Shown here: positions 1 to 64,000 of the stretch, piece by piece
How positions within the stretch are numbered: position 1 is the first letter of the stretch
How the letters are laid out: every line of letters starts with the position of its first letter
DNA from: an uncultured virus (IMG/VR IMGVR_UViG_3300044701_002566)
Lineage: Duplodnaviria > Heunggongvirae > Uroviricota > Caudoviricetes
IMG/VR virus record: IMGVR_UViG_3300044701_002566
Strand: one strand, 5' to 3'
Length of the DNA: 64,000 bases
Notes under the pieces: model-generated
What the model was told of the DNA's origin: nothing
Seen by the model: only the letters and a program-made list of their open reading frames with translations
Databases searched by the model: none
Position numbers and translations under genes: made by a program

Positions 1-274
1 ACGTCAGGGCCGATTCTCTTCCTGCCGCCAAGCCCAATGGTAATCGCGCTGTAATTGTTGTTGATCGTGGTTGGATTTTTGCTGGTGACATCACCCGCGA
101 AAATGGCCGCATCAAGATCAGTCGTGCTGTGTGGGTGTTTCGCTGGGAAAGCTGTGGTTTCGCAAAGGTTATTGAAGACCCCAGCAACGCTGACATTCGC
201 CCAATGGCCGATGTGGACATGCCCGAGGGCGCTGAGATTTTCTGCGTGCCGGTAAATGATCAGTGGGGGTTGTG

Positions 275-275
<1 letters not shown>
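1..275 (+). CDS. 5'-truncated small beta-rich protein (possibly Sm-like/DUF6948-like); partner of the Gly-X repeat gene
   Basis: Frame from nt 3 reads VRADSLPAAKPNG...VNDQWGL*, the same amino acids as the 57935-58255 copy. TGATG overlap with the next gene. Confidence 0.75.
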
Positions 276-502
<227 letters not shown>

Positions 503-540
503 CTCACGCTCACAACTCAGCAAATCAATCGACAAAAGCA

Positions 541-774
541 ATGTCTTCTCTTTCTACCATCAGCAACAATCTTTCTCTTTCCGAAGAAACTCAGCAACTT
601 CTTGATGAAGCTCTTGCGGAGTTTGAGTCTGAAGAGCGAGCTGCCGCCAAGAAAGTCATTCAAGAGCGATTGCGCGAAATCAAGCGCCTTGAGATTCTCC
701 TTGAAAGGTCCAAGGCCGATCTCGCCAAGCTCCTGAAACTGGGCGTCGAAGAAATCTTGATGATCAATTACTAA
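541..774 (+). CDS. Hypothetical coiled-coil protein
   Basis: ATG ORF, TAATG-coupled to the next gene. Confidence 0.7.
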   Translation: MSSLSTISNNLSLSEETQQLLDEALAEFESEERAAAKKVIQERLREIKRLEILLERSKADLAKLLKLGVEEILMINY

Positions 775-1130
775 TGTCCGCCCTCACTCGCAACTATTCC
801 GATTGGAGCACGCTGCTTCTCTCGGACGGGCAAAGGCTTTGTCTTAAGTGGCCAAGTTGGAGTCATTCCATTTTCTGTGATGGATTCATGGTGACTAGCT
901 TAACTCTTAACGTAGACCATGACTGCTTTGATGTATCTACCTATGGCAGTCCGTACACTATGCAGGTATCAGGGCGCACATCTGTAGCGATTGGCCTTGA
1001 GATCAGATGCAGTAATTATGAGTCTATTCCGAAGGAGAAAGCCGACAGGCTTTTCAGAACGGCTGAGTCAATGTCAGTTAATGACCTACTTGCTACTGCT
1101 TATCAAAAAATGAACGAGAGAGACCAATGA
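774..1130 (+). CDS. Hypothetical protein
   Basis: Coupled ORF in the + strand operon. Confidence 0.7.
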   Translation: MSALTRNYSDWSTLLLSDGQRLCLKWPSWSHSIFCDGFMVTSLTLNVDHDCFDVSTYGSPYTMQVSGRTSVAIGLEIRCSNYESIPKEKADRLFRTAESMSVNDLLATAYQKMNERDQ

Positions 1131-1546
1131 CTTTTTTGAACAAACTTTCAATCTTGCCTAACGAAGATGATATTAGAAAGATATGGAAAGAGATTTTGGA
1201 ATCCTCTACATCTGTTTTGTTTTGGTCTGTCGAAGATTTTATATTTTGCGGGGCCTCGTGGGTAAACAATCGAATCTCGTCTGAGGTGCAAGCACTAAGA
1301 GCCTATTCAATCGAGATCCACAATCACCCGGAAACATTGACAATTCATAAGCTAATAGACGCCCACAGAACACTACGAAATTTGAGACTCGACACCCAGG
1401 AGGGTTACAAGGCTGAAATGAAGCTTGGCTACGAGCATGGGCGCGCTCAGGCAATTGCCGAACTGAAGGGCGATACAATTCAGTTGTCAGAACTTAAAAC
1501 AATGACAATGCAAGAAATCACCAATCTTATCGGGGAGGATCAATGA
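1127..1546 (+). CDS. Hypothetical protein
   Basis: ATGA overlaps on both sides. Confidence 0.7.
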   Translation: MTFLNKLSILPNEDDIRKIWKEILESSTSVLFWSVEDFIFCGASWVNNRISSEVQALRAYSIEIHNHPETLTIHKLIDAHRTLRNLRLDTQEGYKAEMKLGYEHGRAQAIAELKGDTIQLSELKTMTMQEITNLIGEDQ

Positions 1547-1710
1547 CAGAGTGGATCAAGGACAGGCTACCAACGGCGGAAGATGCAGATCCCCGTGGAA
1601 TGGTGAGATGGGGCAAGCAGGAACCTGAAACGTTAATGCATTGGAAGGGCGTAAGGCTCAGAGAGTTCTGGTGTCACAGTCGCACCTGGAGGAGGAGGGA
1701 AGACTGTTAA
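1543..1710 (+). CDS. Small hypothetical protein (55 aa, MTEWIKDRLP..., DUF551-like start)
   Basis: GGAGG RBS and ATGA overlap; below the ORF-track cutoff. Confidence 0.6.
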   Translation: MTEWIKDRLPTAEDADPRGMVRWGKQEPETLMHWKGVRLREFWCHSRTWRRREDC

Positions 1711-1738
1711 AGTGATTACGCAACTTGCCACGAGCAAG

Positions 1739-2083
1739 ATGAACAGCTATCTCAACGACGACGATAACTTCAGAGACGAACTGGATGATCCCCAGGTTGC
1801 AAAGCCATCAGCGTCAGTTGCCCTAGTGGTGAGCATGGCAGAGAGCCTCAACATCTCATTCTCGGAGAAGGTTTACCTGGCTCAGGTTATTCTTCTCGGG
1901 TGCGAAAGAAAGATGGCTTTCTTCTTGGATGAAATCGAGGCCAAGGAAGACGGTGACATGATGGCGCAAAAAGAAGCAATCAGATCAGTGACAGCTTGCT
2001 GGTCAACTGTATTTGACTGCATCGAAACGCTTTCTGTGGCCAACGCAGCAGAAACACAGGGCTATCTGGGTATTATCCCGTAG
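1739..2083 (+). CDS. Hypothetical acidic protein
   Basis: ORF track; ATG at 1739. Confidence 0.65.
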   Translation: MNSYLNDDDNFRDELDDPQVAKPSASVALVVSMAESLNISFSEKVYLAQVILLGCERKMAFFLDEIEAKEDGDMMAQKEAIRSVTACWSTVFDCIETLSVANAAETQGYLGIIP

Positions 2084-2086
2084 CCC

Positions 2087-2350
2087 TTATTTTTTGGTGC
2101 TCTTACCGTTACTGCCGTTTCTCGCCCTATTCCTTTTGGGGCTTTCAAGCACCATTTTCCCATCTTTGGTGTGACTTAGATCTTTCCCCCCTTTGCCAGC
2201 AATCCCCCTCCGCCGTCTCTCGGTCCACCTCTCTTCTGAGGCGTCTTTCACCGAGGGCTTTTTATTGTATTTGCGCTGATACGCATTCCTCTTGCGCCTG
2301 GCCTCCGGGTTGGAGGCGTAGTAGCGAGATGTCCTGCTGCGACCAGCCAT
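2087..2350 (-). CDS. Small basic protein with degenerate HNH-like motif
   Basis: Arg/Lys-rich; GKDLSH...RNRARN. Confidence 0.6.
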   Translation of the reverse strand: MAGRSRTSRYYASNPEARRKRNAYQRKYNKKPSVKDASEERWTERRRRGIAGKGGKDLSHTKDGKMVLESPKRNRARNGSNGKSTKK

Positions 2351-2355
2351 GATGA

Positions 2356-2571
2356 TTACATTTGAGAGGCCCAGAGTTGCCGAATGTGAACTTCTGCCTC
2401 GATCAGAGAGGGGGCGATCAAGGGAAGGATTTGAGGTGATTCAGTCAGAGTAACGCGCCTGATTTCAGCAAGATCACCGAGCAGATCTCGGATGATAGGT
2501 GGAATGGTGTGTACGGTTTTCTGTTCTGTTTCGCCCTGGTTGCCATTTGAAAAAGCAAGGGCAGATGCCAT
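2356..2571 (-). CDS. Hypothetical protein
   Basis: ORF track; tightly packed. Confidence 0.55.
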   Translation of the reverse strand: MASALAFSNGNQGETEQKTVHTIPPIIRDLLGDLAEIRRVTLTESPQILPLIAPSLIEAEVHIRQLWASQM

Positions 2572-2621
2572 GACTGAAGCAGCGTATCGGCATCCCTCAG
2601 GTTAGCCGTCAGGCCAGGGGG

Positions 2622-2909
2622 TCACAGCCAGTCAAGATGCGACTGAGTTTTTTCTTCTAATGCCTCCACGGTGATCTCGTCCCAGTTGATCGGGGGCATC
2701 GGCAGGCGAAATTTATTCTTCGCCCGATTCACATCATTCGGCAGCCCGTTGTGAGAGCAGTACGCCTCGTACCACTTTTGCAGCATATATCTGTCAACAA
2801 ACCCCTGCATCAGACCGTAGACTTCTCCGACATCCTGCCCCTTCTCAAAAAGAAGGTGCGCGGTGACACGGAGGATTCGATTCAGGTTCGTGCTTCCTCT
2901 TGTGTGCAT
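2622..2909 (-). CDS. Hypothetical protein
   Basis: ORF track; ATG at 2909. Confidence 0.55.
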   Translation of the reverse strand: MHTRGSTNLNRILRVTAHLLFEKGQDVGEVYGLMQGFVDRYMLQKWYEAYCSHNGLPNDVNRAKNKFRLPMPPINWDEITVEALEEKTQSHLDWL

Positions 2910-2999
2910 CGCCCCGGTTCTTGACAAATGGCCCCAATGGTCCTACCTTGTTAGCCGAAGGGGGATTCGACCATCCTACGCCCCTCAGAGACAGAATCT

Positions 3000-3776
3000 A
3001 TGGCCAACGTCTATTCCAAGCTCAACCAGGCCCGCACCGAGCTTCAGCGTCGTGAGCTGAAAAAGACCGGGCGCAATAAATTTGCAGGTTACAACTACTT
3101 TGAACTTGGCGACTTCCTGCCAACAGTTCAAGAAATCTTTGCTCAGGTTGGCCTGTGCGGAATCGTGAGCTATGGGGCGGAAAGTGCAAATCTGACGATT
3201 CTTGATACGGAAGACCCCGAAGGCCCTGGGATTCAAATTAACAGCCCGATGTCTTCTGCCGCCCTCAAGGGGGCTCATGACATTCAAAACCTTGGGGCGG
3301 TGCAAACATATCTCCGTCGTTATCTCTGGGTAACGGCAATGGAGATCGTTGAGCACGATGAGCTTGACGCCACTCTCGGGGCGCCCAAGAGCGGCCCAGG
3401 CCCCGCCCAGGAGCCCACTCAGGCCGCCAAGAAGACCCGCGCCTACTCCCCAGGGGATTCCGTCGCCCCGGCCCGCCAGGCCCCGATCCAGGAGGAGCTG
3501 GAGATGAAGCTGAAGGAGCTTGGGCTGACGGCATTTGGCCAGACAACCTTCCTGAAGCTCTGCAGTGCAAGCAACTTCTCTGAGATTGCTGACTCCAAAG
3601 CAACTCAGGCTTACAAGATTGCAGATTCCAAGTTGATCTCAAACTTGAACGCTGGAAAAAATAGCAAGGGCGAACAGATTGTTCAACCCCCCGTAGTTGA
3701 CAAGCCCAAGAGCAATAGCATCGAGGCTCTTGAGAAAGCAGCCGAAAGCCTGTTCAAGGGCGATGAGGACGAGTGA
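3000..3776 (+). CDS. erf: ERF-family single-strand annealing recombinase
   Basis: KKTGRNKFAGYNYFELGDF and GAVQTYLRRY motifs; adjacent to exonuclease and SSB. Confidence 0.85.
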   Translation: MANVYSKLNQARTELQRRELKKTGRNKFAGYNYFELGDFLPTVQEIFAQVGLCGIVSYGAESANLTILDTEDPEGPGIQINSPMSSAALKGAHDIQNLGAVQTYLRRYLWVTAMEIVEHDELDATLGAPKSGPGPAQEPTQAAKKTRAYSPGDSVAPARQAPIQEELEMKLKELGLTAFGQTTFLKLCSASNFSEIADSKATQAYKIADSKLISNLNAGKNSKGEQIVQPPVVDKPKSNSIEALEKAAESLFKGDEDE

Positions 3777-4120
3777 TGATTGATACTTTTCAGTATGCAA
3801 TTTGCTGCCTGATCCTTACCCTTCCAGCTCTGATCGCAATTCAGTTTGTTTACGCCCCCGCAAAGAAAAAGCCCGAGCCCGAGCCCGAGCTTGGATTTGT
3901 TACGGGGCATGGTTGGTTTGCAAAAGAGCTGTCAGAGATTCTTGGAATTGATCCAAGTCAAACCACAGCAATTGAAATCATCGTTGATACTGAACATGCA
4001 GTTCAGGTTGACGTAACTCAGTTGCTGAACGGCAAGCAAGCGCAACGTGTTCTGTACCTCCTTCGCAAGTGCCAACCAGCAGAAGTCCAGTGGAAAGAGG
4101 AATCAAGCCTCTCTAACTAG
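3776..4120 (+). CDS. Hypothetical protein with N-terminal membrane anchor
   Basis: Hydrophobic N-terminus followed by KKKPEPEPE. Confidence 0.6.
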   Translation: MIDTFQYAICCLILTLPALIAIQFVYAPAKKKPEPEPELGFVTGHGWFAKELSEILGIDPSQTTAIEIIVDTEHAVQVDVTQLLNGKQAQRVLYLLRKCQPAEVQWKEESSLSN

Positions 4121-4408
4121 CCAGTCAATTAGCTTATCCCGCCCAATTTCAGACCAGTAGGGCTGCTCTCGCCACCAACTGAAAACTTCTCGATGCCCCT
4201 TCTTTCTGTTGCAGGGCAAACATGCGGGAACAAGGTTTTTGGCGACTGTCAGCCCCCCTTTCATTTTTGGCAGTACGTGGTCAAGGCTTTCAGCGTGCTC
4301 GCCACAATAAGCACACTTGTAATCCCAACTTTCAAAGATGTCTTGTCTGAACCGAGAGCGAACCGTGCGAGAGTGGACGAGAACTGTTTCCTCGATTCTG
4401 GACTGCAT
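4103..4408 (-). CDS. HNH endonuclease
   Basis: CAYCG...LDHVLP..KGG...NLVPACLPCN motif. Confidence 0.9.
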   Translation of the reverse strand: MQSRIEETVLVHSRTVRSRFRQDIFESWDYKCAYCGEHAESLDHVLPKMKGGLTVAKNLVPACLPCNRKKGHREVFSWWREQPYWSEIGRDKLIDWLVREA

Positions 4409-4447
4409 CTGAATCAGTCATTTACTAAATTCTAGCAGGTTTTCAAA

Positions 4448-5233
4448 ATGGTTCACCCAACTTCAGGTTTTTACATCAAAGACAACGAGGAGTACGCTTC
4501 TGTTAGTATTGTGCTAGGGGCGACAAGTGAAATGTTTGACCCCAGCAAGCAAAAGGGTCTTGAGTTTTGGCGTAGAAATGAACCAGACTGGGAGGAGATT
4601 GTAATTAGAGCGCAGCGCAGGGGGAAGATCATTCACGCAGAGATTGAAAGCACTTTGCTCGGAATTTCTACTGCTGGTCACGAAGACGAAGGAACTTATG
4701 AGGAAATCGTAAACTACAACATTAACGAGTATTTATTTTACATCAACCCACTGCTTGAAGAGATTAAGCGAGAGAATACCGAGGGCGAAAAACTCAGGAA
4801 AGATTTCTCTCTTGAGGGTGTGCTGTTTTGCCCTGAGGGATACGCCGGGACCGCTGATGCAAGATTTAAGTTTAGAGATAAATATTCTATTTGGGACTGG
4901 AAAACGGTCAGGTCTTACAAGGAATACGAAAACGAGGAGAAGGGTAAAAAAACAAAGCCTAAGTCAAAGTACAAGGATGCTTTCCTGCAGATCGGGGCCT
5001 ACGCCCTGGCTCACAACATCGGGGTCAGAAACGGCGAACTTGACACTTTGATCAAACAGGGTGTAATATGCGTCTGTTACGACTGGAGAGAGCCACAGCT
5101 TCACATTCTTGATTCAGCCGAGCTGAAGAAGGCAGTCCTTGGGTTTGTTGAGCGGTTCTCCGCCTATTGCGAACTGATTGACTGTAAACTTCCTCGCCCG
5201 GTGCAAGAGGAAGCCGAAGAACTTTCTATCTAA
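4448..5233 (+). CDS. PD-(D/E)XK exonuclease
   Basis: RGKIIH, YAGTAD...IWDWKT and QIGAYA motifs. Confidence 0.8.
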   Translation: MVHPTSGFYIKDNEEYASVSIVLGATSEMFDPSKQKGLEFWRRNEPDWEEIVIRAQRRGKIIHAEIESTLLGISTAGHEDEGTYEEIVNYNINEYLFYINPLLEEIKRENTEGEKLRKDFSLEGVLFCPEGYAGTADARFKFRDKYSIWDWKTVRSYKEYENEEKGKKTKPKSKYKDAFLQIGAYALAHNIGVRNGELDTLIKQGVICVCYDWREPQLHILDSAELKKAVLGFVERFSAYCELIDCKLPRPVQEEAEELSI

Positions 5234-5251
5234 CACACTCGCAAAACAATC

Positions 5252-5626
5252 ATGCTTTCTCTCACTGCTGTCGGTTACGTCTCCGGCAAACCCAGAATCG
5301 AAAACAGCGATTATGGGGATTCGATTTCAATTGGCATTCGCTGCAAGGGCGATGGAGGCAAAAATGTCTTCTATGTGAACGCCAAGTTTTATGGCAAGCG
5401 AATGGCGCCCATCGAAAAGTTTATCAACGATGGGGATCAGGTCACGCTAAGCGGCACCATTTCTGCTGTAATCGAAAAGACCAAGAAGGATGGGACGAAG
5501 TATTCCCAGGTTTACATGAACGGATCTGGTTTCTCGATCCCGCCCAATCCCTCCAAGGATGCCCCCGCCCCGCTGCGCCCTCTGCGTTCCTCTGACGAGG
5601 AAGAAGAGGACGAAGTGCCGTTCTGA
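5252..5626 (+). CDS. ssb: Single-stranded DNA-binding protein
   Basis: OB-fold pattern; acidic tail ending EDEVPF. Confidence 0.85.
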   Translation: MLSLTAVGYVSGKPRIENSDYGDSISIGIRCKGDGGKNVFYVNAKFYGKRMAPIEKFINDGDQVTLSGTISAVIEKTKKDGTKYSQVYMNGSGFSIPPNPSKDAPAPLRPLRSSDEEEEDEVPF

Positions 5627-5820
5627 TGAAAGCCTGGCATAGCGAATGCTTCGACTCATGGCAGGAGCTTTCCTCCGCGCATCAAAACCTCTGCTACTCG
5701 GGCCATGTGGCAGGCGAAAGGTAAAGATGCAATCAGCGGTCTCTGAAGGGAATGTCGCGGTTCCGTACCAAGTCAGGTATTCTGGGCGGCATCAAGGAAT
5801 AAGCTTGTAAGCCCAGGCAT

Positions 5821-5842
5821 AGCCCCCGTAACAGGGGGCTTT
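5821..5842 (+). terminator. Intrinsic terminator-like hairpin
   Basis: AGCCCCC-gtaaca-GGGGGCT followed by TT. Confidence 0.65.
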
Positions 5843-5860
5843 CAACTATCAACTTTTGCA

Positions 5861-6418
5861 ATGAGCATCAAAATCATTGGTCTTTACAGCCCCGCCCCCG
5901 GCTCGGGCAAGTCAACTGTTGCAAGCTACCTAGAAGACTATGGCTGGGAGATTGTCCCATTTGCTTCAACCCTGAAAAGAATGTTGAAGGCCATGCTGAT
6001 GGAGATCGGCTATTCAATGTGCGAAGCGGAAGAGCTGATCCTGAAGAAGGAATATATCGTCCCTGAGCTTGGCGTAAGAATCAGAACGCTAATGCAAACA
6101 CTTGGAACAGAGTGGGGGCGAGAAAAAATCGAAAAAAGATTTTGGATTAAATGTTGGGAGGCGAAAGTGAAATCTCTTGGTTCTTTCGTGGTAGCAGACG
6201 ATGTGAGATTTCTCAATGAAGCAATGGCTATCAAGGAGATGGGCGGGGAAATATGGAAGATTATTCGCCCCGGAACCGAGAATGGCGAAAATCATTCCTC
6301 CGAGGGCCAGCTTGATCATTGGGATGGTTTCTCTCGTATTATCGTAAACGACGGGTCAATTCAAGATCTGCACGACAAGCTGAGCAGCTTCCTGATCAAT
6401 GCTGAAGGACAAAAATGA
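5861..6418 (+). CDS. Deoxynucleoside monophosphate kinase
   Basis: APGSGKST, RTLMQTLGTEWGR, DDVRFLNE and HSSE motifs. Confidence 0.88.
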   Translation: MSIKIIGLYSPAPGSGKSTVASYLEDYGWEIVPFASTLKRMLKAMLMEIGYSMCEAEELILKKEYIVPELGVRIRTLMQTLGTEWGREKIEKRFWIKCWEAKVKSLGSFVVADDVRFLNEAMAIKEMGGEIWKIIRPGTENGENHSSEGQLDHWDGFSRIIVNDGSIQDLHDKLSSFLINAEGQK

Positions 6419-7142
6419 CGAGTTCTACGATGCAAGGCTTGTAGCCACTGCAAAGCTGCATCTTCCTGCCATCATGAACAGGCAGAAATCACCTTTCTTT
6501 TTTGAGGTGATGAACGAAATCGTAGAAAGAAAAGTTTACAAAGGTTACAAAAACGTCAAGGGGCGGGAAATAAAACTTTCGGGAATCAAAGACTTTTTGT
6601 TTAATGTTCGTCATGGGCTTGGCATCAGAAACTTGCCAGAGTTTTTAGGCAACTGCGCCCACCTTGAACTTGCCGATAAATCGAAGCGGAAATACGCAAG
6701 AAGATTTATTGACTGGCTCAAAAATGAAGATCCCAAATCTTTTGTTTTTCCGCCCTCGTACTGGGAATTTAGGCGACTGACGATCGCCATTTCCGAAATG
6801 AAAGGGGGCGAGGACAGAAGGATGAGATACTATGACATGCTTTCAATTATCCATAATACCCACCCCGAGATCTTAATTCACATAGGGCCTGGGCGCAAAT
6901 ACCAGTCAATTCCAGAAGCTTACAAAAAAGAAGGATATATTGTAGAGGCTAAGTCTGTAAAGACACTTAGGCTTTCTCACGCCCCCACCTACAAGGAGGT
7001 CGAGGCCCTGGCCAGGGAGCTGAACTCAAGGCTTGACAAGCTAAAAAACAGAGTTTTGATTGCTAAGCTGATCGAGATTTACAAGATCAACGAGGCAGTC
7101 GAAAACCATGTTATCATCGACCCTTCGGAAGACGAAGACTAA
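6399..7142 (+). CDS. Hypothetical protein
   Basis: 247 aa ORF within the operon. Confidence 0.7.
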   Translation: MLKDKNDEFYDARLVATAKLHLPAIMNRQKSPFFFEVMNEIVERKVYKGYKNVKGREIKLSGIKDFLFNVRHGLGIRNLPEFLGNCAHLELADKSKRKYARRFIDWLKNEDPKSFVFPPSYWEFRRLTIAISEMKGGEDRRMRYYDMLSIIHNTHPEILIHIGPGRKYQSIPEAYKKEGYIVEAKSVKTLRLSHAPTYKEVEALARELNSRLDKLKNRVLIAKLIEIYKINEAVENHVIIDPSEDED

Positions 7143-7635
7143 CGAGATCGAGTTCTTCGTTTCTGGCGCCCCTGCTGCTCAGGGCAGCAAAACCGCTTTC
7201 GGGCGAGTGGTTCCAGGCAAGGACGGCAAGCCCAAGGCGATCGTGAACATGGTCGAGCAGGACAAGGGCCTGAACGAGTGGCGATATTCCGTTGCTCAGA
7301 TGGGGCGACTAATGAAACCAAAGGATTGGGACAGGAAGGGCATTTTTATGGTTTCGGCAATATTTTACATGCCACGCCCCAAGTCCCATCTTGATGCAAG
7401 GGGCGAGGTAAGAGCAAGCGCCCCCGTTTTTCACTCATCTCGCAAAGACTGTGATAAGATGCTCCGTGCTATTGGCGACGCTCTAACAGAAGTCTGTTAC
7501 GACGACGACGCCCTGGTTGTTTCGGTCTCTGGCCTCAAGGTCTATGCAGGCGAAGACGGGCCTGGGGCGCGAATCGCTGTGACTCGTCTTGATGAGGTCG
7601 CCGCCTCGCGGCAAATCCAAGCTCTGCTCTTCTGA
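7108..7635 (+). CDS. rusA: RusA-family Holliday junction resolvase
   Basis: GAPAAQGSK, DCDKMLRAIGDALT and YDDDALVV motifs. Confidence 0.88.
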   Translation: MLSSTLRKTKTNEIEFFVSGAPAAQGSKTAFGRVVPGKDGKPKAIVNMVEQDKGLNEWRYSVAQMGRLMKPKDWDRKGIFMVSAIFYMPRPKSHLDARGEVRASAPVFHSSRKDCDKMLRAIGDALTEVCYDDDALVVSVSGLKVYAGEDGPGARIAVTRLDEVAASRQIQALLF

Positions 7636-7696
7636 CTTTTTACTTGCAAGCCCGCCCCTCATGCTGTAGGATTAGCAGGCAGTCAACAAAAGGCAA

Positions 7697-8239
7697 ATGC
7701 CTCGCCGCAAACCCACCACAGAAGAAACCGACACCGCCACTTCCCCCGAGTCAACCGAAATGCCTACCGCTGAAGCCACCCTGGAAATGGAAGCAACCAC
7801 CGAAACCGCAAAGCCCAAAATCATCAAGGGCGAGCGTCTGGTTGGTCAAGCCCTGCTTGATTACGTTCTTGCCAACCGCAGCCTCCCGAGCAACGAGGTC
7901 GTGTTCGGCGCTGGCTACTACTCCAAGCGCATCGACCCCGAGACTGGGGAAGAGAAGATCACCTACCAGAAGCAGACCTTCCACGAGGCCATCAACGCCG
8001 CCAACGGCATCGAGCTGGCCCCCGCCACCCGTGCCTACGCCCCCCGCAAGAACCGTTCCCCGGTGATCAAGCTGGGCAAGCAGGGCAGCATCGTGGTCGG
8101 AGGCCGTCACAGCGAGGTCGCCGGCTTTGCCCCCGAGACCAAGGTTGAAGTGAAGGCCGAGCCTGGTCGTATCACCATCATCGCGTTCGCAGACGGTGAC
8201 ACTGAAGCTGCCGACACTTCCGCCGAACTGGAACTCTGA
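7697..8239 (+). CDS. Cyanobacterial AbrB-like (cyAbrB) transcriptional regulator
   Basis: LVGQALLD..., GYY, F.EAI.AA.G and a C-terminal GSIVVG...GF.P..KVEV...PGRITI swapped-hairpin pattern. Confidence 0.75.
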   Translation: MPRRKPTTEETDTATSPESTEMPTAEATLEMEATTETAKPKIIKGERLVGQALLDYVLANRSLPSNEVVFGAGYYSKRIDPETGEEKITYQKQTFHEAINAANGIELAPATRAYAPRKNRSPVIKLGKQGSIVVGGRHSEVAGFAPETKVEVKAEPGRITIIAFADGDTEAADTSAELEL

Positions 8240-8266
8240 TACAAAGATCTCGTCATGAGATTCCTG

Positions 8267-8288
8267 GCCCCGATTCGTCGGGGCTTTT
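8267..8288 (+). terminator. Intrinsic terminator
   Basis: GCCCCGA-ttcg-TCGGGGC followed by TTTT. Confidence 0.8.
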
Positions 8289-8308
8289 CTTTACAATTTT
8301 TTGCCCCC

Positions 8309-8710
8309 ATGTCCCTTCTTCAGCAGGCCAACGAATTTAGAGAGGCTTTTGGATTCAGTAATCATTTCAGCATTGCTGGATTTCAGCTTCAAAAGCGCTT
8401 GATCAATGAAGAGTATTACGAAGTAGTCTGCGCTTGCGTAGAGTGCCAGGACAAAGAATTTAACATTGGCAGCAAAATCGAGCTGTTGAAGGAACTCTCG
8501 GACCTTGTTTTTGTTTGCTACCAAATGGCTGCATACATGAACATTGATCTCGATACTGCAATGTCTCGTGTCTTTGAAAGCAACATGAGCAAGCTGGGCG
8601 AGGACGGAAAGCCGGTGAGGCGAGAAGATGGAAAAGTTCTGAAGGGACCGAACTACCAACCGCCCGAGCTGCTAGATTTGGTGTTTCATAGCCCCGAATC
8701 CGATTCATGA
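8309..8710 (+). CDS. MazG-like/PRA-PH NTP pyrophosphohydrolase
   Basis: LINEEYYE, KELSDLVFV, VFESNMSKL and DGKVLKG motifs. Confidence 0.88.
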   Translation: MSLLQQANEFREAFGFSNHFSIAGFQLQKRLINEEYYEVVCACVECQDKEFNIGSKIELLKELSDLVFVCYQMAAYMNIDLDTAMSRVFESNMSKLGEDGKPVRREDGKVLKGPNYQPPELLDLVFHSPESDS

Positions 8711-8865
8711 AAAACTGTCACCCGTCAGAGGAAGACCCCAAGGTGGCACTGCTGGAAAGCCTGTATCGAGCCGATGGGCGCCACGAGAAAGGCCACCCCA
8801 TGCACGGCCTCTACACCGGCCTGTATCAGGCTCACATCGCTTCTCAGGAGCAGGAGGCGGCGTGA
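8707..8865 (+). CDS. Small hypothetical protein (52 aa)
   Basis: ATGA/TGATG-coupled; LYRADGRH...HGLYTGLY. Confidence 0.6.
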   Translation: MKNCHPSEEDPKVALLESLYRADGRHEKGHPMHGLYTGLYQAHIASQEQEAA

Positions 8866-9026
8866 TGAACAAGGAAGAACTGACTGACTTTTTCTACGAA
8901 TGGTTCACTGACAGCTACCCAAGGGTGAAGCCGTCAAATCACACTGTTGATTCACATGTTGCTTTTGCAACTGAAGTGATGAAACACTTCCTTGTGGCAA
9001 ATGAAGACTTCATGGGCGAGGATTGA
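8865..9026 (+). CDS. Small hypothetical protein (53 aa)
   Basis: TGATG-coupled on both sides. Confidence 0.6.
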   Translation: MNKEELTDFFYEWFTDSYPRVKPSNHTVDSHVAFATEVMKHFLVANEDFMGED

Positions 9027-9385
9027 TGTTTGAAGACGACAGTGCAAGATTCGCAAAGTCTTCAAAGTGTCCAAAATGCGGAGAGCATCTCTTTAGAGTT
9101 GCCGAATCTCGCAATGTCAACGGGATCAAGAGAAGGAGGAGGATTTGCGGTGATAAAGACTGCAATCACCGCGAAACCACCTATGAAATCAGCTCTGCTG
9201 ATTATCAATTCCTGAACAAGGCCAGGGCGGTCGAAAGAATCTTTTCGGGCGCCAAAAATGCAAAGTCCAGCAGTCAAGTAACTTGTGATTCCTGCGTTCA
9301 ATGGAAGAATGGAGGATGTGACTTTGACTTCCCCGAGGCAGGGGGTAGATTTGCCGAGGAATGCAGTCTTTACGACCGACGCTAA
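9026..9385 (+). CDS. Zinc-ribbon protein with NrdR-like N-terminus
   Basis: KCPKCG...V.ESR...RRRRIC...C.HRETTYE; second Cys cluster; no ATP cone. Confidence 0.75.
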   Translation: MFEDDSARFAKSSKCPKCGEHLFRVAESRNVNGIKRRRRICGDKDCNHRETTYEISSADYQFLNKARAVERIFSGAKNAKSSSQVTCDSCVQWKNGGCDFDFPEAGGRFAEECSLYDRR

Positions 9386-9388
9386 TCA

Positions 9389-9904
9389 ATGTCTTTTCTT
9401 CATGACTCTCAAATCAGAAAGCTCTGCAAAGATGGGATGGTCGAAGACTATCTCGATGAATACGTCGGGCCGTGCTCCCTCGATGTCCGCCTTGGCGAAA
9501 AAATTATGGTGGAAACACCAGATTCGCAAGATCTTGTGCGTTTCTCAATCCGGGGAACTACCAAGCAAAATCCATACCTGCTAAAACCACAGCAATTCAT
9601 TCTCGCCCATACAGTTGAACTTTTCAACATCCCCGACACACTTTGCGCTTTTTTCGCCCTAAAAAGCAGTAGGGGGCGTGAAGGAATTTCGCACGTACTT
9701 GCAGGCTTCTGTGATGCAGGCTGGAGAAACAGCAGGCTTACACTTGAGCTTCACTCTGTTCGCCAGTATCATTCAATTCCGATCTGGCATAACATGCCTA
9801 TTGGGCAAATGGTATTTGGTACGATGGTCGCCCCTCCTCACAAGAGTTATTCCCTGGTGGGGCGATATAACAATTGCGATACCGTTGAGCCCAGCAAGGG
9901 TTAA
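9389..9904 (+). CDS. dcd: dCTP deaminase
   Basis: PCSLDVRLG, FILAHTVE, KSSRGREG and AGFCDAGW motifs. Confidence 0.9.
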   Translation: MSFLHDSQIRKLCKDGMVEDYLDEYVGPCSLDVRLGEKIMVETPDSQDLVRFSIRGTTKQNPYLLKPQQFILAHTVELFNIPDTLCAFFALKSSRGREGISHVLAGFCDAGWRNSRLTLELHSVRQYHSIPIWHNMPIGQMVFGTMVAPPHKSYSLVGRYNNCDTVEPSKG

Positions 9905-10161
9905 GCTTCCCAGCCCATCGCGTCAATTTCTGCTTTAAGGTCTTCTGGGATTTCGTAGTTGAAATTGCCAGGTCTTGCGGCGTTGAGTGCCTCACTCAGC
10001 GCCCATTTCATTTTGCTGTTGGCGAATGAAGCTTGATGATTAAGTAAAAGTGCAAATTCAAGAAGCCCTCTATAGTCTCTGGCTTCAAATAATTGCTTCA
10101 GCCGCCTTGAGTTGCTTTCCTCTCTGAAGCCGTCTTCTTCGTGATAATGAAACGTATTCAT
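9901..10161 (-). CDS. Hypothetical protein
   Basis: ORF track; ATG at 10161. Confidence 0.55.
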   Translation of the reverse strand: MNTFHYHEEDGFREESNSRRLKQLFEARDYRGLLEFALLLNHQASFANSKMKWALSEALNAARPGNFNYEIPEDLKAEIDAMGWEA

Positions 10162-10322
10162 TTCAAGGGGGCGTGTGCCCAATAATACCCCTCCGAGGCT
10201 AGAGCCGCCACAAAAGGAGAACGGCTGGCAGTGGACATGTTATGGTCTTGGCATGGTTTTCGGACACCGCTACCGAGAAGAAGCAGAATGGAAACTCCAT
10301 TGGATGCGACTGGCTTCTGGCT

Positions 10323-11234
10323 GTGAGGAACTCCGATCCGAGTCTCAGGGCCTACCTCAATGAGGTCGGGCGGCATCCTCTCCTGAAGCAGGAGGAGGAG
10401 GTAGTTCTGGGGCGGAAGGTCCAGAGGCTGATCGAACTTGAAGAAAAGATAAAGTCAGGGGAGCCCCTCGATGTCCAGGAGGAATCAGAGGTCTTCGTGG
10501 GGCGAAGAGCAAAGCAAAAATTTGTCAATTCAAATCTTAGACTTGTCGTTGACTTAGCCAAAAATTATCACCATTACTGTAGAAGCCTTGAGCTTGTAGA
10601 TTTAATCCAGGAAGGCAATATAGCCTTGATAAGGGCGGTAGAAAAGTTTGATTACAGCAGAGGCTATAAATTTTCAACTTACTGCTACTGGTGGATTCGT
10701 CAAGCAATGCAAAGAGCAATTGGCTCTCTTGACTCGCCCATCAGGCTTCCAACCAGCTTCAGAGATACAATCTTCAAGCTGAATAGGTCAGTAGAAAAGC
10801 TGACGAAAGAATTGAATCGACGCCCAACATTCGATGAAATCGCAGAGGAACTAGGACTAAGCGCAGAGGTGCTGATGTTGGTAATTCAAAGATCACAGGC
10901 AATTATGAGTCTTGACGCTTCCATCGAGTGCGAAGAGTCAAGTGTTACTATCACTGATAGCATCGAAGACCTGAACAATGTAAATACCATTGAAAGTCTT
11001 GAGTTTGACGTAATGATGGAAGAGCTGTTTTTCGCCCTTGAAAACTTTCTTGATGATGTCGCAAGGTATGTGGTTGTTGAAAGATCTCGCCCCTCACCTA
11101 CAGCCTGGAGGGAGCTTGAGGTCTCCACTGGTTTGAGCAAGATCAGACTTCAGAGAATCGAAAGAGAAGCAATTGAGAAGTGCAGAGTAATGATTGAAAC
11201 TCACAAAAACATGGGCCTTGGCTTCGATAACTAG
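10323..11234 (+). CDS. Sigma-70 family factor (RpoD/group-2-like); start uncertain (10242-10323)
   Basis: YLNEVGRHPLL (region 1.2), NLRLVV, DLIQEGN, KFDYSRGYKFSTYCYWWIRQAM, and regions 3-4. Confidence 0.93.
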   Translation: MRNSDPSLRAYLNEVGRHPLLKQEEEVVLGRKVQRLIELEEKIKSGEPLDVQEESEVFVGRRAKQKFVNSNLRLVVDLAKNYHHYCRSLELVDLIQEGNIALIRAVEKFDYSRGYKFSTYCYWWIRQAMQRAIGSLDSPIRLPTSFRDTIFKLNRSVEKLTKELNRRPTFDEIAEELGLSAEVLMLVIQRSQAIMSLDASIECEESSVTITDSIEDLNNVNTIESLEFDVMMEELFFALENFLDDVARYVVVERSRPSPTAWRELEVSTGLSKIRLQRIEREAIEKCRVMIETHKNMGLGFDN

Positions 11235-12091
11235 CAGGCTGGCATTAGCGAGATTTCCACGCCCCCACTCTTTCTTGGGCGCAGACGCATCCAAATCCCC
11301 CCGAGAGACTTGGGCATCACAATCTTTTCAGTCGCCCATCCAGCACCAGAGCTGAATTCATTCTTATATGTACCACATTGAACATGCCATCTTTGTTCGA
11401 TCCACACATTGCCATTGTCGGCAACTCTGTAGCAAGGGTGAGACACAATAGACCTTTCATGGTTATGCCCGTTTACAATTACATCGGCGTCCGGGGCAAT
11501 TTGCGCATATCTGCCCCCTCCCATTACGCCCTTCGTGATAATCCCTCCCCAAGTTCCATGATGGAAAAAGAGAGTGCAGCGCCTTACAGATCCCCCATTC
11601 TTGCTAAACACAAATCTTACGAACCCCTGGTAATTCATGTGCTCGACCCTTGAGCCGTCCTCTTTCATAAGGCGTGCAACATTGTCGAGCGGATTGATCT
11701 CTTGATTATTGATAACAGCAGTTTCATGGTTTCCATCGCCCATCATCAAGATCATTGATGCGTAGGGGCGGAGAAACTCAGCGGATTCTCTAAAGACAAG
11801 ATCAAAGTAATTATCGCCCATATGCTCTGGCCTGACGCTCCCCTTACTGCCTCTTCTATCTTTTTTGCCCTGCATCAAACACAAGACATCCCCAAACATC
11901 AACACACTTCCGCCCATTTCCTTGCATTTTTCAAGGTGCGAAATGAGTAGCTTTCTGTCGCACTTGGGGTTGTCCAGGTGTATGTCAGAAAGCAGCAAGA
12001 AGTTGGCTTCTATTTTGCCGGAGGAGCATTCGTAAGGTACTCGCACCTCAAGCAGTTGTTCTGAAAGTCTTGAGGCGGTCAGGTTTGTCAC
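11231..12091 (-). CDS. Calcineurin-like metallophosphoesterase
   Basis: SDIH, FGD, GNHE, HHG and GHNH motifs; GTGA overlap with the endolysin stop. Confidence 0.85.
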   Translation of the reverse strand: MTNLTASRLSEQLLEVRVPYECSSGKIEANFLLLSDIHLDNPKCDRKLLISHLEKCKEMGGSVLMFGDVLCLMQGKKDRRGSKGSVRPEHMGDNYFDLVFRESAEFLRPYASMILMMGDGNHETAVINNQEINPLDNVARLMKEDGSRVEHMNYQGFVRFVFSKNGGSVRRCTLFFHHGTWGGIITKGVMGGGRYAQIAPDADVIVNGHNHERSIVSHPCYRVADNGNVWIEQRWHVQCGTYKNEFSSGAGWATEKIVMPKSLGGIWMRLRPRKSGGVEISLMPAC

Positions 12092-13272
12092 GGGGACTCT
12101 TGATAGACGCTCACAAACACTCTGCCCATTCTGGTCAGCGGTAGAAGCCTGTCTCTCAAGTGCTGGTTGTGCATACGAATGCAGCCGAGGGTTGGATAGA
12201 GCTTCTGCATCGGAGCCCATGCCTGGGGCCATCCACATGCCGATCCGCCCCCGTGAATCATTACACCGGCCCGCCCATTCCTTCTTTCCTGATTTTCAAG
12301 ATCAACAAGGTCAAAGCTGTACCAGCCATAAGACATCAGAGTTCTGTCAAACTGAGGCGATTCGCCAACTTTTTCATAATCCTTGTAGATGTCGCCAATC
12401 TTGTAAAGACCTGGGGGCGTGTCAGATCCCTTGCTTCTGAAATCAATTTCAGAGCCCTGCCCCCTGGCAAGCATGGGAACTTCCCAGAGTCTTGTCCCTG
12501 CGAATGAGAAAGCCTGCGCAGTTTCAGAAATATCATTAACAATAACATGACTATCACCTGGCTTGAAATCAAAGCAATGAGGTGTTTTCTTTGGCCCAAC
12601 TGCCCCTTTGATCACCGTTGGGATTGGGGGCGGAAGAGGTGGGATTGCAGGCTTTGCAGAGGAGGGCGAAGAAGCGTTCTCATTCATTAGTCGAATGAGC
12701 TTGGCTGCATAGTCGGGGTCTGTTGCATAGCCCTCAGATACCAGCATTCTTGCCGCATCTTCCTTTGTGGGCGCATTATTTACGCCCTTGTATCCCTTGT
12801 AGTCTTTGTACCACTTATCGACCAGATATTTTACCGATTCACTGGGCGTGGGGAAATCAAGGAAATTGGCTTCAGTTGTAATCCATTTGCCATTTACAAA
12901 TTCTTTCGTCCCTGCTTTTGTCCCCGCCCCCTTGAGCCCGAAATAGTTGTTTACCCCGGACGTGTGCTTGCCCCAGCCGCTCTCCAGAGCCCACTGAGCG
13001 GCCACGAGATCAGGGAACCTCGCCCCGGCCTCCTGGGCCAGGGAGACGAACTGAGGCCAGCCAGACGGCCCCACGGTGGGCACCAGGGAGAGAGTGGGCG
13101 CCTTCGTCTCCACTGCTGCAATCCACAGATCCCTCAGCTCACCGCCCTCCTGAAGCGCCTTGGGGTCAAGCTCCTCGACTCGATCGAGCAAGGCTTGAAA
13201 GAATGCTCGATGGTGAGACTTGCTCTTGTCGAAATGATCGACATAGTTATTGGTGGGGATTTTGCCAGTCAT
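12088..13272 (-). CDS. Modular endolysin: GH73/FlgJ glucosaminidase plus C-terminal YkuD L,D-transpeptidase-like domain
   Basis: AAQWALESGWG, NNYFGLK, GYATDPDYAAKL; IHGGG...TLGCIRM. Confidence 0.85.
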   Translation of the reverse strand: MTGKIPTNNYVDHFDKSKSHHRAFFQALLDRVEELDPKALQEGGELRDLWIAAVETKAPTLSLVPTVGPSGWPQFVSLAQEAGARFPDLVAAQWALESGWGKHTSGVNNYFGLKGAGTKAGTKEFVNGKWITTEANFLDFPTPSESVKYLVDKWYKDYKGYKGVNNAPTKEDAARMLVSEGYATDPDYAAKLIRLMNENASSPSSAKPAIPPLPPPIPTVIKGAVGPKKTPHCFDFKPGDSHVIVNDISETAQAFSFAGTRLWEVPMLARGQGSEIDFRSKGSDTPPGLYKIGDIYKDYEKVGESPQFDRTLMSYGWYSFDLVDLENQERRNGRAGVMIHGGGSACGWPQAWAPMQKLYPTLGCIRMHNQHLRDRLLPLTRMGRVFVSVYQESP

Positions 13273-13273
13273 T

Positions 13274-13765
13274 TCATCGCCCTCTGTCTTGATTTTTCAG
13301 AGCTTTTTGAACTTGATGCCTGCTGATTTGAAAGTATTCGGCAACCTGTTTCTGCGTCATCCCCTGAGCATAAAGCTCTCGGATCTCCTGCCTCGATGGC
13401 CCATCTTCGGGCTCGGGCGGGTCAAGAACAAGTTCTCGGGGCGGAAGAAGAATTGCAGGTTCCTCCTTCCTTAGGTTTTCGTTATAAGTATTAAAGCCTC
13501 CCCATCCAGCCAGCAGAATCAGGGGGCCTGAGATGAGGCCGCTCATGTTGGCCTCAACTACTTTGTCGCACTGGCCCGAGCCGGTTTGATAACGAATGCA
13601 GTCTACAATTTTGTAGCCGCTGATAAACATTGAAACTACGCCTGCAATGATCGGCCCCCCAAGAGCCACGGGGGCGAGAGAAGGCTGACTCCTGATTGCG
13701 TTCTGAGCCCCATTGAGCACAGAGGCAGCAGTGTTTGAGTTAAAAAGCGACTGAAGGATTTTCAT
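13274..13765 (-). CDS. Membrane protein with C-terminal helix-turn-helix
   Basis: Two hydrophobic segments; GMTQKQVAEYFQISRHQVQKAL. Confidence 0.65.
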   Translation of the reverse strand: MKILQSLFNSNTAASVLNGAQNAIRSQPSLAPVALGGPIIAGVVSMFISGYKIVDCIRYQTGSGQCDKVVEANMSGLISGPLILLAGWGGFNTYNENLRKEEPAILLPPRELVLDPPEPEDGPSRQEIRELYAQGMTQKQVAEYFQISRHQVQKALKNQDRGR

Positions 13766-14040
13766 TGATTGATTTCAAGTTTGATAACTCGACGGTCGAG
13801 CTGGTCAACGGTTTCTTCGATTTTTTGAAAACGCTCACCAAATACATCCTGATTTTTCAGGATCTGTGTAATTTGGTTCTCAAGTTGTTGCAACCGCCCC
13901 GGCAGGCTCATGACCAGCCAGCCCATGCCGGTTGCAGTACCGACAATGGCAGCGGCAAGAACTGTTGCTGAAGTTCCCTGTGCAACCTGGATCAGAGAAA
14001 AGCTTTTTCCCTGCTCCTTTGGTTTTTCGGAATCAGGCAT
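13762..14040 (-). CDS. Holin-like membrane plus coiled-coil protein
   Basis: One transmembrane segment then a coiled coil; sits upstream of the endolysin. Confidence 0.55.
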   Translation of the reverse strand: MPDSEKPKEQGKSFSLIQVAQGTSATVLAAAIVGTATGMGWLVMSLPGRLQQLENQITQILKNQDVFGERFQKIEETVDQLDRRVIKLEINQ

Positions 14041-14099
14041 GAAAAAGCAGCCTCTGCTAACAGGATAGCCTCGGCAAGAAACTTAACGATCTGAAAGGC

Positions 14100-14651
14100 T
14101 TATGGATACGACTGTCCTGGCGCAAGCGCGTAAAACTCGGACACTGCAAGCCAGCTATTCGGATTCCTGATTCGCACATAGCGAGCCGTGAAGTTAACAG
14201 AAAAGGTATAGATGCCTTCTGCGGCGAAAGTGCCAGTATTGAACGCAGTCGTCCAGGAGCTGCCATCAAGAGAGTGCTCAACAATGCAGTTCTCTGTGTA
14301 GAACTTTGACCATCCCCCTGGTATGTTTGCGGTCGCAGTTCCCACGACGACGGTGCCCACTACATAAAGCTGCCCTAAATCCGCTTGCACCCATCCAGGG
14401 TTGCCTGTAGCAGTGCCTGTGTTCGTAAACGAACCATCGGTCATGTTTGCATTTGTAGCATTCGCCACGCCAGCGCCATAGTTTAATGACTGTGTATAAG
14501 CAATAGATGCAACGTTTATGTTTGTGATGCCCAGAGGCCAAATTCCTTCACGCTTTGCCACACCTTGCTCATTCTGAAACCACAGCCCTGATGCCACCTC
14601 AAGATTCAGCACCCTGCGCTTCCCAAGCAGCCCGCCATTGAACCCCAGCAT
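14100..14651 (-). CDS. Tail accessory protein with F5/8 type C (discoidin) domain, copy 1
   Basis: WVQADLG, SLDGSSWT, TARYVRI; N-terminal ASGLW...EQ...GIWP. Confidence 0.8.
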   Translation of the reverse strand: MLGFNGGLLGKRRVLNLEVASGLWFQNEQGVAKREGIWPLGITNINVASIAYTQSLNYGAGVANATNANMTDGSFTNTGTATGNPGWVQADLGQLYVVGTVVVGTATANIPGGWSKFYTENCIVEHSLDGSSWTTAFNTGTFAAEGIYTFSVNFTARYVRIRNPNSWLAVSEFYALAPGQSYP

Positions 14652-15010
14652 CAGGCGATCTCCTCGTAGCAAATCACCAGCTCCAGGTCACCAGCAGCAC
14701 TCGCCTTGGCCCTAAGGCTGTGCCCTTCCTCCAGGTAGATCGGCGCCTCTCGCGTCACCAGCATCTGAGTGGCATCCGCCGGCACTGCGATCATCTTGGC
14801 CAGGCTGTAGTCCGTTGTGCCGTTGTAGTGCGTCAGGTCAATGTCTGCCGCTGCTGCACCATCCACATTGGCGCAATACACCGACACCACTTTTAGAGCC
14901 TTGCCCGATGCGGCACCATTGCTCAACGCAGCAGCCAGTGAAGTCGTCACGGCATAGCCCACAGTTTTACCTGTGACGGTTGTTGGCGATTTGAGATTGG
15001 GGGCGGCCAT
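14651..15010 (-). CDS. Virion adaptor-like protein (MAAPN...), copy 1
   Basis: TGATG-coupled to the discoidin gene; duplicate at 23903-24262. Confidence 0.75.
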   Translation of the reverse strand: MAAPNLKSPTTVTGKTVGYAVTTSLAAALSNGAASGKALKVVSVYCANVDGAAAADIDLTHYNGTTDYSLAKMIAVPADATQMLVTREAPIYLEEGHSLRAKASAAGDLELVICYEEIA

Positions 15011-15054
15011 AAAATTTACAGTTAAACTGCTGAGTGAAACCTGCTATCAATATT

Positions 15055-15222
15055 CTAGGAGCCCCACCAGTCGGGATAGCTCTCTGCCCACCAACTGTAA
15101 TTTTGCTCCGCCCAGCTATCCCAGAATTCGGGGGCTGGCTCCTCTGGTTCTTCGTAGAGGTATCTCAGGGCTGGAATGCCCTGTGGCCAAATCTGCCCGG
15201 AAGATGGGACGGGGGCGACCAT
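15055..15222 (-). CDS. 55-aa micro-ORF with GQIWP motif and Trp-rich C-terminal motif
   Basis: Hand translation: MVAPVPSSGQIWPQG...EFWDSWAEQNYSWWAESYPDWWGS*. Confidence 0.7.
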   Translation of the reverse strand: MVAPVPSSGQIWPQGIPALRYLYEEPEEPAPEFWDSWAEQNYSWWAESYPDWWGS

Positions 15223-15224
15223 GA

Positions 15225-15440
15225 TTAAACGAATCCAAGCGGCCAGATCTGGCCAGTTGTGGGAATTGCAAGAGGGGGCGGAGCAGGAGTTTCTCCACTA
15301 AAGGAGACGGCAAAGCTGCCGCCTTGCACAATCTTCGTGGATTGCCAGTAAGGCGAAGTAGTGGCGGTGATGCCATTCAGGCTGATGCCCGAGAGCGTGA
15401 CACTGGCCTGCCCTGCCGGGCTTTGATTGATGGTGGCCAT
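15225..15440 (-). CDS. Small virion-associated protein ending PTTGQIWPLGFV
   Basis: TGATG-coupled ORF. Confidence 0.65.
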   Translation of the reverse strand: MATINQSPAGQASVTLSGISLNGITATTSPYWQSTKIVQGGSFAVSFSGETPAPPPLAIPTTGQIWPLGFV

Positions 15441-16477
15441 CAGACCATCCTCGCCAGGAACAGCGGAGAGGCGCCTGTGACGGCGGAAGTGTTGGCGGCG
15501 AAGTCAAGCACCTCCCACTCTTCAGTGCCTGCGCTCACGACGAACGTATCGCCAGGACTGAAAGTGTTGGTGGCGTAGTGGAAGGTCAGGCCGAAGTCAG
15601 CAGGCAGCGGGTCCGTGATGTACGGCATGAACGGCATACTGTGAAATACGGGATTACTGTTGCTGGTGAAGGCAGGGTTTGCGCTGCTGAAATTAACGGG
15701 AAGAAGTATGGCTGAACCCGGAAGGTTTCCAAGTGAGCCAAACATAGCCCGGCTATTGCCATCAAAATTATTAGACTGCACTCCAATGGCGCCATACGTT
15801 ACCAGTCGCAGGTCCGCTGAATAGCTAGCATAATCGTTGAGGTTTGTTGAACCATTAAGGGCTGACCCAATGACAAGATCGCGTCTTAGCGCTGGCCCCC
15901 TAGTAGAACGTATTACTCCGGACCCCCTGTTATTCGAAATCGCAACCGTTGAACATTCAATCCTGGTATACCCATTAAAAAATCCCTTGCTTAAATCCAT
16001 CCAAGGCTGAGTATCTTTAGCTCCATTTGCAATTGTAAATGATTGCCTTGTCGAGCTGTATTTTACAACAAACCAGCTCTGATTAACGTCTGCTCCGCTT
16101 GTATAGCGTACTAGCTCGACAGTGCTCGTTGTAGATGCACTAAGCATGTTCCAGTGATTACCGGTTGTGTTCGTCGTCGTAGCGAAATAATCCAGGTACT
16201 GCGTGCCGGTCGGTACATGCGTCGTGGCATTCCAGCCTGTCGCCACATGCAGATACACCCCTCCAGTCGTAAACATCCACCAGTAGTAAGTGGTGCCGTA
16301 GGTCTTTGTATTGTCGTACTCAACTTTGAGGATGCGGTTCTCCACGCTTCCGCTCAGGAAGCTGTCGAACCAACTCGCCATTAGCCCTGCGTCAATGAAC
16401 GCATCGCGGAAGATGTCAGCTAACTGCGAAGCCGTCCAGGTGGCGGTGGCGGTGTAAGTTTCCTTGGTGCAGGCCAT
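15440..16477 (-). CDS. Putative tail-associated structural protein
   Basis: Thr/Ser/Gly-rich 345 aa protein in the tail cluster. Confidence 0.7.
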   Translation of the reverse strand: MACTKETYTATATWTASQLADIFRDAFIDAGLMASWFDSFLSGSVENRILKVEYDNTKTYGTTYYWWMFTTGGVYLHVATGWNATTHVPTGTQYLDYFATTTNTTGNHWNMLSASTTSTVELVRYTSGADVNQSWFVVKYSSTRQSFTIANGAKDTQPWMDLSKGFFNGYTRIECSTVAISNNRGSGVIRSTRGPALRRDLVIGSALNGSTNLNDYASYSADLRLVTYGAIGVQSNNFDGNSRAMFGSLGNLPGSAILLPVNFSSANPAFTSNSNPVFHSMPFMPYITDPLPADFGLTFHYATNTFSPGDTFVVSAGTEEWEVLDFAANTSAVTGASPLFLARMV

Positions 16478-16615
16478 GACGACAGATTCCTAAGTGGCAA
16501 TGATAAGAGACAATGGGAAATGGAAAGACTTAGCCTTCGCCATTGCCAGCAACAATCAACTGAGTGGAATCATTTTCAAGCGTTGTAAGCACGTCGCTAG
16601 TAAAGGCTTTCATCA

Positions 16616-17206
16616 TCAGTTCCTGGAGTAGGTGCGCTGCACAGTTGCAATGCCGCTCACCCAGTAATAGCGTTCTCCACTGGCATTGGTAAGGCTCACG
16701 TCGTAACCATAGCGCCCAGATTCCAAGCCGGAAGTGGTAGTCGCTGCCATCACCATGTCAAACAAACCATTAGCCGCATCTGTTGCAGTGCAACTAAACG
16801 TTGCCACTTGCGTGCCGCTAATCTCTTGCGCCAAGTCAGCATCAATGGTATAGCCGCTCAAGTTGACGGGAGTAGCAACATAGAACGTGCCGCTGCCGGC
16901 ATCATCAACGACGATAGAAGTCCCGGAAGAAGTGGTGCTCACATAGAACTCATCGTCCGTGAGTCCGCTGCTCATGACGTAATAGACAGTGTTCGCATCA
17001 ACGTCGCAAGGCAGGGTTGACGTGCCTGATGGAGCAAACACCACTTTGCCACTGGCCGTGAGTTTGTGGCATGGTGCAACAAACTTGGGCACACTCAAGG
17101 TGACAACTACACTGGTGACAGTCTTACGCCTTTGCGTCACCCTCAGAGAAGTCTTGTAGGTGGAGTTCTGGAGGATGGTAATGTCGTAAGATGCGGGATA
17201 GATCAT
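16616..17206 (-). CDS. Putative tail fibre adaptor/baseplate-associated protein
   Basis: PASYDITILQ, PVNLSGYT and YGYDV pattern of BppU-like adaptors. Confidence 0.6.
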   Translation of the reverse strand: MIYPASYDITILQNSTYKTSLRVTQRRKTVTSVVVTLSVPKFVAPCHKLTASGKVVFAPSGTSTLPCDVDANTVYYVMSSGLTDDEFYVSTTSSGTSIVVDDAGSGTFYVATPVNLSGYTIDADLAQEISGTQVATFSCTATDAANGLFDMVMAATTTSGLESGRYGYDVSLTNASGERYYWVSGIATVQRTYSRN

Positions 17207-17255
17207 CGCTTGCCAGGCAGTTCCACCATTCTAAGCATAGCCATAAACGAAGGCG

Positions 17256-18488
17256 TTATACCACCTCTCGCCACCCCAGAAGACCCGTAGCATTTTCCGA
17301 TGAACTGCATTGAACAGTCAGCGCGATCACGTCGCTAACTCCGCTGATGGTTTGCCCAAGGGCAAGCTCGATGCCGCTTTCAGGATCAAATTCAATCGAG
17401 CTTCTTGATGCAACCAGTCCAGCGCCAACGATGGTGCCGCCGCTGAATGTTCCACTACTCATCACCTCTACATTGCCACGACCATTGCTAGCAGAAAGCC
17501 AGGTGCCGCTGATCGTTGGATTCAGCCGCAGCCTCCACTGCGCCACCACGTTGGATGCAGGATTGCCGCCAACGCTTGCATCAACTTGCGCTGGAATGAT
17601 CACATTGTCAGTGCGTCCACTTGCCATGCGAATGGCAGCCACCATCGTCTCGCTTGTAATGGCAGCAAAGTTGTCCACACCACGTCCTGCCGTGTAGATG
17701 GGACCAGTCGGCTGATAGCCACCCTCGCTGGTCACGTTGGAGCAAATCTGCTTCAGCCGAGCCGGGGAGGCGATGGTGGAAGTAGTGGCAATCCTATAAG
17801 ACAACGGCAGGATGGCTGAAGTCATGTAGACAGTATCAATGTTATTGGCATGATTGAACTCATGGCAATAGCGCATCTCACCATCAATGACAAACCCTGC
17901 CCTTACGCGCCCCACGCCCAGCCATTCAAAGTCCACTGCAAGAATGTTGGCCTTGGAGAAGTCAAAGCCAGGGAATGTGTCGATGTTCCATGCGCTCTGC
18001 GCTACTGCCGTCTCCACTGGAGAGCCAGTCACTGAGCTGCGGATGACCAGCTTAATGTCTTCTCCATCCGCCCTGAGGATGATGCCATTTTCATCATCAA
18101 AGTAGCCAAGCTCTTGCACTAGCCCTTGCATAGGCTCGTTGCCAACAAAGCTCGTCAGCACCAGCATGGACTTCCCAGGCTGATAAGGAAAGTGCCTGCG
18201 AGTGCGTCGCAATGCACTGTCGCCAGAGGCAGTAGTTACTGTCAGCTCAAGAGAGCTTTCGTTTGTCAGGTAGTTGGTCGCTCCAGAACCAACTGTCCTT
18301 TCGTCCCATTGATCTGTGCGCTTGCTATAGCGCAGCATGGAGTCAAATAGTTTGAATGGCTGGCTGAAGCGTTGCCTGCCAAACGCATCAAACATGCCAC
18401 TGTCAGGGCCTTGCTGAAGCAGTTGTCCGCGATGGTCTGCTTGGATGTGCGTTTCAAACTGCTCTCCACCGCGAACAACTTGTCCCAT
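17256..18488 (-). CDS. Virion structural protein (beta-rich)
   Basis: DAFGRQR, YQPGKS and EWLGVGRVRAGF motifs; tail context. Confidence 0.65.
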   Translation of the reverse strand: MGQVVRGGEQFETHIQADHRGQLLQQGPDSGMFDAFGRQRFSQPFKLFDSMLRYSKRTDQWDERTVGSGATNYLTNESSLELTVTTASGDSALRRTRRHFPYQPGKSMLVLTSFVGNEPMQGLVQELGYFDDENGIILRADGEDIKLVIRSSVTGSPVETAVAQSAWNIDTFPGFDFSKANILAVDFEWLGVGRVRAGFVIDGEMRYCHEFNHANNIDTVYMTSAILPLSYRIATTSTIASPARLKQICSNVTSEGGYQPTGPIYTAGRGVDNFAAITSETMVAAIRMASGRTDNVIIPAQVDASVGGNPASNVVAQWRLRLNPTISGTWLSASNGRGNVEVMSSGTFSGGTIVGAGLVASRSSIEFDPESGIELALGQTISGVSDVIALTVQCSSSENATGLLGWREVV

Positions 18489-18491
18489 TTT

Positions 18492-18746
18492 TTATTCCAT
18501 GGCGTCAGTCTTCAGTGTAACGTCTCCACGTCGCAGGAAGCCATACTCCTCTTCCATGTCAATGAAAGCGTTGAGGATGGAAATAGGCAGGTAGCCAGTA
18601 GCCATAGCAAACCGAAAGAATCCTTCGCACAATGCGCGTGCATTGTCGTTGGAGATGGTGATGTTCACTTCTTCGTAAGAAGGGCCAAAGTCTGCCTCTT
18701 CAGTGGAGAAGCGATGGGAAAAGGAAACAGTGTTGACGAAGGCCAT
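18492..18746 (-). CDS. Hypothetical protein
   Basis: ORF track; ATG at 18746. Confidence 0.6.
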   Translation of the reverse strand: MAFVNTVSFSHRFSTEEADFGPSYEEVNITISNDNARALCEGFFRFAMATGYLPISILNAFIDMEEEYGFLRRGDVTLKTDAME

Positions 18747-18797
18747 GGAAAAACAAAGGGGCCACCAAACGGTAGCCCCCTGTATGTCCATTGTCAA

Positions 18798-18941
18798 TCA
18801 GTTTTTACCTTGGCCGATCCGTAGCTTGCGAGTGCCGCGAGGCTTGCTATTGCGCCTGCTGTTGCCTTGCCTAGTGGTCTTGGGCTTGTGGACGATGATC
18901 AGCTTGGTGCTGGAGGTGCCTGCCTTGATCTTGACTGCCAT
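18798..18941 (-). CDS. 47-aa basic peptide (KPKTTRQG...RIGQG)
   Basis: Hand translation; fills the gap between tail genes. Confidence 0.6.
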   Translation of the reverse strand: MAVKIKAGTSSTKLIIVHKPKTTRQGNSRRNSKPRGTRKLRIGQGKN

Positions 18942-18965
18942 GGAGGGGCGACGGAAAGGAACAGT

Positions 18966-21854
18966 TTAAGCCTGTTCCAGCTCACTGATGCGACTGTCAA
19001 GAGCTTCCACTTTCTCGATAGCTTCCTGCAATGCGGCCACTAGCAGCGGTACAAGTTTGGCAGCGTCCATTTGCTGATACTCTTCGCCATCCTTCGGGCC
19101 AGTCACGGCCTCTGGCACTACAGCCTGCGTCTCATGCGCCAAGAAGCCGTCCATCGTGCGTCCAGGCTCAGCAATGAAGTTGAAGCGGCATGGCTTCAGC
19201 AGCAGCAGTCGATCAATGGCGGCGGCAATAGGCTCAATGTTCTCTTTAAGCCTGTAGTCAGAACTGGTGTTGTAGGACGTTGTGGAAGTAGTAACGGAAA
19301 TGCTGCCCACTTGATTGCCACTGCGCCGCATGGAAACCACCGATCCATCGCCGTTCCTGTTGAGACTTTGCGGGGTGTCTCCACTGGCGGTGGAATGATG
19401 CACCATTCCATTACCACGAACGGCATGGCCAACAGTGGTGTTACTCAGGCCAGGGGTGAGGGTTGTATCTTGACCGACATAGACCACGCCATTGGTCTTA
19501 ACGTCTTGCGAGCCAAAGTCAGGATCGACTTTTGTGCCGGCAATGGCTGCGCTGGCATTGATGTCATTGTTGACAATGGTGCCATTAAGGATCATCGTGC
19601 TAGTCACCACTCCAGTGCCTGCGCTGGTGATAACAGTGCCGGTTTCGTTGGGGAAGGTGATCGTTTGATCTGCCGTTGGATCAACCACTGCAAGGGTGGT
19701 TTCAAAGCCGTTATCAGTGGCGCCTTCAAACTTGAGACTGCCTGCGCTGCCAATCAGCAGTTCGCCGGTCATCGTGTCGCCGCTCTTCTGCAGCGCAGAA
19801 CTATTCACCTCCTCGATAGCGGTTTGCACATTGGTGCTGCTAATCGTCCCGGAAGGAGTGAAGGACGTGCTGACTGCCGACTGCGCACCATAGGTGCTGC
19901 TCACATCAATCTCACGCCATGCCGTGCCATCCGACAGCAGCAGATCGGGCGGAATCAGGATGCCAGAGGGCGCAGGAGAGCTGCCGGTGCCAGACGCTGA
20001 AACGACAACGTAGTAGCTGGAGTTGGTCGAAGATGCCGCAGGCAGGCCGCTGCCGGCAGTGAGGCCGATTGCAGTGCCAGCAGCAGTTGTGCTCTCCACT
20101 TGATTAACGGAGGCATCGTAAGTACCAGCAAAGACGATCTCGCCAACAGTTACGCCAATTGGCTGCCAAACGTTTGCGTCCCAGAGGTAGAACGCTTTGT
20201 CCAATGGATTGAAGAAGATTTGCCCAACGAAGTCAGCAACAGGCGTGGTTTCTCCGATCTTGGCCGTGGAATAGTCGGCCAGCTTCTCGCCTGTAATAGC
20301 ATCATCGGCAATCAGTGCAGTGCCGAAGGAGCCAGTGCCAATCTTGCTTGCATCGAGCGTGGGCAGGTCCGAAGACGACAACGCAACTGCAGCAGAGATG
20401 TGTCCCTCGTTGTCGAAAGTGAAGCCATTGATGGTTTGCCCCGATACGACATTCACATGGCTAAGAACTCCACTAGCCACGGCCAAGCCTGCACCAGGCT
20501 GCACTGCGCCAGGAGAGCCGCTAGTCGCAAGCGGCAAATCAGAAGCGGCAATGGAGCGGAATACAGGAGAGGCATCGTCCCCGGTTTCAGGGCCAGCCCA
20601 GAATGTTGTTGCAGCCTGCGGACTTCCACTGACATAGATGACAGCACTGAAGTTGTCAGGGTAAGAACCGGAAAACACCAGCGGAGTAGAGCCAGAAAAG
20701 CTGATTTCAGAAATACCATGGAGACGCTGCCATTCGCTTCCAGTCCATGTGTATTCAAAGCCCGTGCCACTATTGACGTGCTGCTGACCGACAAAGGCTC
20801 CACTCCCCACAGGAGTAGAGGCGGCCACTACCACGGCAGAGTTGTCTTCTAGCTTGTCCGCCGTCACTGCATTATTGCCGAGCTTGGCAGTGATCACCGC
20901 CCCGTCAGCAAGCTCTCCAGAGCCCACTACGCCACTGGCAATGGTAGTGGCAAAGGTGCCGCTCCCCGTGCCGGTAACGTCTCCAGTGAGCGTGATGGTT
21001 TGATCGCCCGTGTTAGTGCCAGTGCTGGTGCCGCTGAAGCTGCTTCCATCCGTCCAAGCACCGCTTGCTTGAGCCAAGTTACCCAGTCCCAAGGTGGCGC
21101 GTTGCGTTGCCGCATCAGCGTCATCTAGGAGCGCCCTTCCTGCTGCTGTGCAAGTCACCTCCTCGACGATGCCACTACCTGCAGAGCTGCGCCCCAGAAG
21201 CCGGTCGGGTGAAACGTTCTGAATGCGGTCGTAGGTGACGCCACTCGGAGTCAACTGAGTGGTCCCAATAGAGCCTGCAGCCACTTGAGCAGCAACGATC
21301 GTGCCACTAGCAATCTGAGCAGCAGTGATGGTGCCGCTGGCGATCTTCGCAGCCGTTACGCTGCCATCGGCATACGCTGCAGTGCCGAGCCCCGAAGCAC
21401 TAATCTGAGCCGTTGTGATGGTGCCGCTGGCAATCTTTGCCGCAGTGATCGAGCCATCACTGATTCCTGAAGCGCCCAGTACAACCTGTTGATAGGCGCT
21501 GCCGTTGTAAACCTGAAGATTCCCAGTGGAGCTATTGAAGAAGCCACGCCCTTCAAAGTTGTCACCACTAGGAGCCGTGGTTTGAACTGCAATCGAACTG
21601 TCGTTGGCTAGCTTCGCTGCAGTGATAGCATCGTCTGCAATGCCACTTGTTCCAATCTTCGTTGCACTAGCTTGATCAAGCAGGCCAAGGTTAATACTGC
21701 CGCTTGGCACTAGCGCAATGCCAGCGTTCATCAAGTCGCTAACTGTTATCTTCTTGGTCTGCGACGAAGAAACATCGGCAATGGGGAGGAGATCGCCAGA
21801 GGCTACTGCCGACTGAGGCAATGACGGAAGTTGCGAGATTCTCTGATCAGCCAA
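18966..21854 (-). CDS. Tail fibre with C-terminal peptidase S74 intramolecular chaperone
   Basis: IADxAITAAK repeats; SDYRLKENI...GFLAHE...LVPLLVAALQE. Confidence 0.88.
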   Translation of the reverse strand: MADQRISQLPSLPQSAVASGDLLPIADVSSSQTKKITVSDLMNAGIALVPSGSINLGLLDQASATKIGTSGIADDAITAAKLANDSSIAVQTTAPSGDNFEGRGFFNSSTGNLQVYNGSAYQQVVLGASGISDGSITAAKIASGTITTAQISASGLGTAAYADGSVTAAKIASGTITAAQIASGTIVAAQVAAGSIGTTQLTPSGVTYDRIQNVSPDRLLGRSSAGSGIVEEVTCTAAGRALLDDADAATQRATLGLGNLAQASGAWTDGSSFSGTSTGTNTGDQTITLTGDVTGTGSGTFATTIASGVVGSGELADGAVITAKLGNNAVTADKLEDNSAVVVAASTPVGSGAFVGQQHVNSGTGFEYTWTGSEWQRLHGISEISFSGSTPLVFSGSYPDNFSAVIYVSGSPQAATTFWAGPETGDDASPVFRSIAASDLPLATSGSPGAVQPGAGLAVASGVLSHVNVVSGQTINGFTFDNEGHISAAVALSSSDLPTLDASKIGTGSFGTALIADDAITGEKLADYSTAKIGETTPVADFVGQIFFNPLDKAFYLWDANVWQPIGVTVGEIVFAGTYDASVNQVESTTAAGTAIGLTAGSGLPAASSTNSSYYVVVSASGTGSSPAPSGILIPPDLLLSDGTAWREIDVSSTYGAQSAVSTSFTPSGTISSTNVQTAIEEVNSSALQKSGDTMTGELLIGSAGSLKFEGATDNGFETTLAVVDPTADQTITFPNETGTVITSAGTGVVTSTMILNGTIVNNDINASAAIAGTKVDPDFGSQDVKTNGVVYVGQDTTLTPGLSNTTVGHAVRGNGMVHHSTASGDTPQSLNRNGDGSVVSMRRSGNQVGSISVTTSTTSYNTSSDYRLKENIEPIAAAIDRLLLLKPCRFNFIAEPGRTMDGFLAHETQAVVPEAVTGPKDGEEYQQMDAAKLVPLLVAALQEAIEKVEALDSRISELEQA

Positions 21855-21906
21855 AGCGACTCTCCAAGGCGGCTATGTTAAGTCTAATCTTCTTCTGGCG
21901 TGAAGA

Positions 21907-22782
21907 TCAGTCTTCTACTTCCTTAAGCAGGAAGTCTAGCGATTGCTCAAGCTCAATGAGCCCATCGTCTTCCTTCAGAATGTAGCCACTTGGTTCGCCC
22001 ACCAAGAGCTTGATTTCACCAGTGCTTACAAAGTCAATGGTGCAAGCGACGATTTCGTTATCTTGCACGGTGATTCCCGCCCTTGTCACCATGGCCGCCA
22101 CTTCGTAGTAGACACTGTTCACGGCTGGATTCAGGCTGCTGTCCGTAAGGTAGAGCGCAAGATCAAACTCGCTACCAATGTCCAGGCGCTGAATGAGCTG
22201 CAACATCAACAGCGGCATCTCGTTGACACCGCCAGTCCTGTAGTCAAACAAGCAGTCAATACTGCCACTGCCGCTGATCAACCCAGCCGAGTATTGCCGT
22301 CGAAACTTGTCAGCAAGGGTGGTGGTATCAATGGATTCGCGGTCGGTGTTGAATGTATAGCCACTGACGTTGCCGAGCACGTTGTAAGTGGTGTCCTTGA
22401 CTCGCGCTTCAACCAGCAGAGGGTCGCCTGCAAAGCTCGCTAAGGCCACTTCGTTGGCTCTGACATTATTCACGGCATCTTCAAAGGATGCAAAGAAGCG
22501 CAGTCCACCAACAGCATTGACATTGACATAGAGGCTCACTTGATCGTTTACCTGTCCATCAATCCATGTTGAAGCAGGAAAACACAGCAACTTACGAGGG
22601 TCACTGGTGGATAGTTCCAAGCGGTCGCCTGTCAGGAGATTATCAATGGCATTGTCAAAACTCAAGCGATTCAGACTGGTATTGACATCATCAGGAGCAA
22701 TCTGCGCCTCCAAGAAGCCATAGCCAATGCTCGATCCGCGCCTCAGCCGGATGTTGCCCTTGTGACCAACAAAAACCGTCAT
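21907..22782 (-). CDS. Tail-associated protein (tail-tube-like C-terminal half)
   Basis: IDTTTL...GLISGSGSIDC pattern; tail context. Confidence 0.6.
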   Translation of the reverse strand: MTVFVGHKGNIRLRRGSSIGYGFLEAQIAPDDVNTSLNRLSFDNAIDNLLTGDRLELSTSDPRKLLCFPASTWIDGQVNDQVSLYVNVNAVGGLRFFASFEDAVNNVRANEVALASFAGDPLLVEARVKDTTYNVLGNVSGYTFNTDRESIDTTTLADKFRRQYSAGLISGSGSIDCLFDYRTGGVNEMPLLMLQLIQRLDIGSEFDLALYLTDSSLNPAVNSVYYEVAAMVTRAGITVQDNEIVACTIDFVSTGEIKLLVGEPSGYILKEDDGLIELEQSLDFLLKEVED

Positions 22783-22790
22783 ACCTTGCT

Positions 22791-23222
22791 CTATTGAATC
22801 ACATCGATAAAGTCGCCATCCATGGTGAACTGAATGGAAACAATGCTAAGCTCGCCAGTGCTACTCCCTAGCTGAGCGAAGGTAATGAAGGCATCAAGGC
22901 GAATGTCATCTTCTGCCTGATTGCCCACGTTCAAAGTGAGCCGCACCTTTTGATTGTCTGTAATCGCTCCAGTGCGCATGATGTTGCCGAGCAACTGCGT
23001 GAACTCGGTGAGTGTTGCGTTTTCACCGCTCTCAAGCCTGTAATACAAAAGCGTGGCGCTGCCAGTGGCGCCCTTAACGCCAGGCGTGAATGTATTGGCA
23101 ACGCTACTAATGTCGTTCGTTGATAGCAGCTCAACGCTAGTCTCCAAAGACCAGTCACGGATCTTGGCTACGGGCTTTCCGTTAAATACCAATGATCCAG
23201 TGCGCCCAGTATAGAAGCCCAT
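22791..23222 (-). CDS. Tail-tube-like minor protein
   Basis: AKIRDWSLE...PGVKGATGS pattern. Confidence 0.6.
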   Translation of the reverse strand: MGFYTGRTGSLVFNGKPVAKIRDWSLETSVELLSTNDISSVANTFTPGVKGATGSATLLYYRLESGENATLTEFTQLLGNIMRTGAITDNQKVRLTLNVGNQAEDDIRLDAFITFAQLGSSTGELSIVSIQFTMDGDFIDVIQ

Positions 23223-23351
23223 CTCAACGGTTGTTTTTTTACTAGCTTAGCCACTTGACTGTGAAACAGTCATGAAATGCTGTGCGACTGGTCGGGTTAG
23301 CTTTCCGGGGTCAGCAGATTAGCAGTCATGCGATTTTGCGAAAGCAAAGAC

Positions 23352-23903
23352 TTATGGATACGATTGCCCTGGAGCAAGCGCGTAAAACTCGGACACTGCA
23401 AGCCAGCTATTCGGATTCCTGATTTGCACATAGCGAGCCGTGAAGTTAACAGAAAAGCTATAGATGCCTTCTGCGGCAAAGGAGCCAGTGTTGAACGCAG
23501 TCGTCCAGGAGCTGCCATCAAGAGAGTGCTCAACAATGCAGTTCTCTGTGTAGAACTTTGAGAATCCGCCTGGTATGTTTGCGGTCGCAGTTCCCACGAC
23601 GACGGTGCCAACTACATAAGGCTGCCCCAAATCCGCCTGCACCCATCCAGGGTTCCCTGTAGCAGTAGCTGTGTTCGTGAACGAGCCATCGGTCATGTTT
23701 GCATTTGCAGCATTCGGCCCACCAGCGCCATAGTTTGCTGACTGTGTATAAGCAATAGATGCAACGTTTATGTTTGTGATGCCCAGAGGCCAAATTCCTT
23801 CACGCTTTGCCACACCTTGCTCATTCTGAAACCACAAGCCTGATGCCACTCCAACACTAGGCACCCTGCGCTTCCCGAGCAGCCCGCCATTGAAACCCAG
23901 CAT
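23352..23903 (-). CDS. Discoidin-domain tail accessory protein, copy 2
   Basis: 14 of 183 residues differ from copy 1. Confidence 0.8.
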   Translation of the reverse strand: MLGFNGGLLGKRRVPSVGVASGLWFQNEQGVAKREGIWPLGITNINVASIAYTQSANYGAGGPNAANANMTDGSFTNTATATGNPGWVQADLGQPYVVGTVVVGTATANIPGGFSKFYTENCIVEHSLDGSSWTTAFNTGSFAAEGIYSFSVNFTARYVQIRNPNSWLAVSEFYALAPGQSYP

Positions 23904-24262
23904 CAGGCGATCTCCTCGTAGCAGATCACCAGCTCCAGGTCACCAGCGGCGCTGGCCTTGGCCCTGAGGCTGTGCCCTTCCTCCAGATAGATCGGCGCCT
24001 CTCGCGTCACAAGCACCTGAGTGGCATCGGCCGGCACTGCGATCGTCTTGGCCAGGCTGTAGTCCGTTGTGCCGTTGTAGTGCGTCAGATCAATGTCTGC
24101 CGCTGCTGCACCATCCACATTGGCGCAATACACCGACACCACCTTCAGGGTCTTTCCCGACGCAGCGCCATTACTCAGTGCTGCGGCCAGTGAAGTCGTC
24201 ACGGCATAGCCAACAGTCTTGCCCTTGACAGTCGTTGGGCTTTTGAGATTGGGAGCGGCCAC
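23903..24262 (-). CDS. Virion adaptor-like protein, copy 2 (GTG start)
   Basis: 4 of 119 residues differ from copy 1. Confidence 0.75.
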   Translation of the reverse strand: MAAPNLKSPTTVKGKTVGYAVTTSLAAALSNGAASGKTLKVVSVYCANVDGAAAADIDLTHYNGTTDYSLAKTIAVPADATQVLVTREAPIYLEEGHSLRAKASAAGDLELVICYEEIA

Positions 24263-24320
24263 GTTACCTACAACCAGTTCTTCTCATCTTAACCGCAAAT
24301 CAAAACGTTGCAGCATTCGG

Positions 24321-24461
24321 TCAATCAGCCCACCAGTCGGGATAGCTTTCAGCCCACCAACCGTAAACTTGCTCGCCCCAGTCCGACCAAAAAACATCGT
24401 CGTTTTGGATCTCTTCGTCTACAGGTGTCAAATAGAGAGCTATGGCAAGAGGTAATAGCAT
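24321..24461 (-). CDS. 46-aa micro-ORF with Trp-rich C-terminal motif
   Basis: Hand translation: MLLPLAIALYLTPVDEEIQNDDVFWSDWGEQVYGWWAESYPDWWAD*. Confidence 0.65.
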   Translation of the reverse strand: MLLPLAIALYLTPVDEEIQNDDVFWSDWGEQVYGWWAESYPDWWAD

Positions 24462-24467
24462 GACCGC

Positions 24468-25025
24468 TTAAACCACGAAATAGCCAATGCTCAGCCTGAC
24501 TGCAGAGCCAGATGCCGGCGTCCATGCCGATAGTGTTTGCGGGATGGCATAAACACTGCTGGCTCCAGAGGCTAGAGCGCAATGAAGATTGCTGGTATTG
24601 CTTTGATAGTAAACAAAGGCACCCAAGTCCACGGGGCTAGTTGCATCAATGAAACCCTGATAGGAAGTCATGTCGCCGCTACTGACGATCAGTGCAACGT
24701 TGTCTGCGGCTCCGCTAGGAGGATTTGAGTACAAGTGAAATCGCATTGTTCCAATGCCAGCAGGCGCGCCGCTTGCAGCAATTGCAGCAGTAAAGTTCGA
24801 CACGTAAATGTCTCCCCCTTTGTTGCTGATGCCACTCACAGTGACGTAGCTGCTGCCGCTGGGGAGAATGGCGTCTCCGGCGTCATACTGCAATGCGTCC
24901 GCTGGTCGGCTATACGTCGCCGTTACCTTGCTTCCGTTGCTTCTAACGGCAAGACCTCCATCGCTTTCCTCTCCCCGAACCAGCACTGATTCGTACTGCT
25001 CTCCATCCAGGATCCTTTGTGCCAT
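24468..25025 (-). CDS. Putative virion protein
   Basis: Ser/Ala/Gly-rich, beta-type sequence in the tail cluster. Confidence 0.65.
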   Translation of the reverse strand: MAQRILDGEQYESVLVRGEESDGGLAVRSNGSKVTATYSRPADALQYDAGDAILPSGSSYVTVSGISNKGGDIYVSNFTAAIAASGAPAGIGTMRFHLYSNPPSGAADNVALIVSSGDMTSYQGFIDATSPVDLGAFVYYQSNTSNLHCALASGASSVYAIPQTLSAWTPASGSAVRLSIGYFVV

Positions 25026-25068
25026 TGTGCTTTTTGTTCAGTCTATAGAGTCATTGTCGCACATGAGA

Positions 25069-28000
25069 TTAACCAGCCCACCACACCGGATAGCTTTCGG
25101 CGTTCCATGTGTAGTTCTGAATCGCCCAACTGTCCCAATAGGACTCCTCTGGTTCGACTGGTGGCTCGATGGGAGGCTCAACAGGAGGCTCAAGCACTGT
25201 TTCCACGCCAGTATTGTCTGCTTCCACCCTGAACAAAGATGGCGCAAAGTTAGCCACTCGACTCAAGAGCTTGCTTCCCGATTCCTCGCACGGATGCTCC
25301 ATTGCCTTAACCGTCACCTCACCCTCTTCGTCCATCGCAACCTCTGTCACCCGGAACACTCGTTTCTTGTTGCTCTTGATGCCAAGCACAAACATTGCGC
25401 CCTTGTAGCCAGTGAGCGCAGATGCCGTCACCTCTCCAGTGGTGCCGTTTGTGGCTACGGTTACACCAGAAAAACTCTTAACCTTCTCTCCGGCTTTGTA
25501 GAGCAGCACTGAATACTGACCATTAGTGATTGAGCTTTTTAAGGGGATGTTCAGTTTGCCGCCTTCCATCACCATGCCAGAAGACACTCGGTCCCAAGTA
25601 TTGAGGCCAATGTCAACATAGATGTAGTCACCAGGGGCAATGGGAGAATCAGTGGGGAAGGTCTGAAACTCAACCCCTCTGCGCATCCATCGCCGCTGAT
25701 TGCACAGCAGTTTGCCAAATAGAATGGCTTGCTCTCGTTGTGTTACGAACTGAGACAGATCGAAAGTTTGCCGGATGGCAGTAGCTTCCCGCACGTCAGC
25801 AAGGCTCACTTGCACGCTTGCATTGCGAGGGAATACATCCTGAACTTCAGTGTCTCGATAAATGACGGTGGCAATCAAGTCTTGCGAACTGTCGCCATAG
25901 TCAACAAACTCTTCCTTGTAGCTGCCTTCAAGAATGTTGCCTGCAGTGAACATCGCGCTCACTGTCACTTCACGATTGGCAACACCATTCTTATTGGTCG
26001 GCACTGCTGGGATGAGTGTTTCCCTGCCGCCGATCTTTGCCATCTCCAGGAGGCTGTAAGGAGCCGCCTCGGCCCAGAACTGCCGCCAAGATGACAGGTC
26101 GGCAATCACACCGTCCATGAACAATTGACAGCCCAGTCCATTGTTCTTGCAAAACCGCTTAGACAGCGCGAGCATGTCCCAGTTGATGCCTTCAGGCTTG
26201 GCATACTTGCCGATGCCATTCTCCACATCGAGCACCGTATCAGTGAAGATGTCAGGCGCGTAGCTAGTGCTCTCACTGCTCAGTGTTCTCGCGCCGCTGG
26301 CTTCGTTCACCACCCAACTTTCCTTGCCTTCCTTCACAAAGGCAGTGATCGAACGCAAGTCTTGAACACCCTTCCCCGAATAGACGCCAAGAGCCATCAT
26401 GCTCATGCTGTCATACTTACCACCAACGCTTCCTTCCTGCTGTTCTGTGACTGCCGTAATCTTGAACTCAGGGCCGCCTTCAAAGCTGAACTGCGTACTG
26501 GTATCAGAGCGAACAGAGAACAAGTCCCATTCATTCGTGTAGATGGGACCACGCTCTTCCAGGGCGCCTTTGTTCAACAGCCCGGCATCTACCAGGCTGC
26601 CGGTCCACTTGATTCGACCACTATCGCCAAGGGCATAGCTTGATCGCTTACCACTGTTCTCAATGAAGGCAAACTGTTGCTGCCCGTTGTCAAGCGTCTC
26701 TGCCCCAATGTCACCAATGGGTTCAATCTTGAACTCCCACTTGCTTTTAGATGGAGCCTTGAAGTCAAGGCCAATGAAACTATCTTGATCCGCTGCGCGT
26801 CTTACGGCAAAGACGATGGGAATAGAAGTGTAGTTGCTCTCTCCAGTAACCCTATAGGACACCTTGAAGAAGCCAATGCGCCCTTGGATGCCGTTGTCAC
26901 TCATCTTGTAGCCTTCAGGCGCGTCCTTCTCTCCGTACTTCTTTTGCCTTCCTTGGATGCGACGGAACAGCTTGCAGCGAAGCGAGAACTTCACATAGTC
27001 ACAAGCCGTGATGGTTTGATAGGCCGCAGAATCCGCCTTGACCAGGCACTTCGTATAGAAGTTGTCATCAGCAGCGCCTTGCAAGTCCTCCCAGTTCTTC
27101 AGTCCATAATCAAGGAAGTTCAGGGCTTCTTCTTTCTCTTGAATGAGAGAGAGCATGTAGCCCTTGACTGCATCCACGCCAATAGCATCGCTAGTGGATT
27201 CTCCTTTCAGGTCGGCGATGCGTCGCTTGATGGCGACAATACCACCAGTGCCATAGCGATTGCCGTCGAGGCCCACGAAGGAGCCAGTGGTTCTGCGCAA
27301 GAACTGAGAATAAGCCTTGCGTCGAGCGGCGATGTTGTCGCTCAGAAGATCGTCCTTCTCCTCCCTCCTGCGTTCAATCTGCTTCTCAAGCTCTGCAATC
27401 TTCTTGCCACTAACGTCTAGCTTGGTGCCGTCCGTGAGCACCTTGTTGCCACTGATTGTGACAGTCTTGGGATTGAGCTTATACACTTGCACAATGCGCC
27501 TTTCAAGCTCCTCCTTGAGGCGCTCAATGTCTTGCTTGACTGCCTGCACTGCCTCGTTCTTTTTCGCTTCCTTGCGCAAGTCTTTGTCGTAGTCACCAGC
27601 CAGCACATCATCACGAAGCTGCCTCACTTTCTCCAGGTCGTCATCAAGCTCTTTGCGCAATGCAGCAACAGACAGGCGCGGCTTCTCTGCCAGGAAACGA
27701 TCCAGTTCTTTGCGTGAACTTGCAATGGAGCCGCTGCGTGTAACTACATAGCTTTGCTTCTTGTCCAGCTCATCCGTCCACTTAATCGTCTCCGTGCCAG
27801 TGAAGGAATACTTCTTGCCAAGGAAGTTGAAGGAAACGTCGCCAGTTTGCTCAGTGGTATTGCCGTAGTAGCCGTTGTCCGTGATACGCCGCAGCGCATC
27901 GGGCACTGCTGCCGACTTAGGGGCATCGTCTGCGATGGAGGGGCCAGTGGCTTGAGCGTCTGTCGCAGGCGCCTTCAGAACGTCCCTGGCGGTCTCCAGC

Positions 28001-29115
28001 TTCAGTCGGTCGTCATCGTCCCACGACCTTGCCTTCGTCTCGTCATAAGGCGCAGAAGGCCGCCTCCCAGCCTCCACGCATTCAAACTTAGCCTCCACCT
28101 CGTTCTTGTCGAGGTTGGTTTCATCTGTGACGGAAACGAGCTTGAACTTGGCGCTGCCCAGCATGTAGACAGCAGCCTGATCCAGCGACGACACCATTTG
28201 ATAGCGCAGGTTCTTGGCAGCCTCCTGCGCCACTTTGTCTTGACGCTTAAATGCCTTCTCAAAGACAATCGTGAGCGTATCGCCCTTCTTGTAACGCACG
28301 TCTCCACCAGACTGCCAGCTCTCGCCTTTAATCCTGATGCCCAGAGAAGCCCAGTCAGGGGTGCCAGAAGTGCGACGCTCCTGAATGTCCACGTTCACTG
28401 GAATGGGATCGTAAATACCAATGGTGGTGAGGCTGCTGGGAGTGAAAGCCTGGCTGTAGCCACTCAGTCGCTTATCACCATCGCGCAGTTGACACACGTC
28501 AGCCGAAGATGGTGAGCCGTCCCTTGTTGGATCTTTACCATCGCCCAACACCTTGTCGTTGTAAACAACGCGACCATCTTCGTTGTAATAGAGCCAAGTG
28601 TTTGCTCCGCTGAACTGTCCAAGAGGAAGCTGGCCAAAGGCCACCCTGTCGAAGTCAATAGTCTTTACCTTCGCAGCGCCGACCAGCAGGAGCAGTTGCA
28701 TGAACTGACTGCTGCCATAGCTGTCAACGGCAGACCATACCAGAGACGTTGCAACCCGCACCGATCCACGAGGATTAGCCTTGGAGCAGTAGACAAGATT
28801 GACGGGCTGCCCATACTGCGCCAGTTCCTGAGAGGAGTTGAAGCCATGGCGAGGGCTGAAGCGTTGTTCCCTGGCGCGGCGCTGGTTCTGCTCTTCCGGC
28901 TTAGGCGCAAGCAGCGCTGCCGCCACTTGGAAGATCATGCCAACAATGGTGAGGATCAGTGCAACTTCAGCGACACCGTTTTGAGGCTTTTCTAGCTTCT
29001 GTTCTGGCGACTGCTCACAATCCCTTGTCGCCATCAAGAAGTCAAGGTACTCTTCCTTCGTGACGCCAAGCGCCTCTACCAACTGATGCTCGTAAGGCAG
29101 TAGTGGACGCTTCAT
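25069..29115 (-). CDS. Large tail tip/host-specificity protein (lambda J-like position)
   Basis: 1348 aa, after the M/L/K-like genes; central coiled-coil segment; Trp-rich C-terminus. Confidence 0.8.
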   Translation of the reverse strand: MKRPLLPYEHQLVEALGVTKEEYLDFLMATRDCEQSPEQKLEKPQNGVAEVALILTIVGMIFQVAAALLAPKPEEQNQRRAREQRFSPRHGFNSSQELAQYGQPVNLVYCSKANPRGSVRVATSLVWSAVDSYGSSQFMQLLLLVGAAKVKTIDFDRVAFGQLPLGQFSGANTWLYYNEDGRVVYNDKVLGDGKDPTRDGSPSSADVCQLRDGDKRLSGYSQAFTPSSLTTIGIYDPIPVNVDIQERRTSGTPDWASLGIRIKGESWQSGGDVRYKKGDTLTIVFEKAFKRQDKVAQEAAKNLRYQMVSSLDQAAVYMLGSAKFKLVSVTDETNLDKNEVEAKFECVEAGRRPSAPYDETKARSWDDDDRLKLETARDVLKAPATDAQATGPSIADDAPKSAAVPDALRRITDNGYYGNTTEQTGDVSFNFLGKKYSFTGTETIKWTDELDKKQSYVVTRSGSIASSRKELDRFLAEKPRLSVAALRKELDDDLEKVRQLRDDVLAGDYDKDLRKEAKKNEAVQAVKQDIERLKEELERRIVQVYKLNPKTVTISGNKVLTDGTKLDVSGKKIAELEKQIERRREEKDDLLSDNIAARRKAYSQFLRRTTGSFVGLDGNRYGTGGIVAIKRRIADLKGESTSDAIGVDAVKGYMLSLIQEKEEALNFLDYGLKNWEDLQGAADDNFYTKCLVKADSAAYQTITACDYVKFSLRCKLFRRIQGRQKKYGEKDAPEGYKMSDNGIQGRIGFFKVSYRVTGESNYTSIPIVFAVRRAADQDSFIGLDFKAPSKSKWEFKIEPIGDIGAETLDNGQQQFAFIENSGKRSSYALGDSGRIKWTGSLVDAGLLNKGALEERGPIYTNEWDLFSVRSDTSTQFSFEGGPEFKITAVTEQQEGSVGGKYDSMSMMALGVYSGKGVQDLRSITAFVKEGKESWVVNEASGARTLSSESTSYAPDIFTDTVLDVENGIGKYAKPEGINWDMLALSKRFCKNNGLGCQLFMDGVIADLSSWRQFWAEAAPYSLLEMAKIGGRETLIPAVPTNKNGVANREVTVSAMFTAGNILEGSYKEEFVDYGDSSQDLIATVIYRDTEVQDVFPRNASVQVSLADVREATAIRQTFDLSQFVTQREQAILFGKLLCNQRRWMRRGVEFQTFPTDSPIAPGDYIYVDIGLNTWDRVSSGMVMEGGKLNIPLKSSITNGQYSVLLYKAGEKVKSFSGVTVATNGTTGEVTASALTGYKGAMFVLGIKSNKKRVFRVTEVAMDEEGEVTVKAMEHPCEESGSKLLSRVANFAPSLFRVEADNTGVETVLEPPVEPPIEPPVEPEESYWDSWAIQNYTWNAESYPVWWAG

Positions 29116-29495
29116 TTGTGCAGTCTAAAATAGTGCCCAGCGTTAGGCGGCAACGCGGCAATCACAACGCCATTTCTCTTGTGAATGTGAAGGATGCGCC
29201 CATCATCCATCACTGTTCCCATGGCCCCTCCATTATCTCCTTCCATAAGTACAACGGCATGAGGTTCTGGCCCATCTAGGCGCGTACCATTCTTGAGCAG
29301 CCACCTAGCCATGAACCACGATGGCAGGGAATCATCAGTGTACTTCTCAAACACCCATGCAAAGTCGGGCGCATAGTCGTAATAGCCCAATCGCTTATGC
29401 ACTTCTGCTGCCAACAAGCAGCAATCAACAGTGCCGCTGCCATCACCAGGCGCTGCCGCCCATGCCCTCGTAAGACCAATCAAGTCGTTCGTCAT
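29112..29495 (-). CDS. NlpC/P60-like tail assembly protein (K-like)
   Basis: VDCCLL motif and gene position. Confidence 0.65.
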   Translation of the reverse strand: MTNDLIGLTRAWAAAPGDGSGTVDCCLLAAEVHKRLGYYDYAPDFAWVFEKYTDDSLPSWFMARWLLKNGTRLDGPEPHAVVLMEGDNGGAMGTVMDDGRILHIHKRNGVVIAALPPNAGHYFRLHK

Positions 29496-29956
29496 TGCAG
29501 ATAGAGTTCAGCATTGAGCGGAAGGATGCCTGCGTTATCAACGGTCAACGTGCGGGCTGGAAACGATGCACCCACGCTGTCCATTGCACTCCTGAAACGT
29601 AGTTCAACCGTCTCGTCGCTGTAACTAGCGCCAATGCCAATGTAGTAGTCAGTAAAGCCAGGTACTAGCTGTTCTGAAGCCGTTAGCCAAACAGTAGTCA
29701 GCTCTAGTGTTGCCAAGCGATTGCCGTCTGCTGCTTCCACCATTCGCACAATGATTTCTTCTGCAGGAAACAACAGTCGAAACTGCTGATTCTCGCCATT
29801 GAGACTCGCCAATGCCCCGTCCGCCTGGAACGGAGCAAAGGCGTAGCTGTTGCCATTGAAAGTCTTGTTTTGCCCGACAAAGTAGTTCTGCAACTGCTGA
29901 AGCTGAGTGCCATCAGCACTGGCATAATCCAAGAACTGACAAATGCGAATGGTCAC
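29492..29956 (-). CDS. Minor tail protein (L-like)
   Basis: TFNGNSYAFAPF motif and gene position. Confidence 0.6.
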   Translation of the reverse strand: MTIRICQFLDYASADGTQLQQLQNYFVGQNKTFNGNSYAFAPFQADGALASLNGENQQFRLLFPAEEIIVRMVEAADGNRLATLELTTVWLTASEQLVPGFTDYYIGIGASYSDETVELRFRSAMDSVGASFPARTLTVDNAGILPLNAELYLQ

Positions 29957-30354
29957 AGAGTTATCTCACCTTGCAGTTCAATGGTGACATTGCTAATTCC
30001 CCTGAAAACAGACTGCACAACTGGCGGACTAGTGTACTCCCATTGAATGTTGTAGGGCTCTTGAATGAAGCCTTGCAAGTTACCTGCCATGCCAGCAAAG
30101 ATGCCATTGGGCAGTTTGAAGCGAGCGAAGCCGCCTCCAGTGTTGTCGTAGTGCCTGAGCAGTTCGATAGTGTCAGGATCTCGCAGGTTTTGATAGGTGA
30201 GGGCCAGCTTGTAGCTATGAGGCTTGTTGCCAAAGCTCCGCTTTACAGTGGCGCCAGACAGCGCCCTGTAGGTTTTAGTCGGAAATGTGCCCAGCGTAAA
30301 CTCTCGTCCAGTGGGGACGATGGAAGGGAATGTGGCGGTGTCAGACTGTGCCAT
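29953..30354 (-). CDS. Distal/minor tail protein
   Basis: Directly downstream of the tape measure gene. Confidence 0.65.
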   Translation of the reverse strand: MAQSDTATFPSIVPTGREFTLGTFPTKTYRALSGATVKRSFGNKPHSYKLALTYQNLRDPDTIELLRHYDNTGGGFARFKLPNGIFAGMAGNLQGFIQEPYNIQWEYTSPPVVQSVFRGISNVTIELQGEITL

Positions 30355-33300
30355 CAACCCCTCCTCATGCCAAGACGACCCCTGGTTGCAGGGCTTTGTT
30401 GAATCTTGTCGAGCGTCATGTTCATGCCACGCATAGCCCCGTCCTTAGCGGCTTGACGACGAGTGGTTGCCATGGCCGCCTCCAACTGATCCCGACTGAC
30501 GTATTCTACGCCGCCAATGTTGGTGGTTTCAAACTTCATCGAGAGGATGGGAGCCATGGCAGTGAGCGGGCTCATGGTGTTCATGGCATCACGCAGGGAT
30601 GCAGATTGGTCGCTCATCTTCACTGGAATGGAACGACCATCTGGCAGGGGAACGATGGCCTCGCTGTAGCGGCCTTCTCCCACCATCCCAAGCGTGGGAC
30701 CATTGACCACGCCGCCATTGGCAAAGAGCTTAATCGGACTGTTGAAGTTCCAAGGCATTCCGCTCCCTCCTGTTGCCCCACCGCCCCCAAAGATGCCAAG
30801 ACCACCAAAGCCGCCCAGAAGGCTGCCCATGCTCATTGCAATGGAGCCAATGCCGCCCAGCACGCCACTGATTCCGCCTTCCTTGATCTGACTGACGCCT
30901 GCAGTGATGCCCATGATGGAACTGGCTGCAATGCCAACAGCGGAGACAGTCTTGCCAAGGTTCTGCTGCCAAGCGGAAGCTGCAACTGCTCCCGCTTGTG
31001 ACTGCTGCACCAAAGAACCCGTCGCTTGCGCGAAGTTGGCTGTAATACTTTCTGATGCCTGAGTGAGACTGCTCATGGCAGCAGGAAGCTCAAAGAGCTT
31101 TTCAGTGGCCCCTTGTGCAAGCTCTCCTGCCTTGCCAACTGCCTCAAGATTGCCGAATCCAGCCCCTGCAGGAATCAGGGACGATGGGGCGGCAGCGCCA
31201 GTACCAGTGCCAGGTGATTGCAGAGCAGCAGTATTGCGGTCAAGAGCAGCAATCTGCCGCTCCATCTGAGCAATCACTTCTGCACGCTTGCTTTCTTCAT
31301 TGGGGAGCCCAAAGATGCTCAAGAGTTGATCCTTAAAGAACTTCTCCACTGGCTTCATTGAGAAGTCAATGAACATTGTGAACACTTGCTTAGACAGACT
31401 CTCCTGCATCTTCTTGGCGGCTTCTTTAATGTCGCCTCCGCTCATAATGTCAACAAACAAGTCTTTGTAACTGGACACCACACCTTCAACGGCGCTGTTT
31501 ACCATTGCCGTAGCTTCTTCTACTGCTTTAAGCGCATCGGCGTTCTTAAGAGCGTTGACAGCGGCGGTGAGCACTTCCGCGTTGTATCTTGCCTGCTCTG
31601 GCGTCAGTTTTTCTAGCTGCTCCCTGTATGCAGCCAGGCGATCTTGCACGCCCTGTAGTTCAACTTTGTAAACAGCCTGATTGGTTCCTCCTTCCTTGAC
31701 CAGCTCTTGATAAGCAGCCTCTCTCTCGCTTAGTTCACGAATCTTGCTCTCATACTGCGCCGCCATCAAGGCAGCGTCCTGTTCCGAGCGAGTGATTTGT
31801 TCTCGGGCTTGGATGTACTCCTCAGGTGCCCCCTCCAGCAATAGTTGATTGCGTTGCTTGAGCAGAGATTGCTCCAGTCGAAGCTGCTCAACTGGGAATG
31901 CCTCGGCCAAGTCTTCTCTTAGTCGCGCTTTAAGCTCTCCTAGATCCAGCGCAGTGCCATTGATTGATTTTTGCAATTGCCGCATGGCTTCATTGGTCCG
32001 CTCTATCTGCGCAGTTTCCACGCTGTACTCGGCCTCTTGCGCTGCGTTCACTATGGTGTTGCGAGCCCCTGAAACTGGGCGAACGGCTTGCCTTTGCCCC
32101 CCAAGTTGCAAGAACGCCATTGATTCCCCAGCCGCGCCTTGTTTGTAACCAAAAGGCGCACTTTCTTGGTGGAGATGAGCACCGCCAGCCCCTGTATCAC
32201 CAGTCTTGGCAATAATTTGATTGGCCGTAAAACGTTGTCCAACTTCCACTAATACTTCGCTTAAGTGCCCAGAGAAACCAATCACTCCATTCTCTAGTTG
32301 CACTTCCACCATCTTGCCAATGTTGCCTTTGCCTACTTTGTCAATTCGCTTGACGATGCCACCAATGGCATAAGACAAGGCGGTGCCAATGGGAGTGGCT
32401 ACGTCATAGCCTTCATGCGTGCCACCACGGTAAGCCCGAGATTCACCAGGGATGCTTGTAATAGGGAACCCTTGGAACATTTGCCCTCTACTGAAGCGCG
32501 GTGCGACAGCAGGGCGGGGAAGTGAAGGTGCCGCAGGGGGCGCCAAGAATTGACGCGCCTGACGCTGCACTTCTGGTGGTCTTGCTTGGCTTCCTCCTGG
32601 TAGCGATGGCCAAGTGCCTTGACTCAGGATTGCATCTGCAGCATCAAAGTTTCCAGCAAGAATCGCATCATAAGCCTTGGGGCGATGTTTCTTAATCCAT
32701 GCTTCCACCGCACCAGCCGCCTCGCTGTAGTTTCCAGAACGAGAGTTCATGCCGCCTGATGCAGTCAATGCTTCTCCATGGAAAGGGCCTTTGGTCTGGA
32801 AGAAGCCCATTGCTCCAGAACCCTGAGCGTTGGGGACATTCCTAATGCCCGTCTCAAGGAATGAAAGGCGTCTTAAGTAGCCTTGCATCCTGCCACCACT
32901 AGAGCCTCCGCCAACTGCTTGCTCTTGCGGCAGCAATTGAGCTGCTTGTTGTTTTGCTTGGCGCATTGCCTGAGCTGCCTTGACTTTCAACGCAGCATTG
33001 GTCATCGCAGTTTCTGCATCTGCAACGCGCTTGATCCCTCGCAGTTCAATCTCAAGCAGCTCTTTTGCATTGCGCTTGTGCTTGGCATGAAGCCCATCCA
33101 TGCCTGCAAGTTCATAATCAAACTTGGCATCAATCATTGCTTTTTGATGATCCAAGTTGCTCTCGGCAAGCTCCTTCGCAAGTTCGTAGGAAAGCCGTTC
33201 TCTTTCATTGCGGAACTCGGCACTAGCAGTAATTCGCTGGCCTTCCTGCCGAGCAAACTCTTCCGCATCTCGTCGCCGCCGTTCTGCCAGTTTCTCCGCA

Positions 33301-36300
33301 TCATCTAGCTCTTTCTGTCGCGCTTTTTCAGCTTTGTCATCACCTTGCAATTCAACTTTCTGCAACTCCTGTTGCTGCTGCTTTTGATTGTCAAGCGCCT
33401 TGGCGGCAGCAGTGTCCCTGGATGTACGAGCTGCGTTCAGCTTCGATTGAGCATCCAAAACTCTGCGCTGAGCCTCCTCTAGCTTCTTAGCCATTTCCAC
33501 TGGAGACGGACCGAGGGCTGCGCCACCAGGCCCCACGTCTTCAAATGCAGGCCCCAGCAGTCGCCTTGCCGCTGATTCTTGCAGCAGCTTGTCGTATTGC
33601 TTGCGTGCAGCGGCAAGTTCTGTATTGGCCTCCATGTACTTCTTGGCCACATCTTCTGTCATTCCACTGGCCGCAAGTTGATCCAGTTCCTGGCGGAAGC
33701 TCAGCAATTTGCCCCTGGAGGCATCGGCGTTATTGCCAAGATTTAACAGCTTTTCTCCTAGAGCATCCAAAAAGATCAACACAGCTCCAACGGCCACTCC
33801 AGTGATTGCGGTGCGTAGGGCAATAGCTGCAATTCTTGCCCCAACAGCAGCCCTCTGCAAACCAACCAGGCCCCGAGCCGCGCCAAACACGGCTAGCTGA
33901 AACTCTCGGATGGGTCCGGCGGCAATAGCAGCAATGAACAGATAGATGGCGCGAATAGTGGGCGTAATGCCAGTCACCCGCAAAATCGTGAATGAACTTG
34001 TCAATGCGCCAATGGTAAGAGACGCAGTAATGACACGGCGCCCAAAATCAGACGCAATAAAGCTCAGCAATGCGGCAGCCGTTGATGCAATGAAAGGAGT
34101 TGCTTGCAGTGCTGTTTGGCCAATCTGGCGCAGAGCTTCACCGGCTTGCACCAGTGAAGGCTTGATTGATTCAACGATGGTATAAAGCAGTCTTCCTGCG
34201 GGGGACAGTGCAGAAACAGCGGCTTCGGAATCTATTACGTTCCCAGTGAGCACCTTAAAGGCATCAGTGGTTCCAAGAATCAAAGACCTCATTTGAGGGC
34301 CAAATGTTGCAACCACTTGATTGACAAGAGGCTCTAACGCTTCGTACATCTTGAGAAGATCATTCTGCATAAGAGCAAGAGATCCCCTAAGAGTTTTTGC
34401 TGCCCCAGTAGCTCCTTTGCCGAAATCTTGGTTTAGCAGAATTGCAACATTATTGAGCACTTGACGCATTGCATCCCCCTTGAATGCGCCATCTTCCATT
34501 GCCTTGGAGAACTGAGGAATGTCCATGTTTGCAGCCCTGGCAAACAAAGACAATGCTCCAGGCAGCACATCACCCAACTGGCCGCGCAGTTCTTCCGCAG
34601 TGATCTGCCCCTTGCTGGCCATTTGACCCAAGGCATAAGTAACCCGGTCTACTTTGTCAGCGCTCATACCGAGCGTGGCCGCTGCTTTAGACACGCCCGT
34701 GAAAAGATTTTGTATCTCCTCTGCACTGAATCCCACGGGCGCCATAGAAGCGTAAATCCGTGTAAAGCCATCACGAAGACTTGTCAATGGCAAGGCAAAT
34801 CGTCCCGCCAACCCATCCAAGAACTGCAGAGATTGCTCCATTCCTGCAGCACCACCAGTCACGGCGTCAAGCTGATTGCGGAATGATTGCAGAGCGGTGG
34901 CAGCCTTCAATGCCTGTCCAGGCAGATTCATAATGAAAGCAAGCCCTTTGTATGCAGCTCCATACAGCAGCACTTGCTTTGTAGCTTGCGCAAACTCGCT
35001 AGTCAGCTCTTCAACCGCTCCCGTGAGAGGCAGTCGCGCCTGTTGCAGTGGGCTGAGATTGCCAATGAAACGATTAAGTTGACCCTGCGCTCGCCCTATT
35101 CCGCCACCGAATCCAGCGCTGGGAACCGCGCCACCACCAGGGGGCACACCGGGCGGAACCGCGCCACCACCAGGGGGCACACCGGGCGGAACCGCGCCAC
35201 CGCCAGGAGGTACGCCCGGCGGAACCGCGCCACCACTAGGAGGCACACCGGGCGGAACAAAGCCACCACCTCCACGGAACCCAGACCCACCCGCTGGAGG
35301 AAGCATCAACGGACCTTGTGGCAAGGTGCTAATCCGAGCAATTTCTACCCTTGCCTGTTTCGCTCTAAAAGCAATCGCATCATCTAATGCTTTAAGGGTT
35401 TTATCAATGGCCTGGTCGATCCTTGCCTGCTTCGCTCGCTGCTCTGCATCGCGCAATGCTTGTGCGACGTAGCCAAAAACATTAAGCGCCCTGCGAAGCT
35501 CGGCCCCACCCGCGTCTTCCCTGATGGTCGCCTCAATAACCCTGAAGTGACCTGCAAGTATCCGATTGATTCTTTCTTGCAATGCACGCGAAGATAGCGC
35601 CAGTTTGCCGCCTGGCCCTTCTTCTGCGTCGGGCATTCCATACCCGCCCATAAACGCCTGAGCAGCTCTGCGTGCATTTCCACGAGCAGTGGAGCTTGGA
35701 AGTAGACCTGCGACACCGGCAGGTCGCCCTCCTTCTTGCGCCGTCTGTATTGTTTTTGTCGCAGATTGCAGTGTCTGCCTTCTTTCAGCAGCTAACTGTA
35801 CTGGGTCCATGCCCAGCATACGAAAAACGCCTCGCGCAAACGTATCCAACACGCGAACACGTTGCCGCATCTTGCCTTCAAGAGCATTAAATGCAGCGTC
35901 CATAGAAGAAAGGACACCCTTCTCAAAACCACGCCCAACATCCTTGCCAATCTCTTCAAACTCCTTAGACGGCGATGCAATGCCAAGCGTCCGCTTGGTA
36001 GAGGCAATCAGCGTTTGACCCAGTGATTGGGCGGCTTTTTGTACTTGCGGATCTTTGCTCTTTAATCCATTGAGCAAGCCTGCGATTACATCCCTGCTAA
36101 CAGCACCCATCTGGGCGACCATCTGAGGGCGATTTTTCTTGGTTCCAGCTTCAAACCCTTCCACGCCTGCCATAGCAAGCGCCTCATAAAGACGCTTGAT
36201 CTCTGCTGCGTCCAGACCTCCCTTTGTTTTTGTTTTCGAGAACGGACCAGTGCCGATAGGCGTGGATGTTTTAGTAGTCGAAGCCGCTCTCTTCACCCGA

Positions 36301-36548
36301 TCCAGGGCTTTGATGAGATTCTCGGCATTTCTGATTTCCGCCTCTAAATTACTGACAACCTCAATCCTGAAAGTCTTTTTCGCAAACTGACGACTGATCG
36401 CAGCGTATTGGGCCTGAATTGAACGCTTGTCAAACTGCGTGCGCAGGGTGATGGGTTGACCGCCAAGCTGCGTGCCAATGGTCGAGATTTGCTGCCTGAG
36501 CAGAGTAAGATCAAGACCAACGGCTAGCCTTAGCTCAGGAGCGGCCAT
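30354..36548 (-). CDS. Tape measure protein with lysozyme-like and M23 peptidase domains
   Basis: 2064 aa; ALGQMASKGQITAEELRGQL; LETG..GFFQ..WPSLPGG; HEGYD..HL..GDTG..HLH; FANGG..GEG. Confidence 0.93.
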   Translation of the reverse strand: MAAPELRLAVGLDLTLLRQQISTIGTQLGGQPITLRTQFDKRSIQAQYAAISRQFAKKTFRIEVVSNLEAEIRNAENLIKALDRVKRAASTTKTSTPIGTGPFSKTKTKGGLDAAEIKRLYEALAMAGVEGFEAGTKKNRPQMVAQMGAVSRDVIAGLLNGLKSKDPQVQKAAQSLGQTLIASTKRTLGIASPSKEFEEIGKDVGRGFEKGVLSSMDAAFNALEGKMRQRVRVLDTFARGVFRMLGMDPVQLAAERRQTLQSATKTIQTAQEGGRPAGVAGLLPSSTARGNARRAAQAFMGGYGMPDAEEGPGGKLALSSRALQERINRILAGHFRVIEATIREDAGGAELRRALNVFGYVAQALRDAEQRAKQARIDQAIDKTLKALDDAIAFRAKQARVEIARISTLPQGPLMLPPAGGSGFRGGGGFVPPGVPPSGGAVPPGVPPGGGAVPPGVPPGGGAVPPGVPPGGGAVPSAGFGGGIGRAQGQLNRFIGNLSPLQQARLPLTGAVEELTSEFAQATKQVLLYGAAYKGLAFIMNLPGQALKAATALQSFRNQLDAVTGGAAGMEQSLQFLDGLAGRFALPLTSLRDGFTRIYASMAPVGFSAEEIQNLFTGVSKAAATLGMSADKVDRVTYALGQMASKGQITAEELRGQLGDVLPGALSLFARAANMDIPQFSKAMEDGAFKGDAMRQVLNNVAILLNQDFGKGATGAAKTLRGSLALMQNDLLKMYEALEPLVNQVVATFGPQMRSLILGTTDAFKVLTGNVIDSEAAVSALSPAGRLLYTIVESIKPSLVQAGEALRQIGQTALQATPFIASTAAALLSFIASDFGRRVITASLTIGALTSSFTILRVTGITPTIRAIYLFIAAIAAGPIREFQLAVFGAARGLVGLQRAAVGARIAAIALRTAITGVAVGAVLIFLDALGEKLLNLGNNADASRGKLLSFRQELDQLAASGMTEDVAKKYMEANTELAAARKQYDKLLQESAARRLLGPAFEDVGPGGAALGPSPVEMAKKLEEAQRRVLDAQSKLNAARTSRDTAAAKALDNQKQQQQELQKVELQGDDKAEKARQKELDDAEKLAERRRRDAEEFARQEGQRITASAEFRNERERLSYELAKELAESNLDHQKAMIDAKFDYELAGMDGLHAKHKRNAKELLEIELRGIKRVADAETAMTNAALKVKAAQAMRQAKQQAAQLLPQEQAVGGGSSGGRMQGYLRRLSFLETGIRNVPNAQGSGAMGFFQTKGPFHGEALTASGGMNSRSGNYSEAAGAVEAWIKKHRPKAYDAILAGNFDAADAILSQGTWPSLPGGSQARPPEVQRQARQFLAPPAAPSLPRPAVAPRFSRGQMFQGFPITSIPGESRAYRGGTHEGYDVATPIGTALSYAIGGIVKRIDKVGKGNIGKMVEVQLENGVIGFSGHLSEVLVEVGQRFTANQIIAKTGDTGAGGAHLHQESAPFGYKQGAAGESMAFLQLGGQRQAVRPVSGARNTIVNAAQEAEYSVETAQIERTNEAMRQLQKSINGTALDLGELKARLREDLAEAFPVEQLRLEQSLLKQRNQLLLEGAPEEYIQAREQITRSEQDAALMAAQYESKIRELSEREAAYQELVKEGGTNQAVYKVELQGVQDRLAAYREQLEKLTPEQARYNAEVLTAAVNALKNADALKAVEEATAMVNSAVEGVVSSYKDLFVDIMSGGDIKEAAKKMQESLSKQVFTMFIDFSMKPVEKFFKDQLLSIFGLPNEESKRAEVIAQMERQIAALDRNTAALQSPGTGTGAAAPSSLIPAGAGFGNLEAVGKAGELAQGATEKLFELPAAMSSLTQASESITANFAQATGSLVQQSQAGAVAASAWQQNLGKTVSAVGIAASSIMGITAGVSQIKEGGISGVLGGIGSIAMSMGSLLGGFGGLGIFGGGGATGGSGMPWNFNSPIKLFANGGVVNGPTLGMVGEGRYSEAIVPLPDGRSIPVKMSDQSASLRDAMNTMSPLTAMAPILSMKFETTNIGGVEYVSRDQLEAAMATTRRQAAKDGAMRGMNMTLDKIQQSPATRGRLGMRRG
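35122..35270. repeat. 33-bp tandem repeat in the tape measure gene (GGAVPPGVPPG, about 4.5 units)
   Basis: Units start at 35122, 35155, 35188, 35221 and 35254. Confidence 0.95.
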
Positions 36549-36586
36549 GTTATCGCAACGTGCCTATTATCCCTTAGCTTAACGAA

Positions 36587-37060
36587 CTATTCTGCATTCT
36601 CACGCGACGATGCCGTTTTGATTTCATCAGCCAACATGCCAATCACTCTTCCATCCATCCTTCTCGTCTTCAGTAGATGACGCAGCACCTTCAGGCTGTC
36701 ATCAGTGATGCCAGTCTCCTTCTGCAGTTTGCGAGTGTCAAATGGCAAGAAGTCAGCAGGGCTTGCCTTAGCCTTCTTTCCACCCAATGCACCAACAACC
36801 ACTGCCCCGAGCTTGGCAGTGGCAATGCTGTCGATGTTGTGGCGATTAACGTCCTGACGCTCAATCCACTTGATCGCCTTAATCACATCTTTAGTTCGCT
36901 GCAGGCCAAAGTTACACGCTGACCAACGATCATCTTTGTAGTCCGACGCTGATAGTCGGAAGTAAATGTCGTCCCAGCGTGTAAGGTTCTTTAGCGTGCG
37001 CCTTGCCTGTTTCTCTAGTTGTTCGACGGGGCTTCCGCCTTCGTCTTCCTCGCTTTTTTT
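36587..37060 (-). CDS. -1 frameshift extension of the tail assembly chaperone (GT-like)
   Basis: Slippery A AAA AAA at 37060-37054; the -1 frame is open without a stop to 36587. Confidence 0.85.
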   Translation of the reverse strand, partial: KKSEEDEGGSPVEQLEKQARRTLKNLTRWDDIYFRLSASDYKDDRWSACNFGLQRTKDVIKAIKWIERQDVNRHNIDSIATAKLGAVVVGALGGKKAKASPADFLPFDTRKLQKETGITDDSLKVLRHLLKTRRMDGRVIGMLADEIKTASSRENAE

Positions 37061-37560
37061 GTGGCTCCAGCCTCCGTCAGCTCAGCTTGCTGTTCGTCAG
37101 CAATGAACTCAAGCGTCTGTGCGATCAGCTTGCGCCCCATCGCCTTCGTATCATCCAGGCTCCAGTCTTCAGTGCGCTGCCACTCGCCATCCATCATGGC
37201 CTCACCGCGACAGCGCATGAAGGTGGTAACAATGCGGGCATTGCTCACTTCAACGCTGCCGACGCTGTTAAGCATCCCCAGTGTTTCCTCTGTGAAGTCG
37301 CTCAGCAGATCCATCTCGCCCATGCTTGCACCGCCCTGCAGCATGTCAAAGGCTTCTTCCAGAGCGATGCCCTTGGTCGAGGCAATCTTCTTGGCAAGTT
37401 GCACAGCGCGAATGGTCGCTTGGCTCTGAGCACGGCTTGCCTCTTCCTGTTCAATGGATTCAGCGACAAGCCAGCCACCATACTTCCGCAGCCGCAGGCC
37501 AGGCAGCAGATCGAAGTATTCAGGCTCTTCCCCTTGAAGCAGGAAACTATACTTGCTCAT
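37015..37560 (-). CDS. Tail assembly chaperone (G-like)
   Basis: Upstream of the tape measure gene; slippery site near its 3' end. Confidence 0.8.
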   Translation of the reverse strand: MSKYSFLLQGEEPEYFDLLPGLRLRKYGGWLVAESIEQEEASRAQSQATIRAVQLAKKIASTKGIALEEAFDMLQGGASMGEMDLLSDFTEETLGMLNSVGSVEVSNARIVTTFMRCRGEAMMDGEWQRTEDWSLDDTKAMGRKLIAQTLEFIADEQQAELTEAGATKKARKTKAEAPSNN

Positions 37561-37786
37561 GGCTGAGAATGTTCAGGGTGACGTTGAAAGCCTTGACGCG
37601 CTCGCTAGAAGAGCGACAATCAGAAGGCACTTCCACCAAGAAACGGTGGTTTTCATTGCAGATTGTAGCCGTGTCATCTTGAAAGGAAACAAGACACAAA
37701 ATGCCTACCTCCAGGCTTGCAGCATCCTGCTTGCAGTTGATTGCGTGAACGCGACCGTCACGACTCCACAAGTAATCAACGTGCAT
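37547..37786 (-). CDS. Hypothetical protein
   Basis: Overlapping ORF in the tail operon. Confidence 0.6.
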   Translation of the reverse strand: MHVDYLWSRDGRVHAINCKQDAASLEVGILCLVSFQDDTATICNENHRFLVEVPSDCRSSSERVKAFNVTLNILSHEQV

Positions 37787-38234
37787 TGATCTTGTCCAGT
37801 TCTTCCTGCACTCGCAACTCTAAAGCCTTGCCAGGCCCTTTCCTGAAGAAAGACGATGGGATGGCTATGTCATCGGTGAACGGCCTGCCAGGCATAAGCC
37901 TTGTACCTTCGTGAACGTAATAGGCATACTCTTGCCCACTACTGTTTGTGGCGTCCCAGTGCCAGTTAGCTTCCGCTCCAGCGACAGTCCTGTTGAGCTT
38001 AAAGCTCTTCACTCCGCTTTCGTACAAGTCGCCAAGGTCGTAAATGTCTCGCGGGCTGTCCACCACTTCACCATTTCTACGCCTTGTCTCACCGGGCCAC
38101 TTCCAGCGCCTGTCCTTGAACTTGTCGTCCCAGTGTGCGTCGTTAATGTCCTCTTCCGCCCACTTTGCAAAGGCATCAATCAACGCCTGCTCAATACGCT
38201 TGCCGCCAATGATCCTCGCCGAAATGACTGCCAT
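37776..38234 (-). CDS. HK97 gp10-like neck/tail completion protein
   Basis: DLGDLYES, YAYYVHEGT..MPGRPF motifs. Confidence 0.75.
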   Translation of the reverse strand: MAVISARIIGGKRIEQALIDAFAKWAEEDINDAHWDDKFKDRRWKWPGETRRRNGEVVDSPRDIYDLGDLYESGVKSFKLNRTVAGAEANWHWDATNSSGQEYAYYVHEGTRLMPGRPFTDDIAIPSSFFRKGPGKALELRVQEELDKINAR

Positions 38235-38638
38235 TATCTCAAGATGGTTTTGACTTCTCGATCAGGAATGATGATGCGACACCGCTCATAGGCCACATCA
38301 TCACCGGGCAGGTAGCGGAATGTTGCATCGGGAAATCGTCTCGACATTCTTTCCATTGCATCAGCAATCTGCGTACTGTCAGGGTTGTATTGCACCAGCA
38401 CCACTTCCCATTGCTTCAGGATGTCAACAATGCCAACACCCGCTTTGGGAAGCAACTCTGCATACTGCCTCATCGTCACTTCCAAGCCGCTCACCTTCCA
38501 TTCGCTAGGCACTCCCTTCTGTCCCACTACATACACGGCGGGAATGGCTTGCCCATCGGGCAGCGTATAAGAGCCAATCAGATCGGGCGATGCCGTAAGC
38601 AGCGTCGTAACAATGTCCCGCAGTTGAGCAATGTTCAC
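38234..38638 (-). CDS. Putative tail terminator
   Basis: Position and size. Confidence 0.55.
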   Translation of the reverse strand: MNIAQLRDIVTTLLTASPDLIGSYTLPDGQAIPAVYVVGQKGVPSEWKVSGLEVTMRQYAELLPKAGVGIVDILKQWEVVLVQYNPDSTQIADAMERMSRRFPDATFRYLPGDDVAYERCRIIIPDREVKTILR

Positions 38639-38641
38639 AAT

Positions 38642-38667
38642 AAAAAGCCTCCCCGTAAGGAGAGGCT
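38642..38667 (-). terminator. Intrinsic terminator after the major tail gene
   Basis: Minus strand AGCCTCTCC-ttac-GGGGAGGCT followed by TTTT. Confidence 0.75.
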
Positions 38668-38688
38668 AGCAGAACGATGGGGAGAAAA

Positions 38689-39270
38689 TCAGCTATTCGG
38701 AGCAGTGGGGATGATACTGCCGGAGCTGGTGGCATTCTGGTGGATGCCGATGCGACCACGACTGGTCAGGTCGAAGGTCACTTCAACGAGGTTATCAGCG
38801 GGATAGTTCTCGTTGTAGTTCATCACGCAGGCGCAGAAGGCCACGCGATCGTAGTAGTAGGTGGTGCCGCTCACGCCAAGCTGCTTGTTGATCTCCACAT
38901 ACACTTCATGGTCCTTGTCGTACCGCGAAGCACTAATCACTTGGAACGCTTCGTCGAAGCTGTTGGGCAGGAACGTGGTGCCGTCCACGTCCTTCTGGAA
39001 GTAGCTGGTGATCGAAGCAGTGGCCTGAGAGGTGGTGATCACGCTGTCAGCGAAGCCGCCGCCACCCAGCAGGTAGAACTCCTGATTGCCGTCGTTGAAC
39101 GCCACAGAGGCGGTCGTAGCGGCCTGCAGGGTGAAGAGGCTGGGAGCGCCGCTAACCGTGAAGGTGGCGCCGCTCTGGGTGATCACAGGACGGCCAGAGG
39201 CCAGGGTGATCGAACCAACACGCACAATAACGTCTTGGCTCTTAACCAGTTCAGTCGGATGGTAGAGCAT
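38689..39270 (-). CDS. Major tail (tube) protein
   Basis: Biased codon usage like the capsid gene; beta-rich; followed by a terminator. Confidence 0.75.
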   Translation of the reverse strand: MLYHPTELVKSQDVIVRVGSITLASGRPVITQSGATFTVSGAPSLFTLQAATTASVAFNDGNQEFYLLGGGGFADSVITTSQATASITSYFQKDVDGTTFLPNSFDEAFQVISASRYDKDHEVYVEINKQLGVSGTTYYYDRVAFCACVMNYNENYPADNLVEVTFDLTSRGRIGIHQNATSSGSIIPTAPNS

Positions 39271-39307
39271 TGCGAAATCCTCAATGGGAAGAGAGAGTGG
39301 TTAAGCG

Positions 39308-39694
39308 TCAGACGTTCTGCACGCTTCCTTTGCCAACCAGTCTAAAAATGCCTCTGATTGGCGTGCCTAAGAACTGCCAATAATGCTCGGCAATGTGCTC
39401 GTTAGGCAATAGCTCAAACCGTCCCTCCCTTCCATTGATGGTTGCTGCAGCAGAACTTCCTGGGGTAATGCCTGACAATGCCAGAGGCCCTGTCAATCTG
39501 CCTTCCATGTACACTGCCGTGTTGTCAGCGCCCAGAAGGTAGTCATACCGTGGATTGTTCTTCTGTTTGAGCGTGGCATAGTACGTCACGCCTGATGACA
39601 GACCAACGTAGTTACCAGTTTCTTCGTCCAGAACATAGCCAGACGACACTTGCCAAACCAAAGTGGCATTAGCGAGTGGCGACAGTCCGTTCAT
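39308..39694 (-). CDS. Head closure/head-tail joining protein
   Basis: Position; LDEETGNYV pattern. Confidence 0.55.
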   Translation of the reverse strand: MNGLSPLANATLVWQVSSGYVLDEETGNYVGLSSGVTYYATLKQKNNPRYDYLLGADNTAVYMEGRLTGPLALSGITPGSSAAATINGREGRFELLPNEHIAEHYWQFLGTPIRGIFRLVGKGSVQNV

Positions 39695-40005
39695 GCGACA
39701 AAGCCAATGGAAGATGAACCGGCGACGGATTCAAGCATTCGTTTGAACTCTTGACCATACTGAGTGGCCTCCAGTCCTTTGCCGTACACCTTGCCGTCAG
39801 TGGCGCCAATTTGAACGCCCATCTGTGCAAGTTGAATGGCGATGATGTGGGCAGCAAGATGTTTGACGGCACGATCAGTTTGATCCCCGAAAATCACCTC
39901 GCCCACGTCCGCAGTTGCTTCGCTGATGGCTCCATTGACGATCCCCGATGGATGGGGTTCAAACTCAGGAAACCGATCAAGGAAGGTCGCGTAGGTGACG
40001 GCCAT
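39691..40005 (-). CDS. Head-tail adaptor (DUF4054-like)
   Basis: FLDRFPEF, LAAH and TQYGQEF motifs. Confidence 0.8.
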   Translation of the reverse strand: MAVTYATFLDRFPEFEPHPSGIVNGAISEATADVGEVIFGDQTDRAVKHLAAHIIAIQLAQMGVQIGATDGKVYGKGLEATQYGQEFKRMLESVAGSSSIGFVA

Positions 40006-40007
40006 AA

Positions 40008-40394
40008 TCAAGCCTTCCCTGTGCGAATCGCCTCAAGGCGACGGGCAATGGCATTGCGGATGCGGACACGGCCTTCGATCTTCTTCCAGTCAAGAAGCTG
40101 CTCTTCGTCGTGCATAATTTCAATCATGCTGAGAGCATCACGCTGTGCAAGTTGAGAAAGGGTTTCCACGCTTTGCGGAATCTCTTGCACAGTAGGCATG
40201 TCCTTCATCTCTTCGATGGCACCAATGGCCATCAGGCGCTTCACCATTCGATTTTGACGAGCCTCTGCCCACTTGGACTCGGGCACGTCTGCATTGACGC
40301 CAGGACTGAGCTGAAGAATCCCGACATTGGTGATCACGCCAAAGCCCCCTTCACGCGGCGGATTTTCCAGTTCAGGGCGATAAGCAATAAGCAT
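40008..40394 (-). CDS. Hypothetical head-associated protein
   Basis: Lies between the capsid and adaptor genes. Confidence 0.65.
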   Translation of the reverse strand: MLIAYRPELENPPREGGFGVITNVGILQLSPGVNADVPESKWAEARQNRMVKRLMAIGAIEEMKDMPTVQEIPQSVETLSQLAQRDALSMIEIMHDEEQLLDWKKIEGRVRIRNAIARRLEAIRTGKA

Positions 40395-40446
40395 TGGTGG
40401 TTCAGAAGAACTGCCGCTAAGCCTAACGCCCCAAACTCAATCAGCC

Positions 40447-41352
40447 TCAGTTGTTTTGAACGTAGATGACGCTCTTGGGGAAATAGATGGCAACGCCACC
40501 CACTCGGGCATGAGCCGGAACGATGAACTCCAGACCACGCTGCTGAGGCGGGAACAGCTCAAGCGGCTGCGGAATGTGCAGTTGCACCTTCTGCGGATCG
40601 CGCTTGTAAACCACCATGCGGTTGGTGGTCAGCGAGCTGTTGTCTGCATCGAGCTGGTTGATGGGCTCGATGGAGGTGATGTACGGATTGGTGCGCAGGA
40701 AGTATTCCAGCACAGTCACGTCCGAGGAGTCGGAGTTGCGCTGCGTGGAGATCACCCGGAAGTCCTCATAGGGAATGAGGATGGTATCGGGCTGTTCCTT
40801 CATCTTGGAGCCATTGACGATGGCAGTCACACCATAGTTCAGCAGCTCAAGCATTTCCTGCGAGGTGGTGCCGCTATCGGTGAACCACTTGTCAGCAGTC
40901 AGCACATCAACGGTGGAGTTGTTGAAGAAACCAGCCAGGGAAGCAGAAGCCTCACCGAACATGGCCACCTCTTCCACTTTCTCCTCATAGGCACGACGCA
41001 CAGCAGCAGCGCGACGCTGCTCCAGAGCGATGTTGGCCATCTGAGCAGCACGCAGTTCCTGCACGGTGTAACCGAAGCTACCGCCGAAGGAACGAATGTT
41101 GATGCTCTTCTCCACTTGGCTGATGTCAGCGCGGGGCAGATCATCAGCAGCATCGGCCAGCAGGCGGAAGTCGCCAGTGCTGTCCATGATGCGGTAGGTG
41201 AAGGTTTGCGCTGCATTACCCGCTTCAGCGGTCACAGGCAGAATGGTCGGGTACTTGATGTCGGCGTAGACAGTTTCAAATACCTGGGGGCGGATGTACT
41301 CAAGCTGGCGCTCAAGAAACAGGCCCGCCTCATCCATGCGGAAATCAGACAT
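40447..41352 (-). CDS. Major capsid protein (DUF2184 family)
   Basis: FLERQLEYI, YTVQELRAA and HARVGGVAIYFP motifs. Confidence 0.9.
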   Translation of the reverse strand: MSDFRMDEAGLFLERQLEYIRPQVFETVYADIKYPTILPVTAEAGNAAQTFTYRIMDSTGDFRLLADAADDLPRADISQVEKSINIRSFGGSFGYTVQELRAAQMANIALEQRRAAAVRRAYEEKVEEVAMFGEASASLAGFFNNSTVDVLTADKWFTDSGTTSQEMLELLNYGVTAIVNGSKMKEQPDTILIPYEDFRVISTQRNSDSSDVTVLEYFLRTNPYITSIEPINQLDADNSSLTTNRMVVYKRDPQKVQLHIPQPLELFPPQQRGLEFIVPAHARVGGVAIYFPKSVIYVQNN

Positions 41353-41367
41353 TGGTAGGGCCTCCTA

Positions 41368-41931
41368 TCAGCCGGTAGTGGTGTCAGCGGTGAGGGTGAA
41401 CGACGGACCGTTCAGCTCAAGGATTGCCAGGCCAGAAGCCGCCGAGGTGAGGTAGCGGGCATTGGACAGCACGGCAGTCTTGCCAGAGATGGCAGTGGCG
41501 TGGAACTGACCGGCATACTTGACGCCAGTAGCAGTATGCACAACGCGCACAGTCGAGGCGGGGGTCACGGAACCGTGAACGTAAACGGCAACAGCGCCTT
41601 CGTTCATGACGTTAAGAGCCTGATTGGCCTTCACGCCAGGACGGCTATTGGCGTCTTCGGCAGTTTCGTCAACGTAGGTGAGAACATTGACGCCCACCAC
41701 GGGAGCAGTGGTGCCGGAGATCGTCTGAGCGGAGTTGTCAACAGTGCCACCACTTGCATAGGTGAGCACGTCGCCGAAAGCCAGCACAGCGCCGGTTTCG
41801 TTGACATAGGTGCCAATGGTGTTGTCACGAATGTCAGAAAGCTGGCCTTCCAGCAGAGCAGCATGTTGCAGTTCATAGGACTGCTGCACACCACCCGCCG
41901 AACCAGCAGTAGAAGAGAAAGTAACGGCCAT
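41368..41931 (-). CDS. Capsid decoration/cement protein
   Basis: Between the DUF2213 and capsid genes; VMNEGAVAV. Confidence 0.7.
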   Translation of the reverse strand: MAVTFSSTAGSAGGVQQSYELQHAALLEGQLSDIRDNTIGTYVNETGAVLAFGDVLTYASGGTVDNSAQTISGTTAPVVGVNVLTYVDETAEDANSRPGVKANQALNVMNEGAVAVYVHGSVTPASTVRVVHTATGVKYAGQFHATAISGKTAVLSNARYLTSAASGLAILELNGPSFTLTADTTTG

Positions 41932-41933
41932 GA

Positions 41934-43124
41934 TCAGCGGTCCTTCTTGGTAACGGAGAGGGGGGTTTTCCAGCCGTTCTGCAGACGCTCCAGGTAGGAA
42001 GAGGGAGCAGCCACAGGGGAGGCGAGAGACGCCACGGCTTTGCGGAGGCTGTCAGTGGAAGCCGAGTCCTTGCGGGCGGTTTCCGACAGGGTGTCAAACA
42101 TGGCTTCAACGTAATCGTCGGAACGCTCCGACAGATCGCTGTCACCACGCACCGCCTTGATGGCGGCTTCCATGACTTCGCGGGCGCTCTTGCCAGAGAA
42201 GTCAAACTCGCTGTCCAAGGTGGTGCGAGCCTTGTCGATGAGGGCAATGCGCTCGTCCACAAGCGAATCAATGTTCACTTGCTTGGCGGCCTCAAGATCA
42301 GCCTTGGCGGCTTCAAGCTCTTGAGCAAGGGCATCGGCGCGGCCTTCGGCAGCGTCCATCTTGCCCTTCATTTCCTTCTCCATCGCATCCATTTCCTCCT
42401 TCATCTTGGAGGCTTCGGCCATCATGCCGTCGTACTTCTTCTTCATGTCCTCGTAGGACATCTTGGCGTCCTCTCGTTCTTTGGTGATCGCAAGCGCAAC
42501 GCTTTCGCTCACCTCAAACTCAGCGCCATCAAAGTTGACTTTCGCAGTCATAGATGGTTCCTCTATGTTGAGTAGGTGTGGACTAGCTGCATCAAGACGA
42601 TCAAGATGCAACTTCACTTGCGGGCCAGCACGGCCACGCCTAACAACGGCCACATGATTGCCGCTAATCGAGCGTTGAACGCCGTCATAGTGCTCGCCGT
42701 TTTCTGTGACGCCAGGCGTAGAGTCGTATTCGACCCTATAACCCGCGCTGACTTCCTTCACATCCTTGCGCATGATCTTCTCAATGGCATCTTTGTCGGT
42801 GATGGTCATAACAGCTCGGACGAAACCGTTGTCATAAACCACCTCCGTACCAGTGAAACCAATCTGGTGTTCCTTGGTATTGGAGCTGTCGAGAAGAACG
42901 CTGGGATGCTCCAGTGTTACAGCCTTGCCCGCAAATGAAGCAAGACTTTCAGCCGAGCCAACTTCTTCCGCTGGACGGTATTCCTTGCGAATGGAACCAT
43001 CTGCATCGGTGTAAAGTTGAACACCAGTGCGTGCAATGGTCGCCCAAGCACGAAGATAGCCCTCAGGCGTCACTTCGTACTTGTCAATAGGAGATACGTC
43101 GTAACGAAAAGAAGTTTCGCTCAT
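41934..43124 (-). CDS. Prohead protease/scaffold (DUF2213 family)
   Basis: TPEGYL, ARTGVQ.Y, EVSAGY, NHVAVV..GRAG; coiled-coil C-terminus. Confidence 0.88.
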   Translation of the reverse strand: MSETSFRYDVSPIDKYEVTPEGYLRAWATIARTGVQLYTDADGSIRKEYRPAEEVGSAESLASFAGKAVTLEHPSVLLDSSNTKEHQIGFTGTEVVYDNGFVRAVMTITDKDAIEKIMRKDVKEVSAGYRVEYDSTPGVTENGEHYDGVQRSISGNHVAVVRRGRAGPQVKLHLDRLDAASPHLLNIEEPSMTAKVNFDGAEFEVSESVALAITKEREDAKMSYEDMKKKYDGMMAEASKMKEEMDAMEKEMKGKMDAAEGRADALAQELEAAKADLEAAKQVNIDSLVDERIALIDKARTTLDSEFDFSGKSAREVMEAAIKAVRGDSDLSERSDDYVEAMFDTLSETARKDSASTDSLRKAVASLASPVAAPSSYLERLQNGWKTPLSVTKKDR

Positions 43125-43218
43125 GTCATAAGGCTAACGGACGGGCTATACTGGCTCACAATCCTATTCAATCCTGCATACCGTGACTGGGCACCTGTCG
43201 CCTCTGGATGTGTCAAAA

Positions 43219-43479
43219 ATGAACTACATGCAGGCGAAGGCACTCATTGCATCACGCCTTAAAGAAGCTCGTCTGAACAGTGGCATGAACCAAGAAGATG
43301 TAGCCTTCCACTTGAGCATCAGTCAAAGCTCCTATTCCAGAATGGAAAAAGGACTCATCTCTCCCGACTGTGCTCAGATTCGCGTGTTGAGCGGACTCTA
43401 TGGCATCTCAATCCTCTGGCTCTTGGGGATGCCAAACTTCTTGGTCTATGCCAATCAATCCTCGTCGTCGTCGTCCTGA
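43219..43479 (+). CDS. XRE-family HTH regulator
   Basis: RLKEAR..GMNQEDVA..LSISQSSYSRMEKG. Confidence 0.85.
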   Translation: MNYMQAKALIASRLKEARLNSGMNQEDVAFHLSISQSSYSRMEKGLISPDCAQIRVLSGLYGISILWLLGMPNFLVYANQSSSSSS

Positions 43480-43772
43480 TTCCTGATAGATTGCACCTGG
43501 CGCTCCACGTCTTCCATCACATAGGCTCTGGCGATAGCCTCCACCTCAAAGACCAGCATCCTGATCGGCACATAGTATTCATGCGGTTTGTCGTAGCGAT
43601 TCTCGACAAACATGTGGGTTTCGTCGTGCCGACCATTCTTAAAGTGCTGCTCCTCAACAAGTCTCCAATGGGGAGTGTCCCTGTGCTCATGCGCCGAAAG
43701 AATCGACAGGGCTTTCATGATGCCAATGCCGTCCTCACTGTCCTCTTCGATAATGTGAACGTACTCGCTCAT
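43455..43772 (-). CDS. Hypothetical acidic protein
   Basis: ATGA-coupled ORF. Confidence 0.6.
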   Translation of the reverse strand: MSEYVHIIEEDSEDGIGIMKALSILSAHEHRDTPHWRLVEEQHFKNGRHDETHMFVENRYDKPHEYYVPIRMLVFEVEAIARAYVMEDVERQVQSIRNQDDDDED

Positions 43773-44368
43773 TGCCCTTTGCGGCGACTTTCAACCATCT
43801 TAATGATGCGATTGGCCCAGGCTCTACCCGCATCGCCACCCCAGAGCATCCAAGCAATTCGACCAGCATCATCCTCGCCGCCGCTCTTGTTCTTCTCATG
43901 GCGAGAGAAGAATGCTGCCATGCGCTTGATTGTCTCGTAGCTCACGGCTTCACCACCGGCAAGGTCCGAAGCCCGTGCCACACCACTGCCAATGCCCTGC
44001 TTGCCAGCCTCTTGCGTGGTCAGGCCACCCTTGCCGTGCTTCTTGCGCAGTTCCAGCCCTCGACGGGCCGCAGAACGCACTGACGATGGAGGGGAGAAAG
44101 ATTCTGCGTCGTCTCTGTCCTCGTCTTCGTCTTCACCCTCGTCTTCGTCTTCGTCCTCATCGTCCCCGCCAAGCTCCTTCATGAAAGCCAAGTAGTATTC
44201 ATCGCCCATGTCCTTCTTGGGCTTCCGAGATAAGCCAGCCTCTGAAAGGGCAATGGCAAGGGCTTGTTTAGGACTGGTCACAGCTTCTCCGCTGCTGCTC
44301 TTGAGCTTGCCGCCCTTGAACTCGCGCATCACGCGACGAATCTTGGACTGTTGTTTCTTGCTGGCCAT
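43769..44368 (-). CDS. Two-domain protein: basic DUF6496-like N-terminus, acidic linker, head-module C-terminal domain
   Basis: VMREFK.GKLKSSSG..VTSPKQA.AIALSEA; GVARA..L...RM..FFSRH...IAWMLWGG. Confidence 0.7.
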   Translation of the reverse strand: MASKKQQSKIRRVMREFKGGKLKSSSGEAVTSPKQALAIALSEAGLSRKPKKDMGDEYYLAFMKELGGDDEDEDEDEGEDEDEDRDDAESFSPPSSVRSAARRGLELRKKHGKGGLTTQEAGKQGIGSGVARASDLAGGEAVSYETIKRMAAFFSRHEKNKSGGEDDAGRIAWMLWGGDAGRAWANRIIKMVESRRKGQ

Positions 44369-44371
44369 TGG

Positions 44372-44998
44372 CTACACCCAGTCGTAAAGCGCCACTTCAA
44401 AGCGGGCACAATCTTCCACAATCGTAGCCTTAATTGCCTTCACTTCATCGTGCCGTGGCTTTCCTTGCCAGAAACGATCATGCCACTCCACATAAATGGC
44501 TTTCACCCATTGCCCCACGTTGCTTATTTCAAGGAGTCGTGGTAGCACTTCAAACTCGGCCCCTTCAATGTCACACTTAACGTAGATGGTGGCATCGCTG
44601 TCCGCGTCAATAATCTCCTGCACGATTCGCTTCACATCCACTGCTTGCACTTGATGCTTCTCGCAATGATGCAGCTCAATCTCAGTCAATGGTTCCATCA
44701 CGCAAGTGGAACCTGCTTTGTAGCCAGGCAGCCACTTAAATGTCACCACAGCATCTTCTGTGCCAACAGCAGCATGAATAGCCTGAAACGAAATAAAACG
44801 CTCTGCGATGGACGGAACGACTGCTTTGTTTGCTTCGACTGCATGAGCGGAAGGTTCAAACGTGAGAACATGCCAATCGTAAAGCGGTTTATCGCCAAAG
44901 AACAGTTCCCGCTCAAAAGTGAGCAGGCCGCTTTCGCAGCCTGAATACTTCCCACCATTGTCCAAGTAGTGAGTGCCGAAGTCAAGAAAGTATTTCAC
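44372..44998 (-). CDS. FkbM-family SAM methyltransferase
   Basis: FLDFG, FEP, VKCDIEGAEF and YVEWH motifs; GTGA overlap with the upstream stop. Confidence 0.85.
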   Translation of the reverse strand: MKYFLDFGTHYLDNGGKYSGCESGLLTFERELFFGDKPLYDWHVLTFEPSAHAVEANKAVVPSIAERFISFQAIHAAVGTEDAVVTFKWLPGYKAGSTCVMEPLTEIELHHCEKHQVQAVDVKRIVQEIIDADSDATIYVKCDIEGAEFEVLPRLLEISNVGQWVKAIYVEWHDRFWQGKPRHDEVKAIKATIVEDCARFEVALYDWV

Positions 44999-45705
44999 TG
45001 ATAAATCAAGCGGTCGTGCCAGAGTTGATTGTAGTTGTTGGTGCCCTTGGCTCCCAATGCCGACAGGTCTCCGCCGCCCGCTGGCTTGCCCCATGCAAGA
45101 ATCGTCCCATCGGGCAGGACAAATGCAGTGTTCTGGTTTTGATGAGTGGGGGTCAGTTGCACGAAGTCACCATAAACAAACGATGACTGCTCTCCATGCC
45201 GAGCCAGTGCTTGCCCCAGTACGGGAGTAGCAGTAGGGGACAATGGAGTGATGCCGTAGTATTTGTTCCGGCAGTTCTCCACAATCTGATGGATGGCGTG
45301 ACGAAGCGCAGGATTGCCTGGCTTGGAGAACAGAACAGCGGTCATGCACGCCCAGCAAGTGCCGGTAAACTTCTGGATTTCACGGAAGGCGAGAAAGTCA
45401 ATGCGATCAGCAAGCTCAACAGGAGAATGAAGCCTGATTGCAATGTCAAAGTACCAGCCTCCAACAATGTAAAGGATGCAGAACCTGCCCAAGTCTGCTC
45501 TGTTGGAATAGGAACGAAGACTGTCATAAGCATCAACAACATCCTGCTCAAAGTGCTCAACGATGAACGCTCTAAGTGTTTCGTTGTCATACCGCACATA
45601 GTCGGCACCAGGAAAACCTGCTCGCACTGTATTGGTAAACAGTTGCAATGCTTCCGGCAGCTCCTTGCCACCGTTGTCATTCAGGAAGATTTGGGAAACT
45701 TGCAT
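44995..45705 (-). CDS. GT32/Gly_transf_sug-like glycosyltransferase
   Basis: RADLGRFCILY..GGWYFD (second Asp of the DxD motif is Ala). Confidence 0.78.
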   Translation of the reverse strand: MQVSQIFLNDNGGKELPEALQLFTNTVRAGFPGADYVRYDNETLRAFIVEHFEQDVVDAYDSLRSYSNRADLGRFCILYIVGGWYFDIAIRLHSPVELADRIDFLAFREIQKFTGTCWACMTAVLFSKPGNPALRHAIHQIVENCRNKYYGITPLSPTATPVLGQALARHGEQSSFVYGDFVQLTPTHQNQNTAFVLPDGTILAWGKPAGGGDLSALGAKGTNNYNQLWHDRLIYQ

Positions 45706-45707
45706 GA

Positions 45708-46931
45708 TCAGGCCACCTTCACGGGGGCACCAAAGCCCTTGAACTCAGGCGCCTTCGCCTCGGGAGTCAGCAGCTCATTGATGTAACCAAGCATCTTGTT
45801 GGTGACGTGCTTCCAAGTGAACTGCTCTTCGTGAATACGGTTGTGACACCACACGCCATCTTCCTCCATCAGCTCACGGTTGTAGTAGTAACTGTCGAGC
45901 AGTTCGGCCAGGTGATCTGCCGATACTTGCCCACGTTCCAGTCCGTAGTTTCTGTCGGTTTCCCAGCTTTCTACTGCAATGCGCGGCACCTCGTCAAAGA
46001 TTTCCTTCAGACTGGTGTGATCTGGCACCAACTGCGGGCGACCAGTTGCAGCGTGCTCAGTATTCACCAAGCCCCAACCCTCTCCCAAGCAGGTATTCAC
46101 GCCAACATCCACTGCGTTGTACACCTTATTGAGCTGCTCAATGGGAAGACAGTTGTGGGTGGAGAAGTTGGGACTGGTCAAAATGAGCTTCCCAGTGGAG
46201 TCATAACCCTCGTCTCGGGCAACACGCTTGAACAGTGGCACCACTTCCCACCCCATGTCTTTCTTGCCCATGTTCAGCCACAGTCGAGCATCAGGCTTGT
46301 CTTTTGCAAACTTGATAAAGCCCTTAATGGTCAAGTCAATGCGTTTGCGTGGTTGGTTCCTGTTGCCATTGAATACAATGAATACATCCTCGGGAACACC
46401 CACGTCCTTCCTGCACTGCTCCTTGTTCAGCGGGAAGAACTTGCTGAAGTCAGTGCCATGTCCGACAATGCCAATGGGACGGGTGTAGCCCATCTTCTCG
46501 ATTTCCAGCTTGGCAAACTCGGTGTAGGTGATGAGCTTGTCCCACTTTTCCAGAGCAGGTAACAGTTCAGGAAACAGCCCGTAGGAGTCAATGGGAGTGT
46601 AAACACAAGTCTTGAAGTTCAGCTTTTCCTTGAGCGGCTCAATGCGGTCGATCAGACTGATAGCCACCCAAATGTCATTGACAATGAACACCACGTCTGG
46701 CTTGATGGTTTGCACCAGTTCGGCAATGCGATGGGAGCCGAACGGGTCAGAGCCGTGCGCCATTGCAGGAAACATCTGGCAATGCTGCTGCATGGGCGAG
46801 GGGTCGCCGTGGTGATTGACCGCAAGTGCGAACACTTCATGCTCTTTAGCGAGAGCAGGAATAAGGTATTCTGCAACGCGACCGAAGCCCGTCTGCACGC
46901 CCGCATCGCCGCAATAAAGGATTTTCGCCAC
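45708..46931 (-). CDS. GT4-family glycosyltransferase
   Basis: TGFGRVA, NRNQPRKRID and YNAVD...GEGWGL..TEHAATG motifs. Confidence 0.88.
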   Translation of the reverse strand: MAKILYCGDAGVQTGFGRVAEYLIPALAKEHEVFALAVNHHGDPSPMQQHCQMFPAMAHGSDPFGSHRIAELVQTIKPDVVFIVNDIWVAISLIDRIEPLKEKLNFKTCVYTPIDSYGLFPELLPALEKWDKLITYTEFAKLEIEKMGYTRPIGIVGHGTDFSKFFPLNKEQCRKDVGVPEDVFIVFNGNRNQPRKRIDLTIKGFIKFAKDKPDARLWLNMGKKDMGWEVVPLFKRVARDEGYDSTGKLILTSPNFSTHNCLPIEQLNKVYNAVDVGVNTCLGEGWGLVNTEHAATGRPQLVPDHTSLKEIFDEVPRIAVESWETDRNYGLERGQVSADHLAELLDSYYYNRELMEEDGVWCHNRIHEEQFTWKHVTNKMLGYINELLTPEAKAPEFKGFGAPVKVA

Positions 46932-46970
46932 TGAAAGAAAGAAGCTCGCTAGATACTACTAGATTCTTCC

Positions 46971-47504
46971 CTAGACGCACAAGCCGCGAGATCTTTCGTA
47001 GTCAAATTCCGAAGACAACTCGCAAATTTTTGCGTCTCTAGCACGAATAGCCTCTTCCAGTGTTGCAAAATGTCCTAGGTAATGGTCCCCTACGCCCACC
47101 CTGTAAGGTCTTGGCTTGCTCAGGTATGGATAGTAGCCGATACAGGTTTCCCCCGAGCTGCTGGAAGTATTTCTTTTGGTGTTCTTGGCATTCTGAGCCG
47201 GTGTTGCCAATCTTAAATTTTCTGGACGATTATCTTTTACGTTTCCATTTATATGGTCAATTGAGTATTCCCCAGGGTCTTGGCCGTTGAACATGGCCCA
47301 AACGATACGGTGCACTGGATAGATTTTCCTGTCCAGTGATACCCTGTAATAGCCATCTATATTTTCTGTCGTGATTTCTTTTCCGGGGACGACGCAGTTT
47401 GCCTTCGGGTGAGGCTTTTTCTTCCAAAACAATCGACCTGTAGCGTCAACGGCGAAAACTTCTTGTAGCCTCCAAATCGGGGGCAACGGCTTAGACTTGA
47501 TCAT
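46971..47504 (-). mobile_element. Free-standing HNH-AP2 homing endonuclease
   Basis: VHRIVW..IDHINGN..DNR.ENLR plus AP2-like YLGHF.T.EEAIRARD; AT-richer than its flanks. Confidence 0.85.
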
Positions 47505-47555
47505 CAGCTCATCTCCAGTGAGTTGGTCGCGAACCGGGAGGTGGCACTCGCCGGT

Positions 47556-48233
47556 TCACACCATTGTAGCTGGAAATTGCTGGCGGAAGTACTCAGCCGT
47601 GCAACGACAGCGCGACCTGCAAGCGCATCTTTGCCCAGGCAAGGGGATCGATCCGATAGGAACAATTCCTCTGGCAGAGTACTGAATGCAGTCAGCACAA
47701 TGCTGCGCCATTGGGTCGAGGATGCGGCGCATCAGTCCATAGCCTTCCGCCTGTTTACGAAGCTCCGCACCCTGCCAGTAACTCCCGCGTACACTTTGAG
47801 CATAAAGGCTGATACGAGCAACAGCCATGGCAGCAGAAGAGCGACCAGCCAGAACGTCACCAGCAAAGCCCTGTAGGTAAGCGTATTCTGCACGAAGCCT
47901 CTGACCGATGCGCCCATACTCGACGCTTCCCATGCTGTCCTTGCCACCATGCCCGATGATGGCTGCTTGGATGTGAGCTGCCTTGATTGCTTCACGGACG
48001 CTGCCCTGCCATTGATCTAATGTGATACTCCCCTCTGCCATCATGCGCGTAACACGCCGCAGAGTGGTGTCGAGCCTGTTAATGCGGCTGTCCACCAAGG
48101 CTTCAACGGCCTTCTGGCTTAAAAACCTCCCCTTTTCATTGCGGTAGCGGCCAGTGCGCTGATCATAAGACCAGACTGCATCGAGCCTTGTGGCTAATAC
48201 TGCTTGAGATAGCCCGCTCAGGTCATTCAGCAT
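47556..48233 (-). CDS. Head morphogenesis (gpF-like) protein
   Basis: Follows the portal; HCADC...PG..C.CRSRCRC C-terminus. Confidence 0.75.
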   Translation of the reverse strand: MLNDLSGLSQAVLATRLDAVWSYDQRTGRYRNEKGRFLSQKAVEALVDSRINRLDTTLRRVTRMMAEGSITLDQWQGSVREAIKAAHIQAAIIGHGGKDSMGSVEYGRIGQRLRAEYAYLQGFAGDVLAGRSSAAMAVARISLYAQSVRGSYWQGAELRKQAEGYGLMRRILDPMAQHCADCIQYSARGIVPIGSIPLPGQRCACRSRCRCTAEYFRQQFPATMV

Positions 48234-50277
48234 CGTCCGCCTCTAGCAGTTCTTTGAACTGGGCTGGCGCTTCTTCTTTCCATTGCTTCAAAGCCTCGGC
48301 AATGTCTTCCTCTGAGATGAGCGCAGCTTCGTCAATGCCTCCAATGATGAGCCCTCCAGTCTTGATGGGTTCAATGGCATCCACTTTGCTGCTCACCATC
48401 TTTGCAGCTCCCTTGCGCTCAGGGTCTGGATCGGCCTTGCGCTTGCGAGCAACAATCGTTCGCCGCTCTTCCTTTTCCATTGCCTCTGCCTTTGCTCTTG
48501 GCAGACACTTGGGCTTTCCTTCCTTTTCGCTTCTGTCGCCACACTCTCCCAGAATCTCGCCATTGGAGCCAATCCTCACCCACTCCTCCTTGAACCACTT
48601 GTCCAAGTCGTCATAGTTCACATCACCATCGTCTCCCTTGAAGCCGCTCTGCCCACCGTGCTTTCGTGCATACAGCTCCTTGTACTTCTTCACCATGAAC
48701 GCACTGGCGTAGGCACTAGGCCACACCTTGAACTTGCTTTTGGCAGCAGCAATCGCTTGCTGGTGAAGCTCCTTGTCCTTGAACTGCACATCACCTCGCT
48801 TGTGCTCCAAGTCGCCCTCCAGGAACAGGCCCGCCTTGGAGTCGGCCACCTCACGGGTGCCGTCAATCGGCAGGGTGCCATTCTCTTCATTCAATGGGTC
48901 GCGGCCACCAGGGGGCACCGATCCTCCCGCCTTGGGAGCAAGCATTGCATCGTTTGCCTTGAGCGATGGATCGAGGGCGGTTTCCATTGACCATTCAGAC
49001 CCTCCATAGCGAGCATCCCTTACTTCTTGCGCATGAAGAACGCCCAGTTGCAGCATCCTGCCGTCCACGGCTGCCACACGGGCTCTCACGTCTGCCTTCT
49101 CTCGTTCATTCAGTTCAAACAAGTCATTGAAGGCCACGCGCCACGACTGAGGCAGTTCGCCATTGGTCGGTCCGGTCTTGCTCAGCATGATCATTTCCAT
49201 CAGCTTCTGCAAGGGTCGCTTGTAGTGCGCTGCTTGGTAATCGCCAAGGAACTTGGCGAAGTCTCGCTCTTCACTGCGCCCCGTAGCGCCAAGACCACTC
49301 GGGCTCTCACCAAACAAAATGGTATGGGGAATCTGCGAGGCGCCAATAATGTCAATGCGGAGCTTTTCCAGTACGTCACCAATGCCGGTCAAGTTGCGTG
49401 TAACATAATCAAGCTCTTCACGTTCGGCATCAATGGCATAGCCGCGATAGATGCTCTTGCTCATGTCATTCAGCACCAAACGCTGTCTCACATCGGCTTC
49501 CTTGCCAGCAGCAAGCATCGTGCTCAAGCCTCGCAGCTTATGCACAAACACGTCAAACTCAACCAGCACTGTTGCAGCAGAGTTGAGGCCAGTCCAATAG
49601 TGCCGGAAGCTGTCGTAAATAGTCTGAAGGCTGCTCATTCCCCAGCCGTAGTTCCTCTGCCTAATGCGATAAGGCAGCCACTCGCCATCAAACCTGAGGA
49701 TCCTATCCTTGTGGATCTTTTGTAGCTGCGGCTGCTGAATCAAATCGCCTGAAATGATCTGGTAGTAAGTTGCCTTAGAATAGTCGTAGAGGCTTTCCTC
49801 ACTGATGATTGGTGCAATCTGCCAGCGGTCAAGCACTTCCATGCCTTCAATGGCACGAATGTTGCGCTTGTTGACCGGCTGATCAGCGGCTCGACCATCG
49901 TCAATGTAAAGGAGGATAACCGAACCGCCATAGAGTCTTGCATTCTTGCTGGCGAGCATGAAGTGCTCAAGAATGTAGAGATCCTCGATGGTTTGCTCAA
50001 TGCCAGCCACTTCTTCTGCTCTTGCTCCGTCCCCACCAAACAGCACTTTGTAGCCTTTGCGTGTGGACTGCTCGGCCACCACGTCAATGATGCGCCTAGG
50101 AATCCACTCCCCATAGAGATTTTCCAGCTCTTCTTGCGTGAGGAAGACGATGGGCTGAGTGGTTGTGTGGCGGCTCTTGTCTCGACCAGTGCCCATGCCG
50201 GTGAGAGCATTGGCAAGTCCATCCATGCGAAGGCCATTCGCGGTGGCGTGACCCAGATCAACTACTTCTTCTGCCAT
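48223..50277 (-). CDS. Portal protein (DUF1073 family) with C-terminal extension
   Basis: ARLYGGS, WGMS.LQ and IPHTILFGESPSGL motifs; extra C-terminal domains. Confidence 0.88.
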   Translation of the reverse strand: MAEEVVDLGHATANGLRMDGLANALTGMGTGRDKSRHTTTQPIVFLTQEELENLYGEWIPRRIIDVVAEQSTRKGYKVLFGGDGARAEEVAGIEQTIEDLYILEHFMLASKNARLYGGSVILLYIDDGRAADQPVNKRNIRAIEGMEVLDRWQIAPIISEESLYDYSKATYYQIISGDLIQQPQLQKIHKDRILRFDGEWLPYRIRQRNYGWGMSSLQTIYDSFRHYWTGLNSAATVLVEFDVFVHKLRGLSTMLAAGKEADVRQRLVLNDMSKSIYRGYAIDAEREELDYVTRNLTGIGDVLEKLRIDIIGASQIPHTILFGESPSGLGATGRSEERDFAKFLGDYQAAHYKRPLQKLMEMIMLSKTGPTNGELPQSWRVAFNDLFELNEREKADVRARVAAVDGRMLQLGVLHAQEVRDARYGGSEWSMETALDPSLKANDAMLAPKAGGSVPPGGRDPLNEENGTLPIDGTREVADSKAGLFLEGDLEHKRGDVQFKDKELHQQAIAAAKSKFKVWPSAYASAFMVKKYKELYARKHGGQSGFKGDDGDVNYDDLDKWFKEEWVRIGSNGEILGECGDRSEKEGKPKCLPRAKAEAMEKEERRTIVARKRKADPDPERKGAAKMVSSKVDAIEPIKTGGLIIGGIDEAALISEEDIAEALKQWKEEAPAQFKELLEADDAE

Positions 50278-50341
50278 TGCCCCTTGTGGCTAGTTCTCTC
50301 ATTCTAATGGTGGTTATCATGGCGACGATGCCCATGTCTTT

Positions 50342-50830
50342 ATGGCCCCTTCACCGATTCTCTTCACATTCACTGACGAAGAAAGGCGATTGGCGATGGA
50401 GGAGGGCCATCGAAGGCAGGCTGTGAATGAAGCGAAGGGGTTAAGAGGAAGGAACAGGGGGCCGCGATTTGGGGACAAGGCTTTGCAGGTGCATCTCCTG
50501 GGCGCCGCTGGGGAGATGGCGGTGGCGTCTTACCTGGGGCTCAAGCACGAACTTTACAAAGAAACAGAAGCCAAGCGAGGTTCCGATGATCTCCCTGGCA
50601 TTGATGTTAAAACGCGATCAAAGAAGCATTATGATTTGATAGTGCAGAAGAATGAAAGTCCAAGCAAAAAGTTTGTGCTTGTGACCATTGAAAATCAAGA
50701 AACCTTGCTTCATGGATGGTGCTATGGAGAGGAAGCAATGATGGACGAATACTGGGCGGATCCTGCGCGTGGGAGGCCGGCATACTTCGTACCGCAAAAG
50801 GCACTGCGATCAATGGAAAGCCTAAGGTGA
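50342..50830 (+). CDS. PD-(D/E)XK-like nuclease
   Basis: GAAGEMAVA...DD...IDVKT motif; GTGA overlap with the terminase. Confidence 0.6.
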   Translation: MAPSPILFTFTDEERRLAMEEGHRRQAVNEAKGLRGRNRGPRFGDKALQVHLLGAAGEMAVASYLGLKHELYKETEAKRGSDDLPGIDVKTRSKKHYDLIVQKNESPSKKFVLVTIENQETLLHGWCYGEEAMMDEYWADPARGRPAYFVPQKALRSMESLR

Positions 50831-52203
50831 CACTTCTTCCATCGGATTTTGCAAAGCACGCTCTTGGCGTGGAACTCTGGCCTAAGCAGCAAGAGATTCT
50901 CAACAAGCTGTTTAGCAATAACATCAACCATGCCATCTGGGCTCTAGGGCGCAGGAGTGGTAAAACATTCATGTCGGCCATTGCTGCCTGCTACATGTGC
51001 TTTGTCCTCGATGAGCACTTCACTCGCAGGGTGCGAAAGGGGGAGAAGTGGTACATTATTGCCGTGGCCAATGATCTTGGTCAGTCAAAGATTGCTCTTG
51101 ACAACATTCGCCAGTTAATCATCAATAGTCCGTTTGAAGAGGAGATTTCAAGGGAGACAAGCCTAGAGATTGAGATTAAGAACAACTGCGTTTTTCAGGC
51201 GATTCCGGCATCGGCCCGTGCATCCCGTGGTAAAGCAGTAGTGGCCATTCTTCAGGATGAGCTGGCTTTCAGTATTGAAGGCGATGCCAATAGGGGTGCG
51301 GAGGCCATGTACACGGCTCTTTCCCCTTCCATCGCTCAGTTTGGAAAGTACGGAAAGATCATTGAACTATCGTCTCCCTACCTGACCTCCGGCTTGTTTT
51401 TTGATCATTTCAAGCAAGCGCAAAGTGGCGACTTTCCTGGGATGCAAGCCCTACAGGTGCCAACTTGGGAGATCAATCCTCACCTCCCATGGGGGTGTGA
51501 CTTCCTGGAGAACGCTAGAAAGAAAGATGAAGAAGCATTTTGGGTGGAGTTTGGCGCCCAGTTCCGCGCCAACAACTCTGTACTGCTTGCTCCAGAGATT
51601 GTTGACGTAGCAGTGAACAAGGATCGGACTATCTTGCCGCCAAAGTTGGAGTTCAAGGGCACATACGTTCTCGCTCTTGACCCGGCGCGTGGTGGTGTGG
51701 GTCGTGACGATTACACTGCAGCCATCGTTCACTATGAAGGGGAGCGCTTAGTGGTAGACAAGTTCCACGCCTTCGATGCCGACTTTGAGATTGGTGGCAA
51801 GAAAGAAGTGAACATTGCGCGAGTGGAGGAATGGATTAGAGAACACCATCGCACTTATGACTTCAGCAGCATAGTTCTTGACCAGTTTAACAGCTCGGCT
51901 CTTATTCAGTCACTGGCAAAAGACTTTCCCATCTCTGAACTTGCTTGGTCCGTGAGTAGCAAAATGAAAGCATTTAGCAAGATGAAAGAGTTATTCAATG
52001 CCGGCCTTATTGAGATGTATCCCCATAAAAAAGCAGTGTGGCAGCTCAAGAACCTCAGCGTTATCTATAGGAGCAGTGGTCAATGGAATGTGACTGGTGG
52101 CAAAGAATCTGGTATTGATGACTACGCATTCGCGTTGGCTGGGGCTATTCTTGAGGCATCAAAAGATGATGACATAGACTGGTTGAGGAGTTTAGTCCAC
52201 TAA
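50827..52203 (+). CDS. terL: Terminase large subunit
   Basis: GRRSGKT Walker A, ILQDE Walker B, LSSP, LALDPA and IDDY nuclease motifs. Confidence 0.93.
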   Translation: MTLLPSDFAKHALGVELWPKQQEILNKLFSNNINHAIWALGRRSGKTFMSAIAACYMCFVLDEHFTRRVRKGEKWYIIAVANDLGQSKIALDNIRQLIINSPFEEEISRETSLEIEIKNNCVFQAIPASARASRGKAVVAILQDELAFSIEGDANRGAEAMYTALSPSIAQFGKYGKIIELSSPYLTSGLFFDHFKQAQSGDFPGMQALQVPTWEINPHLPWGCDFLENARKKDEEAFWVEFGAQFRANNSVLLAPEIVDVAVNKDRTILPPKLEFKGTYVLALDPARGGVGRDDYTAAIVHYEGERLVVDKFHAFDADFEIGGKKEVNIARVEEWIREHHRTYDFSSIVLDQFNSSALIQSLAKDFPISELAWSVSSKMKAFSKMKELFNAGLIEMYPHKKAVWQLKNLSVIYRSSGQWNVTGGKESGIDDYAFALAGAILEASKDDDIDWLRSLVH

Positions 52204-52256
52204 CCACCGCTACAATTTTCACAAATACGCCTTTTCCGTCTTTCCTGAAAAAGCCA

Positions 52257-52424
52257 ATGAACACCATGCTTTCACTCAAAGAAGTCACCTTCCTGGTTGC
52301 ATTGCTGGAAGCGGATAGGCAAACTGCGTTGCAACTTCTTGCAGCAGAACACTTCTACAAGCCTGAACTGCTGCCTAAATTGCACAAGTTGGAGCGCGAG
52401 CTGAAGAAAGCCGAGGGTGTGTGA
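52257..52424 (+). CDS. Small hypothetical protein (55 aa)
   Basis: Hand translation: MNTMLSLKEVTFLVALLEAD... Confidence 0.5.
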   Translation: MNTMLSLKEVTFLVALLEADRQTALQLLAAEHFYKPELLPKLHKLERELKKAEGV

Positions 52425-52860
52425 TGGTCAAGCTCTGCTTTTCTCAATGCGGCATTTGCCGGGAAGTCATTGTGCCTTTCGCAGAGGCCAGGCGCGTGAA
52501 CAGGCGTCTATGGGAAAGAGGAGCAGCGGTGTTCTGGACCGAACGGTTGTGGTAGTATTTCTGAGCTTCCTGCAGGAGCCGCTGGCCAGCGAGGGATTCC
52601 GTCCCCAGTGACAGGAGGGAGCAGGGCCGACCCTGCTTTAATCGTCGTAAAAGAGGAATGAAGGCCCTCTCGACACCCTCTTGCTCTACTGCTAGGCTTG
52701 AATCACGTTCGCCGTTTGCGAATTGCAAATGGTGCATGTTCAGTCACCAGGGAACGGGGGTGGCTTCATGGAGAACGTCAATGAACAAACTCTTTCTCAT
52801 TAAGCAACAGCTTCTGAAAGCAGCACGCCTGAAGGCCGCTCAATCTGCCTCCATTGCCCA

Positions 52861-53079
52861 CTACTGCCTAGCCTTGGTCTGATTGCGTTCTTGCATTATC
52901 AGCCAATCTTTCAACTCTGCAACATACTCCCTGAGCATGGCAGCTTTCTGCTCATGCCAGGGAAGTCCTGTTTGTAAGTGTAGGGCGGTGTGATTGTCGA
53001 TTGCCTTAAGGCAATGATGAATAGAAGCATTCCAAGGCGCACGCACGTCAGTGTTGAATGTGCGCCTTTCGGAAGTCAC
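52861..53079 (-). CDS. Hypothetical protein
   Basis: GTGA-coupled ORF. Confidence 0.6.
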   Translation of the reverse strand: MTSERRTFNTDVRAPWNASIHHCLKAIDNHTALHLQTGLPWHEQKAAMLREYVAELKDWLIMQERNQTKARQ

Positions 53080-53594
53080 AGCCCAAAGTAAGCTCTGATC
53101 TTCTCCAATGCTACAGGCTCAAGGCTGTTCCTCTCTAAACAGGCGTTGAAATACCGCTTGTCCACTTCCCCATCGCTCGTGTGGACTAGGTGAGCATGAA
53201 GGTGGCCATGCACATTGCCTTGATAATGCCCAGTCAGACCAGCAGGATGCACTGGCACATGAGTGAAGATGAGGCCATCACGAAAGTATGCTCCTCTAAC
53301 GTCCTCAAAGACTGCTGCATAGTCCCTGAGTCGAAGTCGATCATGGTTGCCAGCAATGAGCACTTTCTTGCCATTGAACTCCGACATGAGCTGAAGAGCA
53401 GGCTTACTGAATGCCACATCACCCAGCACATACACTCTGTCTTGAGGATTCACCTTTTTGTTCCATCGCTTCATCAGCTCATGGTGCATGTCCGCCAGGT
53501 TCATGAACGGACGCAATGGGGCGCCATCGGGCGTGACGAAGGTGAGAATACCAGCGTGGCCGAGGTGAAGATCGGAGGTGACGTAAGCAGTCAC
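53076..53594 (-). CDS. Calcineurin-like metallophosphoesterase
   Basis: SDLHLGH, LGD, GNHD and HGHLH motifs. Confidence 0.88.
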   Translation of the reverse strand: MTAYVTSDLHLGHAGILTFVTPDGAPLRPFMNLADMHHELMKRWNKKVNPQDRVYVLGDVAFSKPALQLMSEFNGKKVLIAGNHDRLRLRDYAAVFEDVRGAYFRDGLIFTHVPVHPAGLTGHYQGNVHGHLHAHLVHTSDGEVDKRYFNACLERNSLEPVALEKIRAYFGL

Positions 53595-53613
53595 GGGCGC
53601 AGTGCTAGGAGCA

Positions 53614-54477
53614 CTAGCCTACCACGCTCTCAATCCACGCTCGATCTGCCACTAAGCTCTCTTGGTTTCTCAGCAGTGTGCCATTGAAGCCGTCCATACG
53701 CAGCACGGCATCGCCTCGCCTCCATGCTGCCGCCATTCCTGGCAGGTCTGAATAGAGAGGGCGGCTATGGTCAGTGTCATAGATGTAGGCTCCCTTGAAG
53801 CCCTCTATCCGTTCGCCATTGGCAGGCGCCACCCAGTCCACCTTCATGCCGCTCAGCCAGTCTTGAGAGCGCCCCAGTGAAGGCTTTAAGCCTGTTGCAT
53901 AGCCAGCGCCGATGGGGCCATCGGACCACTTGCGCCACCACTTCACCACTTTGGGCTGGAACCATGCCGTGCTGTAGCGGTAGAGTTCATTGCCAACATG
54001 CCCTGTCACGTTGTCATAGCCATTAAGCGTTTGCGCAACTCGCTTGACATGGGCGCGTTGATAGGTGTTCCATGGCCCTTTGGTGTGGACAGTTTCAGGC
54101 GTTGCTGGGCGATTCTTTGCCGGTAGTGTTCTTGTCCAATGATTATTCCAGCCTTGTTCATAAGTTTGAAAGGTGTGCTCAAACAGTCGCACTACTACTA
54201 CAACGTCGCGCTTTTCAGTCTTGGATACTACTTCCTCAAGCCGCTTGTAATACTTGCCATTGAGACTGCCATCTTCCTTCCATGGCACAAGGCCAATCTT
54301 CACGAAGCCATCACTAGCGCTTCCCCATCGTGACGTACCTGGCACTAGCCCATGAGTTTCAACGGTCCAAAGGGAAGTGATGTTGCCAGTAATTGAATCA
54401 ATGCTCACCGTGCTGCCATTGACAGGCTGCAGGGTATTCCATGTGTGATTACCGGCCCTGTTATACAAAAGACGCAT
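53614..54477 (-). CDS. Putative clan-A glycoside-hydrolase-like TIM barrel
   Basis: YYKRLEEVV, VVRLF and VGNE acid/base-like motif. Confidence 0.55.
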   Translation of the reverse strand: MRLLYNRAGNHTWNTLQPVNGSTVSIDSITGNITSLWTVETHGLVPGTSRWGSASDGFVKIGLVPWKEDGSLNGKYYKRLEEVVSKTEKRDVVVVVRLFEHTFQTYEQGWNNHWTRTLPAKNRPATPETVHTKGPWNTYQRAHVKRVAQTLNGYDNVTGHVGNELYRYSTAWFQPKVVKWWRKWSDGPIGAGYATGLKPSLGRSQDWLSGMKVDWVAPANGERIEGFKGAYIYDTDHSRPLYSDLPGMAAAWRRGDAVLRMDGFNGTLLRNQESLVADRAWIESVVG

Positions 54478-54510
54478 AGCAACTTCCGCCGTTGGATCGT
54501 CAGTCTAAAA

Positions 54511-54928
54511 GGAAGACCACGGCATCGAACCGCGATTGAGAGCCCGTCCCTTCTTCCAGAAGGCCCCAGGTTTGAGCATCGCTGAGAGGCTTAGGGGCGC
54601 TGCAGGAGGCGATCAACCCCCCTGGCCTGCAAACGCAGGACTTTGCCCGATGCAAAAACTGGAGATTTCCGGCCTATACAGAGCGGGAACACAACCCAGA
54701 GATTCCTATTACTGCGTCTAGCGCGGATTCAGAACCAAAGAAAGGGTTGTGGGCGAGGGTGGGTAGCCCGAAAGTGGCAATTTGAAATTACCGGACAGGC
54801 ATCCACCCCCATTTCCGACGTTTGCTAGGTTTTCCGGTTGCAACGTTGGCCAACTCCCCGGAAACCGCCTTGCTGCTAGAGCAAGGGCTTGCGACAGTAC
54901 CGGCAGGCAAGCCCGTCGCATCTGTCGC
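54511..54928 (-). ncRNA. Candidate structured ncRNA (about 420 nt)
   Basis: TGCTATAGT promoter at 54942-54934; 5' pseudoknot pairings; several hairpins; T-arm-like 3' element. Confidence 0.45.
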
Positions 54929-54973
54929 TTGAAACTATAGCACAAAGCCCCTGCTGGAAGCAAGGGCTTGGGC

Positions 54974-55087
54974 GGTGGAGAGCAAACTATTTCTGCAGTA
55001 AGTGTCCTTTTACATGAACCCTGGTCGCCACTGGCCGGTGGCATAGTGACCAAGGAAAGGTCTTTTCCGCTGGCGCCGCTGCACTCC
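54974..55087 (-). ncRNA. Candidate structured ncRNA (about 114 nt)
   Basis: TGCTATAGT promoter at 55102-55094; 5'/3' end pairing; terminator-like hairpin at 54945-54969. Confidence 0.45.
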
Positions 55088-55139
55088 TGCGCGACTATAG
55101 CACCCCACGAACGGGGACGCCTATTGAGCAATGAGTGCT

Positions 55140-55868
55140 TTACCTGCCGTAGGCGGGAAGGTTCAGCGCATTAGTTTCAAAGAAGCTAGGCATGACGCTC
55201 GCCTTCGTCTCATTCAACTCAGGCGCTCTTCCATGGAGAAATAGATTGTCGCTTTGACGCAGCCAGAAGTCCTTGTCCAGATACTTGTTGGACGACTGAC
55301 CCAGTTTGTCGTAAATCCACAAAGCAGTCATCTTGCGGAGCTTGTTCAGGCTTTCGCCATACTTCTCCCCCATCTCTTTGCAGATTTCAGTGTGACAAAA
55401 GGCGTGACAGATTTCATCCCTGGAAATGTCAGAGGCAACAGTCCGCAGCCCTTTGTCACCATTGAAACGGAAGAACGGCAGAATCGTAAAGAACAGGCTG
55501 CGCTCTAGCACGGCCACCTTGGCAATGGGGTGGGCGGGATGATCAATCCACGCCTGGCGAATCTTCATTGCCTCTGCCTCGGCTTGCTCATCCACGCCAT
55601 GAGCAGCAACGACGTAGTTCAGAGCAATGTCGTGACGTTCCTCATCTTTGACGTTGCTTTCAATGGATTCAAGAAGGCCAGGTGTATTCGGCAGGTCACG
55701 CTTGAGCCCCTCAAGCAGCATGTCCTTAACAGGCAGCTCCAGATGGCGAATGGCAAGAGCGCGAAAGATGGTTTCTTCAGCTCCAGGTGCCAACTGCCCC
55801 ATTGTCACGGGAACAGCCTGCCAAGGGCGCTTGCGAGCAACAGCGGAAAAGTAGTCGAGAACAGCCAT
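55140..55868 (-). CDS. nrdB: Ribonucleotide reductase beta subunit (short, cyanophage-type)
   Basis: Ferritin-like E...DEERH...E...DEICH; follows the alpha subunit. Confidence 0.8.
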   Translation of the reverse strand: MAVLDYFSAVARKRPWQAVPVTMGQLAPGAEETIFRALAIRHLELPVKDMLLEGLKRDLPNTPGLLESIESNVKDEERHDIALNYVVAAHGVDEQAEAEAMKIRQAWIDHPAHPIAKVAVLERSLFFTILPFFRFNGDKGLRTVASDISRDEICHAFCHTEICKEMGEKYGESLNKLRKMTALWIYDKLGQSSNKYLDKDFWLRQSDNLFLHGRAPELNETKASVMPSFFETNALNLPAYGR

Positions 55869-55938
55869 TGTTTATTTAGCGAATGGGAAAACAGACAAGA
55901 AAGGGGCAGCACTTAGCCGCCCCAAGTTGAACGCTGAA

Positions 55939-57369
55939 TTACTCAGCGCAAGAACTGCAGAAGCCAGTCTCCATGGAGCAGGCTGCAGGCTCGTCCAGAC
56001 TGAAGAAATCAGTCAAGCTCTCCTCCAAGTCTACTCCAACGTCGTCCTTCGCTTGAGTGCCACTTTGCACTTGCAAGGCGTAATACAGGGAGGTTTGCGG
56101 ACTTTCTAGCCACTCTCGCAGGAAGTCTTCATTGCACACAACCATGTCAGACCACCAGTTAAGGGAATAGCCATGGAGAAGGCCGGTGTCACCAAGAAGG
56201 TGCATGATGCCATCTGCCACTTTGCGGAATGCTTCCCAGCCCACTTCTTCAGCAGTTTCAACCGGCCCGTATTCAAACCGTTCCACGCCCATTGTTTCAC
56301 TATCCCTATCGACAACACGAGCGATGGGAGGGGCAATCTCTGGGGCGGTTGTAAAGCCGCGAGTGTCAAGGTAGCGGTAGGAGCAGGATGCAGTAGGAGC
56401 AATGGCAAAGGCGCGTTCCATGTTGTGCTCTTCAGCGACTTCAGCCGCTGCCTCAATTGCATCATGAAGCGCCATCACGGCTTCACCAGCCTTTGTCTCA
56501 TACCAGAAGTCCCACGCATTACTTTCGACTGTAGTTGTGTATGCCTCCAAAGCATTGCCAAAGTCAGCATAAGAAATGCCTTCGATGGAGAGGAAGTTAG
56601 CAAGGCCAAGCATCCCCAAACCCACTTGTCTATCCTGTTCCGGGGGCAAGTATTCACTGGTCCGACCAACGCCAGTGCGTCCGTGCAGTCTGCATAGCTC
56701 CCTCATACCAGCCGTGAACGCAGGCCGCAGCAAGTCAATAGAACAGGCGCCCATGTTGACATGCTCAAGCAGGCATGTTCCGCGAGACGGCATCGCCACT
56801 TCCAGACACACTTGAAAGTAGACACGCTCACCCTTGGCGTTGTACTTTTTCTTGACAAGCCACACATCCCCATTGGAAATGGCCTGAATCAAAGCAGCGC
56901 GGAACTCGGGAGTGGTGCGTTCAAAGAAGTGTTCGTCTACGTTGATTGCACGCTTTGCCCATTGCAACTCCTGCCTGGTCATGGAAACAAACTCCATCGC
57001 GTCAGGATGGTCATAGTCAAGATGGAGAACTACAGCCCCATTCTTGAACTTGCCGCCACGTCGCAAAATCTCGTTAAGCGTGGAGTAAATCTTGCCGAAA
57101 GAGCAAGGGCCGGAAGCAGTGAGGCCCTTTCCATTCTGTTGTCCGCGAGGGCGCAGCTTGGAAAGATGAACTGCCACGCCAGCGCCATTGCGCAGGCCGT
57201 GAGAAGTGAAACGCCAAGAGGCTTCAATGCCATCAGGCCCTTCCATTGAATCCTCAACAACGATCACCGCGCAACTCACGGGCAGGCGCCCTTCAGGATC
57301 TTCCATCCAGCTTTCCACTCGTCCTGTGCGAGCAACCATCACGCACTGTGCTTTGTCCTTGAGCGCCAT
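55939..57369 (-). CDS. nrdA: Ribonucleotide reductase alpha subunit (minimal, no ATP cone)
   Basis: LPVSC, QVCLE, TCLLEHVN, GLGMLGLA, APTASCS, SLYY and C-terminal CSSC. Confidence 0.9.
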   Translation of the reverse strand: MALKDKAQCVMVARTGRVESWMEDPEGRLPVSCAVIVVEDSMEGPDGIEASWRFTSHGLRNGAGVAVHLSKLRPRGQQNGKGLTASGPCSFGKIYSTLNEILRRGGKFKNGAVVLHLDYDHPDAMEFVSMTRQELQWAKRAINVDEHFFERTTPEFRAALIQAISNGDVWLVKKKYNAKGERVYFQVCLEVAMPSRGTCLLEHVNMGACSIDLLRPAFTAGMRELCRLHGRTGVGRTSEYLPPEQDRQVGLGMLGLANFLSIEGISYADFGNALEAYTTTVESNAWDFWYETKAGEAVMALHDAIEAAAEVAEEHNMERAFAIAPTASCSYRYLDTRGFTTAPEIAPPIARVVDRDSETMGVERFEYGPVETAEEVGWEAFRKVADGIMHLLGDTGLLHGYSLNWWSDMVVCNEDFLREWLESPQTSLYYALQVQSGTQAKDDVGVDLEESLTDFFSLDEPAACSMETGFCSSCAE

Positions 57370-57444
57370 AGACGGAAAAAGCCCGCTGGGCGGGCCGAGC
57401 ATCAACGAAGCCAAGCTAGCGCAGATGCCAGGCCCCTTCAACGC

Positions 57445-57633
57445 TTAGTCACAAAGCCCTTCATGATCTTCGACAGAGCAGCGGTCCTTGGCGAAGAGGA
57501 TGGCATCGTTTCGACTTCTAAACCAATAGGGCTTTCCTTCATGAGCGATGAACCATTGGAAGCCTGGCCTGCTGGCACAGGGCCAGACTTTGATGGAGGC
57601 AATGGTAAAGGGAGTTGGGAGATTGTCGAACAT
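57445..57633 (-). CDS. Small hypothetical protein
   Basis: ORF track. Confidence 0.55.
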   Translation of the reverse strand: MFDNLPTPFTIASIKVWPCASRPGFQWFIAHEGKPYWFRSRNDAILFAKDRCSVEDHEGLCD

Positions 57634-57737
57634 AGCAAGCTCGGCAAATAAAGAAAATCTTTGGAGCTTCCATGAAGAAAGCCCCTAGTCAGCTAAGGCT
57701 AGGGGCGATGGAAGGGAAGTTGTTGTTCGTTGTGAAC

Positions 57738-57935
57738 TTATCGCCTCCTTAGCCGATTAGGCGTACAAGTGCCGTAGCCTTCGCCGTCGCCGTTGCCGTA
57801 GCCGTTGCCGTAGCCGTAGCCGTTGCCGTAGCCGTTGCCGTAGCCGTAGCCGTAGCTGCAGCCGTCGCCGTAGCCGTTGCCGTGGCCGTAGCCGTAGCCG
57901 TAGCCGTTGCCGACGGGGCGGAACAGTTCAGCCAT
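57738..57935 (-). CDS. Gly-X repeat peptide, copy 2 (65 aa)
   Basis: MAELFRPV-(GX)23-GTCTPNRLRRR; repeat spans 57771-57911. Confidence 0.75.
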   Translation of the reverse strand: MAELFRPVGNGYGYGYGHGNGYGDGCSYGYGYGNGYGNGYGYGNGYGNGDGEGYGTCTPNRLRRR

Positions 57936-58255
57936 CACAGCCCCCATTGGTCATTTACCGGCACGCAGAAAATCTCAGCGCCTTCGGGCATGTCCACATC
58001 AGCCATTGGGCGAATGTCAGCGTTGCTGGGGTCTTCAATAACCTTTGCGAAGCCACAGCTTTCCCAGCGAAACACCCACACCGCACGACTGATCTTGATG
58101 CGGCCATTTTCGCGGGTGATGTCACCAGCAAAAATCCAACCACGATCAACAACAATTACAGCGCGATTACCATTGGGCTTGGCGGCAGGAAGAGAATCGG
58201 CCCTGACGTATTGAACGCCATTGACAGAAATGGAGGACAGTTCAGCGGAAGTCAT
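57935..58255 (-). CDS. Small beta-rich partner protein, complete copy
   Basis: ATG at 58255; same amino acids as 1-275 where they overlap. Confidence 0.75.
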   Translation of the reverse strand: MTSAELSSISVNGVQYVRADSLPAAKPNGNRAVIVVDRGWIFAGDITRENGRIKISRAVWVFRWESCGFAKVIEDPSNADIRPMADVDMPEGAEIFCVPVNDQWGL

Positions 58256-58290
58256 GAGAAAGAGACGATGGAAGGAAGGAAGCGTGCCGT

Positions 58291-58665
58291 CTACCCGTGG
58301 GAAGGCGGCAGGCAAGAGGAGAATAGCCCTTTGATGGTGGACTCGTCAATGCCGGGAGCCTTGCTGAGCCATTGATAGACAGCGCCAAATACCTTATCAG
58401 CAGAGCTTTCAAGGTCAGTGGCGCCCTCGGAATAGCCCTCGATCAATGTACACACTTCTTCATAAACCGACATGGGCTCGTCCCATGGTTCAGTTTGATT
58501 GGTTTCTTGCTTTGCGAGCATGTAACCAAAGGCTGCAGCAGTGCGCTTATCTGCGCATAGGTCAAAGGCTTCAAAACGTTCCTTGAGCCGTTGGAAGTCA
58601 GGAGAGGATGCGTTGTCCATGGCAAGAAAAAGGAGACGGGATTGATGAATGGGAGGTTCAGTCAT
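58291..58665 (-). CDS. Hypothetical protein
   Basis: ORF track; start at 58665 or 58620. Confidence 0.55.
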   Translation of the reverse strand: MTEPPIHQSRLLFLAMDNASSPDFQRLKERFEAFDLCADKRTAAAFGYMLAKQETNQTEPWDEPMSVYEEVCTLIEGYSEGATDLESSADKVFGAVYQWLSKAPGIDESTIKGLFSSCLPPSHG

Positions 58666-58669
58666 TGCT

Positions 58670-59017
58670 TCACTCCAGCTCGGCGGCGATGGCGAGGAGC
58701 TGGCGGCGACAGATGGCAGCCGTATGGTCATCCCATACGCGGTCCCCAGGAAGCAGCGGACCATCTTTTCGGCGATCGGTTGACTGATCGGCCGGCACCA
58801 CCTGATCCGCAGCAGCTCGCAGGGCGGCGGCAGCATGGGCGCGGGCCATTAACTGTTGCGGTCCGTTCAACTCTTCCAAGTAAAGAGCATCCAGAACCGC
58901 CTGCGCGGCGGGCGATAACGGCTGAGCTGGTCCAGGTGCATGATGGCCTTGTGGACACAACGCATTGAACTCCTCATCACTGAGGTGGCCTAGATCGTTG
59001 GGGGTGAGGTTAGTCAT
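58670..59017 (-). CDS. Small Ala-rich hypothetical protein
   Basis: LSPAAQAVLDA...AAAALRAAADQVVP...LLAIAAELE. Confidence 0.65.
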   Translation of the reverse strand: MTNLTPNDLGHLSDEEFNALCPQGHHAPGPAQPLSPAAQAVLDALYLEELNGPQQLMARAHAAAALRAAADQVVPADQSTDRRKDGPLLPGDRVWDDHTAAICRRQLLAIAAELE

Positions 59018-59339
59018 CGAGTTGCTCCAAGGCTCGGCGGATGGTATCGGTAATCTCTGGGATCACGACATCCATTCTTTCAATTGTCCCCAGCATTTCT
59101 AGTGCAATGCTGTTCAGTGTCTGGGGTTTTGGACGGCGGGCGGTGCGGAGTGCGTTTGCACCAATGTTGGGATAGTCATGCTGTAACCACTCACAGCACG
59201 CCTCTAGTTCAATGTCGGCACCCCAAGCGGCGGCGCGGGTGGCAATATGAAATTCATAAAGCCAATCGCGTTCGTCGTAACATTTTTCAGAAGCCCATTG
59301 CTCCATAAGTTCGCGGGGTGGCACGGCGTAGTCAGTCAT
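59010..59339 (-). CDS. Small hypothetical protein
   Basis: PPRELMEQW...WGADIELEACCEWL...ARRPKP; overlapped ORF. Confidence 0.65.
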   Translation of the reverse strand: MTDYAVPPRELMEQWASEKCYDERDWLYEFHIATRAAAWGADIELEACCEWLQHDYPNIGANALRTARRPKPQTLNSIALEMLGTIERMDVVIPEITDTIRRALEQLDD

Positions 59340-59695
59340 CGCTCAGCCTCCCGCTCCAGTCGCGTGGCCCAGTAGGCCGCCGCGTCGTCGTCTGTGTGCT
59401 CGCTGAGCCACGCCGCCACCTCGCGGATTGCGGCGCGGGCTTCCTTTCCGTACACAGCCGCATAGGCTGTGCAGCCTTCGAAAGCTACGGCCTTTGCCAC
59501 CCTTTGCACCAACCCACCAGGCCGGTCCTCGGTGGTGGTGGGGGCGTGCTGGGCGGCCTCCAGCGCTTCGATGCGAGAGCGCAGTTCAAGGATGGTGTTG
59601 TCGTACTCAGGAGCACTCTGCTCCTCAAGCATTGCCCACTGCTCAGGAGTGGCGCGGTATGGCGTCATGGTGTGTTGGTGGTGTTGATCAGTCAT
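59336..59695 (-). CDS. Small hypothetical protein
   Basis: RATPEQW...LELRSRIEALEA...EARAAIREVAAWL. Confidence 0.65.
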   Translation of the reverse strand: MTDQHHQHTMTPYRATPEQWAMLEEQSAPEYDNTILELRSRIEALEAAQHAPTTTEDRPGGLVQRVAKAVAFEGCTAYAAVYGKEARAAIREVAAWLSEHTDDDAAAYWATRLEREAER

Positions 59696-59853
59696 TGCTC
59701 TTTGAAGCGTCAATCCAACTTTGAATGAGGGCCTTGTCTGTGGTGGTTCTGAGCTTGTAGGGCATGGTTTTCCCTGAGGGCTTGCCCAGCATAAGCCTTC
59801 GCCTGCCCTCGTCAATCAGTCTCAACTGTCGCTTTGAGACTCACCATTAGCCA

Positions 59854-60096
59854 CTACCAGTCGGGCCAGGAGCCGTCAGAGTCCACTTCCTCCATTGAGC
59901 AATGGACGATGGAGGAAAGGAAGCCCACTTTCTTGGCAAAGTCTGGCTGATAGACGTTGCGAACTTCGGGCTGCAGTTGCTTCAGAAGCTGCGCGACGAT
60001 TGGTTCTCGACTGCGCTGCCGAGCAATGGCAATAGACCATACGGCTTCAAAACGAAACGTGGCATGGCATGGATCGGTGCGCTTGCTGCTGGGCAT
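59854..60096 (-). CDS. Hypothetical protein
   Basis: TAATG-coupled ORF. Confidence 0.5.
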   Translation of the reverse strand: MPSSKRTDPCHATFRFEAVWSIAIARQRSREPIVAQLLKQLQPEVRNVYQPDFAKKVGFLSSIVHCSMEEVDSDGSWPDW

Positions 60097-60443
60097 TAGA
60101 GAAGGGGCAATGGGGAAAGAAAGGGGCTGTCTCGGTCTTGTCTCAGTTGAGACTGATTTGAGACTGACTTAATGACCACTATTGGCACATCCTGTTTTCT
60201 TTTCAGGAAGTAGGGCCTGGTGCCATTGGCCTTATACAGCCAGCCGAGATCAAGCATAAAAGCCTTTACCAGCGTGTTTTGTTGAGCAGAACGATGCTGC
60301 CGCCATCGAGGCAGTCCTAAACAGTCAAAGGCCTCCCCGGCAGGGAGCTTGTCTGACAAAGCACCTTCCACTAGAGCAGCAAGCCTCTCCTTCCAAGCTG
60401 ACACTGGCAACACGCCCTCTCTTGAGACAGGAATGAGACTCAT
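60096..60443 (-). CDS. Hypothetical protein (possibly DNA-binding)
   Basis: ORF track; flanked by and containing TGAGAC repeats. Confidence 0.5.
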   Translation of the reverse strand: MSLIPVSREGVLPVSAWKERLAALVEGALSDKLPAGEAFDCLGLPRWRQHRSAQQNTLVKAFMLDLGWLYKANGTRPYFLKRKQDVPIVVIKSVSNQSQLRQDRDSPFLSPLPLL

Positions 60444-61744
60444 GAGACTGGCTTTGAGACTGCCTTGCCTTTGGGGCGTGCAGTGTGCGACTGGCTTTTG
60501 AGCAATGTAGCCCCTTATGGCTGTCTCATGGTGAGTCTCACCCTATCTCATGAGAATCCTTGCTAGAATCGCAATAGGCGCGGCGTGCGTGCATGACGCG
60601 TCGTCGTGGTGAGACGGTTACGAGCAGTTCGTTAACCTCCGCGAGCCGCTTCGAGAGGGAGCCCCAAGCGTTCCTGAGCAAGCGGCTCTGCTCAACCACC
60701 TCCCCCTCAACTACTTTCTTCTGCCAGCAGCAGAAGGACGCGGCGAGAGGGGAGGAGATGCCGACAGGCATCGTTCGGAAGATCGCCACGCGCAAGAGCC
60801 CCCAAGGCGATTGTTCATCAGCGATCTTCCTCCCCCAAAGCGAACGTTCCTAAGCGTCCTTCTTTACGATGCTTTCCTAAGAAACCTTCGCCAGGAGCCG
60901 AACGAGCAGAGCCCCAAGCGACTACGAACATTAGGCTCCCTCTCCACCACTAACCATCAATCTTCTTCTGTGCGAGAGCGATTGAAGCCGCCAGGGGTGT
61001 GCTTGCGTGCGGGAAGGGCGTGTAACAGCAGTTTTCTATGGAAAGTCTTGTTCGTAAAAGCACCTACTGACTGACGCTCTTGGGGAGCTACCCGCTCAAA
61101 CGGTGCTTCAAAAGAACAATGGTAAAGAAAAGGCGGAAAGTCAGTACCAACTTCCAGAACAAAGCCTTTTCTCTTATACTTGCATTGCTGATAAATGACA
61201 CTTACTAAGAATACAACTAAAAAAAACCATCTATCGGCCTCTGTCTATAATCGCTAGGGCTCCTTTCGTACGGCCTCCGTTAGCAACAATCTTTCCCCAT
61301 CGAACAATCTCAGTGCGCTCACTCATGCTCGTAAACTGCTAGATCGTTCGCGCAGTGGCGACTAGCTTCTGACGTATTGGCAAGTCAGCAAATACCAGGC
61401 AAGTATTGGCTCTTCCCCATTGCCAAATAATACTTCCTAAAGCAGTAAGCCAAGCTCCCTACGCTCAGGCCGATTTGCTTATAGCCGCAAGCCTAAAATA
61501 CAGTCCTTTCCCATGGAAAATAATAGCCTTTTTGTTAAGATAAATGCTAATCGTGGGGATGAACTTTGAAACTCAATTCAAACTACGTCGCCCTTGGGAG
61601 GGGATACCCCGCACACCAACGCGCTAATTTATAGGCTACTGCGCTGTAATTTTCGGAGGTTAGCTATGCTGAATCGGTGGAAGATTCTCCCTATCGCCGA
61701 CACAATCCTAGGGAGAGACTAGGTTAGCCTCTCCCTATACAGCC

Positions 61745-62437
61745 TCAGCCTAGGCTACTCTCAGCTCGGCGCTTGGCGGAGCCGTGAGCGAGGAATCCGA
61801 TGATAATACGCTTGCCACGCTTGTGACAGAGCATACAACTAGAGCATGTTTTCGTATTTTCCCGCTGCGCGGGGCAGACTAGCACTACGTTGCCGGCTGG
61901 CGTGTGCCAGGAAGTGCGCGATTCTCCGGAAGACACTACCATCACCGCCGGCAATCCTGCCGCAATAGCATCATCGGCCGCAGTTTCATTCTCGGTCGAA
62001 ACATTGATCGTAAACCCCTGCCGGTTAGCCTGTTTAATCAGGCTAAGGTTCTCACCTAATGTGAGGCTGTGGTGAGTGTAAGTGTAGGCTTTAAGATGTT
62101 TCACGGCGGCGATCATGCCGCGCATGAATGCGCGCGAGATTCTGCCTCCAGTGTGCGGCAGATCGCCAGCTTGATTGTGTCGGAGAGGCATCCCTGCAGG
62201 AAGTCGCCTGAGAGCGGCCAGGAAGGCTCTGAAGGGCACGCCACGGCGCCCATCGGTCACCTCCCGCCAGTGGAGCGCGAGAGGCCCACTAGCCGCGTAG
62301 CACCCGCCGCCATTCTCAGGAGAGAAAGGACATGACGGCGGGCAGGTGGAGCGACTGGAAGTCGTAACCGGCATCGGACCCGTCTTGACGTTGCTAGAAA
62401 CCGGCGTCAGATGAAAAAACAGGTCGGAGAGTTTCAT
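61745..62437 (-). CDS. gp88-like Cys-rich protein
   Basis: SSNVKTGP, TCPPSCP, CYA, RHNQAGDL, YTH, CPAQ, C..C.LC and GFLAHG motifs; ATG at 62437. Confidence 0.75.
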   Translation of the reverse strand: MKLSDLFFHLTPVSSNVKTGPMPVTTSSRSTCPPSCPFSPENGGGCYAASGPLALHWREVTDGRRGVPFRAFLAALRRLPAGMPLRHNQAGDLPHTGGRISRAFMRGMIAAVKHLKAYTYTHHSLTLGENLSLIKQANRQGFTINVSTENETAADDAIAAGLPAVMVVSSGESRTSWHTPAGNVVLVCPAQRENTKTCSSCMLCHKRGKRIIIGFLAHGSAKRRAESSLG

Positions 62438-62474
62438 GGAGAGAGAGAGAGAGAGAGGGAGAGGGAGAGAGAGG

Positions 62475-62642
62475 TCAGTTCTCGAACGGCTCATCCCATA
62501 CGACCGTCTGACCGGAAGCGGTCTGGCGCTGCGCGGGGCGTGTGGGGCGTGTGGGGCGTGTGGGGCTCTGCCAGCGAGGGGACTGAGCGGGCAGACCGTT
62601 GGCGCCCATTGGCCAATACCCCATGAGAGTGGTGTCTTCCAT
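62475..62642 (-). CDS. 55-aa micro-ORF (MEDTTLMGYW...PTRPTRPTRP...WDEPFEN)
   Basis: Hand translation; pyrimidine-rich leader like the neighbouring gene. Confidence 0.45.
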   Translation of the reverse strand: MEDTTLMGYWPMGANGLPAQSPRWQSPTRPTRPTRPAQRQTASGQTVVWDEPFEN

Positions 62643-63015
62643 GATGAGAGGGAGAGGGAACAGAGCGGCTCAGAGTCATCTCCGATTCGCTGACGTCAGC
62701 TTGCCGTCACACCGCCACCACGGCGCCGCATCGTAGGACGGTTTCTCGACTGGCACACTAGGCCGCAGAGTGGGCAGGTTCCAGCCATGGCCGCTTGTCT
62801 AGCACTGTTTGCATCCTGCAGACTATCGGCAGTCAAGAATTGAACAGAGTGGTTAGGCTATCTCACCGCACCACGATCACACGCTCTCAGCATGCCGAAC
62901 CGTTCGGGCAGGTAGGCTATCTCAACACACCGATGCGGCACCTAGCACGGATCGACGCCACCGCGACGGATTGTCACAATCCGTTGCAAAGGTTTCCCCA
63001 TCGGCGAACCGTACT

Positions 63016-63308
63016 GATCACCATTGCTTGTCGATCAGGATTGCTGATCATTCGGGCAGGATTGATCAGTATTGCTTGTCGATCAGGATTGCTGATGTTT
63101 CGACCAGGATTGATCAGTATTGCTTATCTGATAAGGGATGGTGATGTTTCGGGCAGGAACGATAAGGATCCCTTATCGATAAGGAATGCTTATGTTTCGG
63201 CCGGCAACGATAAGCTCAGCTTATGATACAAACGTACTACAGTACAAACGTACTACAGTACAAGTGTACTATAAGCTCAGCTTATGTTACAGATAAGCCA
63301 GGCTTATG
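63016..63308. promoter_or_regulatory. Eleven 17-bp GAT(A/C)AG-N5-CT(T/G)AT palindromic boxes (LysR-type T-N11-A)
   Basis: Boxes at 63016, 63033, 63064, 63081, 63112, 63130, 63161, 63178, 63209, 63270 and 63292. Confidence 0.75.
63226..63270. promoter_or_regulatory. Tandem cyanobacterial LexA-box-like sites
   Basis: GTAC every 8 bp, five times; AGTACAAGTGTACT and AGTACAAACGTACT fit RGTAC-N4-GTAC. Confidence 0.7.
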
Positions 63309-63343
63309 TTACGAAATGTTACGAAATGTTACGAAATGTAACG
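63308..63343. promoter_or_regulatory. 10-bp GTTACGAAAT direct repeats (HLR1/RpaB-like)
   Basis: Units at 63308, 63318 and 63328; degenerate unit at 63338. Confidence 0.6.
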
Positions 63344-63362
63344 ATTGCGAATGATTCTCAAT
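63344..63362. promoter_or_regulatory. Fur-box-like 9-1-9 palindrome
   Basis: ATTGCGAAT-G-ATTCTCAAT; 8 of 9 positions symmetric. Confidence 0.65.
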
Positions 63363-63390
63363 AGCAAGAAGCCTCTGGCTGGGTGTTTAG

Positions 63391-63452
63391 ATACGCCTCC
63401 AGCCGGTTCTCATACGCCTCTAGCCGGTTCTCATACGCCCCTGGCCGGTCCC
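63391..63452. repeat. Three 21-bp direct repeats (iteron-like)
   Basis: ATACGCCTC(C/T)AGCCGGTTCTC at 63391 and 63412; degenerate copy at 63433. Confidence 0.85.
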
Positions 63453-63475
63453 GGTTTAGGCATCTGGCCGGTTCT

Positions 63476-63769
63476 TCAGTGGCCTCTACGACCCCCAGCG
63501 AACCGGCCTACATAGGCATTCCACATGCCAATGGGCATGTCACCCGGCCTGTAAAGCACATAGCCTCCATCCTCTACTCCCAGCTCAGCGTCATGAAGCC
63601 ACATGCCGCTGCATTTGCCTTCCCCGCTGAAAAGGCCAATTTGCCTTTCTCTATCACGCATGGACAGGCGAACGTGAAACAACACCTCCCGTAGGAGCAC
63701 TGCCTGATAGACGCCTTGCGAGGGAGGAAAATCCTCCCCATTGGGCTGATAGGTGCGGATTGTCACCAT
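63476..63769 (-). CDS. Hypothetical protein
   Basis: ORF track. Confidence 0.5.
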   Translation of the reverse strand: MVTIRTYQPNGEDFPPSQGVYQAVLLREVLFHVRLSMRDRERQIGLFSGEGKCSGMWLHDAELGVEDGGYVLYRPGDMPIGMWNAYVGRFAGGRRGH

Positions 63770-64000
63770 TGATCATCCCCTTCACTGTCTTCAATTATCT
63801 CTACGAAATACGGCCCCATGGCCGCATAGGCTTCATGAAGCTCAGCTTCTTCGCCCTGGTGAAGAGTGTAGTCTTCAAAGCCTTCTTCGTTCCAGAAGTG
63901 CCAACAATCAGACATTGGTCAAGCCTCGATGATGCGAAAATCGGGATCATTGTTTCTTTTGATCCATCGACATTGATTGAACTGAGGAAGCACGATGAAC

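Follow-up and report, generated by a model that had tools for sequence, protein, structure and literature searches.

The window analysed here, the whole stretch of 64,000 nucleotides, belongs to an S-CBS4-like freshwater cyanosiphovirus and occurs as contigs in four DNA sequencing runs, which represent no more than two freshwater samples. Within it, positions 62680-63476 form a non-coding region of about 800 bases, located where the early operon gives way to the DUF7227/ribonucleotide-reductase genes and directly preceded by a block of about 25 small early genes. The region holds an array of abutting repeat modules, which is listed below with its neighbouring genes and the search that located each element.

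61745..62437, minus strand: DUF7227 gene, downstream of the array
62736..62760, minus strand: conserved leader motif GTGCCAGT...ACCGTCC (comparison with relatives)
62854..62931, plus strand: 19-nt direct-repeat pair (TAGGCTATCTCA...), 59 bp apart (repeat search)
62963..62987, no strand: palindrome GCGACGGATTGT-C-ACAATCCGTTGC, arms 62963-62974 and 62976-62987 (inverted-repeat search)
63015..63200, no strand: four 48-bp units, each with two LysR-type dyads, GATC-rich (Tandem Repeats Finder, repeat search, pattern scan)
63210..63224, no strand: LysR-type dyad ATAAGCTCAGCTTAT (pattern scan)
63225..63270, no strand: three LexA-type boxes, 16-bp period (pattern RGTACNNNDGTWCB)
63271..63307, no strand: two LysR-type dyads, 63271-63285 and 63293-63307 (pattern scan)
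63305..63342, minus strand: four octamers GTTACATT, GTAACATT (twice) and GTAACATA, 10-bp period, HLR1-like (RpaB-type) (Tandem Repeats Finder and pattern scan)
63344..63362, no strand: 9-1-9 palindrome ATTGCGAAT-G-ATTCTCAAT, Zur-type box of the Fur family, one arm degenerate (read from sequence)
63391..63476, minus strand: four direct repeats of 21-23 bp, core CCGGCYRG-N4-GTAT, copies 3-4 degenerate (repeat searches and pattern scan)
63476..63769, minus strand: 97-aa gene, the last of the early operon, ending at the first 21-bp repeat

Along the direction of transcription the modules thus run from the four 21-bp repeats through the 9-1-9 palindrome, the four HLR1-like octamers and the three LexA-type boxes to ten LysR-type dyads of 5-N5-5 geometry. 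Nearly all of the elements listed in a sequence-only reading of this DNA were recovered in place by Tandem Repeats Finder, repeat search and pattern scan, including the TAGGCTATCTCA pair at 62854 and 62913 (19 nt, 89%) and the palindrome around 62966, and the motifs do abut from about 63207 to 63476. The exception is an imperfect palindrome GGACGGT..ACTGGCAC proposed at 62736, where no inverted repeat was found and which is instead a piece of the conserved downstream leader. In a pattern scan of the 64 kb, five patterns are each confined to 62680-63480: the LexA pattern, GTAC-N4-GTAC, the ATAAGC dyad, the relaxed HLR1 pair and the core of the 21-bp repeat. The array sequence shows no differences among the run contigs where covered. 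It is contiguous in three runs, the X4 contig breaking at 63090-63119, and the remaining contig breaks fall at GA and 9-bp repeats in 62431-62566.

The view that no credible gene lies inside the region stands, as the open reading frames at 62795-63226 and 63383-63694 (both plus strand) have no Pfam or PHROG family match. An Rfam search gave no family at gathering score (two sub-threshold rows only), no tRNA genes were found, and the region has no nucleotide match among 50,697 phage records. Scanning of 62300-63900 for sigma-70 consensus promoters found none, and the promoter and terminator scan picked up one weak terminator-like hairpin, which is made by the LexA boxes themselves. The 97-aa protein has 55 distinct homologs in array loci and a confident model (pLDDT 88.4). 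It was considered as a binder of the 21-bp repeats and set aside, because no PDB fold matches it at E <= 0.001 and a search of the protein atlas was likewise without a usable hit; nothing therefore points to DNA binding. The early genes near the array have no DNA-binding domain except for a weak GerE match (E = 0.0014). On the other side of the array, the true start of DUF7227 is probably the ATG at 62437, which is preceded by a 35-nt CT tract (62439-62473).

The same locus is present in at least 51 distinct IMG/VR relatives, in which the 21-bp repeats always come first and the other modules are reshuffled. These 51 arrays were collected from a scan for pairs of the 21-bp repeat, which gave 108 IMG/VR stretches (80 retrieved), together with DUF7227 loci. 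Where DUF7227 shares 60% identity or more, all 23 loci have a repeat array within about 1.6 kb upstream, and none of the 24 more distant DUF7227 loci scanned contains the 21-bp family. The prediction that related phages carry such arrays is therefore confirmed; their absence from relatives, which had been named as a finding against the proposal, is not what we see. There is no fixed module order among the arrays: relative to the LexA box, the HLR1-like run is on the upstream side here, on the downstream side in three relatives (L083, L112, L125) and on both sides in another (L127), and Pho boxes, a module of relatives described below, likewise occur on both sides of LexA boxes. For comparison, a panel of motifs was scored in 42 distinct arrays, in their upstream flanks and in shuffled arrays.

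The 21-bp repeat is the opening module of the arrays in relatives as well and is conserved. Tandem Repeats Finder reports 2.8 units at 63391-63449 and the repeat search extends a weaker fourth copy to 63476, so that the three 21-bp repeats noted earlier are present but their number is four. The core is not enriched in host genomes (9 matches in 101 genomes, below the reversed control), which indicates a phage-specific element rather than a host motif. In replication origins of the iteron type (P1 oriR, RK2 oriV, lambda ori), direct repeats about 20 bp long, three to five in number and in helical phase, adjoin AT-richer DNA and host-factor sites. The 21-bp repeats have this form, being four repeats at a helically phased spacing of 21-23 bp with a GC content of 0.41 nearby. 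It is conceivable, though improbable in our judgement, that the array is a regulator-gated replication origin, in which the 21-bp repeats would serve as iterons for a phage initiator, the adjoining AT-richer repeats would melt and the host-factor sites would tune firing. The three to five group-conserved direct repeats at 21-23 bp spacing, the fall of GC to 0.41 across 63050-63349, the dense GATC (18 in 800 bp), the strongly AT-rich DNA directly after the repeats in four relatives (L014, L063, L095, L096) and the lack of any other large tandem-repeat region in one complete 74-kb relative are all in line with such a role. However, the DnaA box TTWTNCACA occurs in 0/42 arrays and no initiator gene is adjacent, the helicase/primase homolog being 11.6-12.7 kb away in 5/5 complete relatives. 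Another small candidate, a 21-bp repeat in two copies with an AT-rich palindrome, sits just behind the helicase/primase gene. Moreover, cumulative GC skew follows gene orientation without marking out the array, and most of the array consists instead of predicted operators of regulators unrelated to replication.

Tandem Repeats Finder finds 3.9 copies of the 48-bp unit at 63015-63200, with LysR-type dyad boxes at 63034, 63065, 63082, 63113, 63131, 63162 and 63179 spaced alternately by 17 and 31 bp, and the dyads show both T-N11-A and 5-N5-5 geometry. With at most one mismatch, ATMAG-N5-CTKAT occurs ten times in 63034-63307 and five times elsewhere, 15 in total in the 64 kb. Ten of the eleven LysR boxes counted earlier are thus retained, while the eleventh, at about 63017, has two mismatches (by eye). 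The 15-mer ATAAGCTCAGCTTAT is found unchanged at 7 sites in 6 host-family genomes, and ATAAGC-N3-GCTTAT at 45 sites in 34/101 host-family genomes as against 0 for the reversed control. Of the 30 sites examined among these 45, 12 are located about 110-125 bp upstream of a 103-aa BMC (CsoS1-type) carboxysome shell gene, 5-6 upstream of ferredoxin and 4 upstream of DUF2811. The proposed likeness to sites of LysR-type carbon regulators is supported by this exact dyad upstream of csoS1, and 5/5 host-family genomes encode one LysR regulator (PF00126) each. The RbcR consensus quoted in part of a review (PMC13249358), ATTA(G/A)-N5-(C/T)TAAT, has the same geometry as the array half-site ATAAG/ATCAG and is one base off (ATTAG), and it derives from Synechocystis, a distant cyanobacterium. 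The NdhR pattern ATAG-N8-CTAT is present in 0/42 arrays, and the CmpR pattern TTA-N7-TAA, in 11/42 arrays versus 6.1 in shuffles, does not separate arrays from controls.

Tandem LexA boxes, one to three together with a -10-like hexamer inside the box, occur in temperate-phage and colicin SOS promoters. The present array shares such grouped boxes, but here they are embedded among arrays of sites for other regulators, and no integrase or repressor is found in the annotated parts of the phage. Positions 63241-63254 and 63257-63270 fit RGTACNNNDGTWCB/AGTACWNWTGTACT, and 63225-63238 does so with one mismatch; the cyanobacterial LexA consensus follows portions of PMC3091678, including its Table 1. 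Tandem Repeats Finder gives 2.8 copies of a 16-bp unit at 63227-63271, and the five GTAC repeats described earlier are confirmed at 8-bp spacing, with GTAC-N4-GTAC at 63234, 63242, 63250 and 63258. The extended box AGTACNNNNGTACT lies upstream of recA with at most one mismatch in 8/20 small cyanobacterial genomes, four of which carry GTACTAT; the other 12 recA upstream regions have nothing within two mismatches or a two-mismatch site only. The earlier resemblance to LexA operators is thus upheld. Across the panel, the LexA pattern is present in 24/42 arrays, 1/42 flanks and 0.4 shuffles. LexA boxes in the arrays hold TACTAT or TACTGT, as host recA boxes do. A -10 role of these hexamers inside the boxes is a matter of reading only, the consensus promoter scan having found none.

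The 9-1-9 palindrome reported earlier is indeed present at 63344-63362. It has two mismatches to the Zur consensus AATGATNATCATT, which is taken from the methods of PMC9337993; among the arrays, 11/42 fit this consensus with at most one mismatch and 0/42 exactly, and the 4/42 flank matches are the start of a small gene. Relatives carry the perfect form GAGAAT(C/G)ATTCTC. Its host occurrences include one that separates a FUR-family gene from ZnuA (L382) and others at CobW/COG0523 genes (L393, L384); overall it is not enriched (27 sites versus 20 in the control, about half of them inside ORFs). Because the host counterparts sit at zur-znuA and COG0523 genes, we assign the palindrome to the Zur type by its sequence; the previous comparison with Fur sites was therefore right as to the Fur family and not as to Fur itself.

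HLR1 is defined as (G/T)TTACA(T/A)(T/A)-N2-repeat. In the HLR1-like octamers here, the 10-bp unit recurs 3.9 times at 63306-63344 (Tandem Repeats Finder), and the first pair has the required geometry and agrees at 17/18 positions, with one mismatch. In the panel, 9/42 arrays (1/42 exact) have a fit with at most one mismatch, as against 0/42 flanks and 0.0 shuffles. The suggested likeness to RpaB sites thus holds for geometry and 17/18 positions. The strict phage-type pair occurs in 1/101 host-family genomes, where it precedes a ChlI-like gene within sequence of low quality, and is too rare there to bear on the assignment. A scan of IMG/VR for three HLR1-type heptamers was set aside because its at least 120 matches were unrelated AT-rich repeats, including giant-virus contigs.

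Two further types of site appear in relatives. Tandem CTTAACCT Pho boxes, three or more together, are found at 13 IMG/VR loci. All but one of these loci belong to this phage group, with 9-25 copies (Tandem Repeats Finder); a tandem array of CTTAACCT-like boxes with 3-bp linkers is absent from the 64-kb window. The definition of 8-bp boxes with 3-bp linkers follows a passage of PMC1906773. A strict dual Pho box is present in 1/101 host-family genomes, the pattern being too strict to validate PhoB. Since the strict Pho and HLR1 patterns each occur in one host genome, both assignments rest on the consensus of other cyanobacteria. NtcA-like sites are present in 5/42 arrays, 0/42 flanks and 0.6 shuffles.

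These comparisons bear on whether host proteins bind the array at all. If only phage proteins bound it, the likeness to host operators would be convergent or irrelevant and the array an ordinary regulatory or structural DNA element of the phage. This explanation would suit the 21-bp repeat, which is the best conserved of the modules and not a host motif, as well as the many module families for which no binder is identified and the early genes, most of which lack a known function. However, we give it a slim chance. Three module types (LexA, LysR and Zur) match operators in picocyanobacterial genomes, at the host genes where they would be expected. Among the motifs from outside cyanobacteria, the E. 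coli LexA, B. subtilis LexA, CRP and E. coli Pho patterns each occur in 0/42 arrays, as does NdhR. Furthermore, none of five complete relatives encodes an OmpR-type, LexA, FUR or LysR DNA-binding domain.

The position of the array raises the possibility that it senses the state of the host, serving a phage promoter at the early-to-middle boundary as its control region. In this reading the core promoter would be repressed by LexA and Zur, with activators of the RbcR, RpaB or PhoB type bound upstream, and DNA damage, metals, light and nutrients would govern the expression of DUF7227, ribonucleotide reductase and the genes that follow. The array is upstream of co-oriented genes and in relatives ends at a conserved promoter-like and leader region, and its LexA boxes contain TACTAT/TACTGT as in host recA boxes. 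Many relatives have Zur-type boxes on the upstream side of LexA boxes, at a distance of 5-25 bp. In the Pho-type relatives, 7/7 LexA boxes abut a Pho box without gap and the Pho box lies 10 bp before TACTAT, the PhoB-promoter geometry quoted in the background of PMC1906773. This arrangement reads as a promoter activated by PhoB and repressed by LexA, and therefore fits a sensor better than a sponge. Control of cyanophage genes by host PhoB is described in sections of PMC10976474. On the other hand, 62300-63900 has no sigma-70 consensus promoter, activator arrays vary in order and in side relative to the LexA box, and 10-25 activator sites extend hundreds of bp away from any single promoter. 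On balance we regard a sensor as unlikely.

The array is also reminiscent of the injection stop (iss) region of T5, a large untranslated region with repeats, inverted repeats and palindromes that follows the first-expressed genes of a siphovirus. The array is likewise non-coding, rich in repeats and palindromes and in predicted boxes for host proteins, and comes directly after the block of about 25 small early genes. For T5, boxes for host proteins in an ordered arrangement, 8 DnaA boxes, are reported in 10.1101/866236. Host proteins bound in tandem might thus act as a roadblock that halts DNA entry, read-through transcription or forks after the early block. Coating of the first-injected DNA, also suggested in the sequence-only reading, would be a further conceivable role, and nothing in the data places the array near a genome end. 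The T5 region lies in a terminal repeat at a fixed genome end and has DnaA boxes, whereas the present array is seen in assembled contigs alone, has boxes of stress and nutrient regulators and DnaA boxes in 0/42 cases. The complete relatives close on a 93-bp overlap and their array is 8-11 kb from the terminase gene (5/5), and we consider an entry stop very improbable.

Our tentative preference, at somewhat less than even odds, is for a role in capturing global regulators of the host, as a landing pad or as a decoy. Such an array would consist of cassettes of high-affinity sites for host global transcription factors beside the phage-specific 21-bp repeats. The predicted cassettes here are of the LysR type (10 copies, resembling the operator of the host carboxysome operon), the LexA type (3), the RpaB/HLR1 type (4 octamers) and the Zur type (1), and relatives carry, in exchange, NtcA-like sites and Pho box arrays (PhoB type) with 9-25 copies. 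The stacking of sites for different host regulators, the core of the sequence-only reading, is thus supported for the LexA, LysR and Zur types by host operators and for RpaB by geometry. Phage DNA would first become loaded with host regulators. As the phage genome multiplies, its consensus sites would outnumber the few, weaker operators of the host and drain the regulators, so that activator-dependent programmes (carbon fixation, Pho, RpaB) would be lowered and the LexA and Zur regulons derepressed. Occupancy by regulators may also act on the neighbouring phage promoter.

Phage sites that are consensus-perfect and multi-copy (Pho arrays of 9-25 copies) count for a decoy, as does the titration of PhoB by decoy sites in E. 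coli described in PMC8599769. So do the confinement of the motifs to the array, its conserved yet reshuffled build without a set order, the matching host operators and the lack of cognate DNA-binding domains in the five complete relatives. Against it, LexA (1-3), Zur (1-2) and NtcA (1) boxes are no more numerous than ordinary operators, the phage has no obvious gain from draining PhoB, the Zur-type box here has a degenerate arm and the LysR half-site is one base off that of Synechocystis RbcR, and many module families, read by eye, are without an identified binder.

It is known that phages borrow one host regulator to serve one promoter, and decoy sites have been engineered deliberately. Host-regulated cyanophage promoters, with Pho boxes for PhoB (P-SSM2 pstS, S-PM2d genes) or HLR1, likewise place sites for host factors on phage DNA; binding of host PhoB to phage upstream regions is covered in PMC10976474, and HLR1 occurrences in cyanophage genomes in parts of PMC6525291. 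However, those promoters have one to three sites of a single regulator for one gene, whereas here predicted sites of four to six regulators are stacked without spacer, in up to about 25 tandem copies, and reshuffled. Decoy arrays (E. coli PhoB decoys, repeated decoys in yeast and synthetic ones) also consist of tandem consensus sites, which according to passages of PMC8599769, PMC3322331 and PMC7826281 can sequester a regulator from its promoters. The known decoys are chromosomal background sites or engineered constructs, and the present candidate is natural, phage-borne and multi-regulator; our literature search found no description of such a decoy or of arrays of this kind.

A broader proposal, which the sequences lead us to make with considerable doubt, is that S-CBS4-like cyanosiphoviruses reprogram their host by DNA and not by protein. 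A swappable operator locus (RbcR-type, LexA, Zur, RpaB, PhoB, NtcA), amplified by replication, would drain regulators, turning carbon fixation and nutrient responses off and SOS and metal uptake on, and cassettes would be exchanged between phages to suit lake and host. The usual host-like metabolic genes of cyanophages are absent from the S-CBS4 annotation. A viral locus in which consensus operators for four to six global regulators of the host are stacked, with copy numbers of up to about 25, and reshuffled between relatives would be a host interface of a different scale. If it sequesters regulators, it would be a protein-free host takeover and could explain how cyanosiphoviruses redirect the cell without genes for photosynthesis or carbon metabolism. 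If it senses, it would be a compact multi-input switch tying infection to light, carbon, phosphate, zinc and DNA damage. On either reading, the arrays would provide a catalogue of picocyanobacterial operators, including the dyad upstream of the carboxysome operon, and testable predictions.

Our analysis shows that a single phage locus brings together many copies of consensus operators for several global regulators of the host, placed without spacers and in no fixed order. The 64-kb window represents most of one siphovirus genome, with genes for the portal protein, large terminase, major head protein, tape measure protein, both ribonucleotide reductase subunits, a sigma factor and Erf. The nearest named relative is Synechococcus phage S-CBS4 (portal identity 62.4%), sequencing runs containing the stretch are labelled as freshwater metagenomes, and the IMG/VR fragment G001 is 100% identical across 62300–64000 and reaches 10 kb further right. 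Leftward-reading genes flank the array on both sides, and their layout places it where a run of some 25 small early genes closes, preceding the DUF7227 and ribonucleotide reductase genes.

Features of the array region in the window:
63476–63769, minus strand: gene of the 97-aa protein, ending at 63476
62680–63476: non-coding repeat array
62700–62830: region corresponding to the promoter-like and leader stretch of relatives
below 62680, minus strand: starts of the small ORFs and the DUF7227 gene
62535–62566: perfect 9-bp repeat GGGGCGTGT, 3.6 copies, in the small-ORF region between array and DUF7227
62439–62473, and also upstream of 62642: pyrimidine-only coding-strand tracts (CTCTCT...) directly before start codons

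The repeat families of 48, 16, 10 and 21 bp, the TAGGCTATCTCA pair and the palindrome at 62963–62987 were recovered by repeat tools; the only element of the sequence-only reading to fail was a palindrome at 62736, which is instead a motif of the conserved leader. In a pattern scan of the 64 kb, the 21-bp core, the LexA pattern, GTAC-N4-GTAC, the ATAAGC dyad and a relaxed HLR1 pair were confined to 62680–63480. The LysR-type dyad ATMAG-N5-CTKAT has 15 matches in the window, ten of which fall in 63034–63307 with a spacing alternating between 17 and 31 bp, thereby accounting for the 'eleven LysR boxes' of that reading; the 48-bp units are pairs of these dyads. The claim that no credible gene is present also holds, as ORFs within the array are without any family match, and searches of this stretch for RNA families and tRNA genes found none.

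Relatives proved to carry the array locus too, in IMG/VR searches with the DUF7227 protein and with a pair of 21-bp cores. The protein query returned 52 loci; a repeat array lies at most ~1.6 kb upstream in all 23 loci with DUF7227 identity of at least 60%, and the 21-bp family occurs in 0 of the 24 more distant loci scanned. The two-core pattern returned 108 stretches, 80 of which were fetched, and these together with the DUF7227-search loci displayed 51 distinct arrays. Every array starts with 3–5 copies of a 21–23-bp repeat directly after the early operon, and beyond these repeats the mixture of tandem modules differs from phage to phage. Complete genomes (73–74 kb) are available for five relatives; in all five the array lies 8–11 kb from the terminase gene and 11.6–12.7 kb from the helicase/primase gene, and in one it is the sole large tandem-repeat region. 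The S-CBS4 record NC_016766 (69.4 kb, 4–5 kb shorter than these genomes) breaks off within a homolog of the 97-aa gene found before the array (stretch L057, 34213–34420), resumes a short way upstream of the gene for ribonucleotide reductase (stretch L056, 1–351) and has no match to DUF7227. The array locus is probably missing from this record, the assembly perhaps having been broken by the repeats.

Three features recur in relatives downstream of the arrays: a promoter-like TTGAC..CATGGTAT, a CGCGC palindrome and a conserved leader, ~200 nt long, containing GTGCCA..ACCGTCC. They lie ~300–100 bp ahead of the small ORFs that precede DUF7227 (loci L005–L027), and the leader may fold as a structured RNA or serve as a 5' UTR. 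Just before the DUF7227 start, relatives (L005–L023) likewise have pyrimidine tracts, such as CTTTCTTTC. Such tracts may act as leaders from which translation starts with no Shine-Dalgarno sequence, and contigs from public runs break at the pyrimidine tract. A small gene before the array in relatives, absent from the window, contains within its coding end (..EEAALKAAF..; e.g. L011, ~2890–2930) a GC hairpin of variable stem sequence and then a T run, at which transcription of the early operon may terminate. Elsewhere in the window, DNA modification might be indicated by two groups of genes, one at 5861–9904 (dNMP kinase, MazG-like pyrophosphohydrolase, dCTP deaminase) and one at 44372–46931 adjoining the portal gene (two transferase-like genes and a methyltransferase); GATC occurs 510 times in the 64 kb, about twice the expectation.

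Modules were compared with published consensus sites, namely LexA, RGTACNNNDGTWCB and AGTACWNWTGTACT (PMC3091678); HLR1, the RpaB site (PMC6525291); the Pho box, CTTAACCT with 3-bp linkers (PMC1906773); the Zur box core, AATGATNATCATT (PMC9337993); and RbcR, ATTA(G/A)-N5-(C/T)TAAT (review PMC13249358). The motif panel covered 42 distinct arrays having 900 bp on either side.

Motif matches in arrays, upstream flanks and shuffled arrays
LexA pattern: arrays 24/42; upstream flanks 1/42; shuffled arrays 0.4
HLR1, at most 1 mismatch: arrays 9/42; upstream flanks 0/42; shuffled arrays 0.0
Zur core, at most 1 mismatch: arrays 11/42; upstream flanks 4/42; shuffled arrays 0.0
NtcA-like TGTA-N8-TACA: arrays 5/42; upstream flanks 0/42; shuffled arrays 0.6

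All four flank matches to the Zur core coincide with the beginning of a small gene, whose first codons in relatives, ATGATTCTCATTGATTTC (MILIDF), fit the core with 1 mismatch. Patterns for E. coli LexA, B. subtilis LexA, CRP, E. coli PhoB and NdhR each matched 0 of the 42 arrays, as did the DnaA box. An origin of replication would account for the AT-richer DNA and for 21-bp repeats that resemble iterons; however, with neither DnaA boxes nor a nearby initiator gene, this assignment is improbable. A second, small origin candidate is seen right after the helicase/primase gene in G124 (locus L332, 3584–3684), where an AT-rich palindrome comes after a pair of 21-bp direct repeats.

Cyanobacterial genomes were reached via a sigma-factor relative, and 101 genomes of one family whose sizes (1.0–3.9 Mb) fit picocyanobacteria were sampled. 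A LexA box (at most 1 mismatch) lies upstream of recA in 8 of 20 small genomes, and four of these eight regions have the extension GTACTAT common in phage boxes. ATAAGC-N3-GCTTAT, a conserved intergenic element of picocyanobacteria (host-family loci L333–L362), has 45 sites in 34/101 genomes against 0 for the reversed control, and 28 of 30 examined sites lie outside any ORF of at least 150 aa. Twelve of these 30 are 110–125 bp upstream of a 103-aa BMC-domain gene (CsoS1-type carboxysome shell), 5–6 precede a 2Fe-2S ferredoxin gene and 4 a DUF2811 gene; in L333–L362 the shell gene is divergent from a Ham1 gene, and the ferredoxin is 99 aa. An identical copy of the window's LysR-type 15-mer is present at 7 sites, spread over 6 genomes, and exactly one LysR-type regulator per genome was found in 5/5 genomes checked. 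GAGAAT-N-ATTCTC is without overall enrichment (27 sites vs 20 in the control); those copies that are intergenic and C/G-centred are found at CobW/COG0523 genes and in the gap separating a FUR-family gene from znuA, which is a Zur regulon. Strict phage-type Pho and HLR1 pairs each occur in 1/101 genomes, and therefore both assignments rest on the published consensus sequences, to which the phage copies appear nearer than the host's own sites. Host genomes contain the 21-bp core less often than its reversed control, and the protein that reads this core is probably encoded by the phage.

A domain search of the five complete relatives found no encoded OmpR-type, LexA, FUR or LysR DNA-binding domain. 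The 97-aa protein adjoins the repeats and is conserved at all array loci; its confident alpha/beta model (pLDDT 88.4) resembles no solved structure in the PDB at E <= 0.001.

Three tandem consensus Pho boxes matched 13 loci, 12 of them relatives in this phage group, whose 9–25 copies repeat every 11 bp. In five of these Pho-array loci LexA boxes are embedded, and 7/7 of them directly adjoin a Pho box on their left, with zero gap. The succession of Pho box, 10 bp and TACTAT is laid out like a PhoB-dependent promoter with a LexA operator lying across it, and LexA, Zur and NtcA boxes are present in low numbers. Both points argue against a decoy and for a phage promoter responsive to host state, which we regard as possible though rather unlikely to be the main function. 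Site copy numbers far exceed what one promoter can use. These copy numbers, the consensus quality of the sites and the variable module order favour a decoy for host regulators, which we tentatively predict as the main function; the two readings are mutually compatible. Such a landing pad would drain host regulators from their own sites, and genome replication would multiply the number of sites. Cyanophages inhibit host CO2 fixation, and sequestration of a carboxysome-operon activator would fit this.

No description of such arrays was found in open-access papers and bioRxiv. Among the closest known systems are cyanophage promoters with single host-regulator sites, decoy sites, engineered or incidental, and the injection stop region of T5 with its DnaA boxes. 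A T5-like stop region would have the same architecture as the array; we consider this role very improbable.
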